Shown: piece by piece, positions 1-64,000 of the stretch
How positions within the stretch are numbered: the first letter of the stretch is position 1
How the letters are laid out: every line of letters starts with the position of its first letter
Program-made: the position numbers and the translations under genes
Assembly (NCBI GenBank): GCA_951406725.2
Contig: OX597817.1
Span: forward strand, 133,920,001-133,984,000
DNA from: Octopus vulgaris
Lineage: Eukaryota
Length of the DNA: 64,000 nt
Direction of reading: 5' to 3'
Notes under the pieces: generated by a model
The model's input: the letters and a program-made list of their open reading frames with translations, nothing else
Database searches by the model: none
What the model was told of the DNA's origin: nothing

Positions 1-180
1 ATGTACAAGGCCCGAAATTTTGGGGGAGGGGCCAGTCGATTAGATCAACCCCAGTACGCAACTGGTACTTAATTTATCGACCCCGAAAGGATGAAAGACA
101 AAGTCGACCTCGGCTGAATTTGAACCCAGAACGTAAAGACAAATGAAATACTGCTAAGCATTTCGCCCGGCGTACGAACG
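1..180 (-). mobile_element. tRNA-derived SINE, family A (Meta/MESC-like central domain)
   Basis: Reverse complement contains gttctgggttcaaattc (B-box-like) followed by gaggtcgactttgtctttcatcctttcggggtcgataaattaagtaccag; more than 10 related copies in the window. Confidence 0.75.
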
Positions 181-254
181 TTTATTATTTCTTTATTGCC
201 CACAAGGGGCTAAATATAGAGTGGACAAACAAGGACAGACAAAAGGATTGAGCC

Positions 255-417
255 AATTACATTGACCTCAATGCGTAACTGGTACTTAATTTAACGACCT
301 CGAAAGGATGAAATGCAAAGTCGACCTCGGCGGAATTTGAACTGAGAACATAATGGCAGACGAAATACCGCTAAGCATTTCGCCCGGCGTTCTAACATTT
401 CTGCCAGCTCGCCGCCC
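255..417 (-). mobile_element. tRNA-derived SINE, family A
   Basis: Same head (ggcggcgagctggcagaa...) and central domain as 1-180. Confidence 0.75.
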
Positions 418-598
418 TGGTGGAAGTAAATTTGTGACCGTGTACGACCACTTCCTAAACTCAGTAATTCCGTGTAAACGTTCCGAATGTCCAAGACGTT
501 CCTATGCGTCAATTTGTCTTGAGTGAATCAAGTGTTGCGCAATACTTAACCCCCTTTCCAGTGCAATCAGCTATAAAACCAGTGGCACAACAGACATT

Positions 599-758
599 AG
601 GAGTGGCTGTTTGGTAAGTAGCTTGTTTACCAACCACATGGTTCTGGGTTCAGTCCCACTGCGTGGCACTTTGGGCAAGTGTCTTCTACTATAGCCTCGG
701 GCCGACCAAAGCCTTGTGAGTGGATTTGGTAGACGGAAACTGAAAGAAGCTCGTCGAA

Positions 759-824
<66 letters not shown>

Positions 825-1010
825 TGTGTGTGTTTGTATGTCTGTGTTAGTCCCCTTAGCATTGCTTGACAACCGATGCTTGTGTGTTTATGTCCCCGTT
901 ACTTAGCGGTTCGGCAAAAGAGACCGATAGTACTGGGCTTACAAAAGATTAAAAGCGGTGCTTTAGCATGGCCGCAGTCGAATGACTGAAACAAGTAAAA
1001 GAGTAAAGAG
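599..1010 (+). mobile_element. tRNA-derived SINE, family B (with internal (TA)n)
   Basis: A-box-like tggctgtttggt and B-box-like gggttcagtccc; body shared with 5107-5480, 6451-6905 and 55193-55465. Confidence 0.8.
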
Positions 1011-1344
1011 TATGATTAGAAACCAAACTGCACTTCAGGGTTTTTTTTATATGAGTTTACCTTCTCCTAGAAGGAAGTTCTAGTGAGAAAGAGCCTTTCA
1101 TTTACAATGGTTCACAATCAAGTTTGCCCATAGCTGGAACCATAACACGCATTTCTACACCGGGTCAAAGAAGCTCTGGAAACACTAGCGGCTAAAAGAT
1201 GCGTCCACAATCCTCAAAACCATTGAACTCCCGTACCGGAACCCGTCTATCGCATGCAGTTTAAATCCATACCCAGGACATATCCATACATACATACATA
1301 CATACATACATACATACATACATACATACATACATACATACACT

Positions 1345-1509
1345 TTGAAGGCTATGTGTTTGTAATTAAGGAACAGGAGATTGCTACAAAGTACCTGGTG
1401 AACAAAAGAGACAGTGACGCTCTTGTAATCCCAAGGTGCAACCGTATGTGGAGGCTATGTCATGTTTCTGTGGAAGACCTCACGCATGTGATTAGAAGCT
1501 GTCCTTAAA

Positions 1510-1510
<1 letters not shown>
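1345..1510 (+). pseudogene. R4/Dong-like RLE retrotransposon fragment (CCHC region)
   Basis: EGYVFVIKEQEIATKYL...RLCHVSVEDLTHVIRSCP resembles EGFLIAAQNQ...CRICGDGEETINHFISGCP in the 18-22 kb copies. Confidence 0.6.
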
Positions 1511-1568
<58 letters not shown>

Positions 1569-1574
<6 letters not shown>

Positions 1575-2185
1575 AGGTTTGAAAATGCAATTTTAAAAGA
1601 TGTTTATTTACTTTAGTCTTAAAGTCTTACTCTAAGACTATGTTATCGTAAAAGACTAGTCTTTTACGATAACATGGTGAACGAGGTCAGTTTAAGCTAC
1701 CCGACTGCTAAAATGTAAACTTTTTTGAACTTATAATATTCTGTGCGTGTATGTATATACAGATACAATACCAATATTACACTGAACTTTTTAATAATAT
1801 TTTAATGAACTTGTTAAACTTTTTTATATTTTCCCAAGATTTTCCTTTGTAAGCTGTTCTTAACATGTCCTTATTATCAAGGAATGTATATGTATATTGT
1901 AATATTTTGTGACAACCAGTACCTGACACAACCAAGATTTTGTGCCCAATATTTTGATGAAATTGTTAAACTTTTTTGTATTTTCCCTAGATTTTCCCTT
2001 GTAAACTGTTCTTAACATGTTCTTGTTGTCAAAGAATGTATAAATGTATTGTAGTATTTTGTGACAACCAGTAACTAACGCAACCAAGCTTTTACATGTT
2101 ACTTTTGACGATCATTTTCTAAAAAAGTAAAACCGGTAAAGTAAATAAACATCTTTTAAAATTGCATTTTCAAACCTTCTTTCAT
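1569..2185 (+). mobile_element. Short (TA)n-anchored element with ~45-bp inverted termini, two ~151-bp internal tandem units and a decayed hammerhead-like motif (Penelope pLTR-like)
   Basis: aagaaggtttgaaaatgcaattttaaaagatgtttatttac (~1571-1611) is the reverse complement of ~2141-2181; units at ~1800-1941 and ~1951-2093; motif at 2099-2144. Confidence 0.55.
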
Positions 2186-2225
2186 ATATAATTACACTCG
2201 TGTGATACCTTACAACTCCACTTTG

Positions 2226-2322
<97 letters not shown>

Positions 2323-2613
2323 GACATAGATATAGATAGATAGAGAGAGAGAGAGAGACATATGTTTATATATATGTTTATATAATAGAAATATTAAAAT
2401 AACTAAGTCTCTCTAAAAGAGAACAGCGGCAGCGTTCCCGGAAAATAATAGTTATCGCCATACTAATATGGCATTCTTATAAAAATAAGAGAAAAGCTGT
2501 CCGCTTATTAGCTCCATGAGGCCATCGCCTTAAGTTAGCTATTTGATACACAAACTGTATCCATATAACCTTCGAACAAGGGAGGTCAGTCGCTCCACAC
2601 TACTTGACCGGCA

Positions 2614-2655
2614 GCTACAGACGCGTTTCGGGGTATTGCCCCTTTTCAATGCAGC
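2614..2655 (-). ncRNA. Type I hammerhead ribozyme, U3:A8 variant
   Basis: Reverse complement: GCUGCA UUGAAAA GGGG-CAAUA-CCCC GAAA CGC GUC UGUAGC. Confidence 0.8.
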
Positions 2656-2920
2656 GTAGCCAGCCAGTAGGTGTCGCTTCCGACAATCTCTGTTCGATGG
2701 TTTTATTTACCTAGTTTCGGTGGAATACATCCACTTGTTTTCAATAATAGAAATATTAAAATAACTAAGTCTCTCTAAAAGAGAACAGCGGCAGCGTTCC
2801 CGGAAAATAATAGTTATCGCCATACTAATATGGCATTCTTATAAAAATAAGAAAAAAGAAACTAGGTAAATAAAACCATCGAACAGAGATTGTCGGAAGC
2901 GACACCTACTGGCTGGCTAC

Positions 2921-2962
2921 GCTGCATTGAAAAGGGGCAATACCCCGAAACGCGTCTGTAGC
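2921..2962 (+). ncRNA. Type I hammerhead ribozyme, U3:A8 variant; predicted cleavage after C2956
   Basis: Stem I gctgca/tgtagc extended by tggctggc/gccggtca; core TTGAAAA; stem II gggg/cccc; GAAA; palindromic stem III acgcgt; GUC triplet. Confidence 0.8.
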
Positions 2963-3282
2963 TGCCGGTCAAGTAGTGTGGAGCGACTGACCTCCCTTGT
3001 TCGAAGGTTATATGGATACAGTTTGTGTATCAAATAGCTAACTTAAGGCGATGGCCTCATGGAGCTAATAAGCGGACAGCTTTTTTCTTATTTTTATAAG
3101 AATGCCATATTAGTATGGCGATAACTATTATTTTCCGGGAACGCTGCCGCTGTTCTCTTTTAGAGAGACTTAGTTATTTTAATATTTCTATTATTGAAAA
3201 CAAGTGGATGTATTCCACCGAAACTAGGTAAATAAAACCATCGAACAGAGATTGTCGGAAGCGACACCTACTGGCTGGCTAC

Positions 3283-3324
3283 GCTGCATTGAAAAGGGGC
3301 AATACCCCGAAACGCGTCTGTAGC
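3283..3324 (+). ncRNA. Type I hammerhead ribozyme, U3:A8 variant
   Basis: Identical to 2921-2962, one 362-bp period downstream. Confidence 0.8.
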
Positions 3325-3499
3325 TGCCGGTCAAGTAGTGTGGAGCGACTGACCTCCCTTGTTCGAAGGTTATATGGATACAGTTTGTGTATCAAATAGC
3401 TAACTTAAGGCGATGGCCTCATGGAGCTAATAAGCGGACAGCTTTTTTCTTATTTTTATAAGAATGCCATATTAGTATGGCGATAACTATTATTTTATG

Positions 3500-3541
<42 letters not shown>

Positions 3542-3582
3542 AGAGAGAGATAGAGATAGATAGATAGATATAGATAGATAGT

Positions 3583-3650
<68 letters not shown>

Positions 3651-3935
3651 AAGAAAGAGAGAGATAGAGTGAGACATATATGTTTATACATTTATATATA
3701 TATGAATAACATATAGTCTAATGACTAATTTGTCTTTTGTGCTAGATCACTGGTAATAATAATTTATTTTATTACCCTTTTTACTATGTTTACATATTGC
3801 TCGATAAATCTGCTCGTAGACCTTCTACCGGCATCCTCTCTGTTCGCCAGGTATGTTTTGCGCCTGAAAAGTTAGAGAATGCAAGTCGTTAGAATCGCAC
3901 ATGCTTCTAACGATATGTACTTCTAGGATAACAAA

Positions 3936-4020
3936 GGCTGCTTGCTGAAGAGTCTAGCCTTGGCAGATAAATTATATTCATCTGCTAAAAAAAAGACGAA
4001 ACTGCAGTACAAGATGAGCC
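3936..4020 (+). ncRNA. Type I hammerhead ribozyme with long stem II; predicted cleavage after A4009
   Basis: cttg CTGAAGA gtct...(tggcagat/atctgcta)...agac GAAA ctgcag ta caag; outer ggct/agcc pairing; palindromic actgcagt. Confidence 0.8.
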
Positions 4021-4113
4021 GAGTTTGTAAACGTTTTTGATTTTCATTTCATGAATTTATCCTCTTTTTGTGTATCTAGTACTTGCTTCTTCTTTTAGAG
4101 GCCTTTTAATGTA

Positions 4114-4149
<36 letters not shown>

Positions 4150-4828
4150 CATACTTACACACATACACACGCACACATATGTATGCAGGCAAACAGACCA
4201 TGTACATGCATATACATGCATACATAAATTTGTCTATAGACAGGTAAATTGTATATATCTACATGTGTGCTTGTTTGTGCTGGCGCATATACTGAATTAA
4301 AATAAATAGATGAATTGGGAGAAAGATCGTATCTTTGGGGGTGAAATCAATAAAGCAACGGGACAAGTAAAATGTAGTTGAGCGATTCCTAATCAATGAC
4401 ATCCAGCTGTTAACTAGTTTGTACTAAATCATGTTGGTACGTAATAAAGGAAGGAAGTTGGGTGAAATCAACAATGCACTACAATTTGGATCGATTTCAA
4501 AAGTAAATATTTCATTTTGAATAAATATTTTTCGTGTGCAAAAGTTGAAAACAGTTTGTGAAAACGCAAATACTTGATGTTACCAAGGCAATTAAACTAT
4601 ATCATTTATTGCAAGTAATTCTTCGGTTAAGAAAAGCCTTGTCAGTGTTTTTTTTTCTTCTTCTTTTTTTGAAGGGTAATTGTGTGGAAGCTGGTTTGAA
4701 ATGGAGACTTTATTGGGTGATTGTCGTAATTTGTCACTCTTTTAACACCACTTGCGGGCCATGAGAGACTGGCTTTATCAGATTCCATTCTGTTGGGCGC
4801 ATTCGTACCAGTTTTCATTCTGACAAAA

Positions 4829-4910
4829 TTATTCCCCTTTTTTTTTCTCATGAGTCTCAAAGTGCATCACACCATGAAAATAACTATGGGCCCTGTTCTT
4901 CCTTCTCTTA
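4829..4910 (-). CDS. Putative last coding exon of an unidentified host gene: (A)KRRKNRAHSYFHGVMHFETHEKKKGE*
   Basis: Acceptor tgtggtttAG; phase 2 matches the preceding exon; TAA stop; AATAAA at 4709-4714 (minus) downstream. Confidence 0.65.
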
Positions 4911-5106
4911 CTAAACCACAATGTTATAGGGAATGAAGTATCATTACAGGATTTAAGAACTTTCCATGAACAAAACAAATGAAGGACCAACGCAGGGGAC
5001 TTAATGTGACCGCTCGACTACTTAGAGAGGCCAAAGCACTCTAAGTAGTCTGTAAAAGACGAAGAAGCGTGCACTCGATAATAGGGTCCTGAATATCTTT
5101 CATCAT

Positions 5107-5480
5107 CTTTTACTTGTGTCAGTTATTAGAATGCGGCCATGCTGAGGCACCACCTTCAAAAATTGTTAGTCGAAGGAATCGATACCAATACTCAATTTTC
5201 AAGTCAGGTGCTTATTCTATCGATCTATAAGGCCGAAACGCTAGGTTATGGGGACGTAAACAAACCAACATCGGTTGTCAGGCAGTGGTGCGAGACAAAA
5301 CAAAGACACAAACACACACATATATACGACGGGGCTTCGTTCAGTTTCCGTCTACCAAATCGACTCACAAGGCTTCGGTGGACCCGAGATTATAGTAGAA
5401 GACACTTGCCCAAGGTGTCACGTAATGGGACTGAACCCAGAACCATGTGGTTGGGAAGCAAACTTATTACCACATACCCA
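5107..5480 (-). mobile_element. tRNA-derived SINE, family B
   Basis: Reverse complement of the 599-1010 family. Confidence 0.75.
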
Positions 5481-5581
5481 CGTCTGCGCTTGGTCATATC
5501 TGCAATCTTTGGTTAAAGGTGTTATAGGATTAAATGAAAATTAAAGAAGTTATGATTTGGATGCAAGATCTTGTATCTTAC

Positions 5582-5736
5582 GCTCTCACTGTGGTACACA
5601 CGTTGCCGTCATCAGTATACGGTTCATACAATATTGTAAACATAACGGTATTCATCTCATACATATTGTCGGTAACAACAAGGCTCGTTCTCCCATTCCT
5701 GTCGGCCACACAGTAAGGTTCAAGCCGCAACCATTG
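5582..5736 (-). CDS. Putative host exon QWLRLEPYCVADRNGRTSLVVTDNMYEMNTVMFTILYEPYTDDGNVCTTVRA
   Basis: Acceptor ctccccatgtAG, donor GTAAGA; 155 nt open frame, phase 0 to 2, compatible with both neighbouring exons. Confidence 0.7.
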
Positions 5737-6210
5737 CTACATGGGGAGCATAAATTCCCTTTTTACCAGTAATCTTATAATTGATTGTATGCATCAACTG
5801 AATCGTCACCTTGTACCTGTCTGCACAGTTGTGTGTCGACAACTTCATATACAGATTCAACCGCGCAATCATTTGTATCGACGCATATACGTACACGTCT
5901 GTACAGACTCACTGGTTTGTAAATACTGGTTTGTATTTATATACAGAGTCAGTTGTTTGAATGAATGTACACACCGATACGTGCACATTTGAAAAGACTC
6001 ACTTGTATAGACATACACAAATTACTATATACTCGATCAAGTTGTCTAGAAGTAGAACGTTGCCTTTAATATTATTTAAAACGGTGCGCTATCCTTCAGT
6101 TAACGTCTAGTGGCAAGTAGAACATATATTCGCCATTTGTCAGATTCACTTTTTCCCAGCTCCTCTTTTTGACTGAGCTGAAGTCTTAGACCAGAGCGTC
6201 TGGCACTTAC

Positions 6211-6301
6211 AGAGCCGTCGGGTGATCGCAGTTCTCTGCCAGTCGGGCAACGAGAGCAGTGTGCATGAAATAAAGCATTCAATTCCAATTTATTCTGTTG
6301 T
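6211..6301 (-). CDS. Putative host exon (R)QQNKLELNALFHAHCSRCPTGRELRSPDGS
   Basis: Acceptor gatattttcAG, consensus donor GTAAGT; 91 nt, phase 2 to 0. Confidence 0.7.
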
Positions 6302-6450
6302 CTGAAAATATCACTAAATTGATTTCTACAATTAATGTCACAATTTCACGACACAACAGAAAACACTATTACAACAGTGGTAACTAATGCGACCCGTGAA
6401 ATTTCCATTGTGTAAGTCAGCATATTTCCCAAAAAATATGTTAATATAGC

Positions 6451-6607
6451 AGAGTGGCTATGTGGAAAGAAGCTTGTTTCCAAACTACATAGCTCCGGGT
6501 TCAGTCCCACTGCGTGGCACCTTGGACAAGAGTCTTCTACTATAACCTTGGGCCGACCAAAGCCTTGTAGGTGGGTTTGGTAGATGGAAACTGAAAGAAG
6601 TCTGTCG

Positions 6608-6639
<32 letters not shown>

Positions 6640-6657
6640 TGTATGTATGTATGTATG

Positions 6658-6706
<49 letters not shown>

Positions 6707-6905
6707 GTGTCTGTTTGTAAGCCACCATCGCTTCACAACCGATGCTAGTGTGTTTACGTCCCCGTAGCATAGCGGGTCGGCAAAAGCGAGTGATAAAATA
6801 AGTACTAGGCTTACAAAGAGTAAGTACTGGGATCGATTTGTTTGGCTAAAAGCGGTGCTCTAGCATGGCCGCAGTCAATTGACTGAAACAAAAGAATAAG
6901 AGAAT
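6451..6905 (+). mobile_element. tRNA-derived SINE, family B
   Basis: Same head and body as 599-1010. Confidence 0.75.
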
Positions 6906-7077
6906 AGCAAACAAAAAGGGGGAATTTTCGAAAACTCTTTTGAAATCCTCTCATTTAAACAAAGTTGTATTCTAAGTATAACATTTCATTCCAGATTAGT
7001 TATCTATCCGTCTGTATATCTATTAATATATCTATCTGATATATCTGTAGACCTACTGACCGACTAATCTACGAAGC

Positions 7078-7505
7078 AAGCTACCTACATATCCACCTAC
7101 CTACCTACCTACCTACCTACCTACCTACCTACCTACCTACCTACCTACATACATACATACATACATACATATCTGCCTACCTACCTACCTACCTACCTAC
7201 CTACCTACCTACCTACCTACCTACCTACCAATCTACCTATCTATCTACCTTACTATCTACCTACAAATGTACCTACATATCTACTTACCAACCTAAATAT
7301 CTACCTTCCTACCTACTCACCTACCTACCTACCTACCTACCTACCTACCTACCTACCTATCTACCTACCTACGTACCTACCTATCTTCTACCTACGTACC
7401 TACCAGCCTACGTACCCACCTACGTACCTATCTACCAGCCTAAATATCTACCTTCCTACCTACTTACCTACCTACCTACCTACATACATACATACATACA
7501 TACCT
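7078..7505. repeat. Compound (CCTA)n/(CATA)n microsatellite
   Basis: Directly visible. Confidence 0.95.
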
Positions 7506-7519
7506 GTTTATCTCTTTAT

Positions 7520-7840
7520 CTGTCTGACAGTAATGAGACCCTTCAGGAGTACATTATGAGATCTAATAAAGAAAGGATCATCAACTGGAAAGAGAAAGTC
7601 CTACTCGGAGAGTTTTTCCAGCAAAGAAATGAATGATGAAGAATCCTGGAGATGATTAAAACATGGACTTTTAAAGGAAACCAAAGATTGATCCCAGCAG
7701 CACAAGAACAACCTTTACGAATCAACTCCATCAAACGCGCTTTTCATGACACACGAGAATCACTTTTGTATAGACTATGTGAAAAATCATCTTAGACAAG
7801 TAGAGATGCATTAAAACTGGCTCAGAAGGAGTATATCATT
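7520..7840 (+). pseudogene. Degraded R4/Dong-like fragment
   Basis: Translates in part to WTFKG...LIPAAQEQPLRINSIK...YRLCEK...LAQKEY, matching the pre-CCHC region of the RLE elements. Confidence 0.5.
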
Positions 7841-7949
7841 GAATAAATTCCCAAAAGAAGGAGACTTCTAAGTGCTGCTCATGTAAACCCTACAAAACCA
7901 CGTACACCCTGACCACTAGAGCAAGCTTCCTCCCCTCATCTTCCTCCGA

Positions 7950-9390
7950 CAATCAATATGTGCATGCTTAGAGTAGGCCCCTTCATTGGGGTCATCCTTG
8001 CTACGTTCACTCGCCTTTCAACGAATTTACTGAAAGGCGGTATTTCTCGCTCCACTCACACTTACCTTTTCAAAGGAAACTCGAAAAAGGTGATGGTGGC
8101 TCGGCTACTACGAGAAAAGTGTCTGTCTTCAGCCCCTTTTAATCTTGTGCACCATACAAGCTCTTTCGCCAAGGCCACCAGGCATATAACCATTGCCTCT
8201 CCTTCTCGACCAAAGAAAGGAAGTTCAGCGATTGTTAGAATAGATGCAGTCGATAAGCGGATACGTCCTATATATGACACCTACTGTTCGACATAAACCC
8301 ACGAGTCAGCAACGCTTGGGCACTGGCTGGATGAGTGCAGAAATTTCATCGTTCTCTACGCATCTCAGGCAGATCCGGCTGATAGCATTTCCATGCTTGT
8401 AGAATTTATCACTACCAGGGGTCATTGCCGGTTCGAGATAGACTTGCTAGGTCAATCATTTCCAGAAATTATCCATAAACCCCGACCCAAAAGTCCTCCA
8501 GCACAGACCAGTTAACTGATTCCCGATCACGGCCAGAGTCTTCCTGAGAGCATTATCGTTATTGCCTGCCACTAAATCTCTATAGAACGCCTAAGCGGGA
8601 TTTCTACTGACCCCTCAACCCTACTGGTAGAGGGCTGCGAGCGCCCGGCGGCACACAGATCGCTAGACACTGCTTTGGTCTACGTTTGATCTAGGATTGA
8701 AGCTCAGTCAAAGAGACGAGCTGTGAAAAAGCAATTCTAACTAAAGTGACCACACTTGCTCAGCATCAATGAAGTGCTGGAGATGTCGCAGCCTCCGTGG
8801 GTGTCAGCGCATCATCCCCCAGTGAACTGCAGCCTTCCCACAGAAAGCGGAAGTGTAGGCACTCCAGTGTGATCAGTCGTGAACGACCAGACTGTAATAT
8901 ATGAACGACCAGACTGTAATATATGAAGAAGGCGATGTATGTCTGCACCACCTTTCTGGGATACTTTTTTCTCGACCCATTTTTAGGTGACCTTGGCCAC
9001 CCTACATCACCTCATCCCAGTTCTTCACCAAACCAGACTTAACCCATCCGTCCATCAGCGTCCTACAATCGGACAACATGAATCTGTTTCTCCAGATGTC
9101 AAGCTGCAGGCCCTTCAACTAGTCTTTTAGAGCAGAACCGATCAGGTCTATGTACCTTGTGTGCGACGCTATGACGGTAACGTCGTTTGCTTATGCAGAC
9201 ACAGTTCTTCCACGTCTTAGTTCGTACAGGTTTCCCATCAACGTCTCCAGTTTCTACAGTAGTGGCTCTACAGTCAGAAGGGACGAGGGAAGACAATCTT
9301 GACAGAAAGAGCGCATTCGTCCCAAATAGTCGAGCGAAGTCCTGCTAAAAACGGTGCACATCTACTCGAGCTTGAGTAGCAAGCGTCCAT
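7950..9390 (-). pseudogene. L1/Tx1-like LINE ORF2 3' remnant (C-terminal cysteine-rich region)
   Basis: Frameshifted translation ...HGNAISRICLRCVENDE...QCPSVADSWVYVEQ...GRIRLS...CLVALAKELVWCTRLKG...FFEFPLKR, typical of an L1/Tx1 ORF2 C-terminus. Confidence 0.6.
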
Positions 9391-9469
9391 CACAGTCCAC
9401 TAAAAAAAATTAATTTTATTTCTGTTGCCACGTTGCACTCTCTACTATTCGGATCGTTTGTAGCTCCTC

Positions 9470-9900
9470 TACTATCTACTAGCGGCACACAATCCAAACG
9501 TGCATTTTGATGCCTTTCCATTCTCCACTAGTATGAAAACTTGGGACATTACCAGAATAAGCTTCAGACAACCGAAAAAACCCGACTGTTCTTCCCCTTT
9601 CGGAATTAGTTGCAGCAATTTGTCGCTTATTAGACTTGTGGTTGCATTCTCTGAAGCTTCTCCTTCAGTTGGGAATTTCAGCTCAGCTGTTCCAAAGCGT
9701 CTTCTTTGAACGACATAAGTTTCTGTACCATCGATTGTGTCGATTTTGGGGGACGCCTCAGTTTGATTGAAAGGCATTTGTAAATAATTGTTTTTCTCAT
9801 CTGTAGCATTTCTTTCGGTGTGCTGAGACAAATAATCCTGCCATTCTTTGAGAGGTGCATTTTCGCATCTCTTAGTGTTTTCTTTTTGTTGTCTCTGAAA
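9470..9900 (-). pseudogene. Highly degraded RLE-retrotransposon pre-RT fragment
   Basis: LIPKGEEQSGFFGCLKLIL...ILVENGKASK loosely matches the Dong-type EEQKGC...GCKDQLLI...ILEN motif. Confidence 0.35.
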
Positions 9901-10519
9901 TGTTTACTGATTCTAGTTTATGATAGGCATATGCGAAATCATTTCCCGTTTTGTTTGGAAATGAAGCCTCTTGCTGTTTTTATTGTAGTAATGCTGATGC
10001 TGGTTGTGGAGGTGGTGGCGTTCGTGTGTGTATCATAGTTATTCTTGTCTTGCTTCTCACTGTAGCTGCTGCTGTTGTTGTTGTTATACGTATGTTTTCC
10101 CTCGATTATGGCAGGTAGTGTGAGAAACATTTTCACACTAGATTTTCTATCCACCATCATCTCGCTGTTAAGAAGGTTTATTAACTAAATACTACAACAA
10201 ATGCATATGACGATCTTTTTTTAAAAGCAAAACGTAAGCAAACCTCAGCAGCTTTCGACAAATGTCTTATCCGTGTATGTAAAATAATTGTTTTTGTAAT
10301 ACGCACGAAGCCTGAAATTTTGGTGAAGTGGGGTTGGGGATGGCTAGTCGATTACATTGCTCAGTAGGCACTTATTTTATCGACTGCGAAACGATGAAAG
10401 ACTTAGTTGACCTCGGTGGAGTTTGAACTCAGAGCGTATAGAGTCTGAAGAAATGCAGCCTGAGCATTTTCTGCGATGTGCTCCCAGCTCGCTAAATAAA
10501 TAATTGTAATAATAGAAAT

Positions 10520-10740
10520 AATCCTTTCCACTATAGTCACAAGGCGTGAAATTTGGGGGACAAGGGGCCGGCCGATTTCGTCGACACCAGGGCTCAATTG
10601 GTACTTATTTCATCGACCATTAAAGGAGGAAAAGCGAAGTCGACCTTGGCGTAATTCGAACTCGGAACGTAAAGATGGGCGAAATGCCGCTAAGTAATTT
10701 TGCCCAGCTCGCAAATAATACCGCCAGCTCACCACCTTAA
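10520..10740 (-). mobile_element. tRNA-derived SINE, family A (a second decayed copy lies at ~10300-10490)
   Basis: Homology to 1-180. Confidence 0.65.
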
Positions 10741-10752
10741 TAATAATTATAA

Positions 10753-10863
<111 letters not shown>

Positions 10864-10867
10864 TAAT

Positions 10868-11310
10868 AATACTCAATACCACAGATTTGCTTGTCAGTTG
10901 TTTGACCTTAACCAGTTGAGCATGTCCCTTAGTGGCTGACGATATGTGCATCTCTGATCACGAGCAGAAGTAGTGGGGCAGCATCATAGCCATGTGTTGA
11001 GAGGGATTCTTTGGGGTTTGAATAGTTCACCTCTGGAAACATGGGTGGTTCTTTCAACATCCTTAAACAACCCTTATTCAGGGACCGTTTGAGCGGGATG
11101 GTCTACTCAACCTGAAGAAAATTCTAACTGGGCCCCACCTGCAAGGTCATGTGCTGTTTATCTTGATATGAGATCACCATGTCGCGCACATATGGTTGTG
11201 ATGCATGTGCCTGGTGTACCTTTATCAGACGGGTAGTCATGATGGGTATATTGGGCTTCGTATATTTTACCCCAGTGTCACTTTGATGGCATGAACTGCT
11301 CTCTCACTCA
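10868..11310 (+). mobile_element. Non-coding repeat family D inserted in (TAA)n; opposite-strand copies at ~13980-14290, ~14300-14700 and ~23010-23135
   Basis: Shared blocks such as cttgatatgagatcaccatgtcgcgcac and gggtagtcatgatgggtat; flanked by (TAA)n. Confidence 0.7.
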
Positions 11311-11354
11311 AAAATAATAATAATAATGATAATAATAATAATAATCATAGTGAT

Positions 11355-11810
11355 CAGATATGTCCACTGGCTGCTGTACGGTAAAGCAAATCTCGAGAGA
11401 GCGGAATATTGGTATGAACACAAGCCAGAGGGAGTAATGGAAAACGAACCTTACAAAATACTCAGGGATTTTAACATTTAGGGCGACACGACCAGATATC
11501 GTGATCATCCATAAAGATGATAAAAGAAGTAAAGATAATAGATGTTGCAATAGCAGGCGATTCGAGGGTGAAATGTAAGGAAACAGAAAAGACTGAGAAA
11601 TACCAGCCACTGCGGGACGAGATTGGAAAGTTTTGGGGCATGAGGAAAGTAATGGTGATACCGGTGGTAAATGGAGCATTAGGGAGCAGTTTCCGAGGGC
11701 TTTAAGAAACATATTAAGAATATTGGAGCTGCTGTCAGGCTCGAAGTGATCCAGAAGAAAAGCATTGTTGGGTACAGCTCGCATTCTATGGAGAGTATGG
11801 TCTCTTTGAG
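11355..11810 (+). pseudogene. RLE endonuclease 3' fragment of an R4/Dong-like element
   Basis: WYEHKPEGVMEN...RPDIVII...IIDVAIAGDSRV...EKTEKYQPL...VIPVVNGALG (PD-(D/E)xK RLE). Confidence 0.75.
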
Positions 11811-11914
11811 TCACAGGAGAAGGCACTACTTGAAACCTTTGGTGATTTGTTATTGCCTGCTTAAAGAATAACCGGTAATTAAGAATTATCCGAGAGTCTT
11901 TCATGATAGCAAAA

Positions 11915-12245
11915 AGAAGGAGGAGGAGGAGGTGAAGAAGTTGATGATGATGATGATGATGATTATGAAGATGGAGGGGGAAGAAGAGAGAGGTGAAGAA
12001 GAAGAGAAAAAGGAGGAAGAGGGAGGAGAAGAAGACGAAAGATGAGGAGGAAGAAGAGGGAATAGGAGAAGAATAAGAAAAAGAAAAGGAGGAGGGAGGA
12101 AGAGAAGAAGAAAAAGATGATGGTGATGGTGATGATGAAGGAAGGGAGGAGGACGAGGGGAAGAAGACGGGGGGAGGGAGGAAGAAGAAGGAGGAGGAGG
12201 AGGAAGGAAGAAGAAGAAGAAGAAGAAGAAGCGACGACGACGACT
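11915..12245. repeat. Purine-rich (GAA/GGA/GAT)n low-complexity tract
   Basis: Directly visible. Confidence 0.9.
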
Positions 12246-12715
12246 TTCAAATAACCCAGGTAGGCAGTTCACAGCTAGGAAGTCGCGTATTTTCAATAGA
12301 TTGAAAAATACCAAAACCAAGGCACTGCATGTAGCCAGGGCACATACAGAGCTGCACTCGTTATTGCAGCGAAAACATGAAATAAAAACAAGACAGCTCA
12401 ATAGTTATAGCAATAACAACGGTTGATGCCTATGTTTTAGTAAATCGGATAAGAACTATATGTAGCTCATAATCATACAACAGAGATTTTGTGCACAATA
12501 TATTTCGCTGGTTCAGTGACATGAAGTAAATTTATTTACAATATACTACGGAGGAAATCAACAGTATTATATTTCAGTTTTACAATCTGTCGGGGAAATG
12601 GAATTCTTCAACTATCGACCACTGTATAGTTTCACCGTTAATCAACAGGAATATGAAAGATGGCGATAATACTTTGAACTGGAAAGAGTGTGACACAGTG
12701 AAACGCTAAACTAAA

Positions 12716-12805
<90 letters not shown>

Positions 12806-14930
12806 CACATATATATATATATATATACACACATAATCTCTTCTGATGTTGCAAACTTCATGTTACTGTCTTTCTTTTAAGAATATGTTAAATAATTCCT
12901 ATAGTACTTATATTAAACCGATTATATGAAACAAACGAGTTAGCGAGGAAGTTGGTATGTCGTGTAGCGTCACCAGTTAGAAATAACTGCCCCTTTTCAC
13001 TCTTGGATAATTGTATAATATTGTCTTTCTGACAAGAAGACGAGATCGTTCAGGCTTCATTGTCTCGAATTATCAGTCTACTGGGTCTGCATCAGTCACC
13101 ATCTGGAAACTAAAGTAGAATGTGTGAATATCTACATTGTCGCATGTTAACTTTATAACAGTAATGAGATACTAGTAATTATCACGAGACATATTTTCTT
13201 TTATATTACAGCGTTAACCTGGAGATTTTCAGCAGGAGACAATTTCGCTTATATTATAATTGTGCTCATAAATTGGTTGCTTTTGTTATTGTGTGGAATA
13301 AGGTTAGCAAACTTATAATCAGAGGAGTTCCAGTCGTGACTACGCTATATCTTTACCTAATACAGTCTAGCTAGGACTACCATATTCAATGTGAATTTTC
13401 CTCTCTTTATAAAGATAGTTGTGTGTTATATGACGGAGATTTCTAAGTAGAACGTGGGCCTGCATAGTCTCTCTCTCTCCCTCTCTTTCTCTCTCCATCT
13501 CTTTCTTTCTCCCCCCCTCTCTCTCTCTTTCTCTCTCTACTTTGACACACGTTTTTTTTAATAAGTTGGATGTAACAGTGTTATGTATGTAGGTTCCTCA
13601 TAATACAACTGCAACAATCTCCTCTGACGACTTGATTATGCAAATGTCATGGCCTTTCGCTTCTCTCACATATTGTCTTTTGCATGATGAAAGCTAGATT
13701 AGCGCAGAGAAGATAATCTTGATAAGATATAATAATGGCTTTTGCAATAACATTTGTGGGAAAGTTCCAAATGTTGTTGTCTCGATATTTTATATGACAT
13801 GAAACGAAATGAGAAATCGGTTAAATTATGCTGAGTTATTCAGGTATCGGGGGCTTCCATAAAATACAAACATAACAAAAAGTGAAACATACAGTAATAT
13901 GGATGTTGCGATAGACACAAGCAAAGACCCCATGGCTTAATTCTCTTCGTCGCCGCATATTACATACATGTTATTATTATTGAGTGAGAAAGCAATGCAT
14001 GCCATCAAAGTGACACTAGGGTACAATTATACAAAGTTCAGTATGCCCATCATGACTACCCAGGTACACACATCACAACCATATGTGCGTGACATGGTGA
14101 TCTCATATCAAGATAAACAGCACATGATCTTGCAGGTGGGGGCAGTTAGAATTTTCTTCAGGTCAAGTATCCCATCCCGCTCAAAATCTCCCTTAATAAG
14201 GTTTATTTAAGGATGTTGAACGAAACAGCCATGTTTCCATGGGTGAACTATTCAAACCCCAAAGAATTCCTATCAACATACGACTATGATTCTCCCCCAG
14301 TACTCCTGAGCACATGCCATGCGAGTGACAATGGGTACAAACATGCGATGCCCAATACACCCATCATGACTACCCGTCTACCAGACACATGCATCAAAAC
14401 CACACGTGCGTGACATAGTGATCTCATATCAAGATAAACAGCACATGACCTTGCTGGTGGAGTCCAGTTAGAATTTGCTTCAGGTCAAGAAGCGCATCCA
14501 GATGATGATCAAAACACCCATGTTTTCACGGGAATTTTTCAAGCCCCACAAAATTCATCTCAGCACTTGGTTATGATACTCCCACAGTATTCCTGCTCGT
14601 GATCAGAGGTGCACATATCGTCAGCCACTGAGGGACATGCTCAACTAGTTAAGGTTAAACAACTGACTAGCAATTCCGTGGTATTGAACAGAATATGATA
14701 ACACTTCCAATCAGTTAAGATCAGAGGCCATGAGAACCACTGCCTGGTACTGCATCAAGACATTTATTACAGAAGCAAATTTCAGTTTTGGTCTTATTCC
14801 TGGTAGGATTTATGTGGTAGCAGGTTACTACATGTAACCTTAGGTACCCACACGTTTTCGGCAGTTTTTTTAAAGTGCTTAAAACCCTTCTGATTATTAA
14901 TATTATCATTATTTATTTATTTATTTATTA

Positions 14931-15002
<72 letters not shown>

Positions 15003-15007
<5 letters not shown>

Positions 15008-15832
15008 TAGTTTTATTTTTTTCACGTGCTTTCACTTCACTACCGGGTGCAGCTCTGTGTGCCTTGGGTATGTGCCTGTGATTTGTTGTGATGCTCTGAT
15101 GGTTACTGTACTGAAAGTGTTCTGCGTAGGATGTGTGCAGTGCCTAGTAGTGCAATTATTATTAGTATTAGTATTCAGTAGTTTTATTTTTATAGTGTGC
15201 TTTCACTTCACTACCGAGCGCAGCTCTGTGTGTCTTGGGTATGTGCTGTGATTTGTTGTGATGCTCTGATGGTTACTGTATTGAAAGTGTTCTTCGTAGG
15301 ATTTGTGCAGTGCCTAGTAGTGCAATTTTCTGTATGTTATATGTGTTTGTAAGTCCTGGTGTTTTTGTTATGTATTTGTCGGAATATTTTTTTATCATAC
15401 TTAATGCGCCTACTATGATAGGAATTGTTTCTGTTTTTAGATTCCACATTCGAGTTACCTCTATTTCCAGGTCTTTGTATTTTGAAAGTGTCTCCATTTC
15501 TTTTTGAGAAACGTTGTCATCTGCTGGTATTGATACATCAATTAGAAAGCATTTTTTCTTCATGATCTCTGACAACTATATCTGGCCTATTGGCCTTAAT
15601 TTATCTATCTGAGTGTATTGGCACATCCCAGAGTATGGTTGCTTTTTCGTTTTCTGTGACCTTTTCTGGTGTCTGCCTATACCATCTGTTTTCTGTTGTT
15701 ATTCCATAGTGTTGGCATAGCTTCCAGTGTATGTAGGTCCCAACTCTGTCGTGTCTGTGAATATATTCCTTCTTAGCCAGGACTGGGCAGCCAGAGATAA
15801 TATGATTTATTGTTTCTTGTCCAGCTCCACAT
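15003..15832 (-). mobile_element. Two 5'-truncated Dong/R4-like copies (15003-15160 and 15172-15832) in (TTA)n
   Basis: CGAGQETINHIISGC...KKCFLIDVSIPADDN...IQKIALLGTAQILRRTLSIQ*; 3' end ...aaactactgaa(taa)n. Confidence 0.9.
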
Positions 15833-15891
15833 ATTATTATTATTATTATTATTATCATTATTATTATTATTATTATTACTATTATTATTAC

Positions 15892-16920
<1,029 letters not shown>

Positions 16921-17230
16921 AAATTTGCCGCGATTTATTCCTAGCGTCCCCTCCCCCTCCCCACTACAAATATAGACCACTTTCTGCAGCTAATTCAAGA
17001 CAACTGAATTTCACAAATAAAACTTAAACCTAATTAACCTATTAATATAGTTTTTCATCTATAACCTCATTTTGACCACTTTATTATCATCCCCCTTTTC
17101 TTCAACGCCCCCAGGGGTCACTTTGAGTTTCTATTTCTTTTGGTAGCTATGTTTCTGGGCATAACTGTTTAGTGATGTTTTAAACTGAGTGACTAATTTC
17201 CTCCTTTTTATATTCGTTTTTGAGAAAAGT

Positions 17231-17440
17231 CGGTGGGCTGGCAGAAACGTTTGTATGCCGGGCGAAATACTTAGCTGTATTTCGTCTGCCTTTACGTTCT
17301 GAGTTCAAATTCCGCCGAGGTCGACTTTGCAGTTCATCCTTTCGGGGGTCGATAACTTAAGTATCAGTTGCATACAGGAATTGATCTAATCGACTAGGCC
17401 CCTCCACCAAAATTTCGGGCCTTGTACCTAGAGTAGAAAA
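17231..17440 (+). mobile_element. tRNA-derived SINE, family A
   Basis: gggctggcagaaacgtt...gttcaaattccgccgaggtcgactttg. Confidence 0.75.
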
Positions 17441-17951
17441 GACATTCATTTGTGAGGAGTCGCTTTGTTTTTGTTTGGTAGCGGCGTCGCTCGTGACACG
17501 TGTTTTTCTTTTATTTTCTGTGTGTCATGTAGGCATTATTTATGTTGCATGTACATATTATCACGTGCTCATGGATGCATGGACAGTTGCATGTATAGGT
17601 AAGTTTTCAATTTACGTACTTACTGTGTATTAGTGCGTTTTTCCATGGTTCCGAGAGCTGGTTTCGACGTCGTGTGTATGTCACATTGAGATATCACGCA
17701 TTTAAGAAAGAACATACACTGCATGTAACAAAAATCTTCCCCATTTTTAGTTCCATTACTTTAACAGGACTTTTCCCATAGATGTATCGCGAAGTTTTTC
17801 TTCCATTGCACCGATGTTATTGGATTAATATTGTTTTGTGGGGAGAGATTCTTAGTGTAGGTCCATATTCTTATTTAGCCCGAAGCTATTCTTATCATCA
17901 TTCTTCTTTTTCTTTCGCCCTTGTGGCAAATAAATGAAATCATCATCATCG

Positions 17952-17999
<48 letters not shown>

Positions 18000-18019
18000 C
18001 ATCATCATCATTATTATTA

Positions 18020-18066
<47 letters not shown>

Positions 18067-18077
18067 GTTATTATAAT

Positions 18078-19360
18078 TCAGTAGTTATATTTTTATAACG
18101 TGCTTTCACTTCCCTACCGAGCGCAGTTCTGTGTGGCTTGGGTGTGTGCTGTGGTTTGTTGTGATGCTCGTATGGTTACTGTACTGAAAGTGTTCTGCGT
18201 AGGATGAATGCAGTGCCTAGTACTGCAATTTTGTGTATGTTATATATATTTGTTAGTCCTGGTATTTTTTTTTTAATGTATTTGTCTGAATATTTTTTTT
18301 TTATCATACCTATCATACTATGGTAGGAATTGTTTCCGTTTTTAGATTCCACATTGGAGTTACCTCTATTCCCAGGTCTTTGCCTTTTGAAAGTTTCTCC
18401 ATTTCTTTTAGAGAAACGTTGTCATCTGCTGGTATTGATACATCAATTAGAAAGCATTTTTTCTTCATGATCTCTGACAACTATATCTGGTCTGTTGGCC
18501 TTAATTTCTCTATCTGTGTGTATTGGCATATCCCAGTGTATGGTTGCTTTCTCGTTTTCTGTGACCTTTTCTGGCGGGTGCCTATACCATCTTTTTTCTG
18601 TTGTTATTCCATAGTGTTTGCATAGCTTCCAGTGTAGGTCCCAACTCTGTCGTGTCTGTGAATATATTCCTTCTTAGCCAGGACTGGGCAGCCAGAGATA
18701 AAATGATTTATTGTTTCTTCTCCATCTCCACAGATTCTGCATTTACTTGTTATGTTTCTTTTCATTATATGTTTTTGGTAATTTCTGGTGGGGAGACTTT
18801 GGTTTTGTGCTGCAATTAAAAATCCCTCTGTCTCTGCTTTGAGTCCTGAGCTTCTCAACCATTGCTTAGATTTTTCTCTGTCTATTTCTTTTGCGTTTAG
18901 TTTAGCCCAGTATTTGCCATGAGGGTGCTTTTCTTGCCATCGTTTTATAATGGTCTGTTGCTGTTCTAGTTTTAGTTTTGATTTCATATGTTTTATAACT
19001 TTTGTTGTTGTTTCTTCTTCTTCTTCATATTTGTTAGGTAGTATGACTTCTTGTTTGTATTTGTCAGCTTCCTTAAATACTGAAAACAGTATTTTGTTTT
19101 GCTCGTGTTTTGTGGCTATTTCTATCAGTTTTTCTTGCTTCTGAAGTAGGTATTTTTGCAGTCTTATGATGGTTATTGTATAATAGTTTTCCAGCTGTAT
19201 AAGGCTTCTACCACCTTCTATACGTTGCATATATAGCCTTTCTATGTCAGATTTTGGCTGGTGCATCCTAGATCCTGTCATGATTTTTCTTGTTTTCCTG
19301 TCTATTTTGGTTAGTTCATTTAGTGTCCAGTTAAAGACTGTTGTACTTAAGGATATTGTC
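18078..19360 (-). mobile_element. 5'-truncated Dong/R4-like retrotransposon (thumb, CCHC, RLE)
   Basis: ORF 18604-19281: RLYMQRIEGGRSL...WLRSSGLKAETEG...CRICGDGEETINHFISGC; between (TTA)n tracts. Confidence 0.9.
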
Positions 19361-19448
<88 letters not shown>

Positions 19449-19452
<4 letters not shown>

Positions 19453-22400
19453 TAGTTTAAATTGTATAGTGTGCTTTCACTTCACTACCGAGCGCAGCTC
19501 TGTGTGTCTTGGGTATGTGCTGTGATTTGTTGTGATGATCTGATGGTTATTATATGGAAAGTATTCTGCGTAGGATGTGTGCAGTGCCTAGTAGTGCAAT
19601 TTTCTGTATGTTATATGTGTTTGTAAGTCCTGGTGTTTTTGTTATGTATTTGTCTGAATATTTTTTTATCATGCCTAATGCACCTACTATGAAAGGAATT
19701 GTTTCTGTTCTTAGATTCCACATTGTGGTTACCTCTATTTCCAGGTCTTTGTATTTTGAAAGTTTCTCAATTTCTTTTAGAGACACGTTGTCATCTGCCG
19801 GTATTGATACATAAATTAGAAAGCATTTCTTTTCTTCATGATCTCTGACAACTATATCTGGTCTGTTGGCCTTAATTTCTCTATCTGTGTGTATTGGCAC
19901 ATCCTAGAGTATGGTTGCTTTCTCGTTTTCTGTGACCTTTTCTGGTGTGTGCCTATACCATCTTTTTTCTGTTGTTATTCCATAATGTTGGCATAGTTTC
20001 CAGTGTATGTAGATTCCAACTCTGTCATGTCTGTGAATATATTCCTTCTTAGCCAGGACTGGTCAGCCAGAGATTAAATGATTTATTGTTTTTTCTCCAT
20101 CTCCACATATTCTGCAGTTACTTGTTTTATTTCTTTTCATTACATGTTTTTGGTAATTTCTGGTGGGGGGGGCTTTGGTCTTGTGCTGCAATTAAAAATC
20201 CCTCTGTTTCTGCTTTGAGTCCTGAGCTTCTCAACCATTGCTGGGATTTTTCTTTGTCTATTTCTATTGCATTTAGTTTAGTCCAGTATTTAACATGAGG
20301 GGGCTTTTCTGGCCATCGTTTTATCATGGTTCTTTGCTGTTCTAGTTTTACTTTGGATTTCCATTGTTTTATAGCTTTTGTTGTTTCTTCATCTTCTTCT
20401 TCTTCTTCATATTTGTTAGGTGGTATGATTTCTTGTTTGTATTTGTCAGCTTCCTTAAATACTGAGAACAGTTTTTTGTTTTGCTCGTGTTTTGCCGCTA
20501 TTTGTATCATTTTCCCTTCCTTCTGATGTAGATATTCTTGCAGTCCTATGGTGGTTATTTTATTGTAGTTTTCCAGCTGTATAAGGCCTCTACCACCTTC
20601 TATACGTTGTATATATAGTCTTTCTATGTCAGATTTTGGGTGATGCATCCTAGATCCTGTTATTATTTTTCGTGTTTTCCTATCTATTTTGGTCAGTTCA
20701 TTTAGTGTCCAGTTAAGGATATTGTAGCTGTAACTTATAACTGGGACAGCTAAAGTGTTAATACCTATTATCTTGTTTTTAGCATTGAGCTGTTTTTAGT
20801 ATTGATCTAACTCGTCTATAATATTCTTTTTTTTATTTTCTCTTTCATTTGTATGTGTTGTGTCTTATCTAGTTCATGGATTCGTAAGTATGTGCAAGTT
20901 TGGCTTTGGTCTAATTCTTTTATTTCATTGGTTTTATCTAGTGTGATGTTGTTACTCTTAACTAGTTTTCCTCTTTTCATGGTTACTTTGGCGCATTTTT
21001 CTAATCCAAATTTCATATCTATTTCTTTGGTAAATCCATGCCAGCTGTTTGTCATTTGCAGCGTATAGTTTTAGGTCATCCATATATAAAATGTGGCTGA
21101 TCTTGCCGTAACATTTATATCCGCATCCAGTACTATTTAGCATATCAGATAGAGGTGACAGTGCCAAGCAGAAAAGGAGTGGAGAGAGCGTGTCTCCCTG
21201 GAATATTCCTCTTCTAATGGGGATGGCTTTGGTTTTTATGAGTCCCTCTTTTGTTTGGAGCTGTAGCACTGTTTGCCATTTATTCATAGAGTGTCCTATG
21301 AATTTTATGATTGTTGGTACTACTTTGTTAATGGCTAGTGTTTCGAGGATCCATGTGTGGGGGATGCTATCAAACGCCTTTTTGTAGTCGATCCAGACCA
21401 TACTGAGGCCTTTCCTCTTTCTGTGGCTGTCTTAAGTTATGACTTTATTAATCATTAGTTGATCTTTACAGCCATATGAGCGTTTGCGGCATCCTTTCTG
21501 CTCTTCTGGGAACAGGTTGTTTTCGTCCAGGTGCTTGTTCAACCTTTGCGATATCACTGCAGTAAATGCCATGTACATTGTAGGGAGACAGGTTATTGGT
21601 CTGTAGTTTCTGGTTTTGCTGTCTCATTTGATTTGAGAATTAAGATAATTTTCCCCTTCGTGAGCCATTCAGGCATTGTCTCTGGCTCTGCCAGTATGTT
21701 GTTAAAATTTTCAGCCAGCTTTTTGTGCATTCATGTTAGATATTTCAACCAGAAGTTGGGGATCTTGTCATGCGCAGGTTCCTTCCAGTTGCTTAGTCTT
21801 TGCAGTGCCTGGGTGACCGCTTCAGTTGTTATGGGGGTCCAAAGTTGCTCAGATGCTGAGTTTGTTGTTTTAATACTCCTTTTTTTGGTTGTTCGTTCGC
21901 CGACCATATTTCTCTCCAGAATTCTTCCACTTCTTCTGCCGTTGGTGCTGCAGTGATTTCTATTTTATTTTTGCCAAGTTCTTGGTAGAACTTTTTGTGG
22001 CTGGAGTTGAACTTTTTGTTTTGTTCAAAGAAGAACTGGCGTTTCTCGTACCGGCGGATCCTTTGTGCTTTGGCAAGGATATCTTGCTTTAGCTTTTCTT
22101 TTATCTCAGGTAAATCTTTTTCTGTGATGTTGTATTTGCGGAGTATTTTTGTTTTCTTTTTGTTGCTCAGTAGCGTTGATTGTCTACTGATTTCATTAAG
22201 AATCGACAGATCTTTTTTCATTTTTTGTATTTTGTTTTGGATGTTATTTATCCACAGGATTTGTTTGGGTGGTGGTACTCCTGTTTGGACGGGTTTGAGT
22301 GAGTATCCAGCTTCTTTTGTGACTACAGTGGCTGCTGCGTATACTAAGACATTTAGCTCAGTGATATCGCTTTTTGTTTCAGTGGCTATTAGTTCCGTGA

Positions 22401-22678
22401 CGGCTAGGTTTATGCTGTTTATAATTGGTGTTGTTGTTTCGTCTATTTTGATTTTTGGGAGGTATGGTCGGTGGTCCATTTTGAGCTCTGTGGTTTTCAG
22501 CTTTTTGATTATTCTACTTTTTATATTATCATAATCATTAGGCTCCCCTTCGTTGTTTCCAGGTTTTAGATTTGTGTCATTTTCTTTCTTATTTGTATGT
22601 TTGTTTATCGTGTTTTGGCTTGCTGTTTGTCGTGTATTATTATGCATCCTTACGTTCTGGGTTTGTTGTTTTTTGTTT
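19449..22678 (-). mobile_element. Near full-length but frameshifted Dong/R4-clade non-LTR retrotransposon (RT, CCHC, RLE)
   Basis: WIDYKKAFDSIPH, GIFQGDTLSPLLF and HILYMDDLKLY (RT); RPDIVV...SIP...KLSKY (RLE); inserted in (TTA)n as known for Dong. Confidence 0.92.
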
Positions 22679-22690
22679 CTTCTTCTTCTT

Positions 22691-22792
<102 letters not shown>

Positions 22793-24473
22793 GCAGGTGC
22801 TTAGCGCATTTCCTCCGTCTTTACATTCTGAGTTCAAATTTCGACTTTGCTTTTCATCCTTTCGGGGTCTTTAAATTAATTAACAGTGAAACATTGGGGT
22901 CGACTAGTCCTCACCCTCAAAATTTCAGGACTTGTGCCTTTAGTAGAAAGGGTTATTATTATTATTATTATTATTATTATTGTTGTTGTTGTTATTATTA
23001 TCATTATTATTGAGTGAGATAGCAGCGCATATCATCAAAGTGACACTGGGGTACAGATATATGAAGTGCAACATATCCATCATTGCTACCCGTCCGATAA
23101 GGGTACATAAGGAACATATACCACAACTATATGTAAGCAGTTCTTTTATACAATCCGTTGGCCTATAACCTGATTGTGAGTAGAATTAAACTCTCCTAAG
23201 TTGTAGCTTAAACATAGTCTTCCGAACGGTATTTCACTGCTGAATATATTACGTGTTATAAAGATGCGAAGGCCCTTTCGTTTGTTTCATATCGGTGACA
23301 CACTCTTCGTTGTCCATAAGTTTGTGATAGTTAGATAAAATGAATGTATATTAAAAACTAACTAATAAAACTAATAACCAGCATTTGAAATATGTTATCA
23401 ATTACAATATATATATCGATACGTTGTTTCAAGTGCTGTATAAACTTCAGAGAAAACCCAGCAACAATACGGAGTGTTTTATAGTGGAATTATTACTATT
23501 TTCACATCATGGTGTCTCTGGGAAGGAATAAAGAAAAACAAACAAACAAATAGAAATCTTTAAAAATAACACCAAAAGCAATAACTGAATAAAGATGGCG
23601 AGAACCATTCATTTTGGAACTTCCGCGAGAAATTACTCGCTGAGCTGTGAAGCTTGATAACTTAATCTCTTAAGGTTTCCGTAAATGTGTCTTCAATGAA
23701 AATTCTTTGAGAAAGATTTTGTTTTGTAGCAAGTTAAGGTTATCCATATTGTTGAAAGAAGCAAGACAATTATCAGCACCAAAGTTTTCGCGTTCTTTAG
23801 AAACTAGTCCCAGTGCAATTTCGCTTTAAATCAGACGCTTCGAAGATAATTCTAATTAATATTTTGGTTTCTGTCAACTGCTTTGGCTTCGAAATCTTTC
23901 ATCAAAAGAAAATGACACTTCCCCCACGTTTTCGTATTGTCTTTCCATTTTCTCACCCCTCTTATATTCTCCTATGAAGCTGTTTGGCAAATTTAAACTA
24001 TTTTACTTCTTGCAGTTTAGTGCGGGGATTGGCGGTTTTTGTTTTGTTTTTTGTTTTTTTACAGTGAACATTTTGAAATCACTTCACAGAATCTGTTGAA
24101 ATGGTTTTGAAATGTTTGTACTTTTCAAGATAGAACGCTGCAAAGTCGTTTGCGGGTCTATTTTTGTGTTTTTTCTTCATTTTTGTATTTTATGTTATAT
24201 TCAAGTCAGTCAGTTCAACTTCAGACGTGTTACCATAAACATAACTTCTTCAAGAGGTTTAACAATTTTAATGATATTCACCGCATCACAGGAATCCTCT
24301 TTTAAAACATTTCCAGAAGCATCAAGGAAATTAGTTGGTCCATAATAATTATAAAACAAGGTATCAACTTTACACTGAAATCAATTTAGAACAAATTAAT
24401 TAATTAATACATATTATATAATACTACGATTCATTTACGATGCACGCTTTTATAATTTGAATAAGGCCGCTAG

Positions 24474-24665
24474 AATCTGTTGCACGCTAGGCAAAATGCT
24501 TAGCGGCATTCCTTCTGGCTATACGTTCTGAGTTCAAATTCCGCTGACTTCGACTTTGTTTTTTTATCCTTTCGGGTCGATAAAACAAGGACCAGTTGAG
24601 CACTGAGGTCGATGTAATCGAATTATCCTCTTCGCCGAAATTGCTAGGTTTGTGCTAAAATTTGA
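24474..24665 (+). mobile_element. tRNA-derived SINE, family A (another at ~22790-22950)
   Basis: Homology to 17231-17440. Confidence 0.65.
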
Positions 24666-25989
24666 TTACCATAATTAGAATTCGGTAAGTGGTAAAAATT
24701 AAAAACGGATGGTCTAATGGTTAGGATGCTACACCGACAATCGCAAACAAGATCCTGATTTCGGTATTTAGACCGGTTGGTGCGTTGTGTTCTGGATCAA
24801 AGCACTTCATTTTACGTCGCTCCAGTACACTCAACCGTAAATGGGTAACTCTGCGAGGGACTGGTGTCACGTACAGGGGTTGTTGGGATCTCAGTTTTTT
24901 TATACGCCGTCGAATCCGGATGACCGGTCAATGGATTCAAGGACTCAAGACAGTAATGTCCAGAAGTGGATGATGATGATGACCGGTAAACGATGTCCTG
25001 TTATTTGGCTGCAAAACAACGGTCGGAAGCCTTTCTTGCATCGCCCAGTAAAAAAATCTCGTTCAAGTCTCGCAAATGGCGTGCATCCATCGCACTGCTT
25101 CTGACACAAAACACAAAAAGTATGGAATTACTTATGTAAGTCATTCCGAGGGAATAAATCAGATATTGGGAAGAAAAAGAAAAAGAGAGAGGAAAGCAAT
25201 CATAGAATTAGAAAACAAGGAAGCCACAGAGAATGGTAGAGAAAAATATAAGATTCTATGGATAGATTCGCCATTCAGCTCAGTCACCTCTGGGCTGGGA
25301 AGGATGAAGAATCAAGGAATGTGGCAGACTTTCTCTGCTATTCGTAATTCATACACATTTCTTCGTACACATCTGCGTGAGTAATCGCGCTCATGTATAT
25401 GTATATAAACTATATGTATGCGCACATACACAAAAGTATGTACATACACGTGGACACACACACACACACACGCACACAAATATGTATGTATCCACGCAGG
25501 TTATTCATGTTTTACGCATCAAAAAATATATTGTCAATCATTAAGCGGTCAATTAGTAAGATATCGTTAAACTCCAACACGTTATTACTTAACAGCAAAT
25601 TTAAGAGGAAACGGCTTGCATATAAATATGTATAATTGCTTAAAATGATCTTTACAAGCTACATATTTAACGTAAAAGCGAAGGGCTTAAATTTCACATA
25701 GACTCCGACTATATATACATTTTATGTTTTTTATGCTAAATATGTTTTTAGCTGTAAAAACTTGCATCGCTACTTATATCAAGAAAACAGTGTCATATCA
25801 CGCCACCTGTAATTGTGAGTGGCACTCTGCTAAAATCCTCAATCGTTCCAATTAAGAAGGCTTTGTATCATCATGGATCCCTTCTGACGAAAACACATCC
25901 TTTACATAGCTAGAGTCATTTCCCAAACATTAGCTTTCCTTTTTAGAGCCAGAGGTTATATTTGCTACTAACAGCTGCTAACACCCGAC

Positions 25990-26362
25990 AATGCTCAAAT
26001 AATGTCACGATGGAATACTGGCCCTAGATCTGAGATTGTGCTGCTGCTATTCCTACTGGCTTCCTGGATCCAAATGACATTCTATCTGTGGCACACACCA
26101 CCACCACCCCTCACCTCTTTCTGCCCACAGGCATTCTGTCTCGTCTCTCTGTTATTTCGGATCACTGTAATGCCATCTGTTCTTTGGTGCTGGCTGACCT
26201 CATACTTTCATCACTCAGGCGCCCCTGACCCACTTGTCTCTCGACCTCTCATCTCTCTTAGTGCATCCAGCCTCAGCCTGGCCTCAGGCTAACCTTTGTC
26301 TCCAGACCATTTTCCATAGAACATTGACCATCTGGAATCTCTTTCCCACTCATGCCTTCCCT
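25990..26362 (+). pseudogene. Old CR1/L2-group LINE 3' remnant
   Basis: Ends with RTLTIWNLFPTHAFP, resembling the conserved R-x3-WN-x-LP C-terminal motif. Confidence 0.35.
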
Positions 26363-26365
26363 GCA

Positions 26366-26730
26366 GGTTAGTTAAGTTAAGTTAATTTTTTGGCTCAAAA
26401 AGCAAAAAGCAAGGCCATGTAGGGGGACATGGAGTTAAGTACAGAGTGGTGTTCATGCAAAGAGTTCAGGCCATTTCTGGTCAAGGGAGACTTTGAACCG
26501 AGCGATCGTCGGCATCTTCACTATCTCGTCCGGCAGCTTATTCCACGGATCCGCAACCCGGACGGAGAAAGCCCCTCTCCTTCGATTGAGATGAAATCGT
26601 CGCAGATAGAGCTGGTGTTGATCTCCAGCTGTTTAAATAGAACATAGACGTCATCGGTCTCCCTAGTTTCCGAACGAGTGCAAGTGTCATGGGCCCTGCC
26701 CCCTGCCTCCGCATTCGACAAGAGAAAAAT
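26366..26730 (-). mobile_element. CR1-type LINE 3' end with internal deletion and (TTAAC)n tail
   Basis: LYLRRFHLNRRRGAFSVRVADPWNKLPDEIVKMPTIARFKVSLDQKWPELFA*, fused to DDVYVLFKQLEINTSS (pre-RT motif). Confidence 0.75.
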
Positions 26731-26879
26731 GCACACACGCACCCCTTACATACACAAACATGTATTTGAGTGTGCCGCCTCAGACTACGTAACAAATGTG
26801 CACATGAAAGATGTTTTTATGTATGTAGTGGGGTGTTCATACATTACACATACACACACATATACATACATACACACAC

Positions 26880-26950
<71 letters not shown>

Positions 26951-26954
26951 TATA

Positions 26955-28339
26955 TAAAAAAGGAAATGAAGAAAATGCTGACAAATAATTGAAGTAATTT
27001 AAGTAATTTAATTAGGTGAAAGTTCTTTTTACCGGTTGCGCATTTGTTATGCTTATCAAAATATAAAAGAGAGATTAGAGTCTGTCTCTTATATGTGAAA
27101 AAAAGAGGCTCCAGAGTTGTTTGGGATTTGCTTGGTTTCGCGCCTAAAATTTTGATTGGTCATTATGAAGGGGTCACGTGAATGTTTGAATGGAAGTTGG
27201 TGTTGGGGTAAGAAAAAGGCTCCAGAGAAGTTAAAATTTGGCTAGTGTCCCGCCTAAAATTTCTTATTGGCCATAATAAAGAGGTCACGTGAATGTTTAG
27301 AATTTTCGAAAATAGTGTTGTTGAAAATTCTTATTGTTCAGGCTGGTCAGTAGACGTCATGTGGATATTTTAAATAGCTTTTTAGCGCGTAGTTAGGGAG
27401 TGTATTTTCCGCTTGACTGAATAAGTAAGTTCGTTTAGAACAGGGAGAGCTGTATGTATGTATGTGTGTGCGCGCGTGCGCGCGTGTGTGTGTTTATATG
27501 TATGTTGGGGCGCGCGCGCGTGTATATATGTGTGTGTGTGTGGGTAAAATTTTCAATATTTATAGTTCTGCTGGCCTTGTGCCTGTATCGGGAAGCAACG
27601 TATTTGTGTGAAGTCAATATTTACAGCCATTTCCAAAAATAGTGTTGGATGTTTTGCACCCGTATTCAATTATGTGTATGTGTGGAACCATATATTTGTG
27701 TGTGTCATGGTGTTAATATCTGGGTAAAGGTGTGTGTAGGGTGTGTGCAGGTGTAAGTGTGTTTGTTGTGGGTTCGTGTTAGGGGCATGTGTTTAGAAGT
27801 GGTCTGTATTTATTAATAAGGTGGGATTCCATGGTTATTCGCTGGGTATGAGTGGCATTGTCTTTAAATTTGTAGAGGAGAAAGATTCTAAAATTGGGAT
27901 GGAGTTGTGCGGCACAGGTATCAATATGTGCACTAAATGCTATTTTTCTATATTCCTGTATTTTTATTTGGGATCTGTGGACAGTCATGCGTTGGCGGAG
28001 GCTATTTTTTGTTTGGCCTATGTAGTGTTCATTACAGCCCGAGCAAGTTAAGACATATACTAGGTTTTCTGATGCGCATGTGAAGTTGTGTTTTACTGTG
28101 AAACGTTGTCCTTGTTTAAAAAGGAATTCCGGACCTTCTATTAGGTTGATGCATATACCACAGTTGGGTCTATTGCATTTGTTTACTGTGGGTTTAGTTG
28201 TTGTGGTTGGCAGTACTTTGGCATTTGTTAGGATGGTTTTCAATGATTTGGGTTGCCTTTTGCTCTTTATGATTTCGTGTGTTAGGAGGATTTGGTTCAT
28301 TCTATGGTCCTTTTGTAATACAGGAATGTTCTGGAGTAC
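26955..28339 (-). mobile_element. 5'-truncated Penelope-like element (PLE) with 3' pLTR region ending in (TA)n
   Basis: GIY-YIG ORF, then 3' UTR with a duplicated ~90-bp CCAAT/E-box module (27101-27302) and a decayed hammerhead (~27024-27070). Confidence 0.8.
27779..28300 (-). CDS. Penelope-like element GIY-YIG endonuclease domain (partial)
   Basis: CNRPNCGIC...FTCASENLVYVLTCSGCNEHYIGQT...RMTVHR...HID...ESHLINKYRPLLN. Confidence 0.9.
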   Translation of the reverse strand: MNQILLTHEIIKSKRQPKSLKTILTNAKVLPTTTTKPTVNKCNRPNCGICINLIEGPEFLFKQGQRFTVKHNFTCASENLVYVLTCSGCNEHYIGQTKNSLRQRMTVHRSQIKIQEYRKIAFSAHIDTCAAQLHPNFRIFLLYKFKDNATHTQRITMESHLINKYRPLLNTCP

Positions 28340-28427
28340 CTCTGCAATCGATAGAAAGTCTCAGCTAACTAGAAGGTAAGCTGCCGGCTGACTGTATATC
28401 TAGGCAGTAGTTCGTATCACAGAACCA

Positions 28428-28496
<69 letters not shown>

Positions 28497-28512
28497 CACA
28501 CGCACGCACACA

Positions 28513-28595
<83 letters not shown>

Positions 28596-29634
28596 GTTCG
28601 TGCATACATATATTCTGCTTCGACCACATTCTTGTTTTTTTCTGGATCGGCATAAATGCATAGATACACATTTCATTCCACATTAGAGTATGTTCATGTA
28701 TGTATCTATGATTTGGTACATACCTGTATGATGTGTGTGTGTGTGTTTGTGTATGCACTGGATTCTATGTTTAGAATTAGGTTATACAGCAGGTATTGTC
28801 TACTCTACTGACGTTGAAGTGTAGTTCGATTTAACATCGGTCAAGTAAGAACTGTTGCGAACATTAAAGAATAAATCGATATCGGAATATTGGTAATTCC
28901 AGTGTTTGTTCCTGAAATATCTCCCTTTATAATAAGACTGCAGCTATATATCACTCGCATAAGAAAGCTGCTTATAGACTTTACCCACAATTCCTTTTCA
29001 TTCTTCTGCAATATTAAAGTACTTGGATATAATCAGTTGTAGTTTAATTGTTCTTTTAATACTCTCTACATGAAGTGTCTGAAATTCTTTCGACAGAGCA
29101 GAGCTTATGTCAAAGCAGAAAAACGTGATTTTATAAATATAACCAAAATGTCGATGTTACTGCCTGCATAAAAAAAAAACGTGATCTTAGACCATGATGG
29201 CGGGATTCGGTATTTTTTTTTTCTTTGGAAATCTTTAGGAAATGTCCAGTAATTTTTATTCGCCAAATTTTTCAAGTTTGTCTAAATTTAAACTCTGCAA
29301 TCGATAGAAAGTCTCAGCTAACTAGGAGGTAAGCTGCCGGCTGACTGTATATCTAGGCAGTAGTTCGTATCACAGAACCAATACTGTACTATGCCAGTGA
29401 TCAACTTAACAGCTCCTCATTGCTTTTGTCCATTTGACTTAAGATGACGAATTAGCAAGGTGATTAGAGGGTTGGGTAAAACAGAAGGCTTTGCAATATG
29501 TATTCCGACGATTTGAGTTCAACAACTTGCGACACCAAATTTGACCTCCAACCCTTAAATATACGATCAGTTTCTCTCAGAATCGATTTGTGGCCAAGAA
29601 AGAAGTTATTCCTCGCAGCCTCACTAATACTTAC

Positions 29635-29681
29635 CGCAGTACTACGTGGAAATGGCGAGAAAGGCGTCTATCTAAAAAATA
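29635..29681 (-). CDS. Putative host exon YFLDRRLSRHFHVVLR
   Basis: Acceptor ttctttacctctttgtAG, donor GTAAGT; ends in phase 2 and joins in frame to 6211-6301. Confidence 0.55.
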
Positions 29682-30039
29682 CTACAAAGAGGTAAAGAAT
29701 GCCTTCTGGATGGGTAATAGCGATTTGTTAAAGCCAACCATATCATTTTTGAAAAAGGTGGGAAATTGGTCGAGTCGCTTGGGCGTCAGATTTGTCCTGA
29801 CACCGCTCTAAGTTTAAATCATACCGAAGACAATTTTGTCGTTCATCTTTTCGGGTTCGTTAAAAAATGGTCTAATCAAGAGCGGTGGATTGGTGGACAT
29901 ATTAAAACGTCGGATCGAATGTCTTGTGCTTGTACTGGCCCTTTGCGTTGTAAGTTCAAATACCGTTTGTCTAACCTTAATCCGTCGCCCGGTTGAACAC
30001 CTTCACCTGGCACTTTGTAGATTCGACTTTGTTGCATAC

Positions 30040-30136
30040 ATTCCAGCCAAGTTTCTGGTTTAAATATAGCTTCTTTCCTCCCCCCACCCGACAATCTTGG
30101 AGGCCATGTAAAGGATCACCGACGCTGCTTTCGCCA
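30040..30136 (-). CDS. Putative host exon GESSVGDPLHGLQDCRVGGGKKLYLNQKLGWN (alternative in-frame donor gives end 30007)
   Basis: Acceptor agtttcaatcAG; donor GTATGC or GTGAAG, both phase 0, compatible with 29635-29681. Confidence 0.5.
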
Positions 30137-32377
30137 CTGATTGAAACTTAAATAAATTGAATCCACTTCTAGTGTATATTACTGGTAAATACATTAGTGA
30201 CCTCAGACAGAAACGACTGCCAAATTCATATCGTGAATTACCAATTAAAAGTTACATTCAATATTTTCTCTTCAATTCACTCCAGAATCAAAATTATCCA
30301 AAATCTTCCGAACTTTTTATTCGTTTTAAATGTCTCCTTCAAAATACAATGCAAATTATGTTCATCAAATTTGTAAGAAAAACCATCCTATTTATATGAA
30401 TATAAAGAATATTTGAATAACTTCATGTGTGTCGTCAGTGGCTTTTCTGCCAATGCAATGCTTTTAGAAGTGGATAGTACTGTAAAGATTAATCTCAGAT
30501 TTTGACCCAAGGCCAGCGAGTTTAGGGAATGACGTAAGTCGATTATATTAACCCCAGTGTTCATCTGGTACTTATTTTATCGACCCGGGAAGGATGAAAG
30601 GCAAAGTCAGCAGGATTTGAATTCAGAACGTAAAAACGGACGAAGTGGTGCTAAGCATTTTGCTGGCTTAGATTACAGTAAATGTTACACAGGGTTTCGA
30701 TGGTGTACAGCGTTACAGTGATACTTGTTACTGAGTCAGGGCTCTACTACTACAGTAAGGACACTCACACCGTAACAGGATTATATCATATATCAGTTAA
30801 TGAGAAAGATTTAGTAGATTCCGATGTATATGAAATTGCAAACAGCTTTTTTTTATCAAACTCCCAATAAACGTATCATTTGATAACAATGAAGCGTAGA
30901 CATTAAAGCCATTTCTAATCCTAATCTTAACCGGCCTTGCAATTCGGATGTTGCACTAACGATCGTAAGCTCCTGAGCCGGGATCCCCCACCAGTAGGTG
31001 TATTGTTTTCTTGAGCAAGACTCAGTTTGAACTATTAGACTATCCACCTCCAACGATAATTGAACTTATCAAACCCCACCTACAGACATCACGAACTGTC
31101 CTCACATTAAAAGAAATCTAGATCTTACCCTCTGTATTTTAGATTCTTTCAAGCGATAGATGGCAATAGATTTAAACTTTAGCAACCTATAACTGGGCAG
31201 GTTTTGAATCAAAGTTTTATTCCATCTAACGATAGATATTTCTGCTATTAATCTTTGAAACAAATTGTAGCATTTGAAAAAGAAAAAGAAAATTATCAGA
31301 TTCTATTTTAGGCAGAAGAAGAAGAAGAAGCACTGAGAATTGCAAACAAAGAATTTATAATGAAACGATAAATCATGGCACTAGAATTCAAATAGAAAAC
31401 TATCTGAGCGTTCTCTAGGGCAGCAATGCGAATTATCTTTCAAGGAAAACCTAGTAATATTGTATAGAGAAACCTAAAAGACTGATTGCTACTCATAAAA
31501 CTGTTGGTAACGTTTTGACGTTATTGGCGAAGAAGAAAGGAAAAAGTTTCTCACACATTCGCTGAGAGAAGAAGACAGAAAGAAGAGAGAAACGCTGAAT
31601 AGCTCGCCGTTGGAGACACATAAAACAGATCATGAAGGAAATTCTTGGAAAATAAAATGTCAAAGAAAAGAAAAACAAATGACTTTTATAATATGTGATA
31701 GAATCATTAAAACAAGAACCATTAGATTGAAATGGACACACATTAACACACACACCTACACACTAACGCACACACATTAACACATATAGGTACACGCACA
31801 CACACACACACACTCACACAAAGCTATAAGTTCTCCACTGATTTCTATTATCGAGAATTTGATGTAGAAATGGATTCGAAATATTCTGGTTAAATGAGTT
31901 ACTGCTTCATCCCGTTGTGATATTTTTATTTCTTCATTTCAAAGACAGCTATTTTATCAATATTGCTTTCAAACTTTGACACAACGCCAGCAATTTCGGA
32001 CGAGGGGGCTTGTCGATTACATTGACTGCAGTGCTCATATCGAATCCTAAATCTGACCCTAGGACATAAAGACGGGCGAAATGCTGCTAAGCCTTCTACC
32101 GGTGTGCTAATGACTCATCTCGCCACCTTAATGATATTTTACCAATATTAACAAAATTAATGCCAGTTTCGATCCTTGAACCAGGCGGCCTGTTGTTCTT
32201 GAACAAGACACATCATTTCACGTTGCTCCAATTTACTTAGCTGATAATGAGCCTAGTGCTGGTGCGGTCTTCTCTCCTCGCGCACAGCTGTTCTATCCTC
32301 GATAGCCTGATAGAGTGTTTGTCTACTCGCCTCTGTTTAGATACTTAAAACAATTTGCAACAGTCTTACTCGCGAAT

Positions 32378-32770
32378 GCCAGGATTGTTAGCACGCCGGG
32401 CAAAATGCTAAGCGACATTTTGTCCGTCCTTACGTTCTGAGTTCAAGTGCACTGAGGTCGACTTTGCCTTTCATCTCAGAACTAATCGAATACTGGGATC
32501 GATGGAATCGACTATCCTCCACCCCCAATTTCAGGCCTTGTGCCTACTGTGGAAAAGAATATTATTATTGATAATCCTTTCTTCTAAAAGCATAAGGCCT
32601 GAAAGGAGATACTCGATCACATCGACCTCAGTACTTGGCTGGTACTTAATTTATCGACCCCGGAAGGATGAAAAGCAAAGTCGACCTCGGCGAAATTTGA
32701 ACTCAGAACGTAAGGACAGACGAAATGTGTTTCACCCGGTGTGCTAACGATTCTGCCAGCCCACCGCCTT
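32378..32770. mobile_element. Two family A SINEs tail-to-tail (32378-32560 plus, 32575-32770 minus); further decayed copies at ~30500-30670, ~31970-32130, ~45610-45775 and ~63545-63745
   Basis: Homology to 1-180 and 17231-17440. Confidence 0.65.
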
Positions 32771-32899
32771 CTTACTACTAATAACTTGTTAGGCTTGTGC
32801 CAAAATTTGAAACCAGTGTTGGTGTTATGCTAACGGCTCTCGCTTCCTGGTGCGATGTGGTTGCCTATCATCTCTTTAAAATTTTGCCCGTGGAATGAG

Positions 32900-34560
32900 T
32901 AAAACATTTGCAAGTAGAAAAGTGTCCGAAAGAATTATGGAACCAAAAACCGTTGGTTACTTCCGTCAGATAATATGGGATGGGATATAGACTGGTAAAA
33001 TTTGGATTCTTCAACTGATTCATCTCAATTAAAAGCCAAGTGTTGATTCTCAATTCTTCATTAGTAGATTGAGTATTTGGGAACAGGATGGTGGTTGATA
33101 ATCCTCCTGAAACTAGCACCTGGTAGCTGGCGAAAGAAGATATGTTGTAAGTTCGTAAGTTACGCCAAGAAGACTGGTAGAGAATGGGGATCCATTTATT
33201 GATAAAACGTATCAAGAAATGCTTGAAAGCATTCTTGAAATAATCATGATGTAGACTAACACCCAAGTGAACTGAGAGGTTGAAGAGGGATGAAACCAAA
33301 CCCTATATATGCGGTTCTACCAACCAACATGATAGACGAGGGAAAACAGTAACCTGCTTATTTACGTGGTAGAAGAGAGAAGGCCTAGAAACTGTTTGTG
33401 GCACCGCCAGCCAAATAAGAGCTGACTGCAAATAAGAGATGTATTCTGCTGCTAACAGCAACTATACTAACAAGAACAAAAACATGCGAAAATTCCAAAA
33501 CTTCAGGAGCGACAGCAGACCCAACCATCACAACTGATGAAGCTTTTCGGTAGTCCTTCCTACCTGTTCTCTCACAATAAAAAACACAAATGATTATACA
33601 GGTGAAACTTACATTTCCACCATTCTCTGCCTCACATATCTCCAGTTTCAAAACTCCTTCGTACGTCGAGGACAACTATAAATCTTCGTTGCAAGTAATC
33701 TTTGAAGTGAACAGAAAAAAATAACGAGGAAAAAAGATCCATCCCAATTAAAAGCCGGACGTTTCAAGGGAGCGATGAAGGGTCCGTCAACCTCAACACA
33801 GCTGCCCTACCACTACCAACATGATCACCAAAGCAACAGCGAAACCTGAAAGCACACCACGCGCGAAAAATATATGACTGTCCACACATACAACAAAAAT
33901 AATAAAAATTAGAATATTGCAACCACTGCTAAACATAGACGACCTCCTCACACACACACCGCATCAGTTTTACTCTCGTAAATGGAAACAACAAGGTGTT
34001 GAAATTCATACAACAAATGCACTATTATATAAAGAGTGAGGATTTTGATGTCTGTGTAGTACACTACTTCACAAGCATCTGTTGGGAACACGAAAAGAGT
34101 ACACAGGGTTTTAAAGAGAAAATTCTTAGAAAATGTAGGAATGCTCTAAATCAGAGAGGACACATTTTTGCGGAATTTTTAAGGAATCACTCCCCATCGA
34201 GAAAATATGATTCCCTGCTCTCTTTAAAGACCAAAGGGTCCTCTTTCACTTAGAAGCCCAGACCTTCCTAGACTTGGCTGGTAAATTAGTGTTGCTCGGT
34301 TTAATCGGCAGCGAAGATGGTGCCTTTTAGTTAGTTATTGTTTGGAGAACGGCTTCCAGTCTTTTCCAGGATAGATGTTTTGTGATTAGCAACGATTCTC
34401 AGCGTATCCGGGGTATCATGATTCTGCTGAAGAAAGAACGAAAGGGATATGATCCCTAACTCTGATAAACGTAGATTCTAAGACTTAGGCCAAGGCACTC
34501 ACGAACAAGTCCGCGTTTATCACCGAGAATGTGATTAAGGTGTAGACCTAAGCGATTCGC
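32900..34560 (+). pseudogene. Decayed gag/ORF1-like (zinc-knuckle remnant) element with hammerhead-like 3' region
   Basis: VVEERRP...CGTASQIRADC at ~33365-33430; CTGAAGA core at ~34427. Confidence 0.35.
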
Positions 34561-35764
34561 TACACATTTTTTAATGAAGTCTTCATGCATGGTTAGGTAA
34601 TAAAGTTGACTTTGTACATCTCTAATCCATTTATCGATCCAAACTCTTCAACAGAGTCAATCATTGTTGTTTGGTGGCGCTTATTGTTGCAACCGGTTTT
34701 GGTACAGTTCTCAGTAAATTGCATTGCTTTCAAGTGCATCTGACCAGTAGTCAGACCAAATTATTACCTGTCGAAACCGTTTCTATCCACACGCTCAGTC
34801 CTTCAATTATAACATCTCCTATCAGATGTAGTAATAAAGGCCATTGATAATCATCTACTCAGAAAACCAATCAAGGCCTGGGAACTGCTGCAGTGACATC
34901 AGCAAGAACATGTCCCCGGAGAAGAAGATGACGGTTGCAGCTCCACCCGTTCGAAGAGCAGCACAGTGTGTAACTCCAATGATTACTAAAGCTTTAATAA
35001 TTCCCTTTGAAAAGGGAGCGAAATCGCCTCGACTCCAATACTCCGGCACTAAAAGCCATTACTCTTCTCCTCCAAACGCAGTAGTGGCCAGAGGATTTCT
35101 GTGGAATTACTAATCCACTCTGTTGCGGTCATGGGCTGGAGAGGACAACTAGAAAAGAGGATGAAACTACCCAAGATAAGAAAAGGAAGGAAAAATTATG
35201 AGTCAAAACAAATGAAAACAGGTGCCCACCACTACGGAATACTCAAACCTTTACAAGATCCGAAGTAGAAGCTTAATCTACTTTAAAGCTAGATCTGAAA
35301 TACGACGTATCAGTTATTGTGCTTTTTAAGGAGGAAATGAGAGATGAATACCAAGTCCTCAAAGATTATAGATGGTTAAAGAAGATCATGGTCTGGGTTT
35401 ATTATGTGGGGACACTCACGGCTCGACTAACACTGAAAATGCTTATGGGCAAACGAAATTGCTCACTGTGAAACCCGATTTGCAGACAGTGATCGTTACA
35501 AAAGATATGGCGCAGTGGTCCCTGAACCTACAATAATGTACTTCTCAGAAATGTCCAAGTTCACCCTATTTGTACCTTGTTTGTAGTTACATGTATTTGG
35601 TTAATACAAAACATTTTAATTAGGTAAGTACATTGTATTAGCATTTATTCCATCACTAACGTTTCTCGAAACGTAAAAGACTTTTTCATTTTTACCGAGC
35701 GTCAAATTAATACACTTGTTTGTTGTTTTTACACCTGTCTGAGCCTTTTTTTCTATAAATTTCA

Positions 35765-35991
<227 letters not shown>

Positions 35992-36477
35992 TGAATTCAC
36001 AGAAAAACAAAAGACGACGACAGGTGTATAAACAACAAACAAGTGTATTAGTTTAACACTCAGGAACGTCAGAATGTCTTTTACATTTCGAGTCTACGCT
36101 CTTCGACAGAAACGAACACGATGAAATAAACAGAGAACGAATAAAAAAAGGCTTTCGGTACACACACATACACATATTTTCTCTCCCTTTTTGTCTTTCC
36201 TTTTTTTCTCTACTTGTCGTTTCTGTGCCCCTTTGTGTAGTAGAGGGTAGGCTCGAAACGTAAAAGACTTTTTCTATTCCTGAGCGTTATACTAATACAT
36301 CTGTTTGTTTTGTACACCACCTGTCTTCGTCTTTTGTTTTTTTCGTAAACTCTCCCTATATATATATATATCAACAGGAGTTATGAGTGAGTTACTTAAA
36401 ATTTCATGCTCGGATGAGGCAAATATTGGACTGGCTTTAATAGCGTACCTTGCGAAATTTGGTATGTATTCGGACTC

Positions 36478-36565
36478 AGAACTGTGGAACATGTCCCAAC
36501 ATAATAATGGAAGGCCCAGAATTCCATTTGAAACAGGGACAAACATTTAAAATCAAAACTGATTG
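36478..36565 (+). pseudogene. Small PLE fragment
   Basis: NCGTCPNIIMEGPEFHLKQGQTFKIK is homologous to NCGICINLIEGPEFLFKQGQRFTVK in 27779-28300. Confidence 0.65.
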
Positions 36566-38424
36566 CTGCATCGTGCTTGGTATCTTATAGAGCCCTGCCA
36601 GATCACACCAATGTCGAAGCAGGAAACCTGAAGTAGCTCAAGCATTGTGCATTCGGTAGATAATATTTATGCCTCGTTGAATTTTGTACTCTTTTGATAA
36701 TTCTATCAACAATTGAACATTACATTCTCAAAATAAGTTACTAGCGACAGAAGCAGTATTAGTAACGAATAGCAATCTTTATATCTTACTTAATGTTGTT
36801 TGTCTTGAGAATATCGAAATTTCATGGCGCTCTTAAAGCATATGCACATTATGTAGGGTATGCAGATTGCTACACATACACACACACATACTTATACATA
36901 TATCTGAGTATATAAATTATTCGTTCCAATGTTGGTATCTTTGAGGAGAATTTGCATGTCAGAAACTTTATCAATATATATATGTATATAAATATTCGCT
37001 AATTTTTCCCCCGGGAACACCAGTAGTCTGGATTACATTCTTCTGTCCATTTTTCTCTTTAGATATTGTCTGTGAAAGGTGAAGTTAGCGGTTAACGGTA
37101 TCGATTTGAGCAGTCAGAGGGAAAGACAAAATATGGCGAGAGTGCTTTGTGTCTTTCTTAGATTAAAGAATGAACTGTATTAACTGAGTATGCGTTTTCT
37201 TGTCTGCTCGTTTAGGTTGTCTAAGAGTTAAACAATAACAGTAAACAACAACCACAACTGACGGACGAGAAGCATCAAAACTGTCCAAAATTTATCGAAA
37301 GTTACTTCAATTTAAATTTACGCTGCAAAAAATCTCCAGATCAAACTTGTTGCAAAGATCACTGTTCTGTTTATAATATCGATTATTTGTATAGCAACAT
37401 ATGTCACATTGGTTTTTGTTGCTTTAGAATAGTCTGAAGCCAGCCGCAAAGATAAGAACATTCTGTAGATTCCATTTATGTTCCTTATTTTTTCTCTTTT
37501 TTTTTTGTACAAACATCTGTACAAGGCCATAGAAACGTTTGTTGTTAGCACGTTGTCAAAATCAAGAAATAATAGTTATGAGACATGTCAATGTTTAAAT
37601 ATTCACTGAACCAAAGTGAATCTCTGTAGTTTCAGTGCATATTCTTCTGAAAGTCAGTTCATTCGTAGACAGGAACATTTGTTGGTAATTGTGACTATAA
37701 CAACGAGAACAAAACAATAATAATGATAATTCAATTAATTGCAACAAAGTCTCACAAATACAGTACAAAATGTACAGTATCAAAAGGAGGTGGGGTACAA
37801 AAGGTGCCGCGTTGCACGTACTCTCATATGTGTGTGTGTGTGTAAAGAGGGTGTGGGCACAGATTTTATCTATTGTAACGAAGTTCACTTGGCAATGATC
37901 AGGTCCTGATTTCAGCCCCCGAGTGTTTCCTGTACAGCAATAGACTTTTACTTTATGTCAGTCCAAGACTTGTGAATAAAAGTCGGTTGATGGAAACTGT
38001 AAGCCGGTCGGATAGACTGAACCTGTAATTGCTATACACACGATAATGATGTTTCTTTCGGTGCTGGATCTAAATCGTTGTTTTTAAACTAGTAACTTTA
38101 AAGTATTTATATATATATATTGTTAAAATGATATTTTGTGAAAAATATTTTAATTAAAGTATATTTTACAAGAAGGAATGATTAAATATTTTCTAGAGTT
38201 TTAATTAACGAGTTATAATCCAATATACGTAATTAAAACTGGATTATATGGAGATGTTTAAATGATGGCTTATGTTCATATATCCATCTTCAAAGCTGAT
38301 CTGTCTTATATAGATGTATACGACAAATTGTATGAATTATTATATTGTTCATCAAAGCTTATATATTTTCTTTCATTGTGGGAGAATTCTAAATTTGAAT
38401 ATAAACCATTGGAATGTGGAATAC

Positions 38425-38735
38425 CTTGCTTGTGAAATTAACGTGCAAGTGGCTGAGCACTCCACAGACACGTGTACCCTTAACGTAATTTTGGGGGAGA
38501 TTCAGCGTGACACAGAGTGTGACAAGGCTGGCCCTTTGAAATAGAGGTACAACAGAAACAGGAAGTAAGAGTGAGAGAAAGTTGTGGTGAAAGAGTACAA
38601 CAGGGTTCCACGACCCCCTGCCGGAATCCTCGTTGAGCCTTAGGTGTTTTCGGTCAATAAATACTCACAACGCCCGGTCTGGGAATCAAAACCGTGATTC
38701 TACGACTGCGAGTTCGCTGCCCTAACCACTGGGCG
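38425..38735 (-). mobile_element. tRNA-derived SINE, family C
   Basis: Minus-strand head cccagtggttagggcagc...; shared with 56806-57157. Confidence 0.75.
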
Positions 38736-38750
38736 TCCACACACACACAC

Positions 38751-38818
<68 letters not shown>

Positions 38819-39566
38819 CTTTAACTCCCAGTTTTCCTCCTCGTTTATCTCCTGGTCTAAGAGTTGAAATCACGACCTCGCGATCGTAAGTCGAACACAC
38901 TGACCACTTACCCATGCATCTTCATGCTTCGTATTTAATAAAATGCAAGAATTTATAAACAGAAAGTGATACCTAACCCCAGAGACAAGCTGCTAGCACC
39001 AACTCCCCGTTACATAATTTTATTAAAACTAAAACTAAAAGATAAACTGGATGTATACACGATTAAAGGCAGCTCGTCTATAATTAAGATTTAAAACTCA
39101 AATTGAACATAAAAATTTATAGATAATAAAAGGTTCGCCCATAGAATAACCTTTTAGATGTAAAATTATGATCCAAATTGCAATTTTGCATGTTCAGGAA
39201 CAAATACAGAATTAGTTTTACAAAACAGCTACTAAAAGCGAATATCCTTTCATAACATTCATAGCATGCATAAACAGTTTGCCATCTTCACCACTACGAC
39301 AACAGAAAGAAACAACCAAATCAGTTAAAAGAATTTGTTCGTTCATTAAACGATGTTTACTTAAATAACCAACCTAAACATATAAAATATATACAATTCC
39401 AGATCACCTTTTCCTTCGCACCCCACTCCTGTATAGTCATAACTGACAAGGCTTTTCAACCGATTCCTATTGTAACGATGATTGTTGGAAGAATTAAAAA
39501 AACACAGAAATATAGTTGTTGCAATCAAATTTACATTGATTTTGCACGCATGCATGCACGCACGCA

Positions 39567-39638
<72 letters not shown>

Positions 39639-39734
39639 TAAGGATGTTGAAAAGAAAAATGAAGAATTATACATCCTCAAAAGCTTGTTTATTGTATTGT
39701 GACGCCTGCCTGAATTCAAAACCACATTCCTTTA

Positions 39735-39800
<66 letters not shown>

Positions 39801-39963
39801 GTTATCGCCATACTAATATGGCATTCTTATAAAAATAAGAATAAAGCTGTCCACTTATTAGCTCCATGAGGCCATCGCCTTAAGTTAGCTATTTGATACA
39901 CAAACTGTATCCATATAACCTTCGAACAAGGGAAGTCAGTCGCTCCACACTACTTGACCGGCA

Positions 39964-40005
39964 GCTACAGACGCGTTTCGGGGTATTGCCCCTTTTCAAT
40001 GCAGC
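39964..40005 (-). ncRNA. Type I hammerhead ribozyme, U3:A8 variant
   Basis: Same as 2614-2655. Confidence 0.8.
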
Positions 40006-40325
40006 GTAGCCAGCCAGTAGGTGTCGCTTCCGACAATCTCTGTTCGATGGTTTTATTTACCTAGTTTCGGTGGAATACATCCACTTGTTTTCAATAATAG
40101 AAATATTAAAATTACTAAGTCTCTCTAAAAGAGAACAGCGGCAGCGTTCCCGGAAAATAATAGTTATCGCCATACTAATATGGCATTCTTATAAAAATAA
40201 GAATAAAGCTGTCCACTTATTAGCTCCATGAGGCCATCGCCTTAAGTTAGCTATTTGATACACAAACTGTATCCATATAACCTTCGAACAAGGGAGGTCA
40301 GTCGCTCCACACTACTTGACCGGCA

Positions 40326-40367
40326 GCTACAGACGCGTTTCGGGGTATTGCCCCTTTTCAATGCAGC
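40326..40367 (-). ncRNA. Type I hammerhead ribozyme, U3:A8 variant
   Basis: Same as 2614-2655. Confidence 0.8.
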
Positions 40368-40687
40368 GTAGCCAGCCAGTAGGTGTCGCTTCCGACAATC
40401 TCTGTTCGATGGTTTTATTTACCTAGTTTCGGTGGAATACATCCACTTGTTTTCAATAATAGAAATATTAAAATTACTAAGTCTCTCTAAAAGAGAACAG
40501 CGGCAGCGTTCCCGGAAAATAATAGTTATCGCCATACTAATATGGCATTCTTATAAAAATAAGAATAAAGCTGTCCACTTATTAGCTCCATGAGGCCATC
40601 GCCTTAAGTTAGCTATTTGATACACAAACTGTATCTATATAACCTTCGAACAAGGGAGGTCAGTCGCCCCACACTACTTGACCGGCA

Positions 40688-40729
40688 GCTACAGACGCGT
40701 TTCGGGGTATTGCCCCTTTTCAATGCAGC
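40688..40729 (-). ncRNA. Type I hammerhead ribozyme, U3:A8 variant
   Basis: Same as 2614-2655. Confidence 0.8.
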
Positions 40730-41210
40730 GTAGCCAGCCAGTAGGTGTCGCTTCCGACAATCTCTGTTCGATGGTTTTATTTACCTAGTTTCGGTGGAAT
40801 ACATCCACTTGTTTTCAATAATAGAAATATTAAAATTACTAGTCTCTCTAAAAGAGAACAGCGGCAGCGTTCCCGGAAAATAATAGTTATCGCCATACTA
40901 ATATGGCATTCTTATAAAAATAAGAATAAAGCTGTCCACTTATTAGCTCCATGAGGCCATCGCCTTAAGTTAGCTATTTGATACACAAACTGTATCCATA
41001 TAACCTTCGAACAAGTAGCTGCCGGTCAAGTAGTGTGGAGCGACTGACCTCCCTTGTTCGAAGGTTAAATGGATACAGTTTGTGTATCAAATAGCTAACT
41101 TAAGGCGATATGATATATATTTATTCTTATTTTTATAAGAATGCCATATTAGTATGGCGATAACTATTATTTTCCGGGAACTCCCAGAGAGACTTTAATT
41201 TTAATATTTC

Positions 41211-41246
<36 letters not shown>

Positions 41247-41337
41247 TTAACTCCCAGTTTTCCTCCTCGTTTATCTCCTGGTCTAAGAGTTGAAATCACG
41301 ACCTCGCGATCGTAAGTCGAACACACTGACCACTTAC

Positions 41338-41372
<35 letters not shown>

Positions 41373-41669
41373 TATGGCATGTGTAGAACCGGTCCTGAAT
41401 CGGAACTACGGTTGAAATTGATTTGGTACTTACGTATCTATAGTACCCCATTGTTTTACTTTACTGTGGACCCTATGTTGTTGTACCTAGCCATTTCTGG
41501 CGCCCTACCTGCTGATATGCCTAGATTCTGTTGAATTCTAAAACTAATCTCTCTCTTTCTCTCTCTCTATATATATACATGTATGTGTGTGTATTATACA
41601 CACGCACATACAGACACACACACACACTCACGCACACACACACATATATATATGTATGTATATACATAC

Positions 41670-41701
<32 letters not shown>

Positions 41702-41735
41702 TTATATATATATATATGTATATATATATTTATGT

Positions 41736-41791
<56 letters not shown>

Positions 41792-41940
41792 GTATGAGTA
41801 AGCTGGTGTTTGTTCTGTCACACCTTGACCAAAGTTTTTTGATTTGTTTAGATATGTGCTGTGGTCAATTTGTTCCAGTAATCTCCAGCATCGCTGCAGT
41901 GAAATAAGAGAGTAAAGTGTGTATGCATATACATACATAC

Positions 41941-42330
41941 ATGATGGCTGCCCCCTCGTTATTGAGTATGGCCACTGCACGAAGCTTAACTGTTACTGGT
42001 GCTGTGATCGAATGTGACTTTTTAGCCCAGCTAAAGATCTACAAAGTCTCGTACAGAATTGGCAGCTAAAACCTTTACCGGCAGTAGCCGGCTGTAGTTG
42101 TAACTGGGCTTCATGTACCTTTGCATGTCGTTTCAGTCCTCCTGCCGAATTACACTCTCTTCCACATGCCCGACAGATATGATTAGTATGGTGTGTAACA
42201 CCACCATCAGAGGACAGGTTGTCACTCATCTGTCTTGCTTTTTGACTACGAAGATGACTCTTGAGTCCAGCATTACTGAGGCGTACATACATAATCAAAA
42301 ACCTAGAAATACTCGGTTCCACGGAGAAAG
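41941..42330 (-). mobile_element. RTE-clade LINE 3' end with C2H2 zinc fingers
   Basis: CRACGRECNSAGGLKRHAKVH and CQFCTRLCRSLAGLKSHIRSQH, then a short 3' tail ...ggccatactcaataacgagggggcagccatcat(gtat)n. Confidence 0.7.
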
Positions 42331-42663
42331 CAAAAGAAAGTGAAGCGGATCCTCCAGATCCAGTCTATTAGTGGCACTGCGAACATACGTAAGACACTCT
42401 CAACATTCTCCATGTGAGAATCTTATGTGAATAGATGCACACACTTGGGCGTATTCATCAAGAGTTTAACCAACTCAACTCCATGTTTACAACGAACACC
42501 AGGAACTCCCTTGACTCGAAAAGCCTTGTCGCTTTCTTAGCGACAAGACTGAACTCTCTCAAGAACATAATTAAAACTTAAAGAAAGATCATGTACACAC
42601 ACTTGTATGTATCTATGTAGGTATATATGTATATATATATCTATATCTATACCTGTCTATATG

Positions 42664-42702
<39 letters not shown>

Positions 42703-42705
<3 letters not shown>

Positions 42706-43445
42706 TTTAAGATGGAAAAGCACAGAAATCTTGTTTGTGTAGATAAAGCTTATTTAATCCATTACAGTATAGAGAGATGACACTATTATAAAATTATAAG
42801 TTTTTGATTTGATCTTTCCTAAAAGCAGATAAGAAACTGTTTTGTGTTTATACAAGGGCAATAATCAGTTAATATAATGCTTTTTAGCCAGAGATAATCA
42901 GTGGATATAATATTTCGTAGCTCAGTGGAGGTAAGTCTTTTACTTTTTTTCTGGTTGTTTTTATCTGTGAATATTTTTTTAAATTTTTGAATTCCATTAT
43001 ATATTCATGTGAAGTTTTGGTTTGTATTTTTCAATACATGTGGCCTCTTTATTTAGTCTTTGTTGAGTTGAGGTCCTTTCCGTAAATTGGTATAGTGGAA
43101 GTAATGTGAATTGTGGTTGGCGTTCCTTAGCACATCTGTCTATGTGACCACTGAGTGGTATTTGCCGGTATTGGGAGTGGTAGACTTATTGTCTATTTAG
43201 TGTAGATCTACGTCTGATGGACATACTTGTTGAGCCTATATTGTTCTTATTGCAGCTGGAACATGCTATGACGTAGATGCGATTTTCATACCTGCACCTA
43301 CGCAAGATTAAATCTAAAACTTATGATTTCATAACATTGAACCTGATTAGCGAAGCGAAACCGGTGGAATCTGTACATATTGTAATGGATTAAGTAATCT
43401 TTATCTACACAAACACGATTTATGTGCTTTTTCAACTTAAATCTT
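42703..43445 (-). mobile_element. Second PLE remnant with inverted pLTR ends; GIY-YIG pseudo-ORF at 42997-43296
   Basis: CRYENRIYVIACSSCNKNNIGST...RQ*...SGHIDRCAKERQPQF...LYQF...KEATCIEKYKPKLH; 42703-42815 is inverted at ~43305-43445; decayed hammerhead CTGATTAgcgaagcGAAAccggt at ~43343. Confidence 0.75.
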
Positions 43446-43721
43446 ATTTCATATTTACCACTACGTGGAATCTTCCACCGAATTTTTCACCGGTGTGTGT
43501 ATATGTATATATACATATATATATATGCAGAGATATATAATTATATTATATAGGGTAAAACATACTTATTTTCCTCTGTTTCTATATATGCTTGATCACT
43601 TCAGCCAACTGAGACATGCATATATTATTGATGAGCTTCAGTAAGATCGAAACTTATCCGATACTTTCATCTGTCGGATATAAAAGCAAAATACACACAC
43701 GTATGTAGTGTATCTGTGAGT

Positions 43722-43756
<35 letters not shown>

Positions 43757-46700
43757 GTGCTTGTGTTTATCATTCAGAATTCTACATTCGGATGTTTAAT
43801 AAATTAGTGGATTCACAATCCTCCCCTAGTATGTATTTTCCATCACCTTTATTGTGTGCACACGTGTGCTCTTTTGCGTGATTGCTACGTATTATTTATT
43901 ATAGAATCAACAATTATTTTCGATTATATGCCTATGAAAACACCATTTCTTGTGATCCCAGGAAGCACATTCTATCGATCCCTCGACTATTAGCTAATCT
44001 CGCCCCGTCTCAATCCTGCTCGCCTTTTCCACCTCTCTCTTCCTTTAATGTTTTGAATCCCCAAATTATTCTCCAGTCTGTATAAGTATCCGTCATACGT
44101 AATTGAGGCTGTATGGAATTTAAATTAAACATAATACATAGATGGCTATTGAATAAGAGATGAATGTTTTACTGAAAGAAGCTACAAAAGCAATGAAAGA
44201 TCTTTTGGTAAACTTAGAGTTTAATTGAAACTTGACGACGGCTACAATCTATTTCTGTTAATCAATATTTAAGAACAAGATTCTGCATTGATATCAAGGA
44301 TCATTATAGGGACTAATCAAAAGTTGTTATCGATTTTCACGTTGTAGTGTCAAAAGGGCGGCTATCTTCTTCCAATCATTTGAAGCATACCATTTTTAGG
44401 TGTCGTATATAATGTTACAAAAGGAAAGCGATAACAATCACATCTGATTACATCAGGAAGAAAATTATTGAACGGTTGATCGTCGAATCGGCAGAGCGAC
44501 GGACAATGCACCGTGTGGTATTTCTTAAATTTTTTTTTATATTCTGGATTGAAATGTCACCAAGCATCGAATTTATTTAGACTAGGAATATAATTACTGC
44601 GCAAAATTTTTCCATAATATCTTGTCTTCTCAGCATTGTTGATATGTCCAGCACACCTTAGGACTTGCATTCAAGTTCAGATCTTCACCGGTGTAATGGT
44701 ACTTGCGAAAGCTATGGGCAACAGCTCTTTGTTTAGATCCAGCAAGGAAAAAAGAAAAAAAAGCTCTATCGAATACAATATCTACTACATATGTGAGAGA
44801 TTCTGTCTGTGAGCGTGTTTGTGGAGTTGTTAGGTAACCCCTCCTTCATCGTTTTATCGATTTTGAAGAAACTCATGTCTGGAAACCTCATGGCATACTC
44901 AGATTGTTGAAAAAACCATAATAATAGGACCTCTGGAAGGGATCCTTATATATATCTAATATATTTCAACAACCAAGAAAAATGGCCTATTTATTTTCCT
45001 AAATCATTTGGTATAAATCAAATTGAGTGTGGTTATTTCTTAGTATTTGAACTGTTAAAAATATTTTCCCAAATAACAAGTATATAGTATTTTCCTAAAC
45101 AGTAGATCCAATTATTTTGGTTAGTGACTTATTCATGAATATACCAACACTAGCGCCGCTGAGGGTAATATTCTCTAGGAACGCACAAAAGTCCTTTTGA
45201 GAGTTATTTACTTTGAATTGTTATTAACTCATATCTTACTAACCTGTTATTACGTAACATGCTTCATGATTTTAGTGTACATACCTTATTAGTATTTCCT
45301 CGTAAGTTCTATATACTGTGGGGACGCATTAAAGCCCTTCAAGGGTCTACTTTTTTTGAATTCTTACAGTCAGGTAACTAATTTCATGTTATGATATAAC
45401 TGACTTCACAATTTGGGTATTCATAACTTACTGAGAATTCCTAAAAACGAGATCCTGTGTAAGACATTTCGTTATTCTCTGTAAATGCAGAGAAACCGTT
45501 TTAAGGGCAACATACTTTGTATCGTTGTTATTGGCTTAGCAAAACAATTATGAGAACGGAGCCAGGGGGTAAACCCCACTTTCCCAGGAACTACCATAGA
45601 TATTGGTTTAAAATTTTGGCGCAGGGGTAGGAATTTTTATATCGAATTCAGTGCTCAACTGGTACTTATTTTATCGACCCGAAAAGGCTGAAAGGCAAAG
45701 TCAAACTCAGAACTTAAAGGCGGACGAAATGCCGCTAAGCATTTTTCCTGATGTACTAAAAATATTGCCAGCTTGACCGAACCCGGAACCATGTGGTTGG
45801 GAAGCAAGCTTCTTACCACACAGCCATCGCTGTGCCTATGTGGATATTCAAGCAATGCGTTAGTGCATACTAGATGGGTTGGATGTGGTGCTGACGAAAG
45901 AGCGATAATTCTTGAAATATGTATATACACCCATTACCTATTTTCTCTATCGCATTGTTTACATATACGTATTCCTATGCGAAACGTAACTTTCAGTGCT
46001 GGTTCCAAATTTTATAGCACATCAATAGAGATAAGCTAAAAAAATATATATATTAGTGGTTGTAGTCAGTGACGTGGTTGGTGAGATACACTTTGGTAAT
46101 TTCCCAGATGATTGATTTCATGAATGTTATTGATAATGTTTGTGAGTGTAGTAACTATACCATACGAGGTGTTCGAAAAATGCTACAATGTGTATCGTAG
46201 TCGAGTTTATGGGAGGGTCCTTGAGAATTCATCAGAGATCGTAAGCTCTGAGCTTGCTTATGTAGCGGATCTGGGATCTTTAATTTATGACTTATTTATA
46301 TGTAGAGAGAGCTTAGTACTAGAAGGACCCTTGAGATAAGATGATAAGCGAAAATGTAAATGTGTTTCCAAATATTTTGAGATAATTGTCGGATTTCAGG
46401 AAATTCTTAAGAGCTTTGGGAATTAATGAGCTATCAAGAATCTCCAATGTTGTGGGCTTTTCTTAAAAGTTTCAGATTAATTATGTGGAAAACATCGCAC
46501 TGAGCCATTAACATAAAATGCATTTTTTATAGAATATATTTCACTTATGAATTCAAAGTATATTTATTCTTCAATCATTGCTTTGAACACTGTAGACATT
46601 ACTATAATGCGTCTGCACCAAGTTTTGAAACAGGAACGGTTCAAAACAAGCCATTTCCATACTTGGCATAGGATTTTCTTAAATGCTCTAAATAGAACAT

Positions 46701-46776
46701 AACTAATGGAGGTAACCAAATGTCGATTTTTTATAGTTAAAATGTATAATACACACACGCACATACATATACATAC

Positions 46777-46812
<36 letters not shown>

Positions 46813-46819
46813 GTATGTC

Positions 46820-46850
<31 letters not shown>

Positions 46851-46870
46851 CTATATATAAATATATATAC

Positions 46871-46901
<31 letters not shown>

Positions 46902-46910
46902 CTATATATC

Positions 46911-46971
<61 letters not shown>

Positions 46972-47587
46972 GTGAAGCTATTAAAACGGCGAATTCCATC
47001 GATTCTGTGAAAACACACCTTTTTTAAACTAGGTATTCATTTTATCTAGTTGAAGTATGAACAATCACAAACTTTCTTACGATACTTACGTTATCTTCCC
47101 CCTCTCTCTCTCTCTCTCTCCTTCTTCCGCCCCCTCCTCAGTCTCAGATACGCTCCACACCTTTACTTATCTCCGTTTCCTTTTCCTCTCTCATACCCAC
47201 ATCGCTCTCTACACGTGAGCTTCATTTTGTCTACTTAATGGAATCAGAAACATCCGTTATCTTCCCAATTTCTATCTGTGGAAGCGATCGTTTAAGTAGT
47301 AACGTCCCTCACCACTTTATCCAGAAATGTCAGTCGGCTGAACAGTATTCTATCAAGATCTCTCCCCAGTGCACTGAGCTGAACGTTCTTTAAAAGTAAA
47401 TCGCTGATTTAAATCTGCACCAGACTGACTTATATTGCAGCATGCTCACCGTTATGCAGCCACAGCAATTTAGCAAATGGAGTTGCTAGCTTGGAAGAAA
47501 TAACGATGGATATGGCTTCTTCATTTATAAAGTGGCGACAGGCGCCATTCACAGCTTCTACACCTGCTTACTTACCGATATGTCGGC

Positions 47588-47659
<72 letters not shown>

Positions 47660-47761
47660 TTGTCTATCTATCTATCTATCTATGTCAGTCTGTCTGTCTA
47701 TCTATCTCAGTCTGTCTGTCTATCTATCTATCTATCTATCCATCCATCCATCTATCCATCC

Positions 47762-47811
<50 letters not shown>

Positions 47812-47858
47812 GTAGCTAGCTACTTTCTTGCGTTCCAGGAGCATGAACGTGAATATGT

Positions 47859-47901
<43 letters not shown>

Positions 47902-48523
47902 CGTGTGTGTGTGTGTGTGTATTTAGGTATATATATATATTTATATGGGGAGATGTCCGTTCGTATGTGTGTTGGCGGGTGCACACGTTTATATTCATTT
48001 TAAAATACATTATTTAGAAGTGTATTCAAAACAAAGCAAAAAAATATTTCACACAGAAAGATGTTCACACACACATACACACATATGTATATACATATTT
48101 TTCTATCTATATATCTCTGTATCTCTATCTATCTAGCTGTCTATTTCTCTCTTTCTCTCGCTCTCAATCGATAAGTATAATGTGTGTTTATATATATATA
48201 TATATATATATGTATATAATAAAAAGGGTAAATAATTTTTTCCGTGGTTTTTTAGACAACCAACAATTATTTGCCGGTAAATTCCGGTATGTAAATATGA
48301 CTTTTAGCGTCAGGAACTTCTGTAGAGTTCAGTATATATAGTAAATATAATTAAAAGGGCAGGCAACAGGTTGCTCTGTCGCATACCGAAGGAATTAGAA
48401 ATGGCAGTCAAAGACTGTTTATTTCCATATTCTACAAGTGGAGGCTCCATATACGACATAACCCTGCGACTCACACACGCAAAATCGGAGTAGTAAATAA
48501 ACGAAAACAATCTCTTACCGTTA

Positions 48524-48584
48524 ATGGCGAACATGTTTCTAGATCGTAGGCTAGAAATTGCCTAATTTCTTTCGTCAGCACCAT
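48524..48584 (-). ncRNA. Type I hammerhead ribozyme with branched stem II region
   Basis: Reverse complement: atggtg CTGACGA aa(gaaatt-aggc-aatttc)(tag...cta) GAAA cat gtt cgccat; palindromic aacatgtt; within a ~420-bp unit between (TA)n tracts. Confidence 0.6.
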
Positions 48585-48679
48585 ATTCGATAGATTTATC
48601 AAATGCCACCAGCCTCCACCTCTGACCAGGCGTCATATGTATATATATATATATATGTATATATGTATATATATATATG

Positions 48680-48724
<45 letters not shown>

Positions 48725-49565
48725 GTATGTATATATATATATATATAAGATCCAGGTTTCCAGGTGTAGGAAGAAGGTTTAGCTTACAGCAATCTGTAGT
48801 GAATAAAAAAAAAATACTTTCAGAAACAATAATGGTTTATTGAGATGGAAATTTCCAGATTGTTTTTCTTTTATCGAAGAACGATGAGCTGGAACGAAGT
48901 TCTTTTTATATTCCTCGGTAGGCATCCAGAGTTGCCGAGTGTGCGAAAAAGAATACAAGGGTTACGAAATGGAGTGTGGGAAATCCAGGCTACATATGCT
49001 TCATAGCGAGTGGACCTACAGAAGTGGTAAGATCCATGTGAGGTGTATACCGTCGGCTACTCTTCAGGCCAAGGATTCTGACTGAAATCTTTGCGTCAAC
49101 ACGTACTTCCTTCCGACAATGTAGTCTTTAATCTAATTCAGATATTCTTGGCCCGCGGTATACACCTCACTTGGATTTTACCACTTTTGAGGTTCCACTT
49201 GCTAGCTTCCTAGGGCTAAATAGCGGTGAGTGATTCCCTTTACGGGACTGTCACGTTAAGTTGACAGTATACAACCGCTTTATCGTTCTACCACCGCTCA
49301 TATCTCTCTGAGATATTTAGAAATTTAATATTTCTAATTTCGGTGATCAGTGAATAAACTTCACTGAAAATATATATGTTTACGAAGGCTTTGCAAGCAT
49401 CTTCAGCTAGCAGGCCATGCTACTCTAAATTGTCACGTGCATCGTCAGAGTGTTGGTTTTTCTGAGTTGGCTTTGTGATATTGTGAGTACAGAACATTGT
49501 TATTGTCGAAAGTATTGTTATTGTTGAATTTTTGAAAATTGTTTCATTGCTACCCACTGTTGAGT

Positions 49566-50828
49566 ATGCAAACAGCAAGTTACGCGCAAGCAGCAGGTAA
49601 AAGCATGTCTGCCGACACGATGCAGTTAAAAGAGATAATAATCGAAAAGGGAAATCTGAAAAAAATATTTTGAAAGTTTTAAGAAGGAAGGAGATTGCCT
49701 TCGAATCACACCGCCGAAGGACGATGTAGAAAAAGCGGAGAGAAAGATCATTGTCTACAGAACGTGGAATGTAGCCACGAAAAATATAGAAGTGGCAGAG
49801 ATAGAAGACATCGAGGAATGTCTAGCAGAGATAAAAGATAGGACTACCTTCTACACAAGAGGAAGGAAGTTTGCTACCGTAGAAGTACGTTTTGAAAGTG
49901 AGGAAGAAGCTAAGAGACACGCTACTACGGTATTGAGAACAGCTAGGTGGATACTTCTACCTACCTATTGTGGAAAACAAGCAGCGAAAGTGAGAATAGG
50001 AAAAGTACCAACGGAGATAGATGTAGAAAGGCTGGTAGCAGCCATAATATACAATTGTAAAGAGGAGGTAGATATCCTCAAAGTTGAAAAATCAAGAGAC
50101 GTTAACTGGTGGAGTTATGATGTGGAAGCCCTGATACACATAACCCTGCCGGATTTACACATGATTGCAGAGGAGTTGATGCTACTCGACGAAACCCGAC
50201 TGAGAGTCGTGGTGGAGACCACCAATATGTTACAAATGTAAAAGTAGGGGACATATGCAAGCAAAGTGTCCCCTAAGAGAAGTGCAGGTGGAAGAGATGG
50301 AAATGTGCAGCGACGCAGCGAGAGAGTAGGAAAAAAAAGAAATAACGGCAGAAAGAAAGAGAACGAGGGTGGAGCCACCACCAAAAAGCTCCAAGAAGAA
50401 AAAAAACACCAGTAAGTGAAAAAGGAAGTACAGAGATTCGAACTCAGGAACCGAAGACAATGACAAAGAGTGAAGAAAATAAAGCTAAAAATAGGCGAAA
50501 TGCGAAGAATGGATGAGGAGAGCGAGTAAATTATGTAAGGCGAACAGGACGAGCTTTGGGACAGAATTTAAGAACGTTGATACTCTACGAAAAGAATATG
50601 GAAATAGAGAAAAGGTTAACCAAAACAAAAGGTTTGATAAGAGTAAAATTGGAACACGACATGTTTGAACCAAGCATTACAGCGGCATTAGTGGGACGAG
50701 AAAAAATGAAAAAACTAGTAGAGACATTCAAAGACAAGGTCAAATCATATAATATATATATTCGTTATGATAATCTGGCCAACGTGATTGGGCTGGAGGA
50801 CATAATAGAATATATAACAGATAGATAA
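49566..50828 (+). pseudogene. Frameshifted gag/ORF1-like nucleic-acid-binding protein (SYAQA motif, RRM-like region, CCHC zinc knuckle)
   Basis: MQTASYAQAAG...; ORF 49792-50241; shifted frame PICYKCKSRGHMQAKCP (CX2CX4HX4C) at ~50222-50272; basic tail and ORF 50556-50828. Confidence 0.75.
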
Positions 50829-51039
50829 ATAGAACGACTACAAACTGTATAAAGGAATTGTAAAATGAATCTGCGAGCTTGGGGGGATCGTAAGCCATTC
50901 CATTTTTCCATTACACATAACTCGTCTCATATTCATTATTTGTTATATGTACCCTAAATTTTGTATTGTTTGTATGTTATTGTAATATCCATTCTATATT
51001 CAGGCTACATGCCTATAATAAAGAGAAAGGCCATCATAC

Positions 51040-51085
51040 TCCAGACTGATGATGAGCAAGACTCAGAAACATGCATGTCTCTGGA
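51040..51085 (+). ncRNA. Canonical type I hammerhead ribozyme; predicted cleavage after C51079
   Basis: tccaga CTGATGA tgag-caaga-ctca GAAA catgcatg tc tctgga; palindromic stem III acatgcatgt. Confidence 0.88.
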
Positions 51086-51348
51086 TGCAGGCCTAGCTGT
51101 TGGGGGTGCTTGTCTCCCCTTCGTAACCATAAGAAAACAGGAAATGTGTCAAAGCCGACAGGAAGCGTCGATGCTTCCTAGGGCTAAATAGCGGTGTGGT
51201 GATTCCCTTTACGGGACTGTCACGTTAAGTTGACAGTATACAACCGCTTTATATATATATACACATATATATATATATATATATACATAAATACATACAT
51301 ATATATACATAAATATATATACATAAATACATACATATATATACATAA

Positions 51349-51400
<52 letters not shown>

Positions 51401-51480
51401 ATAAATATTAGGGAATAAATCCAAATTTACAAGGAAAAATCAGATTTAAGATTAAATCCAATTTTATAATAAAATATTAT

Positions 51481-51808
51481 ATTATAATAAATTAGAGGCA
51501 AAACCACTATTATGCAAATAAAACAAAGAAAGACTTAAGCCAATACATAAAATATAAAATAATTTATATAAATTAAAATTTAACAAATGAATAACCACTA
51601 CGATCGTGTGTCGATATAGGTGGTTTCTAAACATTCTTAACGTTAAGAATGTTTAGAAACCACCTGAAGAATGTCTAAGATGTGCTGACACGAAACGATC
51701 GTAGTGGTTATTCATTTGTTAAATTTTAATTTATATAAATTATTCTATATTTTATGTATTGGGTCTTTCTTTGTTTATTTGCATAATAGTTTTTGTCTCT
51801 AATTTATA

Positions 51809-51810
<2 letters not shown>
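51481..51810. repeat. ~330-bp imperfect palindrome centred at ~51641 between (TA)n tracts (inverted pLTR-like)
   Basis: ggtggtttctaaacattcttaa cg ttaagaatgtttagaaaccacc at the centre; arms match out to attataa... Confidence 0.85.
51658..51709 (+). ncRNA. Type I hammerhead ribozyme (A-C mismatch at the base of stem II); predicted cleavage after A51703
   Basis: aaccac CTGAAGA atgtc...gacac GAAA cgatcg ta gtggtt. Confidence 0.75.
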
Positions 51811-51840
<30 letters not shown>

Positions 51841-52141
51841 TATACATATATATATATATAAAATATATATACATAATATATATATATATGTATATATATA
51901 TTGTGGGTGTATATTTGTGTTTGTGTATTGTATATATATATATATATAACAAAGTCACTTTGATCCGTGTAGTAGAGGTGTTCTTAGAGGTAAAAGAATC
52001 CTTGTTTCTTTTCTGTCGAAGAGCGTAGGCTCGAAACGTAAAAGACTTGTTCTATTTCTATTCCTCAGCGCCATACTAATACATTTGTTTGTTTGTACTC
52101 CACCTGCCTTCGTCTTTTGTTTATTTTCGTTAACCTTCCCG

Positions 52142-52176
<35 letters not shown>

Positions 52177-52177
<1 letters not shown>

Positions 52178-52721
52178 GTCAGGTCACTTTCGAGTGCTAC
52201 TGGTAACATGTAACCCAGTACAAACTGTTGCATGGTCAGGTCGTCGGCGACTAAACCGGCAACCACACCAAGCTTGCCTGGTGAGGAGGGTGTTTATTGG
52301 GCACCCTGCGGGATGAAAAACAAAACCCCTCAAAGGGCGGAGGAACTCTTGAGAGTCAACGGCCATCCAATAAATAACTTAAGGCTGTATCATGCGGGGG
52401 ACATAGAAATAATCGGACTGAATACCCGATCGCGCGGTTAAACCATTGGGAGTGAAGGACTCCTAGCCTTTGTTAGGGCATCCTTCTAGGAGAAGATAAC
52501 TCAGGTAACTGGGATAACTCCGACATAAAACCTGCAGCTCAGTGGTTACCGATGATGTTGACTTGTTTTTCTTTTCGGATTATGGTTGCTGTTGCATAGT
52601 GAGTGGGATTGACTCAGTGCACATCCTTTCCTCACTTTAAAAAATCTTCTTGCACAGGCATTGCACGATAACAACATTGTTTAAGCTTTGTGCAATGGCC
52701 ATATTTGATAACGCGGGGGTA

Positions 52722-52728
<7 letters not shown>
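52177..52728 (+). mobile_element. Non-autonomous RTE-derived element (5' UTR-like region plus RTE 3' tail)
   Basis: 3' end ttaagctttgtgcaatggccatatttgataacgcgggggtagccat matches the RTE tail at 41941-41990. Confidence 0.6.
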
Positions 52729-52787
<59 letters not shown>

Positions 52788-52813
52788 GGGTGTATATTTG
52801 TGTTTGTGTATTG

Positions 52814-52844
<31 letters not shown>

Positions 52845-52889
52845 TATGGGTGTACATTTGTGTGTTTGTGTATTATATATATATGTATA

Positions 52890-53806
52890 TAGGAATTGGA
52901 CAAAATAATGGAAACATCTAGCATCATAGCATCGCAATTTTGAAATTACTGTAGACCGCCTCCAGAACCCAGTTTTCACAAAAACTGTTCGCCGGGAGCT
53001 GCACGGATTTCACGGCAGGGCAGCAATCAGAAAACCACTACTTCAAAAACAAACGTTGCAAAGCGTTTAGAGTGGAGTAAAAACCTACACAATTGGTCCT
53101 TAGAGCAGTAGAAGAATGTTATTTTCTCGGACGAGTCATCCTTTACCTTATTTCCGACCACCGGCCGAGTTTAGGTGTGGAGTTAGCGAAAAGACGAATT
53201 TGACCAAGACTGCCTTCTTCCACCTGTTAAACATAAAGGAGGATCTGTGATGATGTGGGCGGGGTGGGGGGCTATATCTTGGAAATCCGTCTGCTCAATA
53301 GTTTCCCTTCATGGCACAATTAATAGTCAATGGCCATCCAATAAATAACTTAAGGCTGTATCATGCATTTTATTTAAGCATTTTATCTGATCAGATTCAT
53401 CCTATGGTTGCGGAACTGTTTCCGGAGGGAATCACAATCTTTCAGGATGATAATGCACCAATTCACACAGCTAAAGTTGTTACTGAATGGCACGAGGAAC
53501 ATTCTAGTGAAGTTGAATTTCTTATCTGGTCACCAAAGTCTCCAGATCTCAATATTATTAAATATTCATGGTGCATTTTAGAAAAACAAGTAAGGAGTTG
53601 ATATCCTCCACCATCATCACTACAAGAACTGGAGATTGTATTAGCTAAAGAATGGACAAAAATTCCTTTGAAAACAATTCAAACTTTGTACGACTCCATA
53701 CCGCGTAGAATTCAAGATGTACTTACTGCCAAAGGCGGTCGGTCCTACCCCATATTAAAATTAATTTGTTTAAAATTTTAAGGTGTTTTCATTATTTTGT
53801 CCAACC

Positions 53807-53809
<3 letters not shown>
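52890..53809 (+). mobile_element. Internally deleted Tc1-family DNA transposon (DD34E remnant) in (TA)n
   Basis: TIRs aggaattggacaaaataatggaaacatct / aggtgttttcattattttgtccaacccct; VIFSDES, IFQDDNAPIH and SPDLNII motifs. Confidence 0.9.
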
Positions 53810-53885
<76 letters not shown>

Positions 53886-53916
53886 GACAGAGAGAGATAG
53901 ATAGATGGATAGATAG

Positions 53917-53947
<31 letters not shown>

Positions 53948-53954
53948 GATAGAC

Positions 53955-53991
<37 letters not shown>

Positions 53992-55192
53992 TATAGATAG
54001 ACAGACAGGGATATGCATGGATATAGAGATAAGTGGCAACTATCAGTGTTACTAATGGCATATAAACGCCTAGAATGCACTTCTCTCCTCCCAACATTAT
54101 ATCTTCCGTTTTCTCTTTTTCTTTGTCGCACTCCACTTCTCTTTGTCACTCACATTTTATATCTTTCTTCTTCTTCTTGTTCTTCTTCTTGTTATTGTTG
54201 TTGTTGTTCTTCTTCTTCTTCTTCTTCTTTCACTTCATCTTTTTTTTCTTTGAATTCTTTGAATTCTTTGAATTGTTCTTTGAATTCTTAATTTTTAAAA
54301 CTATATTTCTCTTTGCAATTATTATGACTATTACCGTCTACATATGCGATTGATTCTATTAAGTTGTTGTTTTGTCATCTTTTATTCGGTTTTTCTTTTT
54401 TAATATTTATATCATTCTACGCCAGCGGCCAAAAAGATTCCATTAATTTTGAAAAGTTATGACCCCCACCGCGTGCAATCAGCATGATATATTACTTTGG
54501 TGAGTTACTAAATTATTATCTCTGCAACATTAATAAACTATTGTATTGTAACAAAAGTAGACTTCTGTCTGATTATGGGTTACGTGAAACTCTAAGTAAA
54601 AATTTGCGTAATTTTCTCATCGTCATTAAACATAATATTTTATTTCTACATTTGATATTTAAATACTTTCTTCTCTCACTTATTTTGCATCTAAGTGCTA
54701 GTATGTATGTATGTATGTATATATAAATATAAAAATAGAACAAAAACGTAATAGAGGGCATTAAAACGTTCGGACAGATAGATGATACAATGGTGGACAA
54801 GAGAAACAACCATTAGAAGGACAGGTAAAAAAAAAGACGGGTCATTCTTGGCTTTCTTTCCTCAGTCAAGTTCCAAAAGTCACGACCATTTCGGGCAGTT
54901 ACACTTGAGATGGTTCGATCTGGTTTTCCCCCAGAATGTCTAAGCTAAGAGCATTAGATCCCTTTGTAAGAAAGTTAACGAATGTTTACGGCAACAAAGA
55001 CAAAAAACAAACGAAAAACAAACAAAGAAAAAATGGAGAACATGGTACATAATTACGAATACAAACAACAAGAAATAGCAACAGGTGTCTTTCGACTGAG
55101 AACGATACAAATTGAGCTGGCATTTATAAAGTAAAAGCATAAAGGCAGGAACATAGGATATGGACACAAGAGGTTTTGGCGGTCGGCTGTCA

Positions 55193-55465
55193 GAGTAGAT
55201 TTGGTGGACGGAAGCTGAGGGAGGCCCGTCGTGTATATGTATATGTGTATGTATGTGTCTGTGTATGTTTGTGTGTCTGTGTTTCCCCACCATCGCTTGA
55301 CAACCAATGCTGGTGTATTCACGTTCCTGTGACTTAGCGGTTCGGCAAAGGAGACCGATAGAATAAGTAGTAGGCTTACAAAGAATAAGTCCTGGGGTCG
55401 ATTTCTTCGACTAAAGGCGGTGCTTCAGCATGGTCGCAGTTAAATGACTGAAACAAGTAAAAGAA
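55193..55465 (+). mobile_element. 5'-truncated SINE, family B
   Basis: Homology to 599-1010. Confidence 0.7.
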
Positions 55466-56185
55466 AAAAATATACATACACTTAATATATATGTGTGTGT
55501 GTGTGTGCATACATACATATATACACACATACACACGCGCGCACACACATACATACACGCATGCGCACACACACATACACACACAAACATAAGCATGTCC
55601 ATATGTAAGAATATTTGTCTGAGTGAGTATCTGTATGTGTGTTTATGCATATATTTGCATAAATAAACGGAGAAATTATTCAATATGTGCCCGTAATGTA
55701 TATTTATTAGTTTAAATGCTTTCCTTTCCTACGTCTGCGGTGAAATGAGTATTGTTACGTCCCATCCCGACAAGAAGAAGATGCTCTTTCATCCGATTGT
55801 CATTTGAAAGAAAATTGGAAGAATGAAGTCCGAATGCCGATGGACTGAATCGCCAGAAACGTAGAATTCGTTGCTCAATGGTTTCTATTGTTTCTTGTTT
55901 TTTTTTTCATCCTAATTAGTTATTACAATTTTATCACAAAAAGAAACGCGTTCTGTTTTTATATTTCACCGTATATACGTAGAATTAAGTGCTTTCTTTT
56001 CCTGTCCCATCACTAGTCCTTACCACACATCCTCTTCTTGTCCATGTGTTTTTTGTGTTTTTTTTGTTTGTTTATGATTCTTATCTCCCGTATATCTTTG
56101 GCTTAAGGAACTTATAAAGCGCGCTGAAACTGCTATAATCCTAAGCAAGGCAGCTGATGAGTCAATAAATTTCCCTTTTTTTTTC

Positions 56186-56505
56186 ACCCGTGCCGGTAGC
56201 TCGTATAAAGCACCATTCGAGCGTGGCCGATGCCAGTGCCGCCTGACTGGCTCCCGTGCCGGTGGCACATAAAAAGCACCATTCGAGCGTGGCCAATGCC
56301 AGTATCGCCTGACCTGCACTCGTGCCGGTGGCACATAAAAAGCACCCACTACACTCTCGGAGTGGTTGGCGTTAGGAAGGACATCTAACTGTAGAAACAT
56401 GACCAGATCGGATTGGAGCCTGGTGCAGCCTTATGGTTCGCCAGCCCTCGGTCAAACCGTCCAGCCCATGCCAGCATGGAAAGCGGATATTAAACGACAT
56501 GATGA
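56186..56505 (+). mobile_element. SINE-like element with ~62-bp internal tandem repeats and (GAT)n-type tail
   Basis: Repeated cgtgccggtggcacataaaaagcaccattcgagcgtggcc; tail ccatgccagcatggaaagcgga...gatgat. Confidence 0.7.
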
Positions 56506-56805
56506 TAAAGATTTTCATTTCTAATATTTGTCTTTTGTTTTTGTTGCTATTTCTCTACCATTGCGAAGAGATATTAATATATTCACACAAACACATGTTT
56601 ATATAAACATATATCTGTAACAAACTGAGGAAAAGAAATCCTTCAAAGGGGTGTGTTAAGCATCCAATTCACTGGTACTTCAGTTGGATACCATATAAAT
56701 ATTGGTGTAATTCAATAATAAAGATAAATTAAATATAGAGATATTCTATTGATAATCCAATAATTTATTTATATTACATTACATTAAATACTGTGGATAT
56801 TATAG

Positions 56806-57157
56806 TAGGAGCACTCCGTCGGTTGCGACGATGAGGGTCCCAGCTGATACGATCAACGGAACAGCTTGCTCGTGATATTAACGTGCGAGTGGCTGAGCAC
56901 TCCACAGATACGTGTACCCTTAACGTAGTTCTCGAGGAGATTCAGCGTGACACAGAGTGTGACAAAGCTGGCCCTTTGAAATACAGGTACAGGAGAAACA
57001 GGAAGAAAGAGCGAGAGAAAGTTGTGGTGAAAGAGTACAGCAGGGTTCACCACCACCCCCTGCCGGAGCCTCGTGGAGCTTTAGGTGTTTTCGCTCAATA
57101 AACACTCACAATGCCCGGTCTGGGAATCGAAACCGCGAGTCCGCTGCCCTAACCACG
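56806..57157 (-). mobile_element. tRNA-derived SINE, family C
   Basis: Homology to 38425-38735. Confidence 0.75.
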
Positions 57158-57759
57158 TGCATATTATATATAACATAATAGTATATAAATTATTATAAAA
57201 ACCGTAAAAGGCCAACAAATTGTTTCTACTTATATATATATTCTAATATACATAATCTCAGTTCCATTGTATATAAGTCACTTCAGGGTCCTTGGTCCAG
57301 AAAGACGAAATTCCGTGTGAAAGGACGGCTGGATTGTAATATCAGTAAATGATTGGATTGTCAATAGAATATCTACATTTAATTTATCTTTAAAAATATA
57401 TCTGTATACCTGAATAGTTTTCGAAAGTTATTTATTCAGTATCAGTGTATCAAGCCGAAACGTCAACATCACTGAAGTCCACACTCATATGATATTCTTT
57501 TAATTTATTTCTATTATTCATTTTTTTTACATTTTTCCTAGTTTCATCCATTTAACTCTGGCCATGTTGCAGCATCCGGTGCTTCACTTTTATCGACCCA
57601 GGAGGGATAAGAGATAACACGGACACACACACACACACGCACAAATATGTATATGTATTTTATATCGTGCCTGTTTATGTGTATACCTGTATTTTATATA
57701 ACACACTCACATATACACATATACATACATATATACATACATAAATACATACATACCCA

Positions 57760-58180
57760 CAGTATGGTAGAAGCCATAGCCACTCATAATAAAAGGGAAT
57801 ACCGGTGGAATGTCCCAGTGAAGACCTCAATAAAATGTAAGCACAACAGACCTGATATAACTAATAGAGAAGAGAAATTGTGCACAGTTGTGGAAATTAG
57901 CTGCCCAGTGGATGTTAACATAAAGCTGAAGATCAGGGAAAAAGAGAATATCTGCGCTGAACTATTGAGAAATCTGCTGTTACTCTATCTAGATTACAAG
58001 TTCAGGTTTATGCATGTAATTATTGGGGCCCTGGGATATGTAACACACTGCCTAACTACCAATCTTGAGAAATTAGGCTTCTCAAAACCAGAAAGGAGAA
58101 GGCTAATTCGAAGACCACAGATCCAATCTAATCAGTGGAACTGTAAAAATCTGTAAAACTTTACAGAAGTTTATCATTTA
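57760..58180 (+). pseudogene. RLE endonuclease 3' fragment of another R4-like family
   Basis: WNVPVKTSIKCKHNRPDI...VVEISCPVDVNI...VIIGALG. Confidence 0.75.
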
Positions 58181-58501
58181 AATATATATGAGGATGTCTA
58201 GACATGTAACTTTATGCATGAGAATACATGCATAAAATATATAAATCTGCACATATATACATACATACATACATACATACATACATACATACATCATACA
58301 TACATACATACATACATACATACATACATACATACATACATACATACATACATCATACATACATACATACATACATACATACATACAAAAATACCCTGTT
58401 GTTGATGTTAATGTTGGCTCTAGGTTAGAAACCAGTTCTTTCTCTATTGGCAAGAAATCTTGAAATAAACTGAATAATGACATACATACATGCATACATC
58501 T

Positions 58502-58820
58502 GAGATCCCCTTCGGTCATGAATGACCATGGGATTGCACCTAGAAAGTTACCCTCGCAGGCACAAGTCCGGGCAAGGTTGTTTATGGAAGACCAGCAGTC
58601 GCCCATGCATACCGGCCTCCCATCTTCACGCCACCAGTGCTATCCAAGGGAAAGGCAAAGGGGCCGATACAGCTCGGCACCTACGACGTCGCAACTCATT
58701 TCTGCAGCTGAGTGGACAGGAGCAACGTGAAATAAAGTGTCTTGCACAAGAACACAACACGCAGTCCGCTCACAACCTCACGATCGTAAGCTCGACGGTC
58801 TAACCACTGAGCCATGCACC
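58502..58820 (-). mobile_element. tRNA-derived SINE-like element in (CATA)n
   Basis: Minus-strand head ggtgcatggctcagtggttagaccgtcgagcttacgatcgtgaggttgtgag. Confidence 0.65.
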
Positions 58821-58852
<32 letters not shown>

Positions 58853-59037
58853 GAGATTTCTGTGGCATTTACTTAGCGTGTGTATAAGTTATATAATTTG
58901 GAAGGTGGGCTTCTATAGTAGTTAAGCTATATAATGTAGAATGTTCACTTAATTAAAAACAAGCTGTTACGACTTTCATCACAGCACGTGCTTCTTATTG
59001 TTATTAAGTTCGTCATTATTATTATTATTATTATTAT

Positions 59038-59074
<37 letters not shown>

Positions 59075-59617
59075 TGCTGCTGCTGCAGTTACTATTTAAA
59101 AAAAGAGAATACTCTGTCCAAGACACATCGTTGTCGTTGTTGTTGCTGTTGTTGTCGCCGTCGCTCTCGTAGCCCGGAGATATAAAACTAAGTTATAACC
59201 GTGACAAATTAATTCACTATATTTATTAAAAGAAAATAATAGTATTGATTATTTAATTGGTTTGGTTAGTTTTTTTTTCCCCCAGAAATATGATTTCATT
59301 TCTATTTAATATGGGCCTACATGTTTATTCTATAATTTTAACCCTTTTTTATCCTAGTTTTTTTTTTTTTCTTTCGGTTTTTCTATTTCACAGTTATGCT
59401 TTCCTATGATAAAATATTTTCGTTTATTTCAAAGTTTTCCCTAATCTCACTGCTGGGATATTGACTGTGCATTTTTCCATTTCAGAAAATATAGAAATTC
59501 TGTTTGCCTATATTTCTTCTGGTGTGAATAGGATCAATTTTCCTTTCCAAGAAAACTTTATGCACCTTTGCACGAATTGCACGTATTTAGTTATACGTTC
59601 TCCCATCTTTATCTGTT

Positions 59618-59650
<33 letters not shown>

Positions 59651-59716
59651 TTGTTTGTTTGCCTGTCTATTTATTTAGTCTTTCTCAGTCTCTCTTTCTC
59701 TCTCTTTCCCTCTCTC

Positions 59717-59791
<75 letters not shown>

Positions 59792-60084
59792 AATGATAGA
59801 TATCCAGTAATTGTTTTACTAGTTTATTTTGTCTTTGTTTTCTTTCCTGGTGCTGTATCAACATTTAATGTGGTTTTAGAGTCAAGTTTTGACTGCTATT
59901 TCCTGCGTGGTGGTATCTCTTAGATACCCTAAATTGTAATTTTAAATAATCATAACCTTTGAAAGGTTTTATTCCCATGCTGGCCACCTGATAAGATCGG
60001 TATTTTAAATATTGATCTTATCGGTATTTTAAATATTGATCTTATCCTTATTTATATAAATATATTTATATATATGATAGATAG

Positions 60085-60330
60085 ATATGTTTCTTTATTA
60101 GCCACACAGGGCTGAACACAGAAGGAACAAATTAGAAAGTAAATCTTTTCTTTTTGGGGAGAAAAAAAGGGGGATAGGTTTTCGATCAAAAGGGATCGTA
60201 AAAAAAAACGATCAATAGGGATCGTGTATCACAGAAATGTCATGATGTAAAGTGTAAAGGAGAAACAGATAAATTTTATACGTGGAAAGAAAAAGCCTAC
60301 GGAAAAGACCACGGTAACCGCGGTCAATAA
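60085..60330 (-). mobile_element. LINE 3' terminal fragment (L1/Tx1-like tail ...ccctgtgtggctaataaagaaa); related tail at ~186-250
   Basis: polyA-signal-type tail shared between the two loci. Confidence 0.4.
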
Positions 60331-60924
60331 TGTCACATGTAAACACATTTATTTGCTCGTAACGTTAAATTTGAAACAAATTAATGCGGAAACCGATAGC
60401 GCAGTATGGAATCTGTATCATCCTATTGTATTCAAACGAAATCAAAATATTACTTAACAATAAAGCGAAGTCGACGTAGGCACAGTAAATAATCCAAGGC
60501 TTTCATTATTCAAAGGACCATGGAGACTACACATTGTATATGAAATTCGAAATGAAAATTTTCAATGTAATTTTGGTGTGATGAATTGATATAGTGTAAA
60601 CATTTTCACAAATTGAATAAAGGCGGTAGAAAGCAATAAGAGACAGTGAGACTGAATCAGCTTTGCAAGGAAAGAAAATGAGACTAACAGTGTGCGGGTA
60701 AAGAATAGATGTTAAATGAAATATGAAGAAAGACGTACAAAAAACGATGTAAATAAGAGTGGTGAGGAAAAAGACATTTAAAGGGCAGTAAACAAAGAAG
60801 ACATGGAAAGGATGAGAAGGGAAAACTGTTGCAAAGAAAAGGGATACAAATAGAAATAAGACGTTAAGAACCGCTTACTTTGTTGTAGGGAATTAAACTT
60901 GGGTTTGTAAAATAATAGTGTTGT

Positions 60925-61189
60925 CAGTGGCGGACTGGTCAGGTTGCCAGCTTGCCCGATGGCAAGAGGGCCAATGCGCCATTAGAATCCGTATATGGGG
61001 GCCCATGTTCGTATTTAAGTTTGAGAAATTTTTTAATTCGTTCCTGGAAGAATGAATTATTTCAGCCTGGCTGCGTTTGTAGACAGTTGAAAAGAATACT
61101 TTCAACAAAAACCCCCAACAAATATGTAGTTGCGGGTGGCCCCCCTTAGTCTCTTGGCAACCAATATTTTTAGGCGCAATCCGCCATTG
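60925..61189. mobile_element. hAT-type MITE
   Basis: TIRs cagtggcgga / tccgccattg; 8-bp TSD agtgttgt (60917-60924) / agtgtagt (61190-61197). Confidence 0.7.
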
Positions 61190-64000
61190 AGTGTAGTTAA
61201 ATTATTCAATAATAAAAGAGACTTGAAAATCAAATTTTGATAAAGAAAAATTATATTAAAATTAGAATGTTAAATTAGTTTCTAAACTGTGTCAATGAAT
61301 AAGCATCTCTCTTTATTCTTGTATAAATACTAGAAAGCTGACGTGTAAATTCCCTCTCGTCGTGGATAACTATCTGTTTTAATTGCCCATTATGAATAGC
61401 GAATATTTAAATATCAATGTTGTAACATCTATTTTGCAGGCAACAGATTTGGTGACGATGAGAAGTTACTGCAATTGAATACGGCATCGATCCTAATGAA
61501 ATCTCTCACGGCGGTAAATATTCTCGTATCATTCTTGTCGACTTTGAACCTTGCACAATAGATTCTATTCCTTCAGGTTCGATAACTCAAATTTTCAGGA
61601 CGTGGTAATTTCATGTTTAGCTAAAATGAAGCTAGTAAAAATTGATATCGTTGATGCATTTATGGATGTTGGGCGTAAAGAAACTGAAATTTGTGATTGC
61701 CATCCTGGCATCTCGCTGCCTCATTCTCTCTTTAGAGATGATGTGTAGGTCTTTAATACTTCGCGATATTTGCGAAGAATATCCTTTCAAACCGAACTCT
61801 CTGTTCGTAAGTTGTTCATCAATGTAAATCGTGACTTTCCCTCTTTCTTCCTGTCATCTTGTCGTTCTTGCAATAAATGCCATTACTGTGTGATCGATTT
61901 AATTTATTGACTCTATTTAAAAGAGGAATATTGATTTATAAAATTGGCACAAGGCCACCTTCAATTATATTAACCGCTGTACCTTACGGGTACCTTATCA
62001 ACTCCCGCTTACTTGAAGAGGAACGTAACGAGATGCCGCAGCATATTACAGGAACATGAGAGAAAATCGATGTAATTAATTTGATAGGTGTAATTAATCT
62101 TGCTAGTGGAGAAAGACGGTGTATTTTAGATGTTTGGATCATTTTAATTACTTGTACAACCTGTAAATGAGTGATATCATATTTGGGAACTATATTCAAA
62201 TTTATCTTGTAACAAGCATTATATACTGTATTACGTTACATAAGTATAGACAAATCCAACTCTATTACACATATTATGTAGCACCAAACAAATGGTATGA
62301 GATATGCAGCTTATTACTTTGGCGTATTCGTAATCATCGCAAGATGTGTTTGATGAAACGAATAAAAATTATGTGAAATAGAAGAATCTAAAAAGGAAGA
62401 CATCTACAATAATTTTTCGAAAGGATGATATGACGTTTGACAATGAAGAAATATGGGGGGAAATTTGTAGTTTTCTGGCTTTTGCTTCACTTCGTTTCGG
62501 CACAAAATATTACTTATTTCGAAGACTTCCATATTGAATGAATAATTTAAAAGATGCTTCCATACTTCAGGTCTTTCCAATTTAATTACACCGCTTTACT
62601 TCATTAACTTCAGCACATAAAATTAATTACGCTGCTTTCTTCTCATTTTACTTATATTTCATACGACCCACGGCCCACGTAAGGAGAAATATTACTGGGA
62701 TAATTTCATTATGGTAAATAATTAATTGACTTCTAAAATAGCACACACACACACACATACACACACTCACAAACACACACACACTCACTCACAAACACAC
62801 ACACAAACACACACACACTCACTCACAAACACACACACAAACACACACACACATATATAAACACATTGAAGATATATTCTTTCTGACTTCACTGATGCCT
62901 CTGCTTAATGTTATCGAATATAATATTATTTCGTTTATATGTTGTATCAATCGTAAATATTGATGATTTCCTAATTTGCACAGTATATTATGCCAAATTT
63001 TGTCCCAATAAATGTCTGTTACGATATAAAATATGGATCGACTTCACATTTTTGTTTACAATAATTAGAATTTTCGTATTCAGTTTTGGCTTCGATCGCT
63101 CATAATTACGTTAATAGCATAAATAAGTTTACTTTATTTATCTAAACTCACAAGTTGATTTACTTTTGCAGTTATCTGTTACTGTCGTTAAAGGACCCAA
63201 TAATACAACACTATCAAAATATATCAACGTTGTACGTCAACAACGAAACTTTGATATCTGCTATCGTATGTCAGAACTTCGTTCACCTTCCTATGGAAAA
63301 TGAAATTATTTAGTCACGGCTTTAATGGTTGGTCCTTACCACATGACCGCAGTTTCAAAAATAATTAAATACTGATCTATAGAAACTTACCAACAACGGT
63401 GCCTTTTCCTAGATTCCTTTTCTTCATACCAAACTTTGCACCTTTCTAGTAATTTGAGGTGGTCAATGATACAGAATCTTTTCTGATCTTCAGCGTTCAA
63501 TATTCCATTTTACAATTATGATGAGCATCTTTGACCCAGGACGCGTTCGCTTGGTTAACGCGCCGGGGAAAATGCTTAGCAGTATTTCATCTGTCTTTAT
63601 GTTCTGAGTTCAAATTCCACTGAGGTCTATTTTGCCTTTCATCCTTCAAGATCGATAAAATAGCCATCAGTTGATCACTGGGTCCGATGTAAAAGACTTA
63701 TTCCTTCGTCCGAATTTGCTGGCCTTGTGTCAAAATTGAAACTAATATCACGAACTAATTTCCTTTGTCATGGACGATCGATTTTTGTAATTTCTCTCAT
63801 CATTTTCCTGGTTCATTAAAATTTTTCTTATGTCAGTTAGAATATCATATTAAGTAGGAATGTCCAATTTTCAGTCCAGAAAGTATTTAACATCCATTAT
63901 TTTATAACAAACGGTGGTTTATTTTTTATAATTACTGAAGGTTGTAGGTATGAAATTTTCGTTCCAATTTCATCAACCCCGTTTGTTGTTGAGCTCAGTC

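Follow-up and report, generated by a model that had tools for sequence, protein, structure and literature searches.

A U3-A8 hammerhead core in a young 362-nt non-LTR retrozyme of Octopus vulgaris and its C3-G8 sister family

The window, i.e., the whole 64,000-nt stretch of Octopus vulgaris DNA analysed here, contains two insertions (2382-3496 and 39795-41216) of a repeat, hereinafter family A, which is built of 362-nt units with a G+C content of 41.7%, each carrying one type I hammerhead with a U3-A8 core (Table 1). The longest ATG-initiated frame in the unit spans 38 amino acids, so that the repeat is non-coding, and simple patterns for Pol III A and B boxes found none in the 362-nt unit. 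Compared to shuffled sequences, the unit is strongly folded in both linear and circular form (z scores of -7.5 and -7.0, respectively). Both insertions consist of two arms that diverge from a centre, with both 3' ends lying in (TA)n at unit phases 3131-3134 and 3194. The presence of two loci with matching (TA)n ends, together with further contigs showing the same end (in the two large sequencing runs, 34 and 14 contigs, respectively, pass into (AT)n at phase 3194), corresponds to the dispersal that defines metazoan non-LTR retrozymes. The unit length also falls within the 150-450 bp of the head-to-tail units of such retrozymes, and the G+C content lies under their limit of 45-50%. We classify family A as a young, non-coding non-LTR retrozyme that is dispersed in (TA)n and takes the tandem and inverted form typical of Penelope elements. 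At one of the two loci, the 5' end of the inverted arm at 41015 falls 1-2 nt 3' of the predicted cut; the probability of such a coincidence for one of four 5' ends is 0.054, and the position at most hints at a footprint of a ribozyme-cut template. Homologous copies of a second family, B, are found at 49 and 51 kb, the longer of which, at 51021, directly follows the apparent 3' end of another element. Positions 18604-21431 on the minus strand are occupied by a disrupted LINE-type element whose RVT_1 and zf-RVT matches fall into different frames. The SINEs and microsatellites of the window would fit an octopus genome.

Table 1. Hammerhead motifs, repeat copies and Penelope-related sequences in the window.
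Feature	Position	Strand	Remarks
Hammerhead core positions 3-9, UUGAAAA	2927..2933	+	U3 = 2927, A8 = 2932
Type I hammerhead, family A copy 1	2921..2962	+	Predicted cut between 2956 (C17) and 2957
Hammerhead, family A copy 2	3283..3324	+	Core 3289
Hammerhead, family A copy 3	2614..2655	-	Core 2649
Three hammerheads of locus 2	39964-40005, 40326-40367, 40688-40729	-	Cores 39999, 40361, 40723
Predicted long imperfect rod (extended helix I), ~145 nt	2870..3013	+	Hammerhead at tip; from folding
Locus 1, plus arm	2858..3496	+	1.8 head-to-tail 362-nt units; 3' end, unit phase 3134, joined to (TA)n
Locus 1, inverted arm	2382..2858	-	3' end, unit phase 3194, joined to (TA)n; 60-nt tail beyond other end
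Locus 2, tandem arm	39795..41015	-	3.4 head-to-tail units (period 362, 99% match); 3' end, phase 3131, joined to (TA)n
Locus 2, inverted arm	41015..41216	+	5' end at unit phase 2958; 3' end, phase 3194, joined to (TA)n; internal deletions
3' fragment of Penelope-like element	27779..28360	-	193-aa frame, C-X4-C-X2-C then GIY-YIG endonuclease; PF01541, E 3.5e-07
Hammerhead-like motif, U3/A8 and A13C	27030..27059	-	~720 nt after GIY-YIG stop, ~73 nt before (TA)n
Family B fragment	49205..49428	+	3' part, tail and 5' arm of rod, ending just before core
Family B copy, homologous to family A	51021..51250	+	3' end matches phase 3134, joined to (TA)n
Family B hammerhead, canonical C3-G8 core CUGAUGA (51046)	51040..51085	+	10-nt helix III palindrome; predicted cut after 51079

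The hammerhead of family A comprises a 6-bp helix I, the core and a 4-bp helix II composed exclusively of G-C pairs and capped by the loop CAAUA, followed on the 3' side of helix II by GAA, the palindrome ACGCGU and C17. U4, G5 and A6, A9, G12, A13 and A14, the A15.1-U16.1 pair and H17 are all present, and positions 3 and 8 form a Watson-Crick U-A pair instead of C-G. Helices I and II have predicted pairing probabilities of 0.94 and 0.98, respectively. The 50 nt around the core are identical in all six hammerheads, and a strict descriptor with U3/A8 retrieves six matches in the window but none in any of 100 locally shuffled windows. Thus, the description given in the earlier note, namely, a hammerhead with a U3/A8 core at 2927-2933, present in six complete copies with the other core letters intact, is borne out, as is its premise that positions 3 and 8 pair in the active hammerhead (PMC3884650).

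Natural covariation from C3-G8 to U3-A8 was first reported in 2011, in several hammerheads, and U3-A8 was reported to be active in vitro (Perreault et al., PMC3088659); in 2014 a dedicated U3-A8 descriptor recovered approximately 1,300 Penelope-linked cases in Schistosoma mansoni (Cervera and de la Pena, PMC4209133). However, in one type III hammerhead that was scanned for all pairwise changes, rescue at positions 3 and 8 was obtained only by C3G/G8C (PMC9901934). The earlier characterization of U3-A8 as a tolerated natural swap accordingly stands as far as "natural" is concerned, whereas "tolerated" appears too strong; by analogy with the scanned ribozyme, the U3-A8 core of family A is probably slower than C3-G8. 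The expectation that a search for CUGANGA would miss the family holds by construction, but a U3-A8 descriptor was already in use in 2014, and Rfam misses the canonical sister family too: in release 15, neither family A nor family B yields a hammerhead-model match at E values up to 10, so that the swap is not the sole cause of invisibility. The Rfam Hammerhead_1 model matches the window just once, at 3939-4015 (plus strand); this match scores 26.5 bits against a gathering score of 34, includes a very long loop 2 and is probably due to chance. Another hammerhead-like match, at 45887-45931 (plus strand), combines the core CUGACGA and a helix II of 5 bp with a helix III that is rich in A and T and forms an imperfect palindrome; it is present in a single copy, and its fold does not rise above shuffles (z -1.1). 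No description of family A or of a U3-A8 retrozyme was found in the literature covered, which comprised articles without their supplements and few subscription papers, so that an earlier mention is possible.

The six family A units in the window differ from each other at 0-5 of 235 positions. Because of this near identity, the six copies represent one event rather than six covariations, the swap having been inherited once. The argument for selection that the earlier note had built on the six copies therefore fails, although its conclusion, selection on the fold, is recovered through the comparison with the C3-G8 sister family presented below.

Copies of family A were also traced in sequencing runs, where 4066 and 1035 contig pieces could be aligned to the unit in the two large runs, and the head-to-tail joint of 362-nt units is present in all four runs examined. 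Between 91% and 100% of the unit words occur in each of 20 of the 23 listed runs, from 12 studies and under 7 organism labels, none of which is recorded as RNA, so that these matches have no bearing on transcription. In the two large runs, no core position shows a variant at a depth of 1% or more. Only 26 of the 362 positions in the unit vary, however, and the lack of core variants has a probability of 0.37 by chance, so that the invariance of the core within family A is not significant. Pair-breaking variants account for 3 of the 18 shared between the runs, compared to 6.7 expected (p = 0.03), and for 8 of the 28 in the union, compared to 10.2 expected (p = 0.21), with p values of 0.08 and 0.12 for the structure-keeping bias in single runs; the variants weakly favour kept pairs. 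One diverged contig, approximately 85% like family A (over 96 letters, 14 are replaced and 3 gaps occur), has U3 and A8 without a listed change, along with a rod pair changed from G-C to A-U and a palindrome shorter by two letters, these changes being credited to the contig by equal depth. Its sequence suggests that constraint went on after the U3-A8 swap. Upstream of unit position 3154, a different sequence is present in 27 contigs of each large run, which suggests another subfamily whose tail region is altered.

Contig depth dips upstream of the core, a feature given no weight because contig depth is not equivalent to copy number. Among the contig ends listed, beyond which there are 125 more, there is no pile-up of loose ends at the cut site. 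In one run, the 362-nt unit is closed by a contig of 392 nt, which is compatible with a circle or with tandem DNA alike, since contigs cannot separate the two. No A-to-G change, as would be left by editing, is listed at the A-rich core in two small runs, a sample too thin to count.

Outside the ribozyme, families A and B align with a score of 89 compared to 44 +/- 6 for shuffles, none of which scored as high in 500 trials (96 matches and 66 mismatches, ~59% identity; nhmmer E 4.9e-06). The tail of the fragment at 49205-49428 is likewise related to family A, with 0 of 500 shuffles scoring as high, and both end positions are common to the two families. The 5' and 3' arms of family B pair with each other at -54.7 kcal/mol, far beyond the -27 +/- 3.6 kcal/mol of shuffles (0 of 500), so that the rod is a shared feature of A and B. 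Within the ribozyme, four of the six pairs of helix I and two of the four pairs of helix II differ between the families, yet all 10 still pair. The ten other core letters are kept, as are UAC before and U after helix I and the loop letters CAAnA. The UAC, U and CAAnA letters may be the counterpart of the loop 1-loop 2 contact of Schistosoma. By contrast, helix III is built on different palindromes, ACGCGU (6 nt) in A versus 10 nt in B, and has three pairs in B versus one in A; judging from its sequence, the hammerhead of family B could possibly be cleaved as a monomer. In a crude neutral simulation at 59% identity, all the kept features were retained in 1 of 400,000 runs; in the same simulation, when positions 3 and 8 are both altered, chance alone leaves them paired in 37% of cases. 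Overall, selection on the hammerhead fold across the A/B lineage is well supported by these comparisons, which present the 3-8 swap as one real compensated event.

We read C3-G8 as the ancestral state because it is the general consensus, as is also apparent in metagenome contigs. A pattern that allowed all four combinations at positions 3 and 8, with the letters of helices II and III fixed and hence with a biased sample, gave at least 94 matches in at least 88 loci; among the matches listed, 81 have C3/G8, 7 have C3/A8, 6 have U3/G8 and none has U3/A8. For the 64 listed matches that also include helix I and H17, the count of C3/G8 is 62 (48 of the 50 distinct ones). None of the listed metagenome matches is a relative of family A (best nhmmer E 0.07). 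These contigs also contain type I hammerheads of canonical form, dozens of which share the ACGCGU palindrome; several of these are arranged as inverted pairs 100-350 nt apart, and they look like Penelope-type motifs from eukaryotic DNA. In viral contigs, the U3/A8 pattern has three matches, none of which includes helices I and III.

The fragment of a Penelope-like element at 27-28 kb is followed by a hammerhead-like motif in which UUGAUAA (27059-27053, minus strand) is combined with a 4-bp helix II, GCA in place of GAA and the palindrome ACCGGU. A U3/A8-type core in a decayed motif at ~27024-27070 (minus strand) had been pointed out in the earlier note, and it is indeed present beyond chance, with 1 of 3000 shuffles of the 822-nt region matching a relaxed descriptor that was, however, written after the motif had been seen. 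Helix I is weak, and the region shows no hammerhead fold (z -0.87). From its sequence and location, the motif is likely to be a hammerhead remnant at the expected place and may represent an independent case of U3-A8 or a product of decay. Its proposed role as a sign of the partner lineage is not upheld, given the A13C change and flanks that lack homology to A or B: when families A and B were compared with the one Penelope 3' region in the window, 36 of 200, 258 of 500 and 498 of 500 shuffles scored as high. The autonomous partner of family A was not found, the fragment at 27-28 kb being the only Penelope fragment examined. Upstream of the U3/A8 remnant, the Penelope 3' region contains a 95-nt direct duplication (27099-27303, 79% identical). 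Furthermore, the sequence just before the GIY-YIG frame (28360-28450, minus strand) recurs approximately 960 nt away, at 29300-29400, as if part of the element or an adjoining exon-like piece had been duplicated.

In family A, helix III is a single pair capped by a palindromic tetraloop, an arrangement with which amphibian retrozymes undergo cleavage in dimeric form (PMC7229834), and the ACGCGU duplex is worth -7.5 kcal/mol. In the monomer model, helix III has a probability of 0.000. In the genomic dimer, the double hammerhead lies above the optimum by +6.1 kcal/mol with the Turner 2004 parameters and by +1.7 kcal/mol with Turner 1999, with a cross-pair probability of 0.000, and only in the folding of a truncated 900-nt trimer does it become the optimum. 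According to these folding models, the double hammerhead would be feasible but is not favoured.

Taken together, we consider it likely that the U3-A8 core of this young 362-nt retrozyme derives, by a single event, from the C3-G8 core seen in a related family, and that it still allows a slow self-cleavage that depends on dimers. In multimeric transcripts, the ACGCGU palindromes of two units would pair, giving rise to a double hammerhead that would cut after C17 (2956/2957) and release 362-nt units. These would be circularised by a host ligase, as in other retrozymes (PMC7229834), and a Penelope-like element would provide the reverse transcriptase and the GIY-YIG endonuclease that copy the units into (TA)n sites. 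The U3-A8 pair would then act as a tolerated, probably slower, isosteric replacement at positions 3 and 8, with no new chemistry involved. Alternatively, the ribozyme of family A might be crippled or dead, with U3-A8 and the one-pair helix III being signs of decay that hitch-hikes on read-through copying by the Penelope machinery without cleavage. Several observations agree with this possibility: U3-A8 does not stand out as a rescue in the pairwise scan (PMC9901934), cleavage by Penelope-type hammerheads is often weak in vitro (PMC4209133), the spread of Naiad elements does not require canonical hammerheads (PMC8557442), and, in family A itself, the core invariance is not significant and helix III does not form in the monomer model. 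Nevertheless, a dead ribozyme appears unlikely, given that the helices, other core letters and loop letters are kept relative to family B via compensated changes, that the diverged relative of A keeps U3/A8 and the palindrome, and that one 5' end is located at the cut.

Another scenario is that slowing itself was selected, whereby U3-A8 and the dimer-only helix III would lower cleavage, longer-than-unit templates and intact circles would persist and family A would amplify. Indeed, A differs from B in two features that would both lower activity, the 3-8 pair and a helix III of one versus three pairs, and is a near-identical, many-piece family. However, the absence of U3/A8 among the 94 metagenome matches listed indicates that the swap is no common solution, and we regard selected slowing as improbable. 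The same considerable doubt attaches to an extension of this scenario, in which slowing explains why A out-amplified its canonical sister and the family-specific palindromes serve as self-recognition codes. Finally, the repeat could be a pseudo-LTR that has lost much of its 5' part and belongs to a Penelope-like element which is still autonomous and carries a U3-A8 hammerhead, such an element possibly being of the lineage represented at 27-28 kb. The inverted arms, the tail and the (TA)n targets are all hallmarks of Penelope elements (PMC8557442), Xenopus retrozymes have been related to pLTRs (bioRxiv 10.64898/2026.07.22.740005), and the motif at 27059 also has U3/A8. By contrast, the exact head-to-tail 362-mers in all four runs, the lack of any frame over 38 amino acids and the shuffle-level scores of A and B against the Penelope 3' region make such an origin very unlikely.

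Family A adds one more natural case to a swap that was already known. The coexistence of C3-G8 and U3-A8 versions of one retrozyme in one genome offers a comparison for the cost of the core pair swap in a natural context, which bears on whether the ribozymes of retrozymes have been tuned towards speed or towards restraint. If slowing was indeed selected, the two families would form a naturally matched pair for the question of whether weaker self-cleavage favours retrozyme spread. In surveys, descriptors limited to CUGANGA, or Rfam models, undercount such families.

Among the known systems, the Penelope hammerheads of Schistosoma mansoni share with family A the 3-8 swap and a Penelope-linked type I ribozyme (PMC4209133). 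As described in that report, the Schistosoma motifs are minimal and mostly single, with a helix II of 7-8 bp, a helix I of 4-5 bp and an extra base between positions 9 and 10.1. Assignment of family A to the minimal Penelope hammerheads is ruled out by its 4-bp helix II, 6-bp helix I and lack of the extra base. Unlike the Schistosoma cases, family A has the canonical architecture, is organized in tandem units and is accompanied by a C3-G8 sister family. The U3-A8 hammerheads of Perreault et al. (2011; PMC3088659) have the same swap and, in the section of that report considered here, are not tied to an animal tandem retroelement. The insertions of family A resemble Neptune- and Nematis-type Penelope elements with a C-terminal GIY-YIG domain in the tandem and inverted 5'-truncated arms, the tail at one end only, the microsatellite targets and the hammerhead near the 3' end, but differ from them in that no protein is encoded and the tail is ~60 nt rather than 30-40 nt long (Craig et al., 2021; PMC8557442).

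The metazoan non-LTR retrozymes (Cervera and de la Pena, 2020; PMC7229834), which include mussel units of 350-390 bp and axolotl units of 330 and 350 bp, are tandem non-coding units of a few hundred bases with a G+C content under 45% and strong self-pairing, each with one type I hammerhead with a 6-bp helix I and a 4-bp helix II, as in family A. The resemblance to the axolotl HHR_Amex1 extends to helix III, which in both is a single pair capped by a palindromic tetraloop. Family A departs from the metazoan retrozymes described there in its U3-A8 core. A 2026 preprint derives the metazoan non-LTR retrozymes from Penelope pseudo-LTRs (10.64898/2026.07.22.740005).

Follow-up and report, generated by a model that had tools for sequence, protein, structure and literature searches.

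Insertions of Penelope-like elements (PLEs) often contain an inverted 5'-truncated copy, carry a tail of 30 to 40 bp at only one end, and are biased toward (TA)n (PMC8557442, PMC3846280), and two papers still describe the origin of the inverted copy and the one-sided tail as unresolved (PMC8557442, PMC11167929). The purified protein of an Anolis PLE, which is predicted to form a dimer, was reported to cut AT-rich DNA in vitro, to extend both strands, and to accept uncut RNA (Frangieh 2024, PMC11167929). In the same study, the two positions within the RNA from which reverse transcription starts delimit the tail and have no homology to the cut DNA, and no difference in start site between the strands was observed in vitro. 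A U3-A8 core and a palindromic helix III are features given for the hammerhead ribozymes of PLEs (PMC4209133), and hammerheads of this kind are thought to be slow and to cut as dimers (PMC6765202).

Metazoan non-LTR retrozymes (Cervera & de la Pena 2020, PMC7229834; Li, Clavereau & Pollet 2026, bioRxiv 10.64898/2026.07.22.740005) are, like the octopus unit described below, noncoding tandem units of 150 to 450 bp (350 to 390 bp in mussel) with a GC content below 50%, a type I hammerhead in each unit, a strongly self-paired predicted circle, and PLEs in the same genome. In the portions of these two papers that were considered, mobilization by PLEs is deduced from the hammerheads in common, from the joint occurrence in genomes, and from the phylogeny of pLTRs, whereas the arrays studied here bear an insertion footprint; the word "inverted" does not occur in PMC7229834. 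Self-cleavage was observed for one of nine predicted elements, so the motif is no guarantee of activity (bioRxiv 10.64898/2026.07.22.740005). The case for the mobilization of retrozymes by PLEs has so far been built on indirect evidence. In LINE-1 elements, twin priming gives inversions with the 3' ends facing out.

Here we analyzed a 64-kb stretch of Octopus vulgaris DNA (the window) with two arrays of a 362-bp unit, located 37 kb apart and referred to as array 1 and array 2. We read both, with a probability of roughly 0.7, as head-to-head retrozyme insertions made by a PLE-like reverse transcriptase (RT)-endonuclease at a TA-rich cut from two fixed RNA start sites 63 nt apart. The element class and the PLE architecture are already known; inverted, tailed retrozyme arrays or the 362-bp family were not found in the open-access literature searched. 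As the architecture is textbook PLE, the case is of specialist interest more than a surprise.

The 362-bp unit and its predicted hammerhead

A tandem period of 362 bp, with 3.4 copies at 99%, was found in the interval from 39795 to 41216 (array 2). The unit was numbered from the base right after the predicted GUC cut (u1, window position 40331 on the minus strand), and the strand carrying the hammerhead was defined as its sense strand. Neither array contains an open reading frame (ORF) of at least 100 amino acids, and neither has the RT-GIY-YIG ORF that is the mark of an autonomous PLE. The sequence elements of a hammerhead (the core TTGAAAA, GAAA, and a GUC site) are present in the unit, as are a stem II of 4 bp and a stem III that is complementary to itself. 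A pattern search of the 64-kb window gave seven matches, six of which are the unit's own type I motif with a U3-A8 core, spread across the two arrays (Table 1), and one of which is a different motif; each of 10 shuffled controls gave none. At least two consecutive units each carry the type I motif. With Rfam, no match at the gathering threshold and no hammerhead match were obtained in the window, and a match of the unit to RT-2 (E value of 0.59) was treated as chance. The predicted circular fold of the unit is much more stable than the folds of shuffled sequences (z = -7.2). Taken together, the 362-bp unit fits the definition of a non-LTR retrozyme with a predicted hammerhead, although its core is the U3-A8 variant, unlike the cores of the retrozymes in the considered portions of the two studies (PMC7229834; bioRxiv 10.64898/2026.07.22.740005).

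The unit is dispersed and multicopy, with two loci in the window and contigs in all four public sequencing runs that were aligned to the unit at 40020 to 40381 (X1, X4, X9, and X18, out of 24 listed, with three organism labels). The numbers of distinct contigs aligned per run (2623, 1929, 1185, and 84) are not copy numbers, and the contig depth profile is unsuitable for ranking. That run X18 is RNA is no more than a guess, and it was not counted as evidence for expression. Pattern scans for further loci of the unit gave no hit in metagenome contigs, in GTDB, or in viral sequences.

A second hammerhead-like core is located at u238 to u280 (for instance, at window positions 3194 to 3236 on the plus strand) and starts exactly at the long terminus of the arrays. 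Its TTGAAAA and CGAAAC boxes are the same as those of the main motif, its stem I is off by one, and its stem II contains a mismatched base; it is probably a relic, judging from these features. The plus arm of array 1 begins at the GAAA of this core.

Table 1. Positions of the arrays, their hammerhead motifs and flanks, and other elements in the window
Feature	Position	Strand	Remarks
Array 1 left arm, 477 nt	2382..2858	-	u238 (outer, long/tail terminus) back to u124 (inner)
Array 1 right arm, 639 nt	2858..3496	+	u264 (inner) to u178 (outer, short terminus)
Hammerhead, array 1 left arm	2614-2655	-	Pattern search
Hammerheads, array 1 right arm	2921-2962, 3283-3324	+	Pattern search
PLE ORF 3' fragment, autonomous type (GIY-YIG, CX4CX2C linker)	27779..28360	-	Between TA tracts
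Putative donor of the 97-bp copy	38819..38915	+	(AT)n tract just before
(TA)n target tract, array 2 left flank	39737..39794	.
Array 2 long arm, 1221 nt, 3.4 head-to-tail units	39795..41015	-	u175 (outer 3' end, short terminus) back to u40 (inner)
Type I hammerhead (U3-A8 core, 4-bp stem II, palindromic stem III)	39964..40005	-	Pattern search
Type I hammerhead	40326..40367	-	Pattern search; predicted cut between 40332 and 40331
Type I hammerhead	40688..40729	-	Pattern search
Array 2 short arm	41015..41216	+	u2 to u238, two segments replaced
Tail u176-238, ends at long terminus	41171..41216	+	63 nt in intact unit, shortened here by deletions
(TA)n tract, array 2 right flank	41217..41244	.
97-bp exact copy of 38819-38915	41245..41341	+	TA tract on either side; candidate for a locally templated insertion
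Unrelated hammerhead-bearing element	51395..51815	.	Head-to-head layout between TA tracts; comparison case

Shared geometry and ends of the arrays

A previous sequence-only reading of this DNA had claimed that both arrays share a divergent geometry, with the 3' ends out, and the same two termini. Both claims hold in two of two arrays: the left part is minus sense and the right part is plus sense, and one outer end lies at u175 to u178 and the other at u238. The termini had further been described as ending in CTATTA and as being joined to TA-rich tracts. All four ends are indeed at this motif or no more than 4 nt past it, with the refinement that the motif comprises 7 nt (CTATTAT). For three of the four ends, a (TA)n run with n of at least 5 is no more than 4 nt away; as a background, 4.3% of all window positions fall inside such a run or have one at a distance of up to 10 nt. 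The fourth end, at 2382, adjoins a TA/GT-rich sequence that is imperfect, and the nearest pure run is 60 nt away. CTATTA occurs exactly twice in the unit (u169 to u174 and u232 to u237), and a 7-mer is shared by 9 of the 65,341 position pairs in the unit. The chance that array 2 would reuse both ends of array 1 to within 3 nt is about 7e-4. The presence of one short and one long end in both arrays is not significant (p of about 0.25 if the sites were used at random).

The right end of array 1 overshoots the motif, to u178, and is followed by a 7-nt spacer and then by (TA)n/(GATA)n. The flanks of array 1 share the order (TA)n-(GATA)n-(GA)n but are too dissimilar for a target site duplication (TSD) to be called. 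At the inner junctions of both arrays, a single nucleotide (G) is shared, and neither junction is palindromic.

That inverted terminal segments are characteristic of PLE insertions, as had been stated in the same reading, is supported by the published PLE-type architecture (PMC8557442, PMC3846280). Both arrays consist of an inverted 5'-truncated copy in head-to-head orientation and have two fixed 3' ends with a one-sided tail, and three of the four ends are next to a TA microsatellite. EN+ PLE insertions with an inverted pLTR and a tail, among which Neptune and Naiad show a microsatellite bias, likewise combine a head-to-head 5'-truncated copy and a (TA)n target with a one-sided tail and no clear TSD (PMC3846280, PMC8557442). 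In contrast to those insertions, the arrays are retrozyme arrays and contain no ORF, their tail measures 63 nt instead of 30 to 40 nt, the arms can be multiunit, and the junctions are nonpalindromic.

A survey of ends across copies had been proposed as a check and was run in part on the four public runs; it favors fixed ends, u238 more firmly than u175. Four of the 24 loose-end rows listed, out of 290 rows in all, are joined to (TA)n. Three of them are at 40094 (u238) and comprise 15 contigs in X1 (mixed, with a consensus agreement of 0.56), 10 in X9 (agreement of 0.97), and 1 in X18, while the fourth, a single contig from X4, is at 40155 (u177). Among the rows listed, the short end (u175 to u178) was found in only one of the four runs, and no TA-joined row at any other unit position is present among these 24 of the 290. 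The two ends look fixed family-wide. Head-to-tail joints were seen in all four runs, and among the six joints listed, there is one strand-switch joint, from run X4 (40206/40352, u126 to u342). This joint leaves the unit at u126, at the edge of a strong helix formed by u115 to u124 and 2 nt from u124, the inner end in array 1; u124 to u126 is a possible RT stop site (n = 2).

Proposed priming of two cDNAs and alternative explanations

Neither arm of array 1 is contained in the other, as the 477-nt arm would need a partner with 477 nt where 417 nt are available, and the 639-nt arm would need 639 nt where 337 nt are available. A simple fold-back is therefore excluded for array 1, and two RNA-templated syntheses are required there; this also makes an artifact of fold-back reads less likely. 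In array 2, the short arm is contained in the long arm, so this array does not discriminate between a fold-back and two primings. The twin priming put forward previously is thus retained for array 1 as far as two separate RNA-templated syntheses are concerned; annealing to UAUUA as the selector of the sites is not supported. As in LINE-1 twin priming, the 3' ends face out, and the plus arm of array 1 starts 25 nt past the priming site of the other arm, as expected from one RNA. Unlike LINE-1 insertions, the arrays show no priming at poly(A) or a T tract, the two priming sites are at fixed positions inside the RNA, and the arms are longer than one unit.

Based on these features, the following series of steps is proposed. 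In a TA-rich microsatellite, the two strands would be nicked by a PLE-like RT-endonuclease. Each of the resulting DNA ends would then serve to start reverse transcription at either of two fixed positions inside the RNA, separated by 63 nt. These start sites, each ending in CUAUUAU, would be set by the grip of the protein on the RNA, with primer pairing of no more than 3 nt. Each cDNA would then run back along a multiunit RNA and stop at a variable point, and the 3' ends of the cDNAs would be joined via 1 nt of microhomology, followed by fill-in. The product would have one short end and one end bearing the 63-nt tail.

The PLE literature offers a better account of the two ends, namely, that they correspond to the paired start sites of RT within the RNA by which the PLE tail is bounded. 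In the Anolis element Poseidon, there are likewise two internal start sites 3' of the hammerhead that bound the tail, as well as an AT-rich target; the Poseidon sites differ in being located in an AC-rich stem-loop, the first about 85 to 92 nt past the cut, whereas those of the octopus unit are at 175 and 238 nt and share CUAUUAU (PMC11167929). In place of the protein, (TA)n DNA ends could in principle select the start sites by pairing with UAUUA in the RNA, a homology-driven form of twin priming that would account for the presence of CTATTAT at both sites and for the TAT overlap with the flank at three of the four ends, a bulged TATATA/UAUUAU duplex being conceivable. However, the TT of TATTA is retained in the product and must therefore have been copied from RNA rather than supplied by a (TA)n primer, which leaves TAT, that is, 3 nt at most, in common with the flank. 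A match of at least 3 nt to a (TA)n primer is offered by 24 of the 362 unit positions, and the five positions that offer 4 to 5 nt (u56, u57, u142, u154, and u229) are unused, none of them being an end in the arrays or in the listed loose ends. In addition, the ends at u178 (array 1, right) and u177 (X4) are beyond the motif, and the start sites of the one PLE tested are reported to be without homology to the cut DNA (PMC11167929). We consider such pairing improbable as the selector; more likely, the 7-mer common to both sites indicates a position that is defined by the protein or by structure.

Equally improbable is a single priming event after which the cDNA would fold back and prime itself (Arkhipova 2013), the second end being produced by endonuclease resolution of the intermediate, as suggested by Craig (2021). 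Such models are published (PMC8557442, PMC3846280), the nested short arm of array 2 agrees with them, and the second hammerhead-bearing family in the window has a palindromic junction. Set against this are the nonnested arms of array 1, the nonpalindromic junctions of both arrays, and the match of the tail ends to RT start sites determined in vitro for the Anolis element (PMC11167929). Two independent single-ended insertions, either back-to-back in one microsatellite or one inside the other with a subsequent deletion, would be in line with the reported tendency of PLEs to land in or beside earlier copies (PMC6765202) and with the short arm of array 2, which is devoid of both strands of one helix, as in a distinct variant RNA. 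This is less credible still, given that a TA remnant is absent between the arms, that the arms of one array share alleles that differ between the arrays, and that the layout is repeated in both arrays and in the second family. An assembly chimera or fold-back read artifact is very improbable: the window's own junctions (2858 and 41015) are absent among the six joints listed from the other runs, and assemblies are known to have difficulty with the inverted structures of PLEs (PMC8557442), but the arms are not mirror images, with different start points and with deletions confined to one arm, both termini recur in independent runs, and the layout agrees with published biology.

A more specific version of the reading with two fixed start sites is conceivable but doubtful, namely, that the 362-nt RNA is a minimal cis-substrate of a dimeric PLE enzyme that would assign to each target strand its own CUAUUAU site, every full insertion then being an obligate two-cDNA product with a short end and a long end. 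If true, this would explain the inverted copy and the one-sided tail of PLEs together and would replace the self-priming model, and it would provide direct footprint evidence that PLEs, not LINEs, mobilize animal retrozymes. With a family that is young, abundant, and short and that has two sharp termini and multiunit arms, a single assembly is enough to test both questions, through a tally of the ends and of the overlaps between arms. For work in vitro, the 362-nt unit provides an RNA substrate of small size.

Template RNA, flanks, and other elements in the window

The sequence-only reading had also suggested copying of a circular or multimeric template, and a multiunit template of one sequence type is indeed implied by locus-private variants that are common to all units. 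In array 1, u219 is T in three of three copies over both arms, a variant that is not among 23 variant rows from the public runs. In the long arm of array 2, u117 is T in four of four copies, whereas it is C in 99.3 to 100% of the public-run contig depth; the samples and organism labels behind these frequencies are not those of the window, so the frequencies are suggestive only. The alleles common to the arms within an array and differing between the arrays are those at u128 and u219. The sharing of alleles within an array (u219T, u117T) is at most suggestive of a single insertion event per array. Five intact hammerhead sites are crossed by the long arm of array 2 and the right arm of array 1, and one more is crossed by the left arm of array 1; hence, the template RNA would have been an uncut multimer or a circle, with about even odds between the two. 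The start of the array 1 plus arm 25 nt past the other priming site and that of the array 2 plus arm at u2 speak for a single multimer, while the resemblance of the array 2 short arm to a structure-preserving deletion variant speaks for separate templates.

In this short arm, u97 to u124 and u187 to u205 are replaced by short fillers, and the losses take both strands of a predicted helix (u115 to u124/u187 to u195, with a pairing probability of 0.91 to 1.0). These deletions are absent among the six joints listed and among 24 of the 290 loose-end rows from the public runs. The arm begins 1 nt after the predicted ribozyme cut, for which the chance is about 5% over four arm ends; the position of u2 beside the predicted cut is taken as no more than a hint.

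The 97-bp piece in the right flank of array 2 is SINE-like and, besides the two copies given in Table 1, has no close copy in the window. A templated insertion that arose while the break at array 2 was being repaired is a possible origin of this piece. The sequence-only reading had expected an uninterrupted (TA)n at the empty site, and this expectation needs adjusting because of the 97-bp copy: if the copy stems from the same break repair, the empty site would join 39736 to about 41370.

An autonomous PLE that shares the 362-bp unit was not found in the window. The only PLE fragment present, at 27779 to 28360, which we take to be Neptune/Nematis-like, is 52% identical to one named relative. 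It has no significant similarity to the 362-bp unit (best E value of 0.78) and was therefore rejected as a demonstrated partner. A 92-bp piece at the 5' junction of the fragment (28340 to 28431) is duplicated 950 bp away, at 29293 to 29384, with 98.9% identity.

The unrelated element at 51395 to 51815 has a palindromic junction, and one of its arms is longer by an apparent extension of about 85 nt; the hammerhead stem II of this longer arm is replaced by a short filler. In the region from 49660 to 51252, remnants of two ORFs precede a hammerhead motif at 51046 (plus strand); the region ends at a TA tract, and its last 80 bp recur at 49205 to 49283 (97.5%). An older repeat family with 76 to 84% identity, the ends of which adjoin (TA)n, is represented at 35665 to 35761, 35994 to 36116, 36232 to 36356, and 52006 to 52140, with two copies facing each other over (TA)110 at 35769 to 35988. 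Finally, decayed non-LTR retrotransposon copies are located in tandem on the minus strand at 14925 to 22800, with (TTA)n runs between them and an RVT_1 match at 20961 to 21431.

What the first reader, a model, noticed from the sequence alone, without database searches (positions are those of the whole stretch)
41011..41030. Inversion junction in array 2 falls 1 nt from the predicted ribozyme cleavage site
Seen: the inverted plus-sense segment starts gtagctgccggtc at 41015. The predicted 3' cleavage product begins UGUAGCUGCCGGUC, so the cDNA stops essentially at the cut. Inference: this is a genomic footprint that the RNA template had been self-cleaved at that GUC before reverse transcription, indirect evidence of in vivo activity. 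A single junction could be chance; the array 1 junction (2858) lies elsewhere, in the second motif.
Basis: partly seen in the sequence, partly recalled or inferred. Interest (0 to 1): 0.75.

Follow-up and report, generated by a model that had tools for sequence, protein, structure and literature searches.

The report
Retrozyme inversion junction beside ribozyme cut
In an animal genome, a jumping 362-base repeat that carries a predicted self-cutting RNA is inserted as two back-to-back arms, and one arm begins 1-2 bases after the predicted cut, which possibly (about even odds) records copying of an already cut RNA but is a single case that other insertion ends do not repeat.

Summary
Array 2 is two diverging arms of a 362-nt hammerhead repeat (a non-LTR retrozyme) between (TA)n tracts. 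The right arm starts at +2 or +3 after the predicted GUC cut; the G at 41015 fits both arms. The hammerhead is well formed: U3-A8 core, stem III predicted only as a dimer. The inverted layout is the known Penelope-like insertion pattern. The right arm runs from the family's main 3' end (unit 238) back to the cut, as a copy of a self-cleaved linear RNA would. Chance of one such end among four is 3-8%. Against: only 1 of 4 5' ends in the window (1 of 7 with read-contig ends) lies at the cut. The other three arms read through six intact cut sites. Read contigs showed no cluster at the cut, although sensitivity was low, and did not confirm the junction. A 7-nt repeat spans the junction, and the arm is damaged (83% identity). 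Verdict: about even odds that this end records self-cleavage; it is not a rule and not proof of in vivo activity. Ordinary element, testable lead.

The parts
39737..39797 (.). (AT)n tract at the 3' end of the left arm (inferred priming target)
39795..41015 (-). Left arm of array 2: 3.37 tandem 362-nt units, 5' end at unit 40/41, 3' end at unit 175, three intact cut sites, 4 differences from the reference unit over 1222 nt
40326..40367 (-). Type I hammerhead, middle copy: stem I 6 bp, core UUGAAAA (U3-A8), stem II 4 bp, GAAAC-GC-GUC; predicted cut between 40332 and 40331 (other copies 40694|40693 and 39970|39969)
41011..41030 (.). Inversion junction; G at 41015 shared by both arms; junction-spanning 7-mer CAAGTAG recurs at unit 14-20
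41015..41216 (+). Right arm: unit 2/3 to 238, no intact cut site; unit 97-124 and 187-205 replaced by short fillers, 2-nt deletion at 216-217; 83% identity overall, 99% over the first 95 nt
41214..41244 (.). (TA)n tract at the 3' end of the right arm
41244..41339 (+). 96-nt exact copy of 38818-38913 between two TA tracts (inferred locally templated patch)
2382..2858 (-). Array 1 left arm: unit 124/125 to 238, 1.32 units, one intact cut site
2858..3496 (+). Array 1 right arm: unit 264/265 to 178, 1.77 units, two intact cut sites

Best explanation
Array 2 is a two-arm, Penelope-type insertion of a hammerhead retrozyme into a TA repeat, and its short right arm is likely a cDNA that was primed at unit 238 and possibly ran off the 5' end of an RNA that the ribozyme had already cut. 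Shown: the arms, their ends, the TA flanks and the motif. Inferred: a Penelope-like RT/endonuclease in trans nicks both strands in (TA)n and primes two cDNAs, one near unit 175 and one at 238. The long arm reads through three uncut or religated sites (circle or multimer). The short arm reaches +1, loses 1-2 nt, and is joined to the long arm through a 1-nt overlap, perhaps with short repair synthesis. If true this is a minority route: most templates were circular or uncut.
For: The right arm is exactly unit 2/3-238, the only one of 4 arms shorter than a unit and without an intact cut site. Unit 238 is a real family-wide 3' end: loose ends into TA-rich sequence at 40456 in 14 contigs of X1 and 2 of X8, and at unit 171 in 1 contig of X8; array 1 uses 238 and 178. 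So the arm looks like an RT product, not a DNA fold-back; it also matches the second copy (99%) better than the nearest (97%). Both arms of each array share alleles at unit 128 and 219. Positional chance 0.033-0.075 for four ends. Hammerhead core complete with U3-A8, a covariation reported active in vitro (PMC3088659, passages); 6-bp stem III predicted between adjacent units, the dimer mode of PMC4209133 (passages). Retrozymes self-cleave and give linear as well as circular monomers (PMC7229834, parts 2-4). R2 5' junctions track the ribozyme cut (PMC3774820, passages).
Against: One event. The other window ends are 40/41, 124/125, 264/265; contig-derived candidates are 342 and 126 (one opposite-strand joint in X3, orientation not given) and 42 (X8): 1 of 7, chance 0.057-0.13. 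None of the 24 loose-end rows shown (of 261) lies at 40329-40332, and table 6 is empty, while the 3' end at 238 does show. Stops cluster elsewhere: 124-126 and 40-42 (2 close pairs among 7, p 0.027; 4 among 9 with the internal jumps, p 0.003; post hoc, mixed data). Two other hammerhead elements in the window have 5' ends about 93 nt after and 60 nt before their cuts. CAAGTAG spans the junction and recurs 14 nt away; 3.8% of 3000 random junctions have such a repeat. For an anole PLE, uncut RNA was the dominant in vitro substrate and no RNA-seq ends were found at the cut (PMC11167929, parts 1-2). The junction is not among the joints listed for X1, the possible source run.
Confidence: 0.45

Rival explanations
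1. Ordinary 5' truncation. Both cDNAs came from circular or uncut RNA; the right arm stopped or was trimmed near +2 by chance, and repair synthesis using the CAAG and GTAG repeats at unit 14-20 fixed the exact join.
For: 3 of 4 window ends and 6 of 7 candidate ends lie elsewhere; six intact cut sites were read through. 7-nt junction repeat. The same arm carries two filler-for-deletion jumps and sits beside a 96-nt local patch, so joining was messy. 5'-truncated inverted copies are the norm for PLEs (PMC8557442, passages).
Against: Needs a 3-8% coincidence. The repeat can also be read as a cDNA end at +2 to +5 re-priming 15 nt away, which fits run-off (inference).
Confidence: 0.4
2. The RT paused at the folded but uncut ribozyme (stem II and the inter-unit stem III end just 5' of +1) and fell off there.
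For: The structure just 5' of +1..+3 is among the 12% most stable of 362 positions (-7.8 kcal/mol); unit 40 ranks at 9%; stem III duplex -8.9 kcal/mol.
Against: The RT passed this site six times in three arms. The other stops rank 22-63%.
Confidence: 0.07
3. Assembly or long-read artefact: the right arm, or its exact start, is a consensus error in a 200-bp palindrome with a 38-nt spacer.
For: Right arm only 83% identical while the other arms are about 99%. Junction not listed in X1 or X15. Degraded second arms of hairpins in nanopore reads are recalled, not from a call.
Against: The arm ends at the family's true 3' site in a TA tract; its first 95 nt are 99% identical; array 1 has the same layout with clean arms. 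Array 1's junction was not listed either, X1 was 80% read and a filter drops records.
Confidence: 0.08

Closest known systems
Non-LTR retrozymes of animals (Cervera and de la Pena 2020, PMC7229834, parts 2-4 of 6 read; Li et al. preprint 10.64898/2026.07.22.740005, part 1, passages and Discussion read)
   Same: Short non-coding tandem unit (362 nt; mussel 350-390), one type I hammerhead per unit, low GC, many copies, rod-like predicted monomer.
   Different: U3-A8 core instead of C3-G8; Rfam gives no hammerhead match. In the parts read these papers do not describe inverted arms or map 5' ends against the cut. Circular RNA not shown here. Supplements not seen.
Penelope-like element insertions (Craig et al. 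2021, PMC8557442, passages; Frangieh et al. 2024, PMC11167929, parts 1-2 of 4)
   Same: Partial tandems, inverted 5'-truncated copy at the 5' end, (TA)n targets, two RT start sites leaving a tail at one end only.
   Different: No ORF; tail is 60-63 nt rather than 30-40; no partner PLE with a matching repeat found in the window. Frangieh found cleavage dispensable in vitro, which the footprint reading would qualify.
R2 elements with HDV-like ribozymes (Eickbush et al. 2013, PMC3774820, passages)
   Same: The logic: a ribozyme-cut 5' end sets the genomic 5' junction, joined by microhomology.

Membership tests
Type I hammerhead ribozyme | Catalytic core (3-8 pair, U4 G5 A6 A9, G12 A13 A14, UH triplet) | tested here: met
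   UUGAAAA / GAAA / GUC in 6 of 6 copies; U3-A8 is a reported natural, active covariation
Type I hammerhead ribozyme | Stems I and II | tested here: met
   6-bp stem I with extension and 4-bp stem II in the MFE; z -2.33, 5 of 200 shuffles as stable
Type I hammerhead ribozyme | Stem III (monomer, or palindromic for the dimer form) | tested here: met
   Not formed in a monomer; 6-bp ACGCGU duplex between adjacent units in the dimer MFE
Type I hammerhead ribozyme | Match to an Rfam hammerhead model | tested here: not met
   0 matches at gathering score; none among 98 matches at E up to 10
Type I hammerhead ribozyme | Self-cleavage at GUC | not testable with these tools
   Needs a transcription assay
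Non-LTR retrozyme | 150-450 bp non-coding tandem unit, one hammerhead per unit, GC below 50% | tested here: met
   362 nt; none of 38 frames of 120 aa or more overlaps the arrays; GC 0.37 over 40001-42000
Non-LTR retrozyme | Multi-copy dispersed family | tested here: met
   Two arrays 36 kb apart; 2563, 471 and 1906 contigs laid in three DNA runs with many variants; 20 of 24 listed runs in 12 studies hold it, one a possible source
Non-LTR retrozyme | Expressed as linear and circular monomers | not testable with these tools
   Only contigs were available
Penelope-type insertion | Inverted 5'-truncated copy at the 5' end; TA-rich target; tail at one end only | tested here: met
   2 of 2 arrays inverted, one arm ending at 175/178 and the other at 238; three outer ends in (TA)n (one after 4 extra nt), one in an AT-rich dimer
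Penelope-type insertion | Autonomous partner with a matching terminal repeat | tested here: inconclusive
   A GIY-YIG fragment is in the window but has no blastn match to the unit; no genome to search
Ribozyme-defined 5' junction (R2 type) | 5' ends of many copies cluster at the cut | tested here: inconclusive
   1 of 4 window ends, 1 of 7 candidates; no cluster in 24 of 261 loose-end rows; method missed both window junctions

The most novel reading that the evidence does not exclude
Hammerhead-cut linear retrozyme RNA is a real template for Penelope-type reverse transcription in the germ line, by twin priming on one RNA: the 238-primed cDNA runs off the cut 5' end while the 175-primed cDNA copies downstream units (in array 1 that cDNA stops 26 nt short of the 238 site). 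The inversion junctions of this high-copy family would then be a genomic read-out of in vivo ribozyme activity. I found no such report.
Probability: 0.35. Interest if true: 0.6.

Novelty: new member of a known kind. Interest (0 to 1): 0.35.

Why it matters
What hammerheads do for Penelope-like elements is open (PMC8557442, PMC11167929, passages read): the one in vitro system found cleavage dispensable, and the retrozyme model assumes circles are the template. A young, high-copy family with sharp junctions allows a simple count of 5' ends that would show whether cut linear RNA is copied in vivo. One junction raises the question but does not answer it.

Tried and rejected
Own-genome histogram: no genome held. 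Metagenome scans: 0 hits for the core; 19 of 19 loci for the 3' product are chance 18-35 nt matches; viral contigs 0. Sequencing runs: no RNA holder listed; X8 is only guessed to be RNA, and one of its contigs crosses the cut with no difference (record 25), which says nothing on expression or strand. Summed contig depth shows no step at the cut in 4 of 4 runs, but depth is not copy number, so not used. Neither window junction appears among the 8 joints of table 5 or the 10 rows of table 5c: inconclusive. Rfam: no hammerhead match. 'Second motif' as a ribozyme: rejected on stem I. Simple fold-back on the nearest copy: disfavoured by alleles and by the 238 end. Hairpin-stall rule for all ends: not supported. 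In one search the ungapped difference list for the long arm was out of register by a 1-nt deletion; one search replaces it. Two papers (Terminons 2017; Lunse 2017) were not held and may bear on the literature claim; no supplements were read. PMC8490949 passages added nothing. Scan look-ups were empty; those did not bear on the junction.

Full report
Setting. The window is AT-rich animal-type DNA full of microsatellites and retroelement debris. It resembles cephalopod DNA (recalled, from no call). No whole genome is held.

What is there. A 362-nt unit forms two arrays. Numbering from the predicted cut, array 2 has a minus-strand arm 39795-41015 (unit 40 to 175, 3.37 units) and a plus-strand arm 41015-41216 (unit 2 to 238). 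Array 1 has a minus arm 2382-2858 (124 to 238) and a plus arm 2858-3496 (264 to 178). In both, the 5' ends meet at the junction and the 3' ends point out into TA-rich repeats. One G is shared at each junction, so the array 2 right arm starts at +2 or +3.

The ribozyme. The motif reads GCUGCA-UUGAAAA-GGGG CAAUA CCCC-GAAAC GC GUC / UGUAGC. Stems I and II form in the MFE. The core carries U3-A8 in place of C3-G8, a covariation reported as active (PMC3088659, passages). Stem III is absent in a monomer but forms as a 6-bp duplex between adjacent units, the dimer mode described for metazoan type I motifs (PMC4209133, passages). Rfam does not match it. Cleavage itself is untested.

What the element is. 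Unit size, composition, copy number and one hammerhead per unit fit non-LTR retrozymes (PMC7229834, parts 2-4), proposed to be non-autonomous Penelope-like derivatives (preprint 10.64898/2026.07.22.740005). The inverted 5'-truncated arm, TA target and one-sided tail are standard for Penelope-like insertions (PMC8557442, passages). Two internal RT start sites explain the tail (PMC11167929). Here each insertion has one end at 175/178 and one at 238. Read contigs agree: TA-rich loose ends at unit 238 in 14 contigs of X1 and 2 of X8, and at 171 in 1 contig of X8. A different hammerhead element in the window has a similar tail behind one of its two terminal repeats (score 47; best of 1000 shuffles 36), perhaps a shared RT signal (inference).

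For the footprint. The right arm starts at the main priming site and ends at the cut. It is the only arm under one unit and without an intact cut site. Chance for one of four ends is 0.033 (+1..+3) to 0.075 (+/-3). Linear monomers exist for other retrozymes and R2 junctions follow the ribozyme cut (PMC3774820, passages). The two arms of each array share alleles. In array 1 the 178-primed arm stops at 264, 26 nt short of the 238 site, as twin priming on one RNA would give (inference).

Against. The other three arms read through six intact sites, so most templates were circular, uncut, or amplified locally. I laid contigs of 4 of the 24 listed runs on one unit. One opposite-strand joint was listed (unit 342 with 126, orientation not given) and one TA-joined 5' end at 42, giving 1 of 7 candidate ends at the cut. 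None of the 24 loose-end rows shown, of 261, lies at the cut. Sensitivity is low, since neither window junction was listed, so this is weak; it also leaves the junction unconfirmed. Stops recur at 124-126 and 40-42 instead (post hoc). Two other hammerhead elements in the window have their 5' ends about 93 nt after and 60 nt before their cuts. The junction 7-mer CAAGTAG recurs at unit 14-20, seen in 3.8% of 3000 random junctions, so repair synthesis may have set the exact base; that can be read for or against run-off. The arm has two filler-for-deletion jumps and a neighbouring 96-nt local patch. In the only in vitro PLE system, uncut RNA was the main substrate and no RNA-seq ends mapped at the cut. 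Three earlier scan notes on similar claims in other genomes were judged not borne out (unchecked AI notes, leads only).

Weighing. My estimate is a judgement, not a computed result: if a tenth of arms came from cut RNA, an end at +2 would be several times likelier than by chance; the prior for that route is moderate and the read data lower it somewhat. That gives about 0.45 for run-off at the cut, 0.40 for ordinary truncation with repair, 0.07 for a pause at the folded ribozyme and 0.08 for an artefact.

Novelty. The element and the insertion layout are known kinds; U3-A8 is a known variant. A 5'-end footprint of hammerhead cleavage in this pathway was not found, but two relevant papers were not held and no supplements were read. 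Interest 0.35: ordinary element, one suggestive junction, a cheap decisive test.

Noticed in passing
window 49205-51249 (+): Element with 77-nt direct terminal repeats, a canonical type I hammerhead at 51040-51086, a 193-aa frame without Pfam match (49660-50241), an inverted piece at 49004-49204 and a TA tract at the 3' end. The upstream repeat continues into a tail (49281-49340) that resembles retrozyme unit 191-238.
   Followed up: partly
window 51392-51810: Fold-back element between TA tracts with a hammerhead-like motif at about 51660-51710; a perfect palindrome at about 51617-51663 marks the junction, about 60 nt before the cut.
   Followed up: partly
window 26956-28431 (-): 5'-truncated Penelope-like fragment with a GIY-YIG domain (27779-28360; E 3.5e-07) between TA tracts; its 5' end is joined to a 92-nt copy of 29293-29384 (98.9%).
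   Followed up: partly
window 41244-41339 and 38818-38913: Exact 96-nt local duplication flanked by TA tracts beside array 2; second such patch in this window.
   Followed up: partly
unit 124-126 (window 2858, about 41118; X3 joint at 40568): Three independent stops at nearly one position: array 1 left-arm end, the edge of the first deletion in the array 2 right arm, and a contig joint. May be an RT pause or a second RNA 5' end.
   Followed up: partly
unit 238-274 (window 40420-40456, -): Degenerate hammerhead-like second motif without stem I, starting exactly at the main 3' end of insertions.
   Followed up: partly
window 35665-35761, 36003-36356, 52006-52140: Another short TA-associated family in inverted pairs with a GAAACGTA motif, possibly a minimal hammerhead.
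   Followed up: no
window 15005-22800 (-): Several fragments of a non-LTR retrotransposon (RVT_1 match at 20961-21431) ending in (TTA)n/(ATT)n tracts.
   Followed up: no
place 40577: Array 2 carries a rare allele at unit 117; about 99% of summed contig depth in three DNA runs has the array 1 letter.
   Followed up: no

What the first reader, a model, noticed from the sequence alone, without database searches (positions are those of the whole stretch)
49205..51251. RT-less element combining a gag/ORF1-like zinc-knuckle gene, a perfect hammerhead and structured terminal direct repeats
Seen: ~78-bp direct repeats bound ~2 kb. Inside is one frameshifted ORF (SYAQA motif, RRM-like region, CYKCKSRGHMQAKC knuckle, basic tail), a 3' UTR with AATAAA (51017-51022), a canonical hammerhead (51040-51085), then the repeat and (TA)n. 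There is no RT, endonuclease, integrase or TG...CA LTR. Established: retrozymes are non-coding, and classical PLEs encode RT plus GIY-YIG rather than an L1/Tx1-type ORF1. Inference: a possible undescribed protein-coding retrozyme or satellite element that supplies its own RNA chaperone and borrows a PLE RT; the terminal redundancy fits a circular or tandem ~1.97-kb template. Alternative: an ORF1-only LINE derivative inserted into a small ribozyme repeat.
Basis: partly seen in the sequence, partly recalled or inferred. Interest (0 to 1): 0.85.

Follow-up and report, generated by a model that had tools for sequence, protein, structure and literature searches.

The report
LINE satellite that targets hammerhead retrozymes
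This is a decayed one-gene retrotransposon inserted directly in front of a predicted self-cleaving hammerhead RNA motif inside a small non-coding repeat; most copies of its family sit at that same spot, and so does a separate lineage of complete retrotransposons that likely supplies the enzymes that put them there.

Summary
The sequence features are real, but the 2-kb unit is two nested elements. The terminal repeats and hammerhead belong to a 352-nt non-coding retrozyme (at least 1,544 such hammerheads in the genome). The ORF lies in a 1.6-kb insert (49428-51027) flanked by a 16-nt target duplication of the 5' strand of hammerhead helix I. The insert is an ORF1-only L1/Tx1-group element: two RRM-like domains, a zinc knuckle and an extra C-terminal domain, under purifying selection in intact copies, broken here. 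Its family is strongly site-specific: 27 of 40 genuine 3' ends sampled lie at this retrozyme site. It stacks in tandem there, switches between retrozyme families and also makes duplications at unrelated sites. A separate clade of complete elements (endonuclease + RT) inserts at the same site, and one subclade has the same tail and register as the window copy; it is the likely helper. No paper on a ribozyme-targeting LINE turned up in the searches; Repbase could not be searched.

The parts
49205..49411 (+). 5' part of the host 352-nt non-coding retrozyme (family A here), 5'-truncated; 49205-49283 is the terminal redundancy; hairpin at 49348-49366 and TATA-like run about 49371-49378
   Evidence: 92% to a natural tandem monomer; same sequence joins directly to the hammerhead in solo copies
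49412..49427 (+). 5' copy of the target-site duplication (5' strand of the extended hammerhead helix I)
   Evidence: 13 of 16 identical to 51028-51043; copy-specific duplications at the same place in many loci
49428..51027 (+). Inserted ORF1-only L1/Tx1-group element, 1,600 bp; its first bases resemble the target site of retrozyme family B
   Evidence: family boundaries across loci; 3' end homologous to complete elements
49566..50828 (+). Broken ORF1: two RRM-like domains, CCHC knuckle (50228-50269), charged linker, C-terminal alpha/beta domain (about 50517-50825); several frame changes and stops
   Evidence: 36% identity to a complete element's ORF1, E 3e-32; folds of an intact natural copy
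50829..51027 (+). 3' UTR ending in AATAAA (51017-51022) plus a five-base family tail; no poly(A) run
51028..51094 (+). 3' copy of the duplication and the complete type I hammerhead with extended helix I; core 51046-51069, predicted cleavage after 51079
   Evidence: sequence, covariation, constrained fold; cleavage not assayed
51095..51252 (+). Rest of the host retrozyme, ending at a terminus common in solo copies and followed by (TA)n; 51173-51252 is the second terminal repeat

Best explanation
The unit is a decayed ORF1-only L1/Tx1-group retrotransposon inserted, with a 16-nt target duplication, into the 5' strand of hammerhead helix I of a 352-nt non-coding retrozyme, likely by target-primed reverse transcription using the endonuclease and RT of a retrozyme-targeting complete lineage in trans. 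Shown: nested anatomy, duplication, family-wide site preference, a clade of complete elements at the same site, matching tail and register in one subclade, purifying selection on ORF1. Inferred: the helper ORF2 protein nicks the retrozyme at a subfamily-specific distance (about 18, 26 or 35 nt) upstream of the catalytic core; the satellite is recognised by its shared 3' end and brings its own ORF1 RNA-binding protein; the duplication rebuilds helix I downstream, so the ribozyme stays whole. The terminal repeats and (TA)n junction are the host retrozyme's own Penelope-type integration marks. Speculative: the element gains transcription from the retrozyme and a 3' end from hammerhead cleavage.
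For: 87 family tails lie 5-35 nt before a hammerhead core, control 1. In a flank-blind sample of 48 tails, 40 are genuine and 27 of these are at the retrozyme site. Different family members stack at one site with a duplication between them (L216, L138, L139, L293). The insert tree needs 4 switches between retrozyme families A and B. 5'-truncated copies make duplications at unrelated sites (L085, L248, L080). ORF2-bearing copies end at the same site in 6 of 19 and 12 of 30 fetched loci; 9 of 20 refetched loci hold ORF1 plus ORF2 with upstream retrozyme and duplication, and 2 are truncated with a duplication; they carry endonuclease, RT and zf-RVT and form one clade, 100/99. Subclade L392-L395 shares the window's tail and register in both A and B. 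dN/dS median 0.12 for the N-terminal domains.
Against: The helper link rests on a shared tail and register only; no mobilisation was shown, and the four helper copies with the matching tail are all 5'-truncated or rearranged. 13 of 40 genuine ends are outside retrozymes. For this copy the terminal repeats are closer (one site in 79) than the duplication (3 of 16) and than the insert's decay predicts (2.6-3.9%), which hints at re-copying as a unit. Host labels are also clustered on the insert tree (1 of 500 shuffles as low), and insert and flank identities correlate in family A (Spearman 0.48). The target sequences in A and B differ, so what the endonuclease reads is not known.
Confidence: 0.85

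Rival explanations
1. Hitch-hiking: the insert first entered a retrozyme as above, but this window copy (and a minority of others) was then copied as one 1.97-kb RNA by the retrozyme's Penelope-type route, making a de facto coding retrozyme. This adds to the best explanation rather than replacing it.
For: Inverted 5'-truncated arms that run from the retrozyme terminus through the hammerhead into the insert without their own duplication: clear at L003 (98.2% over 674 nt), less clear at L228, L183, L188, L203, L195. In the window, Fisher p 0.014 or 0.07 for repeat versus duplication divergence when the repeat's one site is counted once.
Against: About 12 loci have a second, empty site in a tandem or inverted arm, and L240 has different inserts in its two arms. 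No near-identical donor was found; the best other copy is 86% (40 of 3,794 candidates scored). The window has one hammerhead, whereas monomer release needs two (10.64898/2026.07.22.740005). Counting the repeat's site as two differences weakens the statistics; in about ten other filled loci the terminal repeats are 91-95% identical, no younger than their inserts.
Confidence: 0.3
2. Native protein-coding retrozyme or Penelope satellite: the ORF is an integral part of the element and the 352-nt repeats are its deletion derivatives.
For: Many filled copies have the same overall layout with terminal redundancy; Penelope-like elements with intact GIY-YIG ORFs are abundant.
Against: Copy-specific duplications in three or more registers, host switching, tandem stacking, ORF relatives with no ribozyme (arrays L121, L122), homology of ORF and 3' end to L1/Tx1-group elements, and complete elements at the same site.
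Confidence: 0.04
3. Targeting is done by the satellite's own ORF1 protein (as for Dictyostelium TRE5-A ORF1p and TFIIIB), perhaps through the extra C-terminal domain binding a factor at the retrozyme promoter.
For: The C-terminal domain is conserved in the ORF1-only clade (dN/dS 0.36), folds confidently (pLDDT 94) and was not detected in complete elements. Precedent in PMC5633606.
Against: A sister ORF1-only family with the same domain (L121) carries the generic tail and inserts at the 5' ends of other Tx1-type elements instead; the complete retrozyme-targeting elements hit the site without a detectable copy of the domain. Target follows the tail, not ORF1.
Confidence: 0.12

Closest known systems
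Target-specific Tx1-clade elements: Tx1L in Tx1D, Keno in U2 snRNA genes, Tx1-Mar and its passenger SINEU-3 in Mariner-N4_AMi (PMC4494074, passages read)
   Same: Endonuclease-RT helper plus non-autonomous passenger sharing a multicopy target; tandem insertions sandwiching a duplication of about 16 nt; truncated copies prove independent insertion.
   Different: The target is the hammerhead helix I of a retrozyme (itself a non-autonomous retroelement); the passenger encodes a selected ORF1 rather than being a SINE.
HAL1 (half-L1) of mammals (PMC5753468, passage read; Bao and Jurka 2010 not read)
   Same: Non-autonomous, encodes only ORF1, shares the 3' end of its helper.
   Different: Site-specific; ORF1 is RRM-RRM-CCHC type with an added C-terminal domain; forms an old clade apart from the helpers' ORF1; no poly(A) run at the junction.
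TRE5-A.2 of Dictyostelium (PMC5633606, passages read)
   Same: ORF2-less, mobilised in trans, position-specific.
   Different: Targets upstream of tRNA genes through ORF1p-TFIIIB; here the target tracks the 3' tail and helper subclade.
Non-LTR retrozymes of animals (PMC7229834 passages; 10.64898/2026.07.22.740005 first part)
   Same: The host repeat: about 350-nt non-coding monomer with a type I hammerhead, monomers and tandems, Penelope-type partial tandem and inverted ends.
   Different: Described as non-coding and not as targets of a LINE; here a few per cent or more of the sites are occupied by 1.6-kb or 5.3-kb inserts.

Membership tests
Non-LTR retrozyme (host repeat) | 150-450-nt non-coding monomer with a type I hammerhead, in monomers and tandems | tested here: met
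   352-nt tandem spacing at L042/L043; core motif and covarying helices
Non-LTR retrozyme (host repeat) | Self-cleavage and accumulation as circular RNA | not testable with these tools
   No assay; only contigs of runs not on record as RNA were available
Non-LTR retrozyme (host repeat) | Related to the pseudo-LTR of an autonomous Penelope-like element | tested here: inconclusive
   No similarity of families A/B to the flanks of 20 GIY-YIG loci or 3 intact 781-aa copies; only 20 of 6,136 candidates looked at
Native protein-coding retrozyme (whole 2-kb unit) | ORF is a fixed part of the repeat unit, with no insertion marks | tested here: not met
   Target duplication, empty monomers, host switching
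ORF1-only non-autonomous LINE (HAL1-like) | Encodes ORF1 homologous to a LINE ORF1, no ORF2 | tested here: met
   36% identity, E 3e-32; none of 84 family ends before a hammerhead is an ORF2 end, the one ORF2 hit being a nested element with its own tail
ORF1-only non-autonomous LINE (HAL1-like) | 3' end shared with an autonomous partner; duplications and 5' truncation | tested here: met
ORF1-only non-autonomous LINE (HAL1-like) | ORF1 under purifying selection | tested here: met
   dN/dS medians 0.12, 0.42, 0.36 for three regions over 9 open-frame copies; dS is near saturation for many pairs
ORF1-only non-autonomous LINE (HAL1-like) | Mobilisation in trans by the partner ORF2 protein | not testable with these tools
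   Inferred from shared tail and register only
Target-specific Tx1 clade (helper) | ORF1 plus ORF2 with apurinic-type endonuclease, RT and C-terminal zinc motif | tested here: met
   Pfam PF03372, PF00078, PF13966 on L402 and L281
Target-specific Tx1 clade (helper) | More than 20% of flanks in one repeat (criterion of PMC4494074) | tested here: inconclusive
   Met for the satellite (27 of 40); helpers were found by a search that required the target, so their off-target rate was not measured
Target-specific Tx1 clade (helper) | RT groups with named Tx1 references rather than L1 proper | not tested
   No named reference sequences were at hand; the label Tx1 rests on architecture and recall
Penelope-like element | Encodes PLE RT with or without GIY-YIG | tested here: not met
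   No such ORF in the unit
LTR retrotransposon or LTR retrozyme | TG...CA LTRs, primer site, 4-6-nt duplication, type III hammerhead | tested here: not met
   Repeats are terminal redundancy of the monomer; hammerhead is type I

The most novel reading that the evidence does not exclude
A LINE lineage has specialised on a ribozyme: it inserts so that the duplication rebuilds the whole hammerhead behind it, uses self-cleavage instead of polyadenylation to end its RNA and the retrozyme for transcription, and filled retrozymes are at times re-copied whole by Penelope machinery, giving true protein-coding retrozymes in a four-level chain (Penelope element, retrozyme, complete LINE, ORF1-only satellite).
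Probability: 0.3. Interest if true: 0.82.

Novelty: new variant of a known kind. Interest (0 to 1): 0.62.

Why it matters
Site-specific LINEs are known to target rRNA, snRNA and tRNA genes, microsatellites and DNA transposons. A lineage aimed at a fixed position in a ribozyme helix, across several diverged retrozyme families whose target sequences differ, adds a new class of target and poses a testable question about what the endonuclease recognises. The intact downstream hammerhead offers a direct test of whether self-cleavage can serve as 3'-end processing for a LINE. An old, selected clade of ORF1-only elements that changes target by changing its 3' tail is a natural experiment on how passengers recruit ORF2 protein and why they keep their own ORF1.

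Tried and rejected
Rfam scan: 0 hits in the window. Word-indexed protein search with an intact copy: no hit. The profile search gave 1,521 unnamed hits, of which 11 scanned by Pfam showed only knuckles or unrelated fused domains. ESM Atlas: no usable hit for the C-terminal domain; Foldseek and VIA-align gave only weak ferredoxin-like matches, best Z 4.7, so its function is open. Sequencing runs: no RNA holder listed; contigs of four runs were laid and say nothing on expression or circles. First searches for a helper failed because they used the satellite's tail (0 of 84) or the generic tail (28 chance hits); a target-anchored pattern then found it, so my early note that no ORF2 ends at the site was wrong. 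L077/L130 and L194 looked like helpers but are separate insertions. A fixed distance from the TATA-like run was considered and dropped, since three registers occur in one retrozyme family. No Penelope partner of the retrozyme was identified. Earlier scan findings: none returned.

Full report
Observation. The repeats differ at one site in 79-80 nt and fold only slightly better than shuffles (z -1.6, -1.8). The hammerhead is type I with a palindromic helix III loop. Rfam does not call it and the energy minimum is another fold, but across 20 genomic copies 9 of 13 pairs show double changes, all 6 in helix I, while the base pair of helix II is open in 15 of 20 (four rows are shifted in the alignment, which lowers helix III). 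The genome is 2.8 Gb in 227 contigs; size and repeat content fit an octopus, which is my inference.

The ribozyme repeat is its own element. A search with the 3' 233 nt gave 3,440 candidates, 40 scored. Of the 29 other loci fetched, the 26 whose rows I saw have no ORF, and the window's 5' part joins straight to the hammerhead in them, giving a 352-nt monomer that also occurs in tandem. The output was cut for three rows; two of these later proved to hold inserts (L187, L392). Solo copies show partial tandems, inverted 5'-truncated arms and microsatellite junctions, the marks described for Penelope-like elements (PMC8557442, passages). A strict hammerhead pattern has 1,544 matches, control 0. 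At least four diverged retrozyme families occur (A, B, D, E).

The ORF is an insert. In the window it lies between 49428 and 51027, flanked by 16 nt that repeat the 5' strand of the extended helix I (13 of 16 identical). Other copies have copy-specific duplications at the same place, some perfect (L187, L227). The family tail lies 5-35 nt before a hammerhead core 87 times, control 1, among 322 exact tails, control 26. To avoid selecting on the flank I examined 48 of the 54 tails listed on contigs C1 and C2: 40 have family 3' UTR upstream, and 27 of these are at the retrozyme site (22 directly before a hammerhead, two of them called by eye; 4 stacked before another insert; 1 with the duplication only); 13 are elsewhere. 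Among genuine ends with enough sequence held, 20 of 26 on-target copies reach the ORF start and 0 of 9 off-target copies do. Even at ten times the strict hammerhead count the target is about 1e-4 of the genome, so enrichment is over a thousandfold (my arithmetic). Junctions fall in discrete registers about 18, 26 and 35 nt before the core, each with its own short tail (output partly cut).

Independent movement. Different family members stack at one site (L216, L138, L139, L293). A tree of 27 inserts needs 4 switches between hosts A and B, all forced by well-supported branches, though host is also clustered. Pairs with 95-96% identical inserts can sit in retrozymes only 87% alike. Truncated copies make duplications at unrelated sites. 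This is the same test that PMC4494074 (passages) used to exclude hitch-hiking for SINEU-3.

The protein. Natural open copies are 430-480 aa (12,945 candidates, 150 scored). A model of one (mean pLDDT 59) has two RRM-like domains (Foldseek E 2e-4 to IMP3 RRM1-2; best Z 8.2, rmsd 2.7 over 76 residues to nucleolin), a knuckle, a charged linker and a C-terminal domain. That domain folds with pLDDT 94 but has no clear match and was not detected in complete elements. The N-terminal part is 36% identical to ORF1 of an active complete family with endonuclease, RT and zf-RVT. dN/dS medians are 0.12, 0.42 and 0.36 over 9 open copies. ORF1-only copies with the extra domain form one clade, 99/97, apart from complete elements (long branches noted). 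A sister family with the generic tail forms young arrays of five or more at the 5' ends of other Tx1-type elements, with no hammerhead.

The likely helper. Patterns anchored on the target found ORF2-bearing copies ending at the same site in 6 of 19 loci and 12 of 30 fetched loci (of 52 matches). Of 20 refetched, 9 hold ORF1 plus ORF2 (4.6-5.5 kb) with upstream retrozyme and duplication, 3 more hold both ORFs, and 2 are truncated with a duplication. One carries PF03372, PF00078 and PF13966. All 21 retrozyme-linked ORF2 ends form one side of a 100/99 branch against 20 others, and subclade L392-L395 (100/100) has the window's tail and 18-nt register in both A and B. Because target follows tail and helper subclade rather than ORF1, I infer that the helper's ORF2 protein sets the site. 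The clade name Tx1 rests on architecture and recall; no named references were in the tree.

What remains of the coding-retrozyme idea. At L003 an inverted arm runs from the retrozyme terminus through the hammerhead into the insert and ends without a duplication at the retrozyme hairpin (98.2%); L228, L183, L188, L203 and L195 are similar but less clear. About 12 loci show the opposite, an empty second site, and L240 has different inserts in its two arms. For the window, the repeats look younger than the insert (private change 10 of 386 at codon positions 1-2, branch 0.039; Poisson p 0.08-0.015 and Fisher p 0.014-0.07 if the one site counts once), but no donor was found and one outlier among about eleven loci is expected. 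I put re-copying of this copy at 0.3. It has a single hammerhead, and two changes in its 3' duplication break distal helix I pairs (seen in the sequence).

Literature. Seen: 10.64898/2026.07.22.740005 (first of five parts, plus a term search with 0 hits for Tx1, ORF, octopus), PMC13282606 (first of three parts; lists 13 recently active L1-Tx1 families, no targets mentioned in that part), and passages of PMC7229834, PMC5753468, PMC4494074, PMC5633606, PMC8557442 and PMC4640811. Searches for retrozyme + Tx1 and for hammerhead + Tx1 + target terms gave 0 papers; searches listed no title on such a target. Repbase, subscription journals and supplements were not seen; a curated octopus repeat library could already hold these families.

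Verdict. Real feature, nested rather than unitary: an ORF1-only satellite of a retrozyme-targeting L1/Tx1-group lineage. New variant of a known kind; interest 0.62.

Noticed in passing
L121 (G000:C4:70.04 Mb), L122, L126-L129, L341, L342: Young head-to-tail arrays (five to about eight units of 1.8 kb) of a sister ORF1-only family, and chains of different ORF1-only families stacked at the 5' end of complete Tx1-type elements.
   Followed up: partly
L251-L280: Subfamilies of the abundant complete Tx1-type family are each followed by their own fixed downstream sequence, suggesting several further specific targets; the targets were not identified.
   Followed up: no
L301-L312; flanks of L028, L056: A very abundant short repeat, probably a SINE, ends in the same 3' motif as the generic Tx1-type family, pointing to its helper.
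   Followed up: no
L088 and L249; L076 and L078: Off-target inserts fall in pairs before similar downstream sequences, hinting at secondary preferred targets.
   Followed up: no
L123, L124, L138, L286, L293, L295: Retrozyme families with altered hammerhead cores (first core bases changed) and helix I extended to about 35 bp; activity unknown.
   Followed up: partly
window 7972-9313 (-), 18607-22800 (-), 27782-28360 (-): Fragments of a Tx1-type ORF2, of other LINE RT sequences and of a Penelope-like GIY-YIG ORF elsewhere in the window (the last two named by resemblance).
   Followed up: no
window about 51500-51790: An AT-rich inverted repeat of about 140-nt arms lies just downstream of the element (seen).
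   Followed up: no
L334-L336: An intact, many-copy 781-aa Penelope-like ORF family; no hammerhead matched my pattern in its terminal repeat.
   Followed up: partly
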